From the NCBI RefSeq assembly GCF_009914755.1, contig NC_060933.1: 64,000 nucleotides of DNA, one strand, 5' to 3'. The translations under genes were made by a program, and so were the position numbers. The notes below the pieces were generated by a model, which did not search any database, was not told the origin of the DNA, and worked only from the letters and a program-made list of their open reading frames with translations. This document shows, piece after piece, positions 1 through 64,000 of this stretch. Within the stretch, counting starts at the first letter, position 1. Every line of letters starts with the position of its first letter. This stretch comes from the human T2T-CHM13v2.0 reference genome, Homo sapiens.

Positions 1-104
1 GACGGGTCCACAACAGTGTCTGTTGGCAGCTTCTGCCTTTGTTCTTAATGTTTTCAGAATAACCATTGCCTTTCCTTTTTGGGGGCAGTGTGTCATAATC
101 ATAG

Positions 105-270
105 GCAGATAGCCCAACATTCTCACCTTGGCCCTGCCGGTTGTTGGCTGTGTGATTTTGGATAACTTTCTTATCTCTCTGAGCTTCAGTTTTTATTAAT
201 AATAATAACACAAAATAATAAGAAGTGTAGTACCTCAGGGCTTATTAAGTGAAAAGCACTTTACAAAGCA
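105..270 (+). mobile_element. MIR SINE fragment
   Basis: Degenerate MIR core: ggctgtgtgattttggataactttcttatctctctgagcttcagttt. Confidence 0.5.
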
Positions 271-271
271 T

Positions 272-448
272 ATAATATGCATTACCTCATTTAGTTCTCA
301 CATTCACCATATGAGGTAGGTACTACTATAATCCACATTTCACAGATGGGAAAACATGCCCCAAATCACACAGGTAATAAGTAGCAGAAGTAAGAACTGA
401 AACCAGGTTCGGCTGACTGCAAAGACCATGGAGCTTGATTGCTATACA
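272..448 (-). mobile_element. MIR SINE fragment, tail-to-tail with the previous one
   Basis: Reverse-complement MIR core: atgaggtaggtactactataatccacatttcacagatgggaaaac...cacacaggtaataagtagcag. Confidence 0.6.
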
Positions 449-1344
449 GGGGGATCCATGAGATGGCTGTGATACCAAGCAGCCTCCAGGGTCCCCCATA
501 TGCAATTCCCTGCTAGTCTGTATCAATAGTTGGTCCAGAATAATAACAGCATTGACCCCTGTGGGATCAAGGTAACTCTCTTTTGTGTGTGTGAATACAA
601 CTTTTAAACAAGTCTCACATTTGTTCTAACAAAAATATTTGGATCTGTGTCTATGACTTATCACTTTCCATTAGGTTCCATACTGGGGCCGGGGATCATG
701 CCACACTGCAAACTCCCCCTAGCTCTGGGAACAGATGCTTGCTGGTGACTGCCTGCGGCAGCATACCTAAAAACCAGTGACAGTCTGGGCAGGTTCCCAG
801 CTGCTGAAATTAGCCTGCAGGATCCTTGTAGGCAAAGGCATATTTTAGGACAGCAGTACTGAACAACATCACAGAATGACAAGAACACAGCCCCTTCCAC
901 GTTTCTTCAAATGTCCAAATAGCTCGTGCTCATGTTTGACCCTATTTAATAGTTGTTTGTATGGAATGCAAAAATCTGTTTATCTGTATATCAATAAATA
1001 TCCATGCACATACAGTTCAGAAACTGAATGATAATGACTTTTTAAAAATAAATTTTAATTATAATAAAGCAAATTCTTTTTTTCAGAGGACTGCAACACA
1101 TTTTAGTTAGCAAATTCATTTGTTGTGGATAATTTCATTAGCTGCTAAGTTCTTCCAGGGGAATCATTTAGCATATTTGGTAATAATAATGACTGGATAA
1201 TAATGCTTCTTAATGAACTGCCATGAGCAATAAGTATGACTCAATAGCTCAGTATGGTGGAAAGAAATTACTGGTCTAGATCAGGAATATCGAAGGCAGA
1301 AGAAAACTTAGAATTTATTTATCCTATGCTACCACCTGTCTTCA

Positions 1345-1450
1345 GGCATAATTTACAAATCAGGAAGCAGGCTCAGAAATCCATGTCATTTTCAAGGTCA
1401 CTCAGTGAGTTAAAGGCACAACCAGGGGTTCTGACTTCCAGAGCAGCTCA
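1345..1450 (-). mobile_element. MIR fragment
   Basis: tttacaaatcaggaagcaggctcaga...aaggtcactcagtgagtt resembles the reverse MIR core. Confidence 0.45.
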
Positions 1451-1659
1451 GTCACATCACTTCACAGTCATGTTCTGCTGTACAACTGTGGCAATAACTG
1501 TGAATAGATAACCCCCTCCATCTTTGGGATGGAAATTAGAGGTTATCACAGTTTATATTTACAGGAATAATTCAAAAATATCTGTTGAATAGAAAGTAGA
1601 GATGTGTTAGGAATCCAAATTCAGGAGGAACTTACTGAAACCTCAGCATTCCAGACACT

Positions 1660-4055
1660 AAGCCTCTCATTTCATTTGCATAACAATCCATGAGGTTGAT
1701 ACATTAAGAACTGCCCCATTTCACAGATAAGGAAATGGGGCTTACAGAGGGCATGTGATAACCCAGTCACGCTGTATTAGTCCATTTTCGCACTGCTGAT
1801 AAAGACATACCCAAGATGGGGAATTTACAAAAGAAAGACGTTTAATGGACTTAACAGTTCCACATGGCTGGAGAAGCCTCACAATAATGGTGGAAGGCAA
1901 GAAGGAACCAGTCACAACTTACATGGATGACAGCAGGCAAAGAGCTTGTGCCAGGAAACTCTGCCTTATAAAGCCATTAGATCTCATGAGACTTATTCAC
2001 TGTCATGAGAACAGCACTGGAAAGACCTGCCTTCATGATTCAGTTACCTCCCACCAGGTCCCTCCCACAACATGTGGGAATTCAAGATGAGATTTGGGTG
2101 GAGACACAGCCAAACCATATCATTCTGGCCCTGGCCCCTCCCAAATCTCATGTCCTCACATTTCAAAACCAATCATGCCTTCCCAAGATCACCCCAAAGT
2201 CTTAACTCATTTCAGCATTAACTCAAAAGTCCATAGTCCAAAATTTCATCCAAGACAGGGCAAGTCCCTTCCACCTATGGGCCTGTGAAATCAAAAGCAG
2301 GTTGGTTACTTCCTAGATACAGTGGGGGTACAGGCATTGGGTAAATACAGCTGTCCCAAATGGCAGAAATTGGCCAAAACAAAGGGGCTGCAGGCTCCAT
2401 GCAAGTATGAAATCCAGCAGCACAGTCAAATCTTAAAGCTCCAAAATGATCTCCTTTGACTCCATGTCTCATATCCAAGTCATGCTAATGCAAGAGGTGG
2501 GTTCCCACAGTCTTGGGCCACTCTGCTCCTGTGGCTTTTCAGGGTACAGCCTCCCTCCTGGCTGCTGTCATGGGCTGGTGTTGTGTCTGTGGCTTTTCCA
2601 GGTACACAGTGCAAGCTGTCAATGGATCTACCATTCTGGGGTCTGGAGGACAGCTCCACTAGGTGGTGCCCCAGTAGGGACTTTGTGTGGGGACTCTGAC
2701 CCAACATTTCCCTTCCACACTGCCCTAGCAGAGGTTCTCCATGAGCACCCCACCCCTGCAGCAAACTTCTGCCTGGGCATCCAGGTGTTTCCATACATCT
2801 GAAATCTAGGTGGAGGTTCCCAAACCCTAATTCTTGACTTCTGTGCACTCACAGACTCAACATCATGTGGAAGTTGCCAAGCTCTGAAGCCACAGCCCAA
2901 GCTCTTCATTGACCCCTTTCAGCCATGGCTGGAGTGGCTGGGATGCAGTGCACCAAGTCTGTAGGCTGCACACAGCACAGGGACCCTGGGCCTGACCCAT
3001 TAAACCATTTTTTCCTCCTAGGTCCTCCGGGCCTGTGATGAGAGCGGCTGCCGTGAAGACCTCTGACATGCCCTGGAGACATTTTCCCCATTGTCTTGGG
3101 GATTAACATTCAGCTCCTCGTTACTTATGCAAATTTCTGTAGCCAGCTTGAATTTCTCAGAAAATAAGATTTTCTTTCCTATTGCATTGTCAGGCTGCAA
3201 ATTTTCTTAACTTCTATGCTCTGCTTCCCTTATAAAACTGAATGCCTTTAACAGCACCGAAGTCACCTCTTGAATGCTTTGCTGCTTAGAAATTTCTTCC
3301 ACCCTAAATCATTTCTCTCAAGTTCAAAGTCCCACAAATCTCTAGGGCAGGGGCAAAATGCTGCAAGTCTCTTTGCTAAAACATAACAAGAGTCACTTCT
3401 GCTCCAGTTCCCAACAAGTTCCTCATCTCCATCTGAGACTGCCTCAGCCTGGATTTCATTATCCATATCATTAACAGCATTTTGGTCAAAGCCATTCAAC
3501 AAGTCTCTAGGAGTTCCAAACTTTTCCACATTTTTCTGTCTTCTTCTGAGCCCTCCAAACTGTTCTAATCTCTGCCTGTTACCCAGTTCCAAAGTTGCTT
3601 CCACATTTTTGGGTATCTTTTCAGCAGTGCCCCCACTCTTGTGGTACGAATTTACTGTGTTAGTCTGTTTTCACACTGCTAATAAAGATGTACCCGAGAC
3701 AGGGCAATTTACTAAAGGAAGAGGTTTAATGAACTTACAGTTCCACATGGCTGGGGAAGCCTCACCATCATGGTGGAAGACAAGGAAGAGCAAATCACGT
3801 CTTACATGGATGGCAGCAGGCAAAGAGAGAACCTGTGCAGGGAAACTCCACCTTATAAAGCCATCAGATCACGTGAGACTTATTCACAGGAACAGCACTG
3901 AAATACCCACCTTTATGATTCAATTACCTTCCACTGGGTCCCTCCCACAACATATGGGAATTCAACATGAGATTTGGTTGGGGACACAGCCAAACCATAT
4001 CATACACAGTAAATAATGGAGCTAGGATTTTATGTTGGACTTTGTGACTCCAATA
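1660..4055 (-). mobile_element. MIR split by the THE1 provirus (pieces ~1660-1772 and ~4003-4055)
   Basis: ccccatttcacagataaggaaatgggg...acccagtcac resumes after the THE1 as agtaaataatggagctaggatt...tgactcca. Confidence 0.6.
1773..4002 (-). mobile_element. Full-length THE1 (THE1A/B-type) MaLR provirus: 5' LTR 3656-4002, internal 2123-3655, 3' LTR 1773-2122
   Basis: Two ~350-bp LTRs ending in cagccaaaccatatca (reverse complement TGATATGGTTTGGCTG), a ~1.5-kb THE1-int, a polypurine tract next to 2122, and a degenerate 5-bp TSD cacgc (1768-1772) / tacac (4003-4007). Confidence 0.93.
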
Positions 4056-4959
4056 TGGGCCCATTCTACTTTTCCACAGCAACAACTTACTAAAGCTTCC
4101 ATAAGAATCCCCAATGGGGAGAACTAAGAATCTCCTTGGCTCTGTATACATCCAGATACTCTTTTAGGTAAAGATGCAGCATTCAGCTTAGTTGGAGGGA
4201 AGTAGAAACCATGGTCCTTACCCTTGAGTAATTATCTTCCTTCTGACTGGTGAACTGAAATTATTCAAAAAGGTCTTGCATAAAGCATGACTTCTGGCAT
4301 AAAACACATGCTTAAGTAGAATAACAATAAATTACAAATTCAAGCATCTTCCCTACCATTCTGTCTTGGAAAGTTTATTGCTACACAGACAAATCCTCCA
4401 ATGAGTGCAAGAAAAATATAAACATCAGCTACTGAATTTTATCCATACTGATATTTGGTCATGTGCCAAATGGGTTTGCACTTTAGCATGCAATATTAAA
4501 ACTTCAGAATCCACCATCCTTGACCTGCACTGGATTCCCCCAAATGCTTGAAGACTCCACTATTCATTGCCACATCAGCTGTGAATTTCTAGCTTGTTGC
4601 TAATCTCCTCTCTTTCTCACAAATCAGCTTCTTTTTTAATTTATTTATTGCATCACCTTGCTATGTATACTGGAAACTTTTACATATTTAAAGTTGTAAT
4701 TTAAGAAACTACAGAGAAGCCAGAAATAGAAGTTTGGGTTTTAAAATTTTTTCTTACAAGAAAGGGTTAGAAGCACACCAACCTAGACAGAAAAAAAGAC
4801 AGACTCTCCTGCACAGGTCTGGGGAGTTGCTGATATACTGCCCTTGTAAGTTGGCACCCTGGCACCCATGGCATGTAGAGGTAAAGGGTATAGAGTAGAT
4901 ACAATATTGCCCAATTATCCCTCCTTCAAAGACTCTCTTGCCAGAACCAACACCTTACC

Positions 4960-5155
4960 CACCTGCTTTCTCTTCTTAACTTTCCATTTCCTCAGCCTCT
5001 CACTGCATGACGGCTTTGACTTCACCCCCATCCATTGGTACCATGAAAGACCCTCTAGATGCTATACATATTGGCACTTTTCAGTTCTTATCATACTTGA
5101 CCTTTATGCCACACAGTTTATTGGTCCCACCTTCCCAAAACTCTCCTCTTTAGGG
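4960..5155 (+). mobile_element. L2 fragment
   Basis: Pyrimidine-rich L2-like text: ggcacttttcagttcttatcatacttgacct...ttcccaaaactctcctctttagg. Confidence 0.45.
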
Positions 5156-5179
5156 TAAGGCTAATAACTATTGTTGTCA

Positions 5180-5441
5180 TTATAAGTTTGCATTCATAGA
5201 GTGCTTATCATTTATAAGGCAGTGTGTTAAGCACTTTGTGTGCATTCTTTCTTTGAACACTTATAAACCCATGATGTAGACATTATTATTATTCCTATAT
5301 CACAGATGAAGAAATTGAGGCACAACAGGTTAAGTAACTTGTCCAAAATGATACAGCTAGTAAATGGCAGAGCCAGATTTTGAACTCAGATTTTCCTGCC
5401 TCCAGAACTCCTATTTGTAAGCATTACACTACATTGCCTCA
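5180..5441 (-). mobile_element. Near full-length MIR
   Basis: acagatgaagaaattgaggcacaacaggttaagtaacttgtccaaaatgatacagctagtaaatggcagagcc is the reverse MIR core. Confidence 0.8.
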
Positions 5442-5462
5442 TAATGTTTTCAAGACAGTGAC

Positions 5463-5575
5463 TGTCTTAGTCAGCTGGGCTGCTATAACAAATTACCATA
5501 GAGTGAGTGGTTTAGACAAAAGACAGTTATTTATCATAGTTTTGGAAACTGGGAAGTCCAAGATCAAGGTGTAAA
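5463..5575 (-). mobile_element. MLT1 MaLR LTR 3' fragment
   Basis: tgtcttagtcagctgggctgctataacaaattaccataga...gggaagtccaagatcaaggtg. Confidence 0.7.
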
Positions 5576-6109
5576 CACACCCTGAATGTACAGATTTAAG
5601 GAGTGTAGCTGGCTGGAGAATAAGGGGTACTCACATAAACACCTTCCAATCAGTGTGTAATTGATGGAGTATAAATAAAAGTGCTTAAAAACCAAAATGG
5701 CTCTATTTGTAAATAAAATTTCTATATGCTTTGTTCAAAACTCATAGATTAATTCAAAATCAAAACCAAAATCCAATGTGCAAAAACAAAAAAAGGGACA
5801 CTTAGGCAAATTTTTGCAAGTTTCTGATGGTTTCGGTCTCCTCTAGGAAAAAAAATTATTTTGGCTATGCCTGGTGCTTGTCTGTATCCTTTAAATCTTC
5901 AGGAAAATTCGGTATGGGGTAAGAGCTATGATTCATGTTAGTCTGTGTTTGACTTTCGTGTTAGTATAAAGATTGAAAAAGTGAACTATATTCCTGGAAA
6001 GGCTAAAAACAATAATAATATCACTTAGTATGAACCAGGTGCTGTGTTAAGCATGGCAAATCTGATGGAGGTTTAAGGGCCTTGTGGAGAGGTAGGGAGG
6101 GGCTCTTGC

Positions 6110-6313
6110 TGATAGCCAGCCAACCCCCAGAGGCAGAACCACTTAATTAACCTGCAGCTGACCCAGACACAGGAAAGAACCCAGCTGAAATCAAAAGACC
6201 TGCCCAACTAACGCCAGCCTAAATTACTGACCCATAGAATCATGAGCTCAATGAAATATTGATACATTAAGCCATGACGTTTTGAGGTTTTGTAGCAGTA
6301 ATGAACTACTACA
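6110..6313 (+). mobile_element. MLT1 (F/G/H-like) LTR 3' fragment
   Basis: cagcctaaattactgacccatagaatcatgagc...ttaagccatgacgttttgagg...actaca. Confidence 0.55.
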
Positions 6314-6873
6314 ATCTTCAACTAAATCACCTTTTTAAAAAAGCTGTGAAATGAGTATGATATGCTAGTAATATATATTTTCTAACATACAACAAAATAA
6401 AAATACATTATAACTATTAAATTCTCTTAAAATGTTAAAGAAAAAAGAGAAGATATTATTCCAGGCAAGGCAGATGGTCAAGAGTACATTTGAAAAATAG
6501 AGGAAATTTAACTGGGTTTGGAAAATCATGTAGGATGTGACTGTGTAGAGGTCAGTGAGGATAGAAGTATTGGATTAGGGAGAAAAGGATATTCTACAAA
6601 TATAAAGTGTATTTGGAAGATAGTGGGTAAATCAGCTCGGTTAAGACATAAGTGTTTTGGTTTTATTTCTTTGTGAAGATCTAAACCTGGAAAAAGCTTT
6701 TAAGAAAAACTTAAATGTAGGCTAATGCCTTCAGCTGGATACCTAAATAAATAAATAATCCCTGTCACCATCTGTTTTTTCAAAATGAGACCAATGCATG
6801 TCTAACCTCACTTATAACTAGAAGGGACTGATTTCTGAGGGATCATAACTCTCCTTCAAAGTCCTTTTTTTGA

Positions 6874-7119
6874 GGCTGGGCAACATACGGAGACCCCATC
6901 TCCACAAAAAATAAAAACATTAGCCAGGTGTAGTGGCACATGCCTGTGGTCCCAGCTACTCGAAAGGCTGAGATGGGAGAATTGCTTGAACCCAGGAGGT
7001 CTAGGCTGCAGTGATCACGCCACTGCACTCCAGCCTGGGCAACACAGAGAGAGACCCTGTTAAAAAAAAAAAAAAAAAGAAGAAGAAGAAGAAAGAAGAA
7101 AAAAGAAGAAGAGAAAAAA
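6874..7119 (+). mobile_element. 5'-truncated AluJ with A/GAA tail
   Basis: End of the left arm plus right arm with J-type aggctgcagtga and gagaccctgt; tail decays into (GAA)n. Confidence 0.85.
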
Positions 7120-7234
7120 CATTCTTTTGTGATCATAATGAACAGAGAATAACTTTCCATTCCTACATTAAATGATTTAGACACAGCATAATGCAGATTT
7201 TACAGCTGGTAATAAGGTAAACAGAAAATACAGA

Positions 7235-7403
7235 TGACCAGAAGCTAGGAGACAAGCTGATGCTCTTATTCAGCAACTAATGAGCTGTGTTACTTTGGGG
7301 GTGTGATATGTCTCTGAATCTCAGCCTCCTCATCCATCAAATACGTGGGGTTAAACCAGATGATCTCTAAGACTTCTTCCAGCTCTAAAATTCTGTCACT
7401 CTC
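7235..7403 (+). mobile_element. MIR (MIR3/MIRc-like)
   Basis: tctctgaatctcagcctcctcatccatcaaa...ccagatgatctctaagacttcttccagctctaaaattctg. Confidence 0.65.
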
Positions 7404-7719
7404 TGTCAGCTATTCAGCAAGACAAGCAGCCATCAAGAGATCATCAGATTCAGTGCTGATTCAGCCCTGGGCAGAGGTGCTTCTGAGTACTTCAGGGAGG
7501 AGCTTGTTGTGGAGTTCCAGCTTACCAAGCCTGAGTTTTGCTTGATGCATAATGACTCAGGCGCTTCCCTCAGAGGGTGTGTGTGTGTGTTGGGGTAAGG
7601 GTCAATAGTGAAAAAAAGTTAAAATCCTCACACTATATTATATCCAGTCTGAAAGTTTAATGTATCTCTAGGAGGCACATAGGATATTACCGGAAATTGA
7701 TTCACACTTTGCCTGCAAA

Positions 7720-8126
7720 TACCATGGTCAGCTCGCACAGCTATGAAGAAATACCTGAGACTGGGTAATTTACACAGAAAAGACATTTAGTTAGCTCATG
7801 GTTCTGCAAGCTGCACAGGAAGCATGGCAGCATCTGCTTCTGGGGAGGCCTCAGGGAGCTTTTACTAATGGTGGAAGGCAAAGTGGAAGCAGGCATCTTA
7901 CATGGCAGGAACAGAACCAGAGTTGGTGGGGAGGTGCTACACACTTTCAAACAACCAGGTCTTGTGAGAACTCACTCACTCTACAGTACCAAGGGGTGAT
8001 GGTGCTAAACCATTCATGAGAACCCTGTTCCCAGGATCCAGTCACTTCCCACCAGGCCCCACCTCCAACACTGGGGATTACAATTCGATATTAGATTTGG
8101 TAGGGACACAGATCCAAACCATATCA
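7720..8126 (-). mobile_element. MST (MSTA-like) solo LTR
   Basis: aagaaatacctgagactgggtaattta...ggttctgcaagctgcacaggaagcatggc...gatccaaaccatatca. Confidence 0.88.
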
Positions 8127-8277
8127 ATCAGAAAAATTTTAAAACTAGAGCATCCTTAAAGGGAGCTCCTACTGAGCCTGTCTTGGCATAAGTGCAGCAT
8201 TCAAAACAGAGACCAGTGTCATGGACTGAGTGATGAAGGAGAAAGGAAGAGGAGACAGGAAAACTGTATTACAATGA

Positions 8278-8405
8278 TCCATTTATTCAACATCTGTCAT
8301 TCAATCTAGCACTTTCTGTAGGCCAGGCACTTGGCTAGGTGCTGGAAATACAGCAAAGATCAAAACCAACAAAAAATTCCTGCCCTTATGGATCTTACAA
8401 TTTCT
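8278..8405 (-). mobile_element. L2 3' end
   Basis: atttattcaaca...gccaggcacttggctaggtgctggaaatacagca...cctgcccttatgga. Confidence 0.6.
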
Positions 8406-9008
8406 TCCTGATATTTCTTCTGTGGTAGCCAGGACGTGTACTATTATGCACACATCTGTTTCTGGGGTGTTTGTTGTTTGCTTGTTGGCCTTCTTTTGTT
8501 TTCTTTGTGTGGACTGTAAAGAGTTGGTGGGGTTGGGGGTAACTTTCTGGTGCAGATGCTTGGAGGACTGAGGACACCTGAAGGATACTTACTTGGATTG
8601 GTCAAAGCTTGACTTAACTCGTTCATTCAATCATCAATTATTTATAGAGAACCAACTATATAAAAGGTTCTGCAGTTTAAAAAAAAGTAAATAAGCCAGA
8701 TTCTCTGTCCCAAAGATAGTCGCAACTTAGTTTTCCCTACTGAGGAAAAAAGACATTAAAAATACATAATTACAATTCAATATAATCTATGCTACAACCG
8801 AGTACACACAAAGAGTGAACTCAAACAAAGGAAAGAGTTAACTCTGCTGGAAAAAACTCTAGGGACATCTTCCCAGAGGAGGTTTGGTAACCTGGGTTGT
8901 GAAGAATGAGTAGAAGTTTTGTTGCAGGCTGCAGGGAAAGCATGTGCAGAATAAAAACAGGGAAAGCAGCTGCACGGTTTGGAGAGAGGTGGTTGTTCTG
9001 TGTGGCTG

Positions 9009-9502
<494 letters not shown>

Positions 9503-9520
9503 GGCTAGAACAGTATAGAA

Positions 9521-10232
9521 CAGTACTTCTCAAATTTTAATATAAGAATCACCTGAGGATCTTTTGAACTAAAAATAGATCTACCATTCAATCCAGCAAG
9601 CCCACTACTGGGTATCTACCCAAAGAGAAAGAAGTTATTATATGAAAAAGACACACACATGTATGTTTATAGCAGCACAATTCACAATTGCAAAGATATG
9701 GAAAAAACTAAGTGTCCATCGACCAATGAATGGATTAAGAAAATGTGGTATATATACACCATGGAATACTGTTTGGCCATAAAAAGGAACAAAATAATGT
9801 TTTATTTGTAGCAACTTGGATGGAGTTAGAGGCCATTATTCTAAGTGAAGTAACTCAGAAATGGAAAACCAAAAACCATGTGTTCTCACTTATAAGTGGG
9901 AGCTAAGCTATGAGTTTGCAAATGCATACAGAGTGATATAATGGACTTTGGAGACTCAGAAGGGGGAGGGAGGTGAGGGATAAAAAACTGCATATTGGGT
10001 ACAATGTACAATACTCGGATAATAAGTGCACTAGAATCTCAGAATTCACTGCTATATAATTCATCCATGCAACCCCAAACCCCAAAAGCCATTGAAATTT
10101 TATATATACATATATATATACACATGTATAAATTCTAATCCAATAGGCCTGGGGTGGGCCTGAGAACCTGCGTTTCTAACAAGCTCCCAGGTGATGCTGA
10201 TGCTGCTGGCCCACAGCACATTCTAGCAAGTG
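9521..10232. mobile_element. MER5A-type MITE #2, split by L1PB
   Basis: cagtacttctcaaa...agaatcacctgagga [L1] gggtgggcctgagaacctgcgtttctaacaagctcccaggtgatgctgatgctgctgg. Confidence 0.75.
9566..10100 (+). mobile_element. 5'-truncated L1PB (PB2/3-like) 3' end
   Basis: ORF2 C-terminal region then 3'UTR gagctaagctatgag...gcatacagagtgatataatggactttggagactcag; tail is now (TA)n. Confidence 0.85.
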
Positions 10233-10239
10233 GATAGAA

Positions 10240-10432
10240 CAGTGGTTCTCAAAGTATGGTGCCAGTACCATCAGCATCACCTGGGAACCCAGAAGAAATA
10301 CAGATTTTCAGGGCCCATTCCAGATCTACTGAAATAGAAACTCGGGTTGGAGATCCGGCAATCTGTCTTTTCAAGTCTTCTGCATGGTTCTCCTGCACCT
10401 TAGAAAGTCGTGATAGTGCTGAAAAACCACTG
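10240..10432. mobile_element. MER5A MITE #3
   Basis: TIRs cagtggttctca...gaaaaaccactg; internal agcatcacctgggaa and cagatctactgaaatagaaactc. Confidence 0.8.
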
Positions 10433-10540
10433 GGGTGAAAAACCACTTTGGGCTAGAGCATCAAAAGGTTGGGTAATGGTATTGAAAGATACTAGAAATG
10501 TACATGGGGTATAAAGAATGTGGCATACAAAGAGTTAGAA

Positions 10541-10762
10541 CAGGGGTATCCAATCTTTCGGTTTCCCTTGGCTATACTGGAAGAAGAATTATCTTGGGCC
10601 ACACATAAAACACACTAACACTAATGATAGCTGATGAGCCAAAAAAAAAAATTGCAGAAAAATCTCATAATGTTTTAAGAAAGTTTACAAATTTGTGTTG
10701 GGCCACATTCAAAGCCATCCTGGGCTGCATGCTGCCCACGGCCCACGGGTTGGACAAGCTTG
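10541..10762. mobile_element. MER30 hAT MITE
   Basis: caggggtatccaatcttt...gggccacacataaaa...gggttggacaagcttg, flanked by AGTTAGAA at 10533-10540 and 10764-10771. Confidence 0.88.
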
Positions 10763-11284
10763 AAGTTAGAATTTTATCCTATAGGCAACAGGAAATTCCT
10801 AGATAGTCTTAAGAAGAAGAGTAATTGAATTCGAAGTTATTTTAAGATCTTTCTGGCAGAAGTGTCCCTTTGAGGCACCTCCCAACTATGGTACGAAGTG
10901 TCCTAGTTGCTTTGGTTTCACTGACGGGCCTTTCCACCCATCTTCCCAAGGCCTCTGCCCCCCTACAGAAAGCTTCGGGTCCTATGACAGCTCTGGGTCC
11001 TGCCCAATGTTTGCTGGGCTGATTTCCCTGGTTTCTGACCTGGTGCCTGTCCATTGATTCTTCCTCTTTCCTGGGTCCCTTTTGGGGGTGGCTGCCTTTG
11101 GGCTGTCAGTGCCCTTTGACTTGACTTCTCCTGGGGCCATTGCCTCTTGGGTCTTCCTAACTTGGCTTTAAGTGCTGCATTCCACCATCGCCCTCATTCC
11201 CGTGCCACATCCGACTCCCACTCCAAGCAGAGCGTAGTGCCATGGGCCTTGGCTTGTCTGGGAGGAGGTGCTAGACAAACAGTT

Positions 11285-11440
11285 GAGAGAGACTGCATAT
11301 CTGGCTGGCAGTGACTTGCTAGGTGACCAAGGCCAAGCAACTTACCTCTCTGGGCTTCAGTTGTCTCATTCATATAACCCAGTCTCCGGGATTGGATTTA
11401 AACATCATTCAAGAGACCCAATATAAAGCTCTACAATTCC
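11285..11440 (+). mobile_element. MIR fragment
   Basis: gtgaccaaggccaagcaacttacctctctgggcttcagttgtctcat. Confidence 0.55.
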
Positions 11441-11723
11441 ATAGAAAACATTTGCTTTGTAGGATTACTTTATTGAAAAATATGTCCAATTACAAGTCTT
11501 TTTTCTTGGATATGGAAGAAGCTTACTTTTTCAAAATATAGAATCTGTTTTTACAAGCTCAACATCAAGGTGTAGAAGGATAATAAATTAGAAATAGTAA
11601 CCAATGTTTTGCCCCCAGATATCTCCCCTATGCCCTTTGCTTCTGTTCAAGTAAGTAGACAATTCTGAGTTTATGGCCTTGGGAAGAGTTATGACACATT
11701 TGAAAGCAGAAAAAAACGGTGTC

Positions 11724-12450
11724 TATCTCATGCCAGTCAGAATGGCAATTATTAAAAAGTCAGGAAACAATAGATGCTGGTGAGGTTGCAGACAAATAGG
11801 AACACTTTTACACTGTTGGTGGGATTATAAATTAGTTCAACCATTGTGGAAGACAGTGTGGTGATTCCTCAGGTTTCTAGAACCAGAAATACCATTTGAC
11901 CCAGCAATCCCATTACTGGGTATATACCCAAAGGAATAGAAATAATTCTACTGTAAAGACACATGCACATGTATGTTTATTGCAGCACTATTTACAATAG
12001 CAAAGACATGGAACCAACCCAAATGCCCATCAATGATAGACTGGATAAAGAAAATGTACATACACACCATGGAATACTATGCAGACATAAAAGAGAATGA
12101 GTTCATGTCCTTTGCAGGGACATGGATGAAGCTGGAAGCCATCATCCTCAGCAAACTAACACAGGAACAGAAAACCAAACACTGCATGTTCTCACTCATA
12201 AGTGGGATTTAAACAATGAGAACACATGGATGCAAGTTAAGCAATGAGAACACATGGATGCACACACCAGGGCTTGTTGGGGGTGGCGGACAAGGAGAGG
12301 GAGAGCATTAGGACAAATACCTAATGCATGTGGGGCTTAAAACCTAGATGATGGGTCGATAGGTGCAGGAACCACCATGGCACATGTATAACTATATAGC
12401 AAACCTGCACACATTCTGTATCCCAGAACTTAAAGTAACATTTTTAAAAA
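11724..12450 (+). mobile_element. 5'-truncated L1PA (about PA7-PA10) 3' end
   Basis: ORF2 C-terminus (ORF 11973-12212, [20 protein letters not shown]); 3'UTR gcttaaaacctagatgatggg; possible degenerate TSD ending ggtgtc on both sides. Confidence 0.88.
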
Positions 12451-12496
12451 GAGGGGTGTCACCCCTGCTTTGGCTTCTAGAATTCTAAGCCTTTAG

Positions 12497-12700
12497 GACA
12501 GAGGCTGCAAAGTGGTAGCGCTTAGGGCAAAACTGAGTCACAGATGTGTTTTGTTGGCCCTGCGGTGATACTTTTCCAAAATGAATTGATTTTCAACATT
12601 TGAAATCAGAAAGGTTTGCACCAACCGAAACTTTCCACCTTCTTCTTGAAAAAATAAATGGTGGACCTGAACAAGAAGAGCCCTGTACCCCCTTTCCTGG
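12497..12700. mobile_element. Ancient hAT-Charlie-like fragment (MER58/MER102-like)
   Basis: cagaggctgcaaagtggtagcgcttagggcaaaactgagtcacagatgtgttttgttggccc resembles a hAT MITE end. Confidence 0.4.
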
Positions 12701-12787
12701 GCCAAAGGGGCCTGGGAAGACAGCAAGACTGTGAAGCTTTAGCTTATGCAGAGCCCCATGCAGCTCCAGAGACTCATCGTAAAGATA

Positions 12788-12956
12788 GTGGGAGATCTGC
12801 TGAGCTCAGGACCAGCAGATGGACAGCTCAGGGGTGACATGTGTGGTCCATGGCTAAGGATGTCTTCCGACAGGCCTGATGTTTGTGGGAAGTGTGCTGA
12901 GGCCAGGACCAGCAGATGGAAAGCTCAGTGTGACACGTATGGTCCACAGCTAAGGA
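12788..12956. repeat. Diverged direct duplication, period 97 bp
   Basis: Copies at 12788-12860 and 12885-12956 share caggaccagcagatgga.agctcag and ggtcca..gctaagga. Confidence 0.85.
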
Positions 12957-13410
12957 CCCAATGGCATGAAGGTTGGATCTCAGCAGATGCCTTGGTGGAC
13001 CAAAGGCATAGAAGATGGGATGTTTCCTATTACATCTGGTGCCCCAGCTCAGAACTGAGACACAATCCCCTGGGATGGAGAGAGTAATAGAAAATCCCTA
13101 ACATCAAGATTAAGTCTCTGCCATATAAATAGAATGGGGGCTCAAAACAGAAATCAGTGTGAATTTTAGAAAAGAAAAAGAAACATATTTTCTGCATGCC
13201 TCAGTTTGGAACTTAAATATGTACCCGTTATAAAAGAAAGTAGGATTTTCCTTATGTACTTGTTTTCTATGTGCACACATCCTTTTAAAAATGACATCAG
13301 GTATGGGTGAGAAGGGTAGCAGGAGAAATGAGAATTGTGGTTGAATCTTTTCCTCCAGAATGAGACAACTGATTCATTCTAAAGAGCTTAGAGATGGATT
13401 TGATCTTTAC

Positions 13411-13585
13411 ACCAGTGGATCTTGACATGTTTGGGTCATGTACTCCTTTAAGGAGCTGATAAAAGAAACCTTCTGTTATGAAAAACATACATGGACACAA
13501 AATTTATACAATTCTATACAAATTCCAAGGGCTTCAGAACTCAAGCCTCTTTGGAAGCCCATCCACAGACCCCAGGATAAGAAAT
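13411..13585. mobile_element. hAT MITE (MER103C/MER117-like)
   Basis: cagtggatcttgacatgtttgggtcatgtactccttt...gaagcccatccacagaccccaggataagaa. Confidence 0.55.
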
Positions 13586-15547
13586 TTGCCTCTGCCTGCT
13601 ACTCTTCCTGTCCCCATTTTCTTCCAGGGATTACAGTGAAAGGAGAGAAAATCCTCAGCCTATTTGGAATACAAAGAAAACTGCCACCCACAGTCTGTCA
13701 CCCTGGCACCCTCACCATCTGCAGCCTTTCAAAGCTCTTGCCTGTTCCCACCTCCTTCCAGAGCTGTGTTGCTGAGGCCTCTTCCACAGGCCAGATGTTT
13801 GCTGAGCTCTGCCCAGAGCACCCTCTTTGGGACTGCCTCATACTGATGCACATTAAAAATAAAAGGGATGGGGCTCTGCATGCTCAGTGCGCTTCTGGCA
13901 GGGGACACTTAAATTTGCTACTTGTCAGGAAATTCACTCTGAACACAAAAGTGTCCTGGGCAAGAGATTCTCAACCAGAAAGGGTGCAGAAGTATGAGGC
14001 TGCAGGTGAGGCAGAAAGCACCCCCTAGCCAGCTGGAAGCCACTACACTGTTCAGCAGACTTGACTGAAGCAGGTGTCCAACCCCAACCAGCCACCTCCA
14101 CCTCCACCAAGTTGATGGGGCCTCCTTTGTGGGGAGAACTGCTTTCGCCTGATGGCATATGAAAGAAACAACAGAGGCTGGCAAACAAGGCTGGTCATGA
14201 AGGGCTCACTCACCCATCACATAGGCATTGGGCACTACTGTGCATCCGGCATTGGGCCAGGCACTCCAGAGTCCCGACACCTCCCTGCCTTTCAGGAGCA
14301 CGTGTTGTACTGCAAGAGCATGGGACCAGGTAATGCCAATGTGTGTACTCAGTGTGGTCAAGGGCTCCTCCTGACCGCCACTGGCCTACTATGAGGGCTT
14401 CAGCAAGTCACTTCACCCTCTGGAGCCTCATTTTACCCACTTGTAACATGAAGGTATTGGACCTGATGATCCAGAAGGTTCTCTTCCAGGTCATGAAACT
14501 TCTCCAATTCCATAGGGACTACATACAAAGCTTTTGCAGGAAATTGTATTGCTATCATTGAGCCACTAGATGACAACTGCACTTTGTTTAGGAGAAATGC
14601 TACCTTGGAAGAGTCACTGATGAGAACAGCCACAAACACAAAAATGGGTTTTTTATGCCAGTGAGGAATTATGTAGTTAAATGGACAAAATCGAACTGCA
14701 AAACAGCGGATAGTATCTGTCACCCGTATGACAAAATATGCTTAATTATCAAAACAACATATCTAACTGTTTCTGTGCTGATTCAGAAGACACTTGGGGA
14801 TCTTGGAGAATCTCATAGTTGTGGTTTGGGAGCAGAAAGTGGAGTTCTCGGCACTGACGTCAGGAGACCTTCTGGTCCCAGCTCTTGCTCTAAGAGTTTG
14901 TTTGACTTTGGTGAATCATGCATCCTTCCTCTACCTTTGTTTCTGCATCTTTAAAACAAGGAGGGGCTCAACCAGACTCCGTGAATTGGCCCTAGTTCTA
15001 GCATTCTACAGTTCTCTGGATCAGATTGCCAAGTGTAATAAAGATTTCCAGCACTAGATATGGATGAGAAATCCCTATCATTTTTGGTCTCTAGAACAAG
15101 AGAAAGAAGGCCTACTGTCACATGCATGTTTAGAACGCAACATGTGACCACCATGATTTGGGACAGCTTGAGGGAGTCTCTGACCTTTGCCAAAGAAGTC
15201 TTTGCCAAATTAAAAATCCCATAAAACTTGAAGTCTGCCTCTGTGCAAAGGAGTGTGGCAACAGATCCCACCTGTCAGGAAGACAAAATTGTCTCGCCCC
15301 ATGACCAGAACCAGTCCCTTAGGCAAACAGCTTGAGTTCTTGCAGAAAATCTTCCAGCTTCTTCCTGGGGCCAGCACCAGTTCTTTCTCTCCTTTGTTAC
15401 TCCATATTGGCTTCATTTCCCCCCACTTCCCTTTCTCTGTGTGCATTGAACTTCACTCTGGTCAGGGAAGGAACCCATGGCTCTCAGGAACAGAAAATAT
15501 CCCTTTTAGAGCTCATAGTCACAAATGAGCTAGCACCTCAATCTAAA

Positions 15548-15715
15548 GAAGTTTCTCAAAGTGTGGTCTGTCCACTCCGTGTATCAGAATCAGTGATGCT
15601 AAAAGTGCAGAGTCCAGGTTCTACCTGAATGTACTGACACAGTATTTCTATGGGAAGCCTGGAATATGCATTGTCACAAGCATTCTGGATGGGAATGAAG
15701 CCTGAGCCCCACTGC
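15548..15715. mobile_element. MER5A-like MITE
   Basis: gtttctcaaagtgtggtc...gtatcagaatca...ctaaaagtgcaga...cctggaatatgcatt. Confidence 0.55.
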
Positions 15716-15865
15716 CTCACAACAGGGCCCCTTGTCCAGGTCTAGGATATTTGAATTACAGGCAATTTAGTGGAATTTTAGTATTGAAACCAGAATAAGA
15801 GGTAACAACATATGATTTGAGAAGCCATACATGACATTTGTTGAGATAGACAAAAAAAAAATCTA

Positions 15866-16184
<319 letters not shown>

Positions 16185-16501
16185 CTAAGACAGAGATTGG
16201 CAGTAGCTCATATGGGGCTTCTCTAATGGCAGTGCTACTGTAAAATCCAGGCCTGCTGATCTTCTTTAAAGGTGAAGAAATTTACATTTCCCTTCCCAAC
16301 TTCATCAGAATCAGGGGGCAGCAACTCACCCTAATTAGTCATCTCACAATAAACTGGTAAATAAACTACAATGTTATTCTGTTAGTTACAAGGACAGACA
16401 AAATTGCTAAGCAAACAGGAGTATTCATGTCAGCATGCCAAGGAATTGCCCCTGCCCCACCCCCCACACCTTTCCCCTTTTTTTTTTTTTTTTTTTTTTA
16501 G

Positions 16502-16622
16502 AAAAGTCTACATAGGCAAATTACCACTAACAGATGGTTTGATGAGCATGGGCATGGGAATTAGATGATGTTAAAGTCATGAGATGTGGCAACCAGCAAC
16601 ACTCTCCATCAAAGGAAAGAAG
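16502..16622 (+). other. Candidate non-coding internal exon
   Basis: Long C/T tract ending TAG at 16499-16501 and donor AAG|GTGAGA at 16622/16623; all three frames contain stops. Motif evidence only. Confidence 0.3.
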
Positions 16623-16746
16623 GTGAGAACAGACCTGCAATTTACCTAAGCACTTCCTATTGACAAGGCATCATCCCTACTCTTAATCTTGTAGGAATAT
16701 GCTTGACAAAGGAACAAGAATCTTCTTGCTAGCTGGTTTGAGCTAG

Positions 16747-17140
<394 letters not shown>

Positions 17141-18000
17141 TAACACAAGTGAACAGAATTCTCGAGATGCAGCCTAGTCCTATTAACTAATAAAATTTCT
17201 TAATTCTTAATTCTCTTCATCTCCACAAATGGGATTCTTAATTCTCCACAAATGGGACTGTAATCCATTACCTATAATTCCATTTGCATTTTCACCTAAC
17301 CTCCACACTTGCTAAACACTTATTTTAGCAAAATGAGGCACAACAAATAAAATATTTGCTTTTCTACCAAATTATGTTTAAATAATGCACACATTTAATT
17401 CTTAACATCTCTTCCAAAAGTACAGCTGAAGCAGCCTTAGATGGAATGGAAGTGACTAGTACTTCATTTATGTGCAATGCACCTCCAACCCATATGTATC
17501 TAACTAGGTTTCAGGCTCAGCTTCCAATCTAGGTCATGAAGGTATGCACAGCCTCCCTAACTTTCCCCATCATCCCATGGGTCCACTTTGTTACCATTAG
17601 TCACCTGTCATGCGGGTTCTATTGATGTGATCTGTCCTCCTCAGCTTTATAGGTTACATTTTTTCCTATAATCGACTTAAATTTAGGGGAAAGGAAAAGT
17701 CAGAGGAAGCAGGTATATTGAAAGCTTGCTTATCTTTACAGCAGCTGCTGAAACAGCTGAAATAGAAAACACTAGCTTCTTTCTCAAGAGCTTTTATTTA
17801 AAATAATAATAATAATATCACTGTACATATAAAATAGTGAAAGCATTAGAAATATGATACTCTTAAGACCTGATCTACATTTTCCTAGTTCAATGAAAAG
17901 AGAATGGGATTATCATATGGAAGAGAGCCAAAGGCACAGATAATACAAAATAACAAATTTAAGTTACCAAACATAGACACTTTCACTTGTAATACATTTT

Positions 18001-18764
18001 GGGGTTTTTTGGTTGTTGTAGTTGCTTTTTTATGAAAAGAGTTAACAATTTTATTTTCACATTTCACAATACAAATAAAAACTACTTTTTTTTGGTCCCA
18101 CTTCTCCCCTCCAAAACTATTCTCTCTTTGATAAGAAAAGAGAGAAAGTCTTCCTTATCGCGCTGTTAAGAAAACACCCAGAGTCACAGCACCATGGTCT
18201 CCTAGTGAAGTAGAACAAGTAATATAAACCTGATACACAAGGCCTCTGCACTATCCTTAACCATCTGGTCAAGTCATTCTAGGCCAAGCAGGCACCATCA
18301 TGGGACAGGCGGGAGGCCTTATCATTGACATGTGACCTCCCATGAGTGGCTTCATTCCAGGAGCAAGTCCCACTGGCATCATCCCACGGAAAGGAGGGCC
18401 CATCATTGGCATCATGGGAGGGCTCGCATATGGGGTGCTGGCATTATACTTGGGCAAAGAGGACCTGGAAGGCTGGGGGGAGGGGGTATCATTGCCCCTG
18501 CAGAGGAGGAGCAGAGAATAGAGTAGGAGGTATCTTTCCTGGATGAAATGCAGCCATTGTTTAGTCAATCAGGGTCTGACTGTTCTTCTCTCCATTTTTG
18601 GTAGTAGTCTTTCACATTCTCTTTGTGTTTCCTACCACTGAAGTGGGCCTTTCTCACAGATGGCAAGTCATGGGAGAGCTACATATTGTAGTAGACACAA
18701 TAAGACTTGGGCATGTTGCTCTGAAGGAGGTTGGCCACTCCATTCCACAACGCCTGGAGATGAC
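18001..18764 (-). pseudogene. SNRPC: Processed pseudogene of SNRPC (U1 snRNP C protein); CDS remnant 18714->18257
   Basis: Minus strand reads [40 protein letters not shown] (SNRPC: [41 protein letters not shown]) and later [20 protein letters not shown]. Intronless; AATAAA at 18055-18050; decayed poly(A) 18001-18031; perfect 15-bp TSD cttgtaatacatttt at 17986-18000 and 18765-18779. Confidence 0.96.
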
Positions 18765-18999
18765 CTTGTAATACATTTTTCAAACTTACAGTATAACATG
18801 GAAATAGTGGTAAAATGTTTTGGAAAAAAAAACCACAACATTTTATTCCAGGAATTCTCTGACCATACTATCCTGTCTTTCTAGAACTTTTCATCCCTAC
18901 TCTGATTATACCTGTTCTTTGATCTTCATAAGATCTTCAGCAAATTGTATACTTCATTTTACCCTAGTCTTCTGTTTTGTATCATCCTTTCCTGTTTCA

Positions 19000-20180
19000 T
19001 TTTCTTCCCTTTCCTGCCCAGGTCCCATTCTTATCACTTCAACTACTTTCTACCGAGAAAACCCAGCTTCCTTATCTCTTTTACCCCCTTCTATTAAACC
19101 TGTCTTATAAATCTCCAACCCTGGATTAACCCAAACATATCCATCTTCTTCCATGCTACCCACTGGTAGCCAAGTGTCAGAGAAATACACACAGCTAGGT
19201 GGACTGGTGCTACTACTATACATTTAGGATTTCCAGTCTCATCTGGGTCCTCAGTGCTTCTAGCCATCTGTATCTGTGTCTCTGGTCAGTTACCCTTTTC
19301 CCCTCTTCTCCATGATAGGTCCAAACTTTTGCCATTCTTCTCATGCTCCCTAGCCTATCCTAAGTACCCCTACTTTCTTTAACTGATAAAACTGAGATGA
19401 CCAGGGATGAGCTTCCTCAGTTCCCACTCCCCACTCACAAGCTTATCTGCATCTCTGTTTTCCTTCCCGGGTGTCTTGGAGGACGAATGTGTCAAGGCCA
19501 GTGTCACCACTGTTCTTGTGTCACCGCTCTTGAATTTACTCTTCGCCATATCCATCCAGGAATTTGTTCCATCAATGATTCATTTGCTCTCCTGTTTCTT
19601 CAACTTTCCCCTCCTTCTGGTTTCTTCTCATCATATTCAAGTCTCTTTAAATCTAAAAAATTACAGGTAAAACTCTCACCATTCTACATTCCTCTTTTAG
19701 CTATCACTCCAATTTGTCTTCTTTTTATCTGGGCTTCTGGAGAGGTCCTCCATCAGATATGACTTTCCTTCTGCCTCTTCAAATTCACAGAAACTGCTTG
19801 TCCTAAGGTCATCAATGACTTCCTCATTGTTTAACCCAGGGAATAGTTTGTTCTTTCTTAGTTGACTCCTCTGAGATACTTGGCATCATTGCTCTCCTTT
19901 TTGAAACCCTCTTCTTTAACTCCCAGTGGTGCATAGGCTGTAGGTTTACTGATAGCTCCCAAATCCTATCTCTAGCCCAACCCACTCCTTCAGACCCTCA
20001 TATTGAACTGCACACCAAATTGCCCACCTGGATCCAAATGCAACATATCCATAATGGGACCCATTTATATATCCCCAAGTTTCTTCCATTCGTGGGCCTC
20101 AGTTACCAAATCAGAAGCCTGGGAGTCATCTTTAACTTCTCCCCTCACCTCCACCCTTATAGCGAATGGTTGCCAAGTAT
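19000..20180 (+). mobile_element. L2 (long degenerate fragment)
   Basis: tctccaaccctggattaaccca...; gaaactgcttgtcctaaggtcatcaatgacttcc; ctcccaaatcctatctctagccca; gaagcctgggagtcatcttt. Confidence 0.7.
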
Positions 20181-21008
20181 TTTCTACTCTACTTAATAAG
20201 AAGGCCTCACATCTAACTTAGACATTCAAAGAATCAACTGACTATTCTGCTTCCCATCTCACCCCAGCAAAATCTCCTGTGGAGATTGGAATTCTGTGGT
20301 TTTCTCATTCTGCTCTTCATATGTAACATCCATTCACTGAATGAAAACACCTGACTTGGGAGGAGTGACCCCAGCTGCAGTGAAGGGTGCCAAGTATCAA
20401 GCTGATTTCTTTTCTAAGTATTTGTGTTGAGAAAACAGGGTTTTGCAAGCCATAATCATCTTGAATTATGCATTGTTGAGCTGCTTTAAGCATAAAAGCA
20501 AAAGAAATAAATGTGTAATAATATTCAGGGTAAAGTTGGGCCATGAAAATCATCACAGTGAAGTCATTTGTGGGGCCTTGCCAGGTTCTTCTCATAAGGA
20601 TGAATCTCACTAGTTCCCTTTGAAATGCAGGGGCTTGGAGTTCTGAACCACAATCCTATCTTTGTGCTCCAAGTTAAAACACATGAAAATAAACCAGAGG
20701 ACAGGAGTGTGCCTGCCACCTCCTCAGCAGCCCTTCTGGCACACACGGGTAGACGATCACGTATAGATGCATCTACATGGGTAGATCCATCACCACAGCC
20801 CTACTTGATGTCATCACAAGGCATGTTCCAAGACCCATCTGGAAGGTGTTTCAGAAGAGAAAAAGCCTAGAAGACTTCAACATTTATAAAACAGCCCATG
20901 TTAATCAGACTCAATTTTATGTCAGAAAAATTTTTAAAGGAGCAAAAATGAACTAAATACTATCCAAGATTCTTTCCAGCTGAAGAAAAGTCTACAATCC
21001 CTTTAAGT

Positions 21009-21190
21009 CACTGGTTCTTAACTTTGGTGGCAGTGGAGGTGAAGGAGGTGTTGCAGACTCCTTTGAGAAATCAATGGAGGATATGGATTCAGTTTTCAAA
21101 AAATGCTTACACATACCCCACCCACACCCCCCAACCACAAACTTTTATGTACAATTTCAAGGATTTCATGCATCCCAGTTTAAGACCTCA
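21009..21190. mobile_element. hAT MITE (MER103C/MER117-like)
   Basis: cactggttcttaactt...cagactcctttgagaa...tacaatttcaaggatttcatg; same family as the element at 13411. Confidence 0.5.
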
Positions 21191-22691
21191 TGTCTCCATT
21201 TCGGCACTGACTACACATGAACTTGAATGTGACTGAAACATTTTTTGTAATCACAAAAATATAAGATTTCCACTTAGCGCCCCTGAAAATCACCTAGGTT
21301 TCTAACCTGTTCCTCTTCCATTTCCTAAGGGTTCTTACTATGGACTTCCCTGGGTGGTGGTGGCAGGGGGGCTATTTCTCAGCTCAGCAGAGAATGCTGT
21401 TTCATAGTTAAGCCAGTGTTTCTCAAACAAAAGCCTTTGGAAGAACTTGGACTCATTCCATCTCCAGGCCCATGGCTTCTGGACTGGCTGTGCTAGGAAG
21501 GGTAGGCCAAATTTTAGCTGTCCCCAGTAGACTTTCCTCTCCACTGGGCTGAGAGTATTATCAAAGAGACCCCAGATTTAGAAGCCAGGCTGGAAGTGGG
21601 TAGAATGGTTCAAGCTGCTCCTTTTCTGAAGAGACGTAACTTGGTCTGGCTTGTCTACAGGTTTGAGTCAGGGATGATGGGTGCCTGAGAGGAGGGGAGA
21701 GTGGAAGCCATTAAGACAAGGAAACTTTTAAGGGCTTTGGTGGTGCTGGCAGTTGGCATGAGTGGGACACGTGGAACTGGAGCTTGTATTAAGAAGTTAA
21801 AGCTGGAGTAAAATGTTTCCCACACTTAAATGTTCTCAGTGCTCAGATCAGTCCACCTGTCTGAAGCCGCCGGAGAGTGTCTGGGGCAGCATTATTCTTG
21901 CTGCTTTATTACTATCATTGCCATGTGGCCTCTAATCTCTGTTATTAAGAACAACTTTGTTTTACCCAGATTCTTCACTTTCTAGAAACTCTCACTTCAT
22001 GATTACTTAATGGTCATTTACTTACCACTTTCATTTTCCTACAATTTGAGGGCTTTTTCAAGAATTTCAAAAAAGGGTCAAAATTTCTGATTCCCTTCTA
22101 ACTGGAAGTCTTGAGAAAATATCTTGCATGCCATAACAATTAAATAAACATGTTTCAATTTCTCCAGTTGATGAAAAAGTCCAATTTTGTTTCATATTAC
22201 TTCTGCAGAATTACAGAAAATGAAATGTTGGCAGAATTCCATGGGAAAAAATAAGGATTTTAGCAGTTTTGCCTAATTCAATTACATCATTACTTCCCAA
22301 ACTCACCAGTTGTTATACCATATTGCAAAATGTCACCAGTACTTTCCCAGTTTCATATATTATGGAGAAAAGAGAATTTTATTATGTGCCTGTACAGAAA
22401 GTGGAAGAGGAGTTTGTACAAGAGAAGTGTCACATGACAGTGACTGCGTGCACTTGCCTCCTACAAATTCTGATAGGTGCAGAGAAAAGATTTTAACGAA
22501 GTTTATTAGTTCATAATTTTTTTAAAGAACAAAATTTGCAATTTTACTTTGCCTTAATGAGTTAACACAATGTGTTCAATGTATTATGTAGAATAATACT
22601 CATGAAATAGATGCTTTCTGTGGACTCAAAAATAGAGGCTTTACATTCACAGTTCTGTCTACCTGGAACTCCCCACCATGCACATACACAC

Positions 22692-22709
22692 TTTCTCTCT
22701 CTCTGTCTC

Positions 22710-22757
<48 letters not shown>
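22692..22757. repeat. Compound (CT)n(CA)n microsatellite
   Basis: Imperfect CT run followed by about 19 CA units. Confidence 0.95.
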
Positions 22758-22760
<3 letters not shown>

Positions 22761-24626
22761 CTTCACAAATTCATTCCAGGGCATCCTTCATTCTTCACCT
22801 GATTGGAAAAGTGATTCTATGTCCAACGTGAGTAGAGAAGGGGCTCCAACCCAAGGACGTGGTATCTGTTTGAGAAGAAGGGAGGAAAGGTGGGAAATTA
22901 GCAAGCATAAGGTTTCAGTGGAAATTATGTCACTCTCTTCCTGCCCCAGTCCCCATGGCACTGTAAATGTGAAAGCAGCCCCAGCCCAAGCCTAAAGGAA
23001 GAATAATCTATTATTTATGAATGTAAGCAGTGAAGCCATGGAGCACTTAAAGCACAGATACTGGAAGCAAAATGCCTGGATTTGACTCCCAGCTCTAAAG
23101 GTTACTAACTGTGCCACCACAGATAAATTGTTTAACCCCTTTTTTGCTTCAGTTTCCTAATTGGTAAAGGGAAATAATAATAATAACAATAAGAAGAAGA
23201 TAAAGGAGGAGGAGCAGGAGAAGGAAGATGAGCAGCAAGATGTCGGACTAGAAGGCTCCACCTATCATCACCCATCCAAGGACACCAAGTTAATAACTAT
23301 CTATACAGAAAAAACACCTTCATAAGAACCAAAAATCAGGTGAGCCCTCATAGTACCTGGTTTTAACTCCATATCACAGTACAAGATATAAATAGAAACA
23401 ACAAAAAGTTAAAAATCAGGGAAACAAAGTTATGGCATAGAGTTCGTATTTTTTATTTTTTGCTTGAATACGCAAACAGTGTTATGTTGTTATGAGGTTA
23501 AAATAATGGGTTATAAGATAGTATTTGTAAGCTTCATGGTAATCTCAAACCAAAAAACATACAACAGAGACACAAAAAAATAAAAAGCAAGAAACTAAAT
23601 CATATCACCAGAGAAAATCACCTTTCACTAAAGGAAGACAGAAAGGAAAGAAAGAAAGAAGAGAAGACCATAAAATAATCAGAAAACAAGCAACAAAATG
23701 GAAGGAGTAAGTTCTTACTTATCAATAACATCACTGAATGTAAATGGACTAAACTTTCTAATCAAAAGACACAGACTGACTGAATGGATGAAAAAACAAG
23801 ACCCATTGATCTGCTGCCTACAAGAAACACACTTCCCCCATAAAGACACATATAGGCTAAAAATAAAGGGATGGAAAAAGACATTCCATGCCAATGGAAA
23901 CCAGAAAACAGTGGGAGAAATTATACTTATATAAGACAAAATAGATTTCAAAACAAAAACCGTAAGAAGCTACAAAGAAGATCACTAATGATAAAGGGGT
24001 CAATTCAGCAAGAGGATATAACAATTTTAAATATATAAGTACCCAACACTGGATCACCCAGATACACAAAGCAAATGTTATTAGAGCTAAAAAGAGAGAT
24101 AGGCCCCAATACAACAATAGCTGGAGACTTTGAGACACTTGACTTTCAGCACTGGACAGATCTTCCAGACAGAAAATCAACAAAGAAACATTAGACTTAA
24201 TCTGCACTACAGACTGAATGGATCTAATAGATATTTACAGAACATTTCATCCAATGGCTTCAGATTACACATTCTTTTTCTTAGCACATGCATCATTCTC
24301 AAGGATAGGCCATATGTTAGGTCACAAAACAAGTCTTAAAACATTCAAAAAATTTTAAATAATGTCAAGCATTTTCTCTGACCACAGTGGAATAAAACTA
24401 GAGATTAATAACAAGAGAAATTTTGAAAACTATGCAAACACATGGAAATTAAACAATATGCTCCTGAATGACCAGTGGGTCAATGAAGAAATTAAGAAGG
24501 AAATCGAAAATTTTCTTGAAACAAATGATAATGGAAACACAACATACCAAAACCTATGAGATACAGCAAAACCAGGACTAAGAGGGAAGTTTATAGCTAT
24601 AAGTGCCTACATCAAAAAAGAGAAAA

Positions 24627-24892
24627 CGGTGGCTCACACCTGTAATCCCAGCACTTTGGGAGGCCGAGGCAGGTGAATCACAACATCAGGAGATCAAGAC
24701 CACGGTGAAACCCCATCTCTACTAAAAATACAAAAAATTAGCTGGGTGCAGTGGCAGGCACCTGTAGTCCCAGCTACTCAGGAGGCTGAAGCAGAAGAAT
24801 GGCATGAACCTGGAAGGTGGAGCTTGCAGTGAGCTGAGATTGTGCCACTGCACTCCAGCCTGGGCGACAGAGAGAGACTCCGTCTCAGAAAA
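24627..24892 (+). mobile_element. AluY with the 12-bp left-arm deletion (Yc3/Yd-type)
   Basis: agaccacggtgaaacccc deletion junction; Y-type ggcatgaacctggaaggtggagcttgcag; TSD aaaaaagagaaaa at 24614-24626 and 24893-24905. Confidence 0.88.
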
Positions 24893-27363
24893 AAAAAAGA
24901 GAAAAAAACCTTCAAATAAACAACCTGATGATGCATCTTAAGGAATGAGAAAAGCAAGAACAACCCAAACACAAAATTAGTAGAAGAAAAGAAATAATAA
25001 AGATCAGAGTGGAAATTAATGAAATCGAAGTGAAAAAATACAAAAGATCAATGAAACAAAAAGTTGGATTTTGAAAAGTTAAACAAAATTGACAAACCTT
25101 GAGCCAGACTAACTAAGAAAAAAGAGAGAAGATACAAATAAATAAAATCAGAAATGAAAAAGGAGACATTACAACTAATACAGCAGAAATTCAAAGGTTC
25201 ATTAGAAGTTACTATGAGCAACTATATGCCAGTAAATTAGAAAATCTAGAACAAATGGACACATTTCTGGACACATACAATCTACCAAGATTGAACCAGG
25301 AAGAAATCCAAAACCTGGACAAACCAGTAACAAGTAGTGAGATCAAAGCCATAACAAAAACTCTCCCAGTAAAGAAAAGCCCAGGACCCGATGACTTCAA
25401 TGATGAATTCTACAAAACATTTAAAGAAGAAATAATATCAATCCAACTCAAACTATTTCAAAAAAATAGAGGAGCAGGGAATACTTCCAAACTCATTCTA
25501 TGAGGCTAGCATTACCCCAATACCAAAACCAGATAAAGACACATCAACAAAAGGAAACTGCAGGCCAGAATCTCTGACAAATATTAATGCAATTTTTTGC
25601 AACAAAATAATAGCAAACCAAATTCAACAATACATTAGAAAGATCTTTCATCATGACCAAGTGGGATTTATCCCTGGGATGCAAGAATGGCTTAACATAT
25701 CAAATGCTTTGCGAAGAAAGTTCAACATATCAAATCAATCAATGTGATATATCAACAGAATGAAGGATAAAAACCATATGATTATTTCAATTGATACTGA
25801 AAAAGGATTTGATAAAATTCAACATTCCTTCATGATAAAAACCCTCAAAAAAACTGAGTATAGCAGGAGTATAAGTTAACATAATAAAAGCCATATACAA
25901 CAGACCCACAGCTAGTATCATACTGAATGGGGAAAAAACTGAAATCCCCTCCTCTAAGATCTGGAACATGACAAGGATGCCCACTGATATCACTGTTATC
26001 CAACACAGTACTGGAAGTTCTAGCTAGAGCAATCAGACAAGAGAAAGATATAAAGGGCATCCAAATTAGAAAAGAAGTGAAATCATCGTTGTTTGCAGAT
26101 GATATGATCCTATATTTGAAAAAATCTAAAGATTACACAAGAAACCTATTAAAAATGATGAACAAATTTAGTTGCAGGATATAAAATCAACATAACCAAA
26201 ATCAGTAGCATTTCTATATGCCAACAGTGAACAATCTGAAAAAGAAATAAAAAAGTTACCCCACTTACAATAGCCACACATAAAATTAAATACCTAGGAA
26301 TTAACTAAAGAAGTGCAAGATCTCGATAGCCATTCCAAGATGGCCGAATAGGAACAGCTAAGGTCTGCAGCTCCCAGCGTGGTCAAAACAGAAGAAGGTG
26401 CTTTCTGCATTTCCAACTGAGGTACCTGGTTCATCTCATTGGGGCTGGTTGGACAGTGAGTGCAGCCCACAGAGGGTGAGCCAAAGCAGGGCAGGGTATC
26501 GCCTCACCTGGGAAGTGCAAAAGGTCGGGGGATTTCCCTTTCCTAGCCAAGGGAAGCCGTGACAGACTGTACCTAGAAAATTGGGACACTGCCACCCAAA
26601 TACTGCACTTTTCCAATGGTCTTAGCAAACGGCACACCAGGAGATTATATCCTGTGCCTGGCTCGGCGGGTCCCATGCCCATAGAGCCTTGCTCACTGCT
26701 AGTGCAGCAGTCCAAGATCAAACTGCAAGGTGGCAGTCTGGCTGTGGGAGGGGCATCTGCAATTGCTGAGGCTTGAGTAGGTAAACAAAGCAGCTGGGAA
26801 GCTCAAACTGGGTAGAGTCCACCTCAGCTCAATGAGGCCTGCCTGCCTCTATAGACTCTACCTTTGCGGGCAGGGCATAGCTGAACAAAAGGCAGCAGAA
26901 ACTTCTGCAGACTTAAATGTCCCTGTCTGACAGCTCTGAAGAAAGCAGTGGTTCTCCCAGCATGGTGTTTGAGCTCTGAGAAAAGACAGACTGCCTCCTC
27001 AAGTGGGTCCCTGACCCCCATGTAGCCTAACTGGGAGACAACTCCCAGTAGGGGCCAACTGACACCTCATACAGCCGGGTGCCCCTCTGAGACGAAGCTT
27101 CCAGAGGAAGGATCAGAGAGCAATATTGGCTGTTCTGCAATATTTGCTGTTCTGCATCCTCTGCTGGTGATACCAAGGCAAACAGGGTCTGGAGTGGACC
27201 TCCAGCAAACTCCAACAGACCTGCAGCTGAGGAACCTGACTGTTAGAAGGAAAACTAACACACAGAAAGGAATAGCATCAACATCAACAAAAAAGACATC
27301 CACACCAGAACCCCATCTGTAGGTCACCATCATCAAAGACCAAAGGTAGATAAAACCACAAAG

Positions 27364-28366
27364 ATGGGGAGAAACCAGAGCAGAAAAGCCGAAAATTCTA
27401 AAAACCAGAGTGCCTCTTCTCCTCCAAAGGATCACAGCTCCTCACCAGCAACAGAACAAAGCTGGACTGAGAATGACTTTGACCAGCTGACAGAAGTAGG
27501 CTTCAAAAGGTCGGTAATAACAGACTTCTCCGAGCTAAAGGAGGATGTTCGAACCCATTGCAAGGCAGCTAAAAACCTTGAAAAAAGATTACACGAATGG
27601 CTAACTAGAATAAACAGTGCAGAGAAGACCTTAAATGACCTGATGGACTGAAAACCATGGCACAAGAACTATGTGATGCATGCACAAGCTTCAGCGGAAT
27701 ACAGAGTATCAGTGATTGGAGATCAAATGAATGAAATGAAGCAAGAAGAGAAGTTTAGAGACAAAAGAGTAAAAAGAAATAAAACCTCCAAGAAATATGG
27801 GACTATGAGTAAAGACCACATCTACGCTTGATTGGTGTACCTGAAAGTGACGGGGAGAATGGAATTAAGCTGGAAAACACTCTTCAGGATATTATCCAGG
27901 AGAATGTCCCCAACCTATCAAGGCAGGCCAACATTCAAATTCAGGAAATACAGAGAACACCACAAAGATACTCCTCGAGAAAAGCAACCCCAAGACACAT
28001 AATTGTCAGATTTACCAAGGTTGAAAAGAGGAAAAAATGCTAAGGGCAGCCAGGGAGAAAGGTCGGGTTACCCACAAAGGGAAGCCCATCAGACTAACAG
28101 CTGATCTCTCAGCAGAAACTCTACAAGCCAGAATAGAGTGGGGGCCAATATTCAACATTCTCAGAGAAAAGAATTTTCAACCCAGAATTTCATATCCAGC
28201 CAAATTAAGCTTCATAAGTGAAGGAGAAATAAAATCCTTTACAGACAAACAAATGCTGAGAGATTTTGTCACCACCAGGCCTGCCTTACAGGAGCCCCTG
28301 AAGGAAGCACTAAACATGGAAAGGAACAACTGGAACCAGCCACTGCAAAAACATGCCAAATTGTAA
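27364..28366 (+). pseudogene. Disrupted L1 ORF1
   Basis: Split over frames 27364-27651, 27828-28043 and 28037-28366 by frameshifts. Confidence 0.9.
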
Positions 28367-28429
28367 AGACCATCGATGCTAGGAAGAAACTGCATCAACT
28401 AACGGGCAAAATAACCAGCTACCATCATA

Positions 28430-32242
<3,813 letters not shown>

Positions 32243-32454
32243 ACAATGAGAACACATGGACACAGGAAGGGGAACATCACACACCGGGGACTGTTGTGGA
32301 GTGGGGGGAGTGGGGAGGGATAGCATTAGGAGATATACCTAATGCTAAATGACGAGTTAATGGGTGCAGCACACCAACATGGCACATGTGTACATATGTA
32401 ACAAACCTGCATGTGGTGCACATGTACCCTAAAACTTAAAGTATAAAAAAAAAA

Positions 32455-34110
<1,656 letters not shown>

Positions 34111-36133
34111 AAAGAAGTGAACGATCTCTATAATGAAAACTATAAAATATAGATGAAAGAAATTAAAGTGAACAAAAAATGGAAAAATATTCAATGTTTA
34201 TGGATTGAAAGAATCAATATTGTTAAAATGTCCATACTACCAAAGCAATCTACAGATTCAATGCAATCCCTATCAAAATACCAATGACATTCTTCACAGA
34301 AATAGAACAAAAATCCTAAAATTTATATGGAACCACAAAAAACAAAAAACAAACAAACAAAAAAGACAGAATAGCCAAACCCATCCTAAGAAAAGAGAAA
34401 AAAACTGGGGGAATCACATTACCTGGCTTCAAATTACTACATAGCTATAGTACTGTAGTACTACTTTTGGTTACTGCAGGGCTACAGTAACCAAAACAGC
34501 ATGGTACTGGCATAAAAATAGACACATAGACCAATGGAACAGAATAGAGAATCCAGAAACAAATCCATACACCTACAGTGAACACATTTTCGACAAAGGT
34601 GCCAAGAACATACACTGAAGAAAAGACAGTCTCTTCAATAAATGGTGCTGGGAAACCTGGATATCCATATGCAGAAGAATAAAACTACTGCAGAAATAGA
34701 TGAGAGACCCGTATCTCTCATCACATGCAAAAATCAAATCAAAATGGATTAAAGACTTAATCTAAGACCTGAAAGTATGAAACTACTACAAGAAAACATT
34801 GTGGAAAATCTCCAGGACATTGGTCTGGGCAAAGATTTCTTAAGCAATACCCCACAAGCATAGGCAACCAAAGTTAAAAGGGGGCAAATGGGATTATATC
34901 AAGTTTAAAAGCTTCTGCAGAGCAAAGAAACAATAACAAAGTGAAGAGACAACATACAGAATGGGAGAAAATATTTACAAACTGTCCATCTGATAAGGGA
35001 TTAATAAAAAGAATATATAAGGAGCCCAAACAACTCTTTAGGAAAAAATCTAATCCAATCAAAAAATGGGCAAAAGATTTGAATAGATATTTCTCAAAAG
35101 ACATACAAATGGCAAACAGGCATATGAAAAGGTGTTCAACATCACTGATCATCAGAGGAATGCAAATCAAAACAACAATGAGATATCATCTCACCCCAGT
35201 TAAAATGACTTTTATCCAAAAGACAGGCAATAACAAATGCTGGTGAGAATGTGAAGAAAAGGGAACCCTTATATGCTGTTGGTGGGAATGTAAATTAGTA
35301 CAACTACTATGGAGAAGAGTTTGGAAGTTCCTCAAAAAACTAAAAATAGAGCTAGCATACGCTCCAGCAATCTTACTGCTGGGTATATACCCAGAAGAAA
35401 GGAAATCAGCATATTGAAGACACATCTGCACTCCTGTGTTTGTTGCAGCTTTTACAATAGCTAAGATTTGGAAGCAATCTAAATGTCCATCAACAGATGA
35501 ATGGATAAGGAAAATGTGATACATATCCACAATAGAGTACTTAAGCCATAAAAAAGAATGAAAGCCTGTCATTTGCAACAACATGAATGGAACTGGAGGT
35601 CATTATGTTAAGTGAAATAAGCCAGAAACAGAAAGACAAATATCACATGTTCTCACTTATTTGTGGGACCTAAAAATGAAAACAATTGAACTCAAGGACA
35701 GAGAGAGTAGAAGGATGGTTACCAGAGGCTGGGAAGGGTAGCAGGGTGCTGGGGAGGAAGGGAGATGGTTAATGGGTACAAAAAAATAAAAAGAATGAAT
35801 GAGACTTACCAGGTTGATAGCCCAACAGGGTTACTATAATCAATAATAACTTATTTGTACAGTTTTAAATAATTAAAGGAGTTATTGGATTGTTTGTAAC
35901 TCAAAGGATAAAATATTTGCAATCACCCCATTCTCCATGTGTGCTTATTTCATATTCTATGCCTATATCTAAACATTCATGTGCCCCATAAATATATATA
36001 CCTACTACGTACCCACAAAAATTAAAATAATAATTATATATATAGAATAAATAGGATTCATGAGAAAGAAATAAGTTATTATACTGGCAGCATCTCGTGC
36101 CTAGCACATAGTATGCACTAGAAAAGTACTTGC

Positions 36134-37030
36134 CGTTCCCGTCTGGGAGGTGAGGAGCGCCTCTGCCCGGCCGCCACCCTGTCTGGGAAGTGAGGAGCGC
36201 CTCTGCCCGGCCGCCCATCGTCTGGGAAGTGAGGAGCGCCTCTGCCCGGCCGCCCTGTCTGGGAAGTGAGGAGCGCCTCTGCCCGGCCGCCCATCGTCTG
36301 GGAAGTGAGGAGCGCCTCTGCCCGGCCGCCCATCATCTGGGAAGTGAGGAGCGCCTCTGCCCGGCCGCCCATCGTCTGGGAAGTGAGGAGCGCCTCTGCC
36401 CGGCCGCCCTGTCTGGGAAGTGAGGAGCACCTCTGCCCGGCCGCTGTGCAATCTTCCAAGTGTGAAGTGACAGCCTTTCTGCAGGTGTACCCAACAGCTC
36501 CAAAGAGACAGCGACCATCGAGAAGGGGCCATGATGACGATGGCGGTTTTGTCGAAAAGAAAAGGGGGAAATGTGAGGAAAAGAAAGAGAGATCAGATTG
36601 TTACTGTGTCTGTGTAGAAAGAAGTAGACATAGGAGACTCCATTTCATTCTGTACTAAGAAAAATTCTTCTGCCTTGGGATGCTGTTAATCTATAACCTT
36701 ACCCCCACCCCGTGCTCTCTGAAACGTGTGCTGTGTCAATTCAGGGTTAAATGGATTAAGGGCAGTGCAAGATGTGCTTTGTTAAACAGATGCTTGAAGG
36801 CAGCATGCTCCTTAAGAGTCATCACCACTCCCTAATCTCAAGTACCCAGGGACGCAAACACTGCGGAAGGCCTCAGTGACCTCTGCCTAGGAAAACCAGA
36901 GACCTTTGTTCACGTGTTTATCTGCTGACCTTCTCTCCACTATTATCCTATGACCCTGCCACATCCCCCTCTCCGAGAAACACCCAAGAATGATCAATAA
37001 ATACTAAAAAAAAAAAAAAGAAAAGAAAAA
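36134..37030 (+). mobile_element. 5'-truncated SVA (SVA_A-type): VNTR + SINE-R + poly(A)
   Basis: Eight 37-40-bp VNTR units, SINE-R with gcaatcttccaagtgtgaagtgacagcc and agagacagcgaccatcgag, AATAAA 36996-37001, perfect 14-bp TSD agaaaagtacttgc at 36120-36133 and 37031-37044. Confidence 0.95.
36139..36444 (+). repeat. SVA VNTR, 8 units, CpG-rich
   Basis: Unit gtctgggaagtgaggagcgcctctgcccggccgccc(atc/t). Confidence 0.95.
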
Positions 37031-37182
37031 AGAAAAGTACTTGCAGTTACTACTGCACAGGTTTAAACAATTTCACCGGGACAGGACAATTTTATGAGTT
37101 ATAATCACCGTCCTTTAGCAATCCTACAAACACACCTCATTTTCATCTGTCACCCTCTCCCCTTTCACTCACTGGCCAGTTG

Positions 37183-37431
37183 CTCACTCATAGGTGGGAA
37201 CTGAACAATGAGAACACATGGACACAGGAAGGGGAACATCACACACCGGGGCCTGTTGTGGGGTGGGGGGAGGGGGGAGGGATAGCATTAAGAGATACAC
37301 CTAATATTAAATGACGAGTTAATGGGTGCAGCACACCAACATGGCACATGTATACATACGTAACTAACCTGCACGTTGTGCACATGTACCCTAAAACTTA
37401 AAGTATAATAATAAAAAAAAAAAAAAAAAAA
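37183..37431 (+). mobile_element. Short L1PA3/4-like 3' end
   Basis: ctcactcataggtgggaa...aaatgacgagttaatgggtgcagcacaccaacatgg...aataaa and A19; no TSD found. Confidence 0.93.
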
Positions 37432-38591
37432 GAGGGAAGGTTGATGCTGGCCATGATTCCTTGGGAAGAACCAGCAGAACCAGTTTTCTCTCCCTGATGA
37501 CTGAGAAAGGATTTTTTTAAGTTTCTCTGAACTGAGGTTGAAGAGAAGGGGCTGGTGGTGGTATCTGAGGAGCTCCCTGGGCTCTGGCATGTTCCCACAA
37601 CTCCCTAAGACTTGCTTTAAATGAAGAAACAGAACCTTTAAACAAGAGTGTGGACTTCAGAGAAGTGACCTCTGCCTTGATTCCTAAGTGCCCTGCATCC
37701 CAACTGGACTTGAGCAGCATGAACCTCCTAGAACGTCCCGCCCCACCAGGCAGGCAGCAGTTGGGCATAGATGATTGGGATGATGTTGAAGCAGAGAAGA
37801 CCTAAAATACCCCTTTTGGGTTTCCCACTGACCAGAAAGGTGTGGACAACAGTAGACCCTCTCTGTGCCCCAGAGGAGTGTGGGGGGAAAGAGAAAACCA
37901 ATCTGAAAAGATATTAAAGCCCTGATGCAGGGACAACACAGCCAAAATGGAGAGGACCGCATGGCTGCAGGCCAGCTAGCAACTTGGTGCTCTGGTAGGT
38001 GCCAGTGTGGCAGGATGGCAAGGCCTGAGCACAAGGAGTTTTGCCCATCTCAGTGAGTAACAGAATGGAAAGATACCAACAGCCAGGGGCCTGATCCTCT
38101 TGCCCCTGAAGCTATGACACTACCTAAGATCCCTGGATCTCCCAACACCACTGCCATCTCAGGTTGGTAGTGGGGTCAGGGATTAAAATCTTAAATTAAC
38201 TCAAGTAGAAGCCTGAAATAAATAACTTCACCTCAAATGAACTGAGATTAAATTTTCTGCCAGATAGCGAAATGGAGTTTGAAATAGAAAATAACCTGAG
38301 TCATAGAAAAATAGAGCACAGAGACGGAAAATTCATACTAACTTATTAGACAGTGGAAATGCCTGAGATGCATGTTGAAGAGTGCCCTCTAAACTGTGCC
38401 TCACTGTGCAAGATTCCATTGAGAATTCTGCTTAGGCAGTCCTCCATATTGCCACTTTCTTACTGAAGGACTAAATCCCCTAGGTGGATAGCTGCTAGAA
38501 ATGGCAGAAAAAGAAGAAACAAACTAGACATCAAGGGGTAGGTAACCAAGGATTTACAGTGACTATGTGGGACCCACTGCGGCTGGGCAAA

Positions 38592-38815
38592 GGCAGTACA
38601 GCTTGCTAGACAGAGCCCTGAATTTGAGTCAGAGGTCTTGGGTTCAAATCCCAGTCCCTTACTTTGCTCTGTAATCCTGAGCAAGCACTTCAGCTTCTGA
38701 GAACCTCAGCCTCCTTATCTATAAGCAGCTTCTCCAGGTTAGGGTTAAATGAGGGCAGGTATGGAAAGTCCCCTCACAGAGCCAGACATATGATAGATGC
38801 TCACTGAGTATCTGA
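38592..38815 (+). mobile_element. MIR (MIRb-like)
   Basis: gagtcagaggtcttgggttcaaatcccag...cctgagcaagcacttcagcttctgagaacctcagcc. Confidence 0.7.
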
Positions 38816-40609
38816 AGAATGAAACCCTGCCTCTAAGTCCTTTACTTCCAGACCTGCCCTGGCTTCTTCTCCCAGGTTGATGGTCCTAACTACCATGCAT
38901 GATTCCATCTCTGGCTCTGGTCTTGTCCTGAGTGGGTGGAAGACCCAGAACCAGGATGCTACCCACACCAATTAAAGTATTATTTGCTCTTTGGATTCTT
39001 GAAGTCCTGCTAGCTGGCTAAATAGCCCTGAGTACCCACCCCAACAGTATAAACCCCAATTCACACACATACTTCCCTCGCTGGCTGGACCTGTGGGGTG
39101 CCAGCATGTCATGAGGCTAACTTGGCCCTATGTGGCCAGAGGAGCTGTAGATCCCTTGTCCCAGAGACACCATGGAGTTTTATCTTATAACTGAGGATGA
39201 AGGGGTTATTGTAAATAAACAGACGGCTTGGGCTTCATTACTAAGCCAGAGGAAAATTGTACAGCAATATCTTATTGTCCAGTTTAAATGGTGTTCAGGC
39301 CAGGGCGCTAATGGGGACTCTTTGTGAAGAAAGCAGAGGCAATGAATTCCTCCCTCAGTAATAAAAGGAGCAGAATCTTGAAAGAGGAGTAGCACTTTAA
39401 AAGGGGTGGCCCTTTAAAAACTTCCTGGGGCTGGTAGAAAGGAAAAGGGGGTGCACTGGGAGCCAGACACTGAGAGGGACCCCAGAGTCCTTACTGGTGG
39501 GAGGCCTGCATGCCTCCCTGACAGCTTGATATATTTCAGTGATGGAAACTGCTGACCATACTTTCTGTTTAAGTTAGCACATTTTGTTGGCTACCTTGTT
39601 GTAGGTGTTGAGTTATTCTTTCCCAGCTCCCCATCTGTATCACTTTTCTCCCTTTAGCACACTTATGTCAGGGTCAACATTCTTAATAATGAAGTCAAAA
39701 TACCCTGTTGTCAAGGCTTCCAGAAAAAAAAAAAAAACGCTAAACACAAAGAAGCTGTTAAGGCAGCTGGGATTACACCGGGAAGGGAGGGATAAATTCA
39801 AATTGCACTCCATGAAACCTGTAAAACTCCATCAGCTTTACCAGTTTCTCTCCAGCCTCCACATCCCCAAGGACCTCATTGTCCCTAAAGAAACCCATTA
39901 GTGTGCACAGGCTAATGAGACCCTCCAGTCACTGGAACAGGAGAGACTCAACAGGGAGCCCATTTCTGCACACTTGGCAGCAGGCTGCTGGAAACACCTG
40001 GTCCTCCCATCCACCCCGCAGGCTCAGGGCAGCAGTGACTCCTTCAACCTTGGCTACTCAAGGAATTTTGCTTGAAGAGACAGCCCAAGAGTTAGAAGAC
40101 TTCTTTTTGGTGGGTTCTCGTCACTAGCCTGGAATTCCTGTCCCATCTGGGGGACATTGTGTCATAGTTTCATCTTTAAAAATTGGGGAGGCTGTCTTGC
40201 AATGCAAATGAGTTTTTCATGAAACTCAATGTGGAGACATTAATAGCACCCAGCTGTTTATTTCTGAAATAAGGAATTATTCCCAGAGATTTGGAGGGTG
40301 GCACATGATGACAGGCATGACAACCCCCATTTAAACAGGGATTAACCTTCACAGACTAAGCACTCTCATTCCATTGCTAATCCCGTTTCTACTGATAGGA
40401 ACTGCTTGGAGCTTGGGGTAGCCCAACCCTACAGACAGAGAAAAAGCTGCGTAGCTGCCCCTGTATCTTCCTCTACAGCCTCATTCCTCCAAGAGCACGC
40501 CATGGCCCTGCATTGGTGGTTTCCTCTCGTGATGACACTAGGCCATCTCTGCTTCCACAGAACACACACCATGTTGTCTGCCTAGCTAGAGGTCCAGTCA
40601 ATACTTTGT

Positions 40610-40800
40610 AAGTCTTAGGAGTCAATGCATCCAACCATATAGTTTAAATATTGGCTATGTGACCTTGGGCAAGTCATTTAATCTCTCTGAATCACAGTGA
40701 AATCAGAATACTATTATTTCTCTTGCTGGGTTGTTGTGAATATTAGAATTAATGTCAGGAAAGCGTTCCACAATCTAAGAGGGATTGAATAAATGGTTTT
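40610..40800 (+). mobile_element. MIR
   Basis: ggctatgtgaccttgggcaagtcatttaatctctctgaatc...gggttgttgtgaatatta. Confidence 0.7.
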
Positions 40801-42784
40801 TGGTAGTCATGGTAGTAGCAGACAAGTTGTATATTTAGAATAATGAGTACTCACTCCAGCCACGCATTTTACTGATCTGACTCAGTGGCTTTAAGATGGT
40901 TTATAGCAGGAGAATTCCCTTTCTTTCCTGAGGAAATCAGACACAAAATCTCCATTTCATAAAGCGAATAGCAGGACACTGCTCTGGTGGAACCGGGACA
41001 GATAGCCGGGACTCCTGCCCACCTGGCTCCCCCACCTTTCTGTGGAAGTCCCTCAAGTTCCTGCAAGAAATTCCAGGATGACTCACAGCAGTTTGAAAAC
41101 CACAGGTTTCATTTACAATTGCCATTTTATTTACCAATGCCAGGGACCTGAAAGGTAGAGTCTGAACTTAGGGGCTATCCAAACATGACACCCTAAGTGT
41201 GGTCACTCTGAAGCAGGTCCTTGCCACACAGGGCTGTCACTGCTCAGGCGGAGGCCTTCCCTTCACTCACCCGCACAAGCAAAATGCCCTGCCACAAACC
41301 TTTCCTGTCTCCAGCCGGTCTTACTCATGCCTACCTGAAACCTCTGTCCCACACCAGCCCCTATCTTATTTACCTCTCAACGTGACAATCACAACTCATA
41401 CACCGAGCTTAGCTTTACTTTTAAAATGTCATCTCCCATTACGTAAGTTTATTTTGCATTTACATGGCGCTTTATACATTTATCTAATTGATTCCTTGTC
41501 CTGACCAAACATGGCAGGTTTGTGGAACAGAATGTTACATGGAAGTTTCAGCAGAGGTCCAAAGACAATGGGAACTGCATTCCAAATGAGGTGCCAAAGA
41601 AGTTGCGGGATTTTCAAAATAGGTGCCAAGAACCAGCTCCCCGGTTCTTAGACCCTTTTTCCACAATGAAGGTATAGAGGATGGCAATTGAAGCATTTCT
41701 CAAGAGGATTTCTTTGGAGAGAGCTGTAGTATGAAACCTACTCCCCAAAAAGAGGGGTAGGGGGTCCCACCTGACTCCTGGTAATGTGGCCTTCAAGGAA
41801 ATAGGAGAAGATTTTTAGAGAGAGCTGTGGACATGTAAGTGTAGCTTTTCCCCACCATGCCCACTTTAGTGAGGTCAGAGGTGGTGCCTTTCCTCTCATC
41901 TCAATTTTTAAAAGGTTGATTTTTAGGAGAAAAATGATATGTTCTAACTGCCTGACTGACACAGAGGTCCAGTGTGTGACTCCCAGCTGAAGGCAGGTGG
42001 CTAGCTGCTTCAAAAGCAGAGTGAAAGAAAGACAAAAGGCTCCCCTAGCTTGTGGGGCAAAAATGATGTGTTTTTCACAGACCAGGTGTGGGCCTCCCAC
42101 GGGAGCTAACCGACGTTGGCTTGTCTTAGGTTGTTTCCAAGAAGACCACCTAAAGGGCAAACAGAGAGAAGCTGAATGGATGGCTGGATTGTCAGGGCCT
42201 GAGGAGGAAGAGCCATCTGGAATAGAGAAGCTCTGTCAAGGGGATGCAGGTGAGTGACCACCAGCCACAGGGCAGGGGCACTCCATGGAGAAAGCAGCTG
42301 CCCTGTGGGCAGTCTGAAATGCCCGCCAAGCCAAGAGGGCCCCGGAGCAGAGTGGCACAGCAGTGGCTCTCAGAGGGAGCTCCTGCCTCTCTCCCTCTCT
42401 CTGGATTCTAACCACAAAGCACAGCTATTGGGATGGGAGAAGAGGAGAAAAAGTCGATGAGTTAAAAAAAGAAGAAAATGACCGCAGCCCTTCCTGCATG
42501 CAGCATGCTCAATCTGCAGGAGGGGAGAAATGCTGACTTTAAATCAAATTCGTAGGACTCAACATTTTAATCACCAGATTGAGATTATTTTTATTACCCC
42601 AAAGTAACCAGAAAACTCATGCAACTGCCTGATTTTTCAGCTAGTGGCAGGGGAAAATGAGTCCCATGGTCTGGATTAAAGGGACAGTGAGAGACAAAAA
42701 CAGTTACTTTATAATTGTATAGTTATATGTTCTTGGTCAACATGAAGAGTTAACACGGATCAGTCTCACCATTAAGAGCTACGG

Positions 42785-43265
42785 GTATCATTCAGAACTT
42801 TTTATGTGGCTGGCTTAGGTAAATGAAGGAAATTTACTGGCTCATGTAACTGGGAAGTCCAAAGATAAAGCTGGTTTCAGGACCTCAAATGGAGCCGTCA
42901 CCTCTCTCTTGCTCATCTAGTTCTGTTAACACATTGAGCTCATTTTCTTCCAATGCAAATTGGCTTTATTTGTGCAGAAGTTGCAGCCACAGGCAGGCAG
43001 CTATAGACTCGCATAATCCCAGCTTAGTTCCAGAAGAAAGAGAGAGCTTCTTGCTTTCAGCATCTATAAGCAAAATCCCAGAGGAGTACCTGATTGGCTT
43101 GTCTTGAGCCATGTGCCCACCTGATCGATGTCCGGCAGGGGCAGGGTGCTTGATCTTGCAATGTTGCATGGAAGAGGTGTCTTACTCCAAAGGAAGTGGG
43201 CTGGGACTACTTGAAGAATGGGACAGGCGTGCTGGGCAGACCAAAACAACAAACACCAGTTTTCC
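42785..43265 (-). mobile_element. MLT1 (J/K/L-like) LTR
   Basis: ggaaatttactggctcatgtaactgggaagtcc...ctgattggcttgtcttgagccatgtgccca...gctgggcagaccaaaacaaca. Confidence 0.65.
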
Positions 43266-43795
43266 ACATTGTGTAGCACAGGAAAATGCAGCTCAAAGAT
43301 ATCAGCTGCATACTCTTCCTATGCAGTAGAAAATAATGATTATTATAACAATTAACATCTTACCACTGGGGATCCTTGCTTATGCTCTTCCCTCAGTCAG
43401 AGATGTACTCTATCAAAATTCTGCTCATTTTTCAAGCTCAGCTCAAATATTATCTCCTCCATGAAGCCTCTCATGATTTCCAGATATGAAAATGAATTGA
43501 TCCTTTTACTGCAGTCTTATTGTATTTGTAGAGTTCTCAGCCTTGGTTCTGCAGCAGAATCAGTGAGCAGCTGGTTGAAATGCCACCTCTCTATCAAATC
43601 TTCCCTGACCTCAAAAGCACAAATACTCTTCTCTCTACTCGTATAATAACTAAAGCCTTCTAAAACCATCACTTTCTTGTCGACTACTTCTGCACATGCA
43701 CCCAGATTATTGCTTTTATGAAAGCACATGGCTTTGCATTTGGGACATCGGGAAATTCTGTTTTATTGAGTCAGGCAGCAATTCCTTTTACACTT

Positions 43796-44315
43796 TGTGC
43801 TAGTTTTAAAATAAGTTCACAAATTTTTGAAACTCCTCTCTTCAAGAGGTGGAGTCTAATTCCCCTCCCTTTGAGTGTGGGTGGGAACAAGCTACTTGCT
43901 TCTAGTTAATTGAGAAAAAAGGTTCTGTGATAGCGTGCAAGTAATAAATGGTGCTGCAACTTCTCTTGCTCTCTCCTGAATTGTTTGCTCTAGGTAAAGT
44001 GACTCACAACTACCAGATTGTGGGGACACTGAAACAGCCTATGGAGAGCCCTCATGGGAAGGAACTGAGGCCTTCTGCCAACAGTCATGTGAGTGGTCAT
44101 CTCCAAAGCAGATTGTCCAGCCCCAGCAAAGCCTCCAGATGATGGCAACCCTGCAGCTAGCCTGACTGCAACTGCAGGAGACTCCCTTAGCCAGAACCTC
44201 CCAGCGAAACTGCTCCTTAATTCTTGACCCATAGATACTGAAATAACAAATGTTTGTTGTTTTAAGCCACTAAATTTTGGGATAATTTGTTACACAGCAA
44301 TAGATAACAAATGCA
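43796..44315 (+). mobile_element. MLT1F-like solo LTR
   Basis: TG...CA ends, caagaggtggagtctaattcccctcccttgagtgtggg, ttttaagccactaaattttgggataatttgttacacagcaatagataac; 5-bp TSD cactt / tactt. Confidence 0.82.
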
Positions 44316-44356
44316 TACTTCTACACATAGATGTGGCAAGCATTCTTAACACTGGG

Positions 44357-44880
44357 TGTCTTGGCGTGGGTTCCTCAGGGAACAGAGCCTGAGGAAAAGG
44401 CTAACGTGCTAATACTAAACTATGGAGTTTATTGCAGGGAAGCAGGAGCAAGAGCAAACCTTAGAGTGCATTACTAAGCAGGGCCCTGCTTGGGATCACT
44501 TGCCACTGATTGTTTCATCTTGCAGGACCGATTCTGAAAGGCTGTGAGTTCACTTGCATCTCAGGTCAGTTTGTACAGAGGGTAGAAGTGAAGAGGATTT
44601 ATCTATCTGCTTTTAACTCCCTGTAGTCAAGCTTTCTTCACAGGACATTAACACTCTATATTTCCTGGGTCTTTACATGGTCTCCAAGCAGGTCCCTGGT
44701 GTCACATGCCTTGGGATGAACAAGGAAACACCACTTTCCTAGGCATGGGGCAGGGCACTGCCAGGTTGTCACACCTGAGATCAGTTGCAGCTCACACAAA
44801 ATTGGTCACCAATTAGCAGCTCGAGCAGAACAAATGGGCAAAGGTCCTAGACAGATGGGGCTAAGAGGCTCTGGTGGTAC
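44357..44880 (-). mobile_element. LTR16-like ERVL LTR
   Basis: Begins tgtcttggcgtgggttcctcagggaacagagcctgaggaaaagg, resembling the reverse LTR16 end. Confidence 0.45.
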
Positions 44881-47809
44881 AGAAGAGGTACCTGATAGAC
44901 AGGGTGTGGGTGGCACAGCGTGTTATCTGTAAGTTTCCTCAAAACTCAGATTTGGAAAGGGGTAAGATCATCAGTAAAAATGGCCCAAAATACTGTCTGG
45001 GATCAGCCAAACTCCAATCAAAGGGACCTGGACATAACCTCAGAGACTGCAACCAGGAAACTCAGATGCCTAAGTAATTGAATTAAATCTTTAAGTCCAA
45101 AGATGCAGGTGTTGCTAGAAATGGAGAGTCCCAGCAGCATTAAGAGATGGAAGTTCAGCAAGAGAAGAGCGGGCAGCAGCTCCCACCATGTCCAGGGCAG
45201 AGGGTACCCCAACTTGTGTACCTGAATATACGACCAGTAAGGCAGGTAAACCCCAAAACGAAGATAAAGATAAGTTGGTGACAGCAGCCATTAAGGGCTC
45301 ATATAGATGAGTCCCTTTGTTCTAGTCTTGAGCTTACCAAGTAACTGCCTCTGTATCATTCATCTTCCCAAGTAAACATCCCAAAAGGGAGAGAGTGTTC
45401 CGATACATAATCAAGAGGATCAGATTCTCTTGTCGGTTCCGGTTGGTATGAACCATTCAGCCCACTCAAGGTATAGGTATGATCACCGTTCTTATTTATC
45501 CAATTAATTGCTCATGTTCTCCCCTGCAGGGATGTACCAGGACGACCAGCCAGCCTTCTGCAATGAGACCCAGTGGCCCTTTTCCCAAACCATGGCACAG
45601 GATTTAAAACAACCACACACAAACAAGAAGTTTAGTCTACACAGTAGAGGTGGACACGCACACACTGTAGGCAGCATATAGACACTGGGGTCCGGCTGGG
45701 CTGGGTCAGCAATACTCACGGCACTTGAGGAGGAAGGGCACCTTCCTGGGCTTCCACCTAGAGGGACACTGGCACCCAGCTCTCCAGCCTGCCAGGAACT
45801 CGGCCAACCATTCCAGGGTGGGTCCTTTTCAAGAACAACACTTGGCCCCTCCTCCTCCTTTAGGTACTCTGTCCACTTGTTTCACTGAGGTCAGCTAGCA
45901 TAGAGCCCACCCTACATCTCAGAGGAGGCAAATCTACACGTGCTCCCCTGGAATGCCCCCTCTTTCTCTCTTCTCCACCTAGAGCACCTCTCCTCCAGGG
46001 ACCAAGGAGAAAAGCTCCCTCTGCTGTTTGATGTTGACACCAGCCTCCCACAGACAACGCTTCTATCCAGAGGTGGGCTTAGTACTTTCCCTGGCACAGA
46101 CTAAAGTGTATAGCCATTCAGGGCTATGTTGCACTTCATTTATTCCCTCATTCATTCATCCATCAAATGCTGGGGGGTTCCTACTTAGAAGCAGAGCAGT
46201 CATGGTAGAAATAAGACTACAGATTCAGAAATTGCTGAAACATGGTTTTTTTCATATATTTCAACTGCATGCCTAAAGAAATGAGAGACATATCAGCCTG
46301 AAGCTGGGTGACTGCTTCACCTCAGTTCAGTTCTGAATGTACCAGTTTTCTGGATTCTATATCAAATCCACTCACTGTCTCCTTCCCAGAAATTGTTTTC
46401 AGATCCACAGGGTTGAGGCCCTTATATTCACAAATAAACAAACTTAGACATTGCATTTGAAAAGTGACTCAAGGGCATATTTTGAAAACCAGGGAAATAA
46501 CAGCAAATAAAGATAAAACATATATCTGAAAAGAGATTCAGATACACATTTAGAAAGAAAAGGAGTCATAGCATTCCTTCAGAAGAAGGATGAGAGTAGG
46601 GCACTACTACAGATATCTGTATTCGTTGAGTTTTTAACTTTTAGAACACATGACATTGAGTTCCTGCAGATTCTGCAGTGTCAGGTTCCTCATCCCAGCA
46701 GGGCAGCTGCCCTGGGAGAGGGAGGAGCCCTGGACTTGGGGTCAGGCCCCAGATGACTGCAGAAATGATGCTGGGCCAACAGGGGAAACCCTACCACTGA
46801 GGGGCTCACAGCCCAGAGGGGAAATGCTGCTAAACAGAAGCACAAAAATCTCCCAGAAGATTCAACCCTGGCTGTGCATCAGAATCACTGGAGGCGTTTT
46901 TGTGGGGTTTTTTTGTTTTTTGTTTTTTTAACATTCATGCCTAAGCCCCACCCCTGTCTCCTGAATCTGAATCTCAAGGTCAGACATCACCTCCACTGTC
47001 CAGCTTTTCTGATGCCTCCAGACAACACAGTTCCTTCACCTATGACCCTGTACTCCTGGGTTTTTGTCACCTTCCTCCTCGCTTATGTGTTCGCCTGCCC
47101 TCCAGCTCCCACTAGACTCTGAGCAAGGTGAGCCAGAGAAATAACTGTCATTTGATTACAAAGCCTTTTTCCCCAGAAAGTGGTTGGATATTCAAAATTA
47201 AAGTTAAGAGTTCTTATATTAATGCTTGGAATCATATGTAACATTTCCTTTTTAATTGTGATCTGGGCATCCCACTTATCACTTTTGGAATTTAGAAGTA
47301 AATTTCCTAAGGTGGCTATTACAGGCCCTGAGATATACTCACCAGTCTAGGTAGTGACCATGGCCTAAATCTTGTTCAGCCACAGGACTGCAGGGTGAGC
47401 CCTGAGCAGGGAATGGCTGTCAGGCAACTCCGCACGGAAAGCTGTTCTCACTTTCTCTCCCAGCCAGTGACTCACCTGCAGCTGCTGCATGACAGGGGCC
47501 CCAGGCAGTAGACGGGACACTGTGAACATCGCCCAATTGCCAATTTTCATAATTCGGAAGACCTAGAAATGGGAAAACAGACTACAATAAGCCCTAAAAC
47601 CACATCACATCTCTCCACGCCACAGAGTTTATTTTCTATTGCTAATGTCATCAGCTGTGTCATCTAGTAGTGACATATACTATTTTTCCTCAAAGCCCCT
47701 CTGGTGGCAAATGTCCCATGGGGTCACCTTCTCAGTCAGCTGAGTCAGAATCACAGAATTCTAGAAATGCAAAGCAGGCAGAGCTCTTCCTAATAAGAGC
47801 AGAACTGTT

Positions 47810-48000
47810 CACATATCTTGAAAACCTACTATGGGCCAGCCCTTCATAGATCTTTTTTTACTTAAACCTCACACTAACTCTGACATGTAAGTTTCACTGG
47901 TCTCATATTTTAGATGAAAAAGCTGAGATTTGGAAAAGTGATGTGATCCTCTCAAGGTTACATATCTAGTAACCCAGATCTGTATAATCTAAAAGCCCCG
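47810..48000 (-). mobile_element. MIR
   Basis: catattttagatgaaaaagctgagatttggaaaagtgatgtgatcctctcaaggttacata. Confidence 0.6.
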
Positions 48001-49089
48001 GTTTCTGAAAGTGGGGATTATATACAAGGCAGCATGCCAGAGTCACATGAAGTCTCATGGTTAAACAGCACATCCTCTAAAATGTTGATTTTATTCAATG
48101 GTAAATAATTTAAAACACCATCGTTATTGTTTTTTTAATTAAATTACACATGAATGCATTGTGGGGGAATACAAACTTGCACAAAATTTAAAGATAAAAT
48201 GAAAAATGTTGAGGAACTCATCATACTAATGGAAGCTACTTCTTCTGGCTTTGCTCCCAGACCCCCAGGGTTCCCTCCAGAGTCCTCTGCCATGAGGAAA
48301 ATCCTGGCAGAAAGATTTAAAGGCATGGCCATAGGTCCTCAGTTTCAGCCCAAACAGGACTCAGGAGTGGCACCCCCAAGTGGAGGAGGGGAGAAGGAGT
48401 GGTCATGGAAGAGCCAAGCGTGGTGATTGCATGTTGCTGCGAGGCTTTGTTTCAATGCTCATCACTGGAGGAATATAAATTATGTAAGTCCCTGGGCTGC
48501 CAAGCCCCTTCCCACCTAACTGACAAGGTTTCCAAAGTTTTCCAGTGTGGAGAGGAGAATCTATCACCAAGTAAATGAGCCAGAGGCAGGTCCAGCCCCC
48601 CCTTAATCCTGGCCCTATGCCACTCCTTATCACTAGTCCTCCCACTGCCAGACCTTACTTCCCCTAAGTCCTTGCTATCTTTTTCATTAAAATACCCTGA
48701 ATCATCTCTGAGGTGGCTGCAATCAGCAGGGACTCAATCCTGAGCTAGTTAGGTTCGTCTATACTCTGCCCGAGGCTTGGAGTGCCTCCAGAGAAGTCAG
48801 TCACTGAATTCCAAAGGGGATGAGGGGAAGGACTCCAGTCAGGCACTTGGTCAAGCTGAGCTGGGCATGTCATAGCCTCACATCCTGATATCTTTGAAGT
48901 TAATAGGGATAGCCAAGAAAACTACCAAATAAAGCAAAGAAGGGCACAGCCTTGTGGGACTATGGAAAGGAGACCCTGATCAAGAGGCAACAGAAGCAAA
49001 GCCATTAAAGTGGCCCCACACCTACAAGCACGCTGCTGCCAGTCCACGCCATGCCCAGTTCCCCCAAACACACCTGCTCCCTGGCGCCG

Positions 49090-49402
49090 CTGACTCACTG
49101 ACACTTGCCATTCCCTTTCACTGGGAGGCCCTCTGCCCTGCTCATTGCATGGCTAATTCCTACTCACTGCTTGTGACTGGCCTCAGCTTTAATGCCACTT
49201 CTTCCAAGAAGATTTCCCTGATTCTCTGCGATCTGGGAACCTCCTGTATACTTCCTAGGAACACCCTACATTTCCCCCATCCAGGTGCTTACCAGATGCA
49301 TGATAATTGCCTATATATTTGTGAGTGTCACAAGAGCATGAATCCTCCGAGACAATGCCTGGGACATAGTAGGTACTCTGATTGTCTTCTGAATGAATGA
49401 AA
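49090..49402 (+). mobile_element. L2 3' end
   Basis: cctcagctttaatgccacttcttccaagaagatttccctga...atgcctgggacatagtaggtactc...tgaatgaatgaa. Confidence 0.7.
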
Positions 49403-49750
49403 ATTAAAGACATGCCTTAAGTCCCTGAGAAGGCCCATTACACCACAGGGATACACTTTCCTGGCAATTCATCTAGCCTCAAAAGCCCATAGCAATAAAA
49501 GGCTGCTTTTGAGAGAGCTGAGAAGGAGGGAGGAGCACATGCAAACAACTAAACACCTACCACCTGCATGAGGACACAGGGATGAAACAGAAAAGGTCTT
49601 CTCACTGCAGAAACTCAGTCTGATGAGGGAGACTATTAGGCTTACAATAGCAAGGACAGATTGCTTCGGTACAAAGCTGGAATGGGGACAAATGTGAAAA
49701 CCAAACTGAGTGATGCCTTTGCTTACGTACTAATCTTATTGCTCAGAACG

Positions 49751-49784
49751 ACTCACGAGACAAAGATACTCACGAGACAAAGAT
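49751..49784. repeat. Perfect 17-bp tandem duplication
   Basis: actcacgagacaaagat x2. Confidence 0.95.
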
Positions 49785-50034
49785 TTCAGGAGAAAATGTT
49801 CATGAGAACTTTGGTAGCTATATTTGTAAGGTAATTGACAGTCAACAAAATTCTTTCATATGTATCATTTTATTTCATCTTATTCATGTATCAAATATTT
49901 GAGGGTGCTTATCTGTACTACACTTAACATCTAGTGTTAGGAAGGCTGGGAGAATTAAAAAGTGACTGTCTTCAAGGAGCTTGGAGTCAAGTTGGGAGAC
50001 ACAGGCAACCTCAATTCAAGGCAGAGAGATGAAA

Positions 50035-50550
50035 GTCAGGTAAGTCACGGTTGTTTGAGTTGTAAAAGAGTCACTCTGGCTTAACTAAAAAAGGAAATGT
50101 TTTTCTCACATAATTTAAATGTTACCAGAAAGGGGTCTCTGGTTCAAATGCCTCTGATAAAAATGCCCAGGAATATCTTTAAAGCCCAGGTTTAGCTTTA
50201 TCCAGCAGCCTGAATAATGTCCACCAGCCACTTCTCTAATCTCTTGGCTTTGCCTTGGCTGGGCCGACATCACTCTCAGGCTCCACATGGCAGCCACTCA
50301 CAGCTTCAGGCCCATAGTTTCCAAGGCCCGAATTGACCTGAAAATAGAGCTTCTCTTCTCTGACAGGTTCTAACGAAAGACCAGGGCCTTATTATCCCTG
50401 GCCTGGGTGATGATCATGAGCCTACCAATGAGCCATGGGAATGGAATTAGAGTATTGTAACCCTAGGCCATGTCCCCAAACCTTGCCCAGCTCCAAAGCT
50501 GGTGTGGGGTCAGGCCCTCCCAAACTGCATGGGCTGTGTAGCAAAGTGTC
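50035..50550 (-). mobile_element. MLT1 (J/K/L-like) LTR
   Basis: gttgtaaaagagtcactctggcttaactaaaaaaggaaatg...ctctcaggctccacatggcagcca. Confidence 0.5.
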
Positions 50551-50571
50551 ATTAAAAACAGTCTGGTAATT

Positions 50572-50972
50572 GGCCATGTACAGTGGTTCATGCCCGTAAT
50601 CCCAGTGCTTTGGGAGACCGAGGCAGGAGGATCTCTTGAGCCCAGGAGTTTAAGACTAGACTGGGCAACATAGCAAGACCCTGTCTCTACACAATACATT
50701 TTTTTACTTAGATATGGTAGCATGCATCTATAGTCCCAGCTATTCAGGAGGTGGAGATGAGAGGATCACTTGAGCCCAGTAGTTTGAGGTTACAATGAGC
50801 TATAATCATGCCACTGCACTCCAGTCTGGGAGACAGAGCTATTAGGCTGGTGCAAAAGTAATTGCGGTTTTTGCAACTACTTTTAATTGCCAGAACTGCA
50901 ATTACTTTTGCACCAACCAAATAGAACTTGTCTCAAAAAAAAAAAAAAAAAAACCACCAAAAGAAAAAAAAA
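50572..50972 (+). mobile_element. AluJ interrupted by MADE1
   Basis: J-type ttgagcccaggagttt, gggcaacatagcaagaccctgtctc and gaggttacaatgagctat; the 3' end gaacttgtctc plus poly(A) resumes after the MADE1. Confidence 0.9.
50842..50921. mobile_element. MADE1 (Hsmar1-derived 80-bp palindromic MITE)
   Basis: ttaggctggtgcaaaagtaattgcggtttttgc...ctgcaattacttttgcaccaaccaaa; exactly 80 bp; TA TSD at 50840-50841 and 50922-50923. Confidence 0.95.
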
Positions 50973-51174
50973 CCCAATAAAATGCTTGACAATTAGTCCT
51001 CAGGCTAGCTTTGTGTTTCCATTCATTTTACAAGTGAGGAAAATGATACCAATAAGAGCAAACGCAGGACTAAAGCCTGGTCTTCTGACTCAGTCCTATG
51101 CTCCTCCCATCAGTGCTTGCCTGATAATAATTATTAGCACTTAATTATAATAGCAATTAATTATTAATAATAGG

Positions 51175-51380
51175 GGAAGTGCTTAGGGCACTGCTGGAAT
51201 TTGGAGTGGGACACTTCTTCCTTGTGTGGGACTGTCCCTAGCATTACAAATGTTTCATTACATTCATGGCTCTAATACCAGTGACACTTGCTTCCCAGCA
51301 TTGTAACAACTAAAATGCTTGCACACACTTTCAAAGGTCCCCTTAGGAAGACAGCACCTCCCCTATTTGAGAAAAACTGT
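51175..51380. mobile_element. MER20-like hAT MITE
   Basis: ggcactgctggaatttgg...tgtgggactgtccctagcatt...tgtaacaactaaaatg...ttgagaaaaactg. Confidence 0.6.
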
Positions 51381-52019
51381 ATGTTATCACAAGTGAACCC
51401 TGTTAGCAAGAGGTTCATACTTCTTGGAGTTTAAACATAAGCTCTAACCTCTCGCTTTAGAGATAGTCTGAGCTTTTGATTGAATATGCCTTGGAGATCA
51501 TCAGGCCCAAATCCCTGGGCCGGTAGTTCTGGCTTGGAGGAGAAGGGGTAAGCGAGGGTGAGAGGGAAGAAGATGGGCTGGGAATGCATCCCTGAAAGGT
51601 GAGTATGAAGGGTTGCAGGTGGGAGGTTTCAGCTTCCCATTAGTGCTCCTCTTACTCAAAAGTGAAATCACAGAATTAATGCATTTTTTATAGTCAGGAT
51701 TCAAGCTATTTCTTAGGGGAGAGGGTGTTTGTCCTCCCTTACTTGAGTAAGATAAGAAATTACAGAATTGTGGGGAAGTAGAATGCTCAATTCTGCACAA
51801 TACTCACGAAGAGAGATGTTGCCAAACTGACCTGCACTCCGGTGGAGCAAACAGGGTATGTGGGAATTTAAAACCAGGTCGTCACATGAAGCACATTCCA
51901 TAGAACAGGCAAACCTATGCCTGGCAAAATACTCAAAGCGAGACAAGAAATTTGCCTTCTAAGATACTGAAGACATCACCTAGGAGTAGACTTGGAATTA
52001 CTCTACATATCCCAAAGGG

Positions 52020-52160
52020 ACAAAACCAGTTCTAATAGGACCTGAAAACAGCTGGCCCATGAGAGATATCTAACAATAGAATGAGCCATCTGGGAAGACA
52101 GTGAGTTGCCCACTGCTGGAGGCATCCAAGCACACATTGAGATGTTGAAGTGGGTTTAAA
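52020..52160 (+). mobile_element. L3/CR1 fragment
   Basis: gacagtgagttgcccactgctggaggcatccaagc resembles the CR1 3' region. Confidence 0.4.
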
Positions 52161-52574
52161 CTTAGTCTCTCAAACATTCTGAAGCAACACAGATGGATGC
52201 AGTTTAAGTGCTCCACACATTGCTAACAGACCGTGTCAGAGGCGTGTGAACCAGAGCAACAGCATCTTGAAGAGGAGCCGGGTAAAATGAGGCTGAAACC
52301 TACTGGGCTGCATTCCTAGATGATGAAGGCATTGTAAGCCACAGGATGAGATAGGAGGTCAGCACAAGATACAGGTCATAAAGACCTTGCTGATAAAACA
52401 GTTTGCAGTAAAGGAGCCAGCCAAAATCCACCCAAACCAAGATGGCGACAAGAAGGCGACGAGAGTGACCTCTGGTTGTTTTCACTGCCACACTCTCACC
52501 AGTGCCATGACAGTTTACAGATGCCATGGCAACATCAGGAAGTTACCCTCTATGGTCTAAAATGGGGAGGCATG

Positions 52575-53478
52575 GGAGGAGCCAAGATGGCCGAATAGGA
52601 AGAGCTCCGGTCTACAGCTCCCAGCGTGAGCGACGCAGAAGACGGATGATTTCTGCATTTCCATCTGAGGTACCGGGTTCATCTTACTAGGGAGTGCCAG
52701 ACAGTGGGCGCAGGTCAGTGGGTGCGCGCACGGTTCGTGAGCCGAAGCAGGGCGAGGCATTGCCTCACTTGGGAAGCGCAAGGGGTCAGGGAGCTCCCTT
52801 TCCGAGTCAAAGAAAGGGGTGACGGCCGCACCTGGAAAATTGGGTCACTCCCACCCGAATATTGTGCTTTTCCGACCGGCTTAAAAAACGGCGCACCAAG
52901 AGATTATATCCCACACCTGGCTCGGAGGGTCCTACGCCCAAGGAGTCTCGCTGATTGCTAGCACAGCAGTCTGAGATCAAACTGCAAGGCGGCAGCGAGG
53001 CTGGGGGAGGGGCGCCCGCCATTGCCCAGGCTCGCTTAGGTAAACAAAGCAGCCGGGAAGCTCGAACTGGGTGGAGCCCACCACAGCTCAAGGAGGCCTG
53101 CCTGCCTCTGTAGGCTCCACCTCTGGGGGCAGGGCACAGACAAACAAAAAGACAGCAGTAACCTCTGCAGACTTAAACGTCCCTGTCTGACAGCTTTGAA
53201 GAGAGCAGTGGTTCTCCCAGCACGCAGCTGGAGATCTGAGAACGGGCAGACTGCCTCCTCAAGTGGGTCCCTGATCCCTCACCCCTGAGCAGCCTAACTG
53301 GGAGGCACCCCCCAGCAGGGGCACACTGACACCTCACATGGCAGGGTATTCCAACAGACCTGCAGCTGAGGGTCCTGTCTGTTAGAAGGAAAACTTAACA
53401 AACAGAAGGGACATCCACACCAAAAACCCATCTGTACCTCACCATCATCAAAGACCAAAAGTAGATAAAACCACAAAG
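52575..53478. promoter_or_regulatory. L1 5'UTR sense promoter and antisense promoter
   Basis: YY1 motif caagatggcc at 52583-52592, many CpGs retained; promoter role is established for this family, not shown for this copy. Confidence 0.7.
52807..53022 (-). CDS. L1 ORF0 (71 aa, intact)
   Basis: MAGAPPPASLPPCSLISDCCASNQRDSLGVGPSEPG...RHPFL*, from M24 of the listed 94-aa ORF; ATG in gcaATGG context. Confidence 0.85.
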   Translation of the reverse strand: MAGAPPPASLPPCSLISDCCASNQRDSLGVGPSEPGVGYNLLVRRFLSRSEKHNIRVGVTQFSRCGRHPFL

Positions 53479-54495
53479 ATGGGGAAAAAACAGAACAGAA
53501 AAACTGGAAACTCTAGAAAGCAGAGCGCCTCTCCTCCTCCAAAGGAACGCAGTTCCTCACCAGCAACGGAACAAAGCTGGACGGAGAATGACTTTGACGA
53601 ACTGAGAGAAGAAGGCTTCAGACGATCAAATAACTCTGAGCTACGGGAGGACATTCAAACCAAAGGCAAAGAAGTTGAAAACTTTGAAAAAAATTTAGAA
53701 GAATACATAACTAGAATAACCAATATAGAGAGGTGCTTAAAGGAGCTGATGGAGCTGAAAACCAAGGCTCGAGAACTACGTGAAGAATGCAGAAGCCTCA
53801 GGAGCCGATGCGATCAACTGGAAGAAAGGGTATCAGCAATGGAAGATGAAATGAATGAAATGAAGCGAGAAGGGAAGTTTAGAGAAAAAAGAATAAAAAG
53901 AAATGAGCAAAGCCTCCAAGAAATATGGGACTATGTGAAAAGACCAAATCTATGTCTGATTGGTGTACCTGAAAGTGATGGAGAGAATGGAACCAAGTTG
54001 GAAAACACTCTGCAGGATATTATCCAGGAGAACTTCCCCAATCTAGCAAGGCAGGCCAATGTTGAGATTCAGGAAATACAGAGAACGCCACAAAGATACT
54101 CCTCGAGAAGAGCAACTCCAAGACACATAATTGTCAGATTCACCAAAGTTGAAATGAAGGAAAAAATGTTAAGGGCAGCCAGAGAGAAAGGTCGGGTTAC
54201 CCACAAAGGGAAGCCCATCAGACTAACAGCGGATCTCTCGGCAGAAACCCTACAAGCCAGAAGAGAGTGGGGGCCGATATTCAACATTCTTAAAGACAAG
54301 AATTTTCAACCCAGAATTTCATATCCAGCCAAACTAAGCTTCATAAGCGAAGGAGAAATAAAATCCTTTACAGACAAGCAAATGCTGAGAGATTTTGTCA
54401 CCACCAGGCCTGCCCTAAAAGAGCTCCTGAAGGAAGCACTAAACATGGAAAGGAACAACTGGTACCAGCCACTGCAAAATCATGCCAAAATGTAA
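53479..54495 (+). CDS. L1 ORF1p (338 aa, intact)
   Basis: Full length MGKKQNRK...QNHAKM with REKG, ARR and YPAKLS motifs. Confidence 0.93.
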   Translation: MGKKQNRKTGNSRKQSASPPPKERSSSPATEQSWTENDFDELREEGFRRSNNSELREDIQTKGKEVENFEKNLEEYITRITNIERCLKELMELKTKARELREECRSLRSRCDQLEERVSAMEDEMNEMKREGKFREKRIKRNEQSLQEIWDYVKRPNLCLIGVPESDGENGTKLENTLQDIIQENFPNLARQANVEIQEIQRTPQRYSSRRATPRHIIVRFTKVEMKEKMLRAAREKGRVTHKGKPIRLTADLSAETLQARREWGPIFNILKDKNFQPRISYPAKLSFISEGEIKSFTDKQMLRDFVTTRPALKELLKEALNMERNNWYQPLQNHAKM

Positions 54496-54558
54496 AGACC
54501 ATCGAGACTAGGAAGAAACTGCATCAACTAACGAGCAAAATCACCAGCTAACATCATC

Positions 54559-58368
<3,810 letters not shown>

Positions 58369-60374
58369 ACAATGAGATCACATGGACACAGGAAGGGGAA
58401 TATCACACTCCAGGGACTGTGGTGGGGTCGGGGGAGGGGGGAGGGATAGCACTGGGAGATATACCTAATGCTAGATGACGAGTTAGTGGGTGCAGCGCAC
58501 CAGCATGGCACATGTATACATATGTAACTAACCTGCACAATGTGCACATGTACCCTAAAACAAAATATGATAAAAAAAAATAAAAAATAAAACAGTAAAA
58601 TAAAATGGGGAGGCATGAATAATCCACCCCTTGTTTAGCATATCATCAAGAAATAACCATAAAAATGGATAACCAGCAGCCTTTGGGCTGCTCTGTCTAT
58701 GGAGTAGCCATTCTTTTATTCCTTTACTTTCTCAAGAAACTTGCTTTCACTTTATTCCATGGACTTGCACCAAGTTCTTGCACAAAATCCAAGAACTGTC
58801 TCTTGGGGTCTGGATCTGGACCCTTTCCTGTAACAACCACATACAGATAATAGTTTGTGAACTATGTTCAATTTCTATTAGAGTAACTGTAAGGCAAGAC
58901 CTCTTTCTGCTGCACTCAAAAAACCTGCCGGAATATGCATGTGGGGGATATTATTGTAGGGTAATTTTGAATCTGCCCTAATTGACAAAGAAAAAATGGA
59001 AACCTCTAACAAACTTTCATACTCTATTGATAACGCAGTACTTTTAACAAAACAAGTAGTCACCTGGTTAAGAACTGCCAGCCTAAGAGGTTGTGACCAC
59101 TAAAATTTGTCCAACCAGAAGTGGAGTCTACAAAACTCTACAGGCTAGCGTGCCTAGAGCATGCTCAGTAATCCACCCCCAAAATCTCAGCCACGTGGCA
59201 TTTACCTTTGTGCTTCTGACTATCCCATGGGCAATCAGAGGTCCACAGACAACCAAAGGTTAAAATGAGATGGATGTTACATGTCACACACTGCCTGGGG
59301 GAGTGCTTGCAAGTTGCACAAAGCAACTGGAACTTCACTATGTCACTCCCTCATCTGAACTACTTGCTGAGACAGCTCTCTTTGTAAAGGGTCATTTCTG
59401 TCCGGCAGCTGAGCTCTGGGACAGAAATGATGTTTGGCAATACCAGCCTCTAGCAATGAAGCCAACTTTAAATCAGAAATGCTGTGAGAGTGTGGGATGC
59501 CAGATTGTGTTTTACAGAGGCTGGAAAGCTCCAATCTTGCCTGGCAAGGCTGTCAGAAGGATCTCTCCAACTCTTTGGTTTTCACAGCCTCTGGAGCTGA
59601 GCTAGCTGCTCACTACACATTTTCATGACCATCGAGTCCCTGTGAATGGAAGTGTTCTATTTCATACTGTGGGTTTTGGTGTGAATTCTAGATCGCAGCT
59701 TAGGTTAAACTACAAAACATGGGTGTTTCTGTGGGACACCAGAGGCACTGGAGATAATTTGGGTGAATACACAGAAATCTGTGGAAGAGTAGGATTTGGT
59801 CTTTGTCAAACGGTCTAGAGTGGCTGTGCCTTGTTCTTTATCTTATAAAGAAATCAATGCATACTTTACTGCCACCAACGCCCCTTCCTGCATATCACCA
59901 AAGTCATTCTTCTACTATTCAGAAAAAAGGGATATTGTTGCTGCTTAGTTGTAAGGGTTCATGGCAGCAAACATTCTTCAGAAGAGATCTATAACTTTCT
60001 GGATGCTGCTGCCCCCGTCTCGTTGCTATGGTTAGAGTACATGCTGCTTCTGTCTTCTAACCTTCTTACGCAGCACTGTGGCCATCACTCATTGGTACTA
60101 TTCATGCTCCTGCAAATTAAAGCACAGGTGCTGCCCTCCTCTCAGGGTGCTTCCTGTAAAACTGAGCAAAATGAGTATTCATCCTGATGCATTCAAAAAA
60201 TATTTACTGAACACTGATATGTGCTTGTCTGGTATCTCAAGCTGATTTGCTTTATCTGAAAAGCGTCTAGTTTACAGATGGATTAGCTTTCCCTTGTATT
60301 ATTTGCCAAATATTCTAAATAAATAATATAAAGGCAGAGATGCTGTAAAAATTATAAAAATGAAGGTGTCATAT

Positions 60375-61735
<1,361 letters not shown>

Positions 61736-62516
61736 TAGATGCTCTCAACTAGACTCCAAAGTGTGTGTGTGTTGGGCGGGGGTGGTGGGCGGGAGAAAGA
61801 GAAAAAGAGAGGACAGAAGGGAGGGAGAGGGATTTAAAAAAAAAATCAACAGTTTTTCTAGTTCTTTAAAAATGGAGGCTTAGATTCACCTCTGAGGGAA
61901 CATTGTTTCTTGTGTCTGGAAAACTTTAATGACCCCTTATGCAAACATGAGGCTATCATCTTCAATTGCAATGGAAAGTTTTTAGAGGCAATCAGGGCTC
62001 AACTGCTCTGCATGGAACGTAAGGGTAGTCTTTATTGATGATACAGAGGCATTCCCAGGATTACTATACTACTGGGAGACTGGCGGTAGACTGAGATGAG
62101 GAGAAATGGAGTGTTCCCCTGGGTGTTAGTGGAGTGGGGCTCTGGATCTGTGATAGGCAGGAACTCGTAAAAGCACTCCTATTGTAGGGAAGCAAATGAG
62201 CCCCTGCAAGGCCTCAGGCTGGTTGTGAGGGGATCCAGCACCAGGAGGTGTTCCCTGTGGAAGAGCATGACCAGAGGACCAGAGAAAAGACACACGTGGT
62301 GTCCAGTTTTACGGCACCCTGACTGTGTCATTCCTCCTGTTACCCCATTCTTCAGTAAAGCTTTTTTAAATGTACCAGCCCCATCTTGGTTGAGATTTGG
62401 GTAATTAATACAGCAACCAGTGTCCACTGTCACTGAATCAACACAAAGACTACCAATGTAGTCTCAAATTGAAGCTGAGTTTATTACGCACCAGGCAAAG
62501 GAGAATTAAGTTTCTT

Positions 62517-62733
62517 TCTTTTTCCTTTTTTTTTTTTTTTTGCTGTTTAAATGATTTATTTTATTTTAAAAATCATTTATTTCTTTAAATTTTATTTTAT
62601 TTTTTAAGTTCCGGGATATATGTGCAGGATGTGCAGGTTTGTTGCACAGGTAAATGCGTGCCATGGTGGTTTGCTGCACCTGTCAACCCATCACCTATGT
62701 ATTAAGCCCTGCATACATTAGCTATTTATCCTA
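62517..62733 (-). mobile_element. Short L1PA (about PA8-PA11) 3' end
   Basis: T-rich tail then ttaagttccgggatatatgtgcaggatgtgcagg...cattagctatttatcct; TSD gagaattaagtttctt (62501-62516) / gacaatcaagtttctt (62734-62749). Confidence 0.88.
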
Positions 62734-64000
62734 GACAATCAAGTTTCTTAAGAAAAGTCAGTGAGTGTTCCCCAAACTGAAAGTGAAAAGAGTAGATACA
62801 GTATGGAGAAGGGGAAGTTCTTCCCAAGTTTCTGAATGGTTCAAAATGGATCATAAAACCTCTTTTTACTTTTGTTACTTTTCTGGTTTTGAATCATCAA
62901 GATGCAGGTGTGGTTCTCAAACAGGTCCAGAATGGGCTGCATAAGGCTGTAGAGATCTCAGTGTCATGCAGTGGGCAAATGTGAATGGGGATGCCGGAGG
63001 CTTGGTAAAAATTGTTTTAACATTCTTGTTTGGATAAAACAGTGCCCAGGTCATTTATAACAGTCTGAGTTTTAACACAGATAAAAAGTTACTACAGTTA
63101 GAGGCCTGATGTCAGGCCAAGGTGACAAGCAACAACCTGGGTGAATTTTGAAATGTGTAAGGTTCCTGAGAAGTTCCCAGGGTACCCTGGAGAGGCTATC
63201 TTGGTAGAATACTAGTAGCTCAGATGTTGGATATTTGGCTATTAAAGGACTCCTGAGCCCAGAACATCTAGGGCTGTTGGGGTTATATGACTACCATCAC
63301 CCCCAAAATGAAATCGCCTTTCAACTCAGTTGTTCTCTACAACTAGGAATACTGACTCTTACTTTTGTTTCAGTTAAACTCAGGGAAAGCATCACATCAG
63401 AGTTAGAGGTGGGAAATTAGATCTATTCTGCACCGACAATAGCACTCCGCATTACACACCAAAACACACAGATGATAGTTTTGTCTATTTAAGCAATATA
63501 AGGCTCCTACTAATTTTTTTTAGAAATTGTTATCAATTCCTTTTTATGAAAAATTACCACTGAGGTATTGTTCCTTTTTTTCCAGCACAGTTGAAATTGT
63601 ACGTGGTAGGGAAGTTTTTAATTAGTCCATTCTGAGCAGGAACGGTGTGTGCTCACTGCAGTAGGAGCCTAATAAATTACTTCATAATCTCAATTGGAGG
63701 CTTTGTGTCTGAAAATACTCATTAGTTTGCACCAGCAGCCGTCAGCTTCCCATGAAAGGTCTTAGAACCATGCTGCAGTAGGTTTAGATCAAGTTGCTTG
63801 GAGCAGAACTTCTGGGGCGGTGAAAACAAACAGGCCATACAGATCTCAGCTGCAGGGTCTGGGGATAAAACAACTTGGAAACTCCATGTCAGCCCCTTCT
63901 GCCCATGCCACACTTTCCTGCTTACAAAGCTCTTCTTCCACCCCGAAAAAGCTTTTCCATCTTCAAATCATTCCAGTGACCCCCTTTTTTGAAGTGTGGA

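What the first reader, a model, noticed from the sequence alone, without database searches (positions are those of the whole stretch)
26307..34128. L1-mediated 3' transduction of ~1.65 kb of foreign DNA, sealed inside an older L1
Seen: the host L1MA ORF2 breaks at aaagaagtgcaagatctc (26307-26324) and resumes at aaagaagtgaacgatctc (34111-34128), an 18-bp TSD with 2 mismatches. Between them are a full-length L1PA5-like element and non-L1 sequence 32455-34106. The L1's own end reads aaagtat-A10 with no AATAAA, whereas the extra segment ends AATAAA (34089-34094), 12 nt, then an A run and the TSD. Known: L1s read through weak poly(A) signals and carry 3' flanks to new sites. Inference: the whole ~7.8 kb was one RNA, so the segment copies a source locus elsewhere and tags the parent element. 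The cargo holds an AluS (a family generally older than L1PA5), a possible L2-like remnant (~33270-33400) and an AT-rich end like a 3'UTR. An earlier AATAAA at 33635 was bypassed.
Basis: partly seen in the sequence, partly recalled or inferred. Interest (0 to 1): 0.82.

Follow-up and report, generated by a model that had tools for sequence, protein, structure and literature searches.

The report
L1 copy carrying chromosome-2 flanking DNA
An old, dead full-length L1 jumping gene on chromosome 9 carried along about 1.65 kb of DNA from just upstream of the BBS5 gene on chromosome 2, which is an ordinary and well-understood side effect of L1 copying.

Summary

- **Target-site duplication.** The 18-mers at 26307-26324 and 34111-34128 match 16/18, against a background of about 1e-6 per pair. 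Both cover the same 18 nt of ORF2 in one collinear older L1.
- **What lies between them.** A full-length but broken L1 (26325-32454) is followed by 1,652 bp of non-L1 DNA (32455-34106).
- **Source of the cargo.** It has exactly one other copy in the assembly, on contig C2 at 169945819→169940374 (minus strand). That copy is contiguous genomic DNA including the same Alu, with 121/1592 mismatches (7.6%).
- **3′ end.** The cargo stops 12 nt after an AATAAA that is conserved at the source.
- **5′ end.** Its first base abuts an L1-endonuclease-like TT|AAGAA site on C2.
- **Missing progenitor.** That C2 site is empty. No young L1 in the right orientation lies within 114 kb upstream, so the progenitor L1 is not in this assembly and was probably never fixed.
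- **Gene context.** The source lies about 13 kb upstream of BBS5 on the opposite strand, so it is not the BBS5 3′UTR.
- **Siblings.** No sibling transductions were found.
- **Side note.** The Alu tail at the source is now a 3.8-kb TA-rich array, against about 50 bp in the copy.

This is a clean instance of a well-known mechanism, so interest is low.

The parts
23672..26306 (+). Left part of the older host L1 (ORF2 region)
   Evidence: 68-70% identical to inner L1 positions 28408-30738, same strand
26307..26324 (+). 5' copy of the 18-bp target-site duplication
   Evidence: 16/18 match to 34111-34128; maps to the same ORF2 bases as the 3' copy
26325..26334 (+). 10 non-L1 filler bases at the 5' junction
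   Evidence: a reference full-length L1 on C2 has a different 10-nt start before CCAAGATGG; not found in the C2 source flank
26335..32444 (+). Body of the transducing full-length L1 (5'UTR, broken ORF1 and ORF2, 3'UTR)
   Evidence: 90.5% identical over 6,183 aligned columns to a full-length L1 on C2. Pfam Transposase_22/Tnp_22_dsRBD and RVT_1; only fragments of ORFs remain (109, 558, 286 aa)
32445..32454 (+). Internal A10 tract: remnant of the progenitor L1's tail (and possibly of the source AAGAA)
32455..32846 (+). Transduced unique DNA, 5' part
   Evidence: matches C2:169945819-169945418 (minus), 33/387 mismatches
32847..33130 (+). Alu carried within the cargo
   Evidence: same Alu at the same place on C2 (169945417-169945135), 25/281 mismatches
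33131..33179 (+). AT-rich remnant of the Alu tail; corresponds to a 3.8-kb TA-rich array at the source
   Evidence: C2:169941310-169945131, period 2/29, 97% A+T
33180..34106 (+). Transduced unique DNA, 3' part, ending at the used poly(A) site (AATAAA 34089-34094)
   Evidence: matches C2:169941307-169940374 (minus), 63/924 mismatches; hexamer conserved on C2
34107..34110 (+). Short terminal poly(A) (4 A, up to 7 if the first AAA of the TSD is counted)
   Evidence: C2 reads AGCATGAAAAATGC here
34111..34128 (+). 3' copy of the 18-bp target-site duplication
34129..35684 (+). Right part of the older host L1
   Evidence: 34114-35684 aligns to inner L1 30752-32254 at 68.9%

Best explanation
This is a classical L1 3' transduction.

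1. A full-length L1 once sat on the minus strand of contig C2 (chromosome 2), inserted at ...GCTGTT|AAGAATTGTG..., about 13 kb upstream of BBS5 (inferred).
2. Its own poly(A) signal was weak or absent. Transcription ran on through 1.65 kb of flank: an Alu, its A/T-rich tail and three other poly(A) hexamers.
3. The RNA was cleaved 12 nt after the fourth hexamer, an AATAAA.
4. The single ~7.8-kb RNA was reverse-transcribed by target-primed reverse transcription at an ACT|AAAG site inside the ORF2 of an older L1 on chromosome 9. This gave an 18-bp target-site duplication.
5. The event is roughly 18-34 million years old. That range comes from K2P 0.081 between copy and source, using neutral rates I recall.
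6. The progenitor L1 is not in this assembly. Most likely it was a segregating allele that was never fixed.

Shown directly: the duplication, the host collinearity, the unique source, the exact boundaries, and the empty source site. Inferred: the former presence of the progenitor, the read-through, and the date.
For: 1. **One TSD pair encloses L1 plus cargo.** The match is 16/18, against a background of 1e-6 per pair, and both copies map to the same ORF2 bases of one collinear host L1.
2. **No TSD around the L1 alone.** No exact word of >=7 nt is shared between 26285-26340 and 32441-32500.
3. **Unique, unspliced source.** The cargo matches one other locus only (2 of 2 candidates scored are the window itself and C2). 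It is contiguous genomic DNA including the Alu, with 121/1592 mismatches.
4. **3' boundary is an RNA-processing site.** AATAAA is conserved on C2, homology ends 12 nt later at CA, and C2 continues with the T-rich TGCTTTCTGG.
5. **5' boundary is an endonuclease-like site.** It falls at TT|AAGAA on C2. TT|AARA occupies 0.21% of positions in 16,189 nt of local C2 DNA.
6. **Weak L1 signal.** The L1 lacks AATAAA/ATTAAA in its last 120 nt, whereas 2 of 2 comparison L1 ends have it.
7. **Consistent ages.** The 2/18 TSD mismatches fit the 7.6% cargo divergence.
8. **Known mechanism and precedent.** Both are described in PMC9311842 (passages seen), including progenitors absent from the reference genome.
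Against: - No progenitor L1 is present at the source, and none of the right age and orientation lies within 114 kb upstream. The parent-offspring link therefore cannot be shown directly.
- The G of the source AAGAA is not visible in the window's A10 tract. This needs one substitution, or a slightly different junction.
- The A10 could equally be the usual AATAATAAAA with two T>A changes. In that case the L1 once had its AATAAA and almost no tail separated it from the cargo.
- The terminal poly(A) is very short (4-7 A).
- No sibling insertions carry the same tag.
- The orthologous pre-insertion site in an outgroup was not examined.
Confidence: 0.87

Rival explanations
1. Template-switch chimera. 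Reverse transcription began on a polyadenylated chromosome-2 transcript. At the A-rich patch AAGAA it jumped to the poly(A) end of a separate full-length L1 RNA, giving L1-A10-cargo in one integration without any L1 ever having sat on chromosome 2.
For: - It produces the same final structure: one TSD pair, an internal A tract, and cargo ending at a poly(A) site.
- The source site is empty.
- The junction lies at an A-rich patch that could give microhomology with a poly(A) tail. AAGAA-like 5-mers occupy 1.2% of local positions.
Against: - It needs an independent minus-strand transcript upstream of BBS5, for which I have no evidence (only places the gene).
- It needs the L1 RNA to have been polyadenylated at its own end, although that end lacks AATAAA/ATTAAA.
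- The TT preceding AAGAA, which makes it an endonuclease-type site, is expected in only about 1 in 6 A-rich patches (0.21% vs 1.2%).
- From my recall of the literature, known L1-mediated chimeras have small RNAs (U6 and the like) as the 5' partner, not full-length L1.
Confidence: 0.06
2. Two separate events. The L1 inserted first with the 18-bp TSD. Later a 1.65-kb retrocopy of a chromosome-2 RNA, or an orphan transduction stripped of its L1, inserted into the L1's poly(A) tail, so that its own TSD consists of A's only and cannot be seen.
For: - A runs flank the cargo on both sides (A10 at 32445-32454, A7 at 34107-34113).
- Poly(A) tails are known favoured targets for L1-mediated insertion (recalled).
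Against: - The cargo's 5' end would have to coincide by chance with an endonuclease-type site at the source (0.21% of positions).
- The insertion would have to hit a tail of some tens of bases.
- The 7 A's at the 3' side would have to hold the retrocopy's tail, its TSD and the rest of the L1 tail.
- TSD divergence (2/18) and cargo divergence (7.6%) give no sign of two ages.
Confidence: 0.04
3. The cargo was resident DNA at the chromosome-9 site before the L1 arrived, and the chromosome-2 copy is the derived one.
For: None found.
Against: - The host L1 ORF2 is continuous across the whole 7.8 kb with one duplicated 18-mer.
- The L1 alone has no TSD.
- On C2 the homologous segment continues into unique DNA on both sides, without TSD or poly(A) tail.
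- On chromosome 9 the segment ends at a poly(A) site followed by A's.
Confidence: 0.01

Closest known systems
L1 3' transduction (Moran et al. 1999; Goodier et al. 2000; Pickeral et al. 2000; Szak et al. 2003). These are cited in the reference list of PMC9311842, which I saw; the originals were not held.
   Same: - L1 in sense orientation followed by unique non-L1 DNA.
- The TSD encloses both.
- The cargo ends with AATAAA plus A's.
- The cargo maps to one other locus as unspliced genomic DNA.
- The L1's own signal is weak.
   Different: Nothing in kind. The particulars are that the event is old (about 8% copy-source divergence), the transduction is long (1.65 kb, passing three other hexamers and an Alu), and it is nested in an older L1.
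Transductions whose progenitor is absent from the reference (non-reference or polymorphic source L1s, e.g. the chr6:13190801 source described in PMC9311842, passages seen)
   Same: The source locus is identified by the transduced tag, although the assembly has no L1 there.
   Different: Those sources are young polymorphic L1HS elements still present in some people. Here the event is tens of millions of years old, so the progenitor allele is presumably extinct in humans, and the chromosome-9 copy is its only trace in this assembly.
CHM13 catalogue of TE-driven transductions (Hoyt et al., bioRxiv 10.1101/2021.07.12.451456; passages seen)
   Same: Same assembly and the same class of event. The catalogue reports 183 highest-confidence L1 3' transductions found with a TSDfinder-based pipeline.
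   Different: The text speaks of 'identified parents', so an event with an empty source may sit in a lower confidence bin or be absent.
L1-mediated template-switch chimeric retrocopies (U6-L1 and similar; recalled, no paper read here)
   Same: Two RNAs' worth of sequence inside one TSD pair.
   Different: In those the L1 or mRNA is the 3' partner and a small RNA is the 5' partner. Here the 5' partner is a full-length L1, and the junction at the source is an endonuclease-type site.

Membership tests
L1 3' transduction | Non-L1 DNA directly follows the 3' end of a sense-oriented L1 | tested here: met
   L1 ends ...AAAGTAT-A10 at 32454 and unique DNA starts at 32455. L1 identity comes from Pfam ORF1/RT hits and 90.5% identity to another full-length L1.
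L1 3' transduction | Target-site duplication flanks L1 plus extra DNA, not the L1 alone | tested here: met
   16/18 TSD at 26307/34111, with both copies on the same host ORF2 bases. No shared word >=7 nt around the L1 alone.
L1 3' transduction | Extra DNA ends with a poly(A) signal and A tail just before the 3' TSD | tested here: met
   AATAAA at 34089-34094, then 12 nt, then A's at 34107-34113 merging into the TSD. The tail is short (4-7 A).
L1 3' transduction | Extra DNA is an unspliced copy of a unique locus elsewhere, with homology ending at the L1 junction and at the poly(A) site | tested here: met
   The only second locus is C2:169945819→169940374 (minus), collinear including the Alu. 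The only length difference is a TA-rich array.
L1 3' transduction | Corroborating, not defining: a progenitor L1 still sits immediately upstream of the segment at the source | tested here: not met
   C2 reads GCTGTTAAGAATTGTG across the junction. There is no young same-orientation L1 in 114 kb upstream. Sources absent from a reference are documented (PMC9311842), so this does not exclude membership.
L1 3' transduction | Source junction compatible with an L1 endonuclease target (TT|AAAA-like) | tested here: met
   TT|AAGAA lies at the exact homology boundary. The motif TT|AARA occurs at 0.21% of local positions.
L1 3' transduction | An outgroup shows the uninterrupted target with one copy of the TSD | not testable with these tools
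   No primate genomes are held. states that the assembly has no relatives here.
Processed (spliced) retrocopy of an mRNA | Introns removed relative to the source gene; the source is an annotated transcript | tested here: not met
   The 3.8 kb missing relative to C2 is a TA-rich tandem array, not an intron. The source lies ~13 kb upstream of BBS5 on the opposite strand. Non-coding transcripts at the source could not be checked.
Template-switch chimeric retrocopy | Two independent RNAs joined during reverse transcription, with no L1 ever present at the source of the 3' partner | tested here: inconclusive
   The empty source is compatible with it. The endonuclease-type junction and the missing L1 poly(A) signal argue against it.

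The most novel reading that the evidence does not exclude
The chromosome-9 insertion is the only surviving record of an extinct progenitor L1 that once sat ~13 kb upstream of BBS5. It is also a dated snapshot of that locus. On this reading the Alu tail at the source was only a few tens of bases of impure TA repeat when the RNA was made, and it has since grown into the present 3.8-kb TA-rich array. That would give a minimum growth of ~3.7 kb in roughly 18-34 million years for a long AT-rich array seeded by an Alu tail.
Probability: 0.45. Interest if true: 0.3.

Novelty: new member of a known kind. Interest (0 to 1): 0.2.

Why it matters
It matters little beyond bookkeeping. The mechanism has been known since 1999, and hundreds of such events are catalogued, including in this very assembly.

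The instance is a tidy textbook case with every junction readable, and it has two small uses:
- It marks where a now-lost L1 progenitor once sat on chromosome 2.
- It preserves an old copy of a locus whose Alu tail is today a 3.8-kb TA-rich array, so comparison with outgroup primates could date that expansion.

It moves no exon or known regulatory element. In the window it sits inside an older L1, in an intron of a predicted lncRNA.

Tried and rejected
1. **Intron hypothesis.** The two cargo halves are 338 bp apart in the window but ~4.1 kb apart on C2, which suggested splicing. I rejected this because the extra DNA is a TA-rich tandem array of 3,822 bp growing from the Alu tail.
2. **Nearby L1 as source.** The full-length L1 at C2:169928790-169934926 is on the opposite strand and on the wrong side of the cargo, so it is rejected.
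3. **Displaced source L1 joined by splicing.** C2 has an AG just before the cargo start. I rejected this because the 114 kb upstream holds only old L1 fragments (<=73% identity) in that orientation.
4. **5' transduction.** The 10-nt filler at 26325-26334 is not found in the 700 nt of C2 flank searched, so its origin is left unexplained.
5. **Subfamily naming by published primers** (PMC12432230 Table 1). The L1PA5 5'UTR primer fits with 1 mismatch against 4 for the L1HS primer at the same site. Other primers give mixed results (0-5 mismatches). This is consistent with an older L1PA but not diagnostic.
6. **Gene context by a six-frame ORF list.** It produced 967 ORFs, too bulky to use, so I replaced it with a Pfam BBS5 search of the assembly.
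8. **Classic papers.** Szak 2003, Pickeral 2000 and Hoyt 2022 (PMC version) were not held. I used the bioRxiv version of Hoyt et al. and PMC9311842 instead.
9. **TA-array ancestry.** The non-TA island in the window's short array (33140-33153) has no word of >=8 nt in the C2 array, so the ancestral state of the array cannot be decided here.
Full report
**Observation.** At their offset of 7,804 bp this is the only one of 56,179 18-mer pairs in the window that reaches 16/18. At 400 other offsets only 22 of 21,740,960 pairs do, about 1e-6 per pair. I used the young L1 inside the insertion as a ruler for the older L1 around it. Host 23672-26301 aligns to inner-L1 28408-30738 and host 34114-35684 to inner-L1 30752-32254, on the same strand at 68-70% identity. 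A three-way alignment shows both host ends covering the very same 18 bases of ORF2. The flanks are therefore one older L1 with one duplicated target site, not two insertions.

**The insert.**
- *L1 body.* From 26325 to 32454 lies a full-length L1. It is 90.5% identical over 6,183 aligned columns to another full-length L1 on contig C2. It gives Pfam hits to the L1 ORF1 domains and to RVT_1. Its reading frames are broken, with the longest ATG ORFs at 109, 558 and 286 aa.
- *5' start.* Its first 10 bases (26325-26334) are not L1. A reference copy has a different 10-nt start before the shared CCAAGATGG.
- *3' end.* It ends AAAGTAT plus ten A's (32445-32454). It has no AATAAA or ATTAAA in its last 120 nt, whereas both comparison L1 ends read GTATAATAATAAAA. 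Two T>A changes could turn AATAATAAAA into ten A's, so the lack of a signal may be secondary and I count it only as suggestive.
- *Non-L1 segment.* From 32455 to 34106 lies non-L1 DNA. It contains an Alu (32847-33130) and a ~50-bp AT-rich tail remnant. It has four poly(A) hexamers: ATTAAA at 33254, AATAAA at 33635, ATTAAA at 33832 and AATAAA at 34089. After the last hexamer come 12 nt and then seven A's that run into the TSD.
- *No TSD around the L1 alone.* No exact word of 7 nt or more is shared between 26285-26340 and 32441-32500.

**The source.**
- *One locus.* The window's own assembly could be searched. The 3' part of the cargo (33185-34106) finds two places, itself and C2:169940374-169941302 on the minus strand at 92%. 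The 5' part (32457-32846) finds itself and C2:169945418-169945817 on the minus strand at 87%. In both searches all candidates (2 of 2) were scored.
- *The Alu was carried along.* Local BLAST shows that window 32450-33178, which includes the Alu, is collinear with C2:169945824-169945079. The Alu was therefore already at the source.
- *Divergence.* Over 1,592 aligned bases there are 121 mismatches (7.6%, K2P 0.081, 18 of them in CpG context). The parts are similar: 33/387, 25/281 and 63/924.
- *No intron.* The extra ~3.8 kb on C2 is a TA-rich tandem array (L004 1310-5131, periods 2 and 29, 97% A+T) sitting at the Alu tail.
- *Hexamers.* All four poly(A) hexamers are conserved on C2.

**The boundaries at the source.**
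- *3' side.* C2 reads ACTAATAAAAAATAAATAGCATGAAAAATGCTTTCTGG. Homology to the window ends at the CA, 12 nt past the hexamer, and C2 continues with a T-rich stretch. That is what a cleavage and polyadenylation site looks like, so the cargo's 3' end was made on RNA.
- *5' side.* C2 reads GCTGTTAAGAATTGTGTCCC, and the window reads A10 followed by TTGTGTCCC. The boundary thus falls at TT|AAGAA, the kind of site the L1 endonuclease nicks (TT|AAAA consensus, from established knowledge). TT|AARA occupies 0.21% of 16,189 local positions.
- *No L1 there.* The 114 kb upstream (C2:169945825-170060000) holds, in the cargo's orientation, only two old L1 fragments at <=73% identity. The one young full-length L1 nearby (C2:169928790-169934926) is on the other strand and on the downstream side, so it cannot be the parent.

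**Context.**
- Pfam family PF07289 (BBS5) matches six exons at C2:169958850-169981813 on the plus strand. The source therefore lies about 13 kb upstream of the first matching BBS5 exon, on the opposite strand, and is not that gene's 3'UTR. Whether a non-coding transcript ends there I could not check.
- The first 34 bases of the cargo occur, with up to 3 mismatches, only at the two loci. Together this means no sibling insertions carry the tag in this assembly.

**Mechanism.**
- *Best reading.* This is a classical 3' transduction. A progenitor L1 at TT|AAGAA on chromosome 2 was transcribed past its weak or missing signal. Transcription ran through the Alu and three hexamers to the fourth. The whole ~7.8-kb RNA then integrated by target-primed reverse transcription at ACT|AAAG in an older L1 on chromosome 9.
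- *Missing progenitor.* It is most simply explained as an allele that never reached fixation. Sources missing from a reference genome are documented for young elements (PMC9311842, passages seen).
- *Date.* With K2P 0.081 between copy and source, about 0.04 per lineage, and neutral rates I recall of roughly 1.2-2.2e-9 per site per year, the event is about 18-34 million years old. That overlaps the ages quoted for L1PA6 to L1PA3 (26.8 to 7.6 My; PMC4083085, passages seen).
- *Subfamily.* I could not name it. Published subfamily-selective primers give a weak lean away from the youngest families: the L1PA5 5'UTR primer fits with 1 mismatch, against 4 for the L1HS primer at the same site, and the other primers are mixed.

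**Rivals.**
- *Template-switch chimera.* A chromosome-2 RNA joined to a separate L1 RNA would give the same structure and fits the empty source. It needs an unevidenced transcript and an L1 RNA polyadenylated at an end without a signal, and it explains the TT before AAGAA only by chance (about 1 in 6 A-rich patches).
- *Later retrocopy insertion into the L1 tail.* This would hide its TSD in A's. It requires the cargo's 5' end to hit an endonuclease-type site by chance (0.21%), and a 7-A stretch to hold a tail, a TSD and the remainder of the L1 tail.
- *Resident DNA.* This is contradicted.

**Comparison with what is known.**
- The mechanism and its criteria are long established. I saw the references to Moran 1999, Goodier 2000, Pickeral 2000 and Szak 2003 in PMC9311842, but the originals were not held.
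- Hoyt et al. catalogued 183 highest-confidence L1 3' transductions in CHM13 (bioRxiv 10.1101/2021.07.12.451456, passages seen). Their table is in closed supplements, so I cannot say whether this event is listed.
- My literature searches were not aimed at this locus, and I make no claim that it is unpublished.

**Verdict.** It is a new documented instance of a well-known kind and of low interest. The modest extras are the extinct progenitor upstream of BBS5 and the contrast between a ~50-bp AT-rich Alu tail in the old copy and a 3.8-kb TA-rich array at the source today. The direction of that change (growth at the source, or loss in the copy) needs outgroup genomes.

Noticed in passing
L004:1310-5131 (G000:C2:169941310-169945131); counterpart window 33131-33179: At the source locus the Alu tail is a 3.8-kb TA-rich tandem array (periods 2 and 29, 97% A+T). 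The retro-copied version made some 18-34 My ago has only ~50 bp, with a non-TA island (33140-33153) that has no word of >=8 nt in the C2 array. This is either a large post-transduction expansion at the source or a loss in the copy.
   Followed up: partly
window 26325-26334: Ten non-L1 bases sit between the 5' TSD and the L1, which then starts at CCAAGATGG. They replace the first ~10 nt seen in a reference full-length L1 and were not found in the C2 source flank. Their origin is unexplained (filler at the 5' junction, or an upstream start).
   Followed up: partly
window 37183-37416: A separate 234-bp 5'-truncated L1 3' end, 93.6% identical to the transducing L1's 3' end. It has an intact GTATAATAATAAAA and a long A tail, and lies just beyond the host L1.
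   Followed up: no
L018/L003 (G000:C2:169928790-169934926, plus strand): A full-length L1, 90.5% identical to the window's L1, lies ~5.4 kb from the source segment but on the opposite strand. It is of similar age but cannot be the parent.
   Followed up: yes
G000:C2:169958850-169981813: Six exon-sized matches to Pfam BBL5 (BBS5) on the plus strand fix the source of the cargo at ~13 kb upstream of that gene. Two matches overlap in profile positions (77-124 and 87-168), and some carry stops that probably reflect intron read-through.
   Followed up: no
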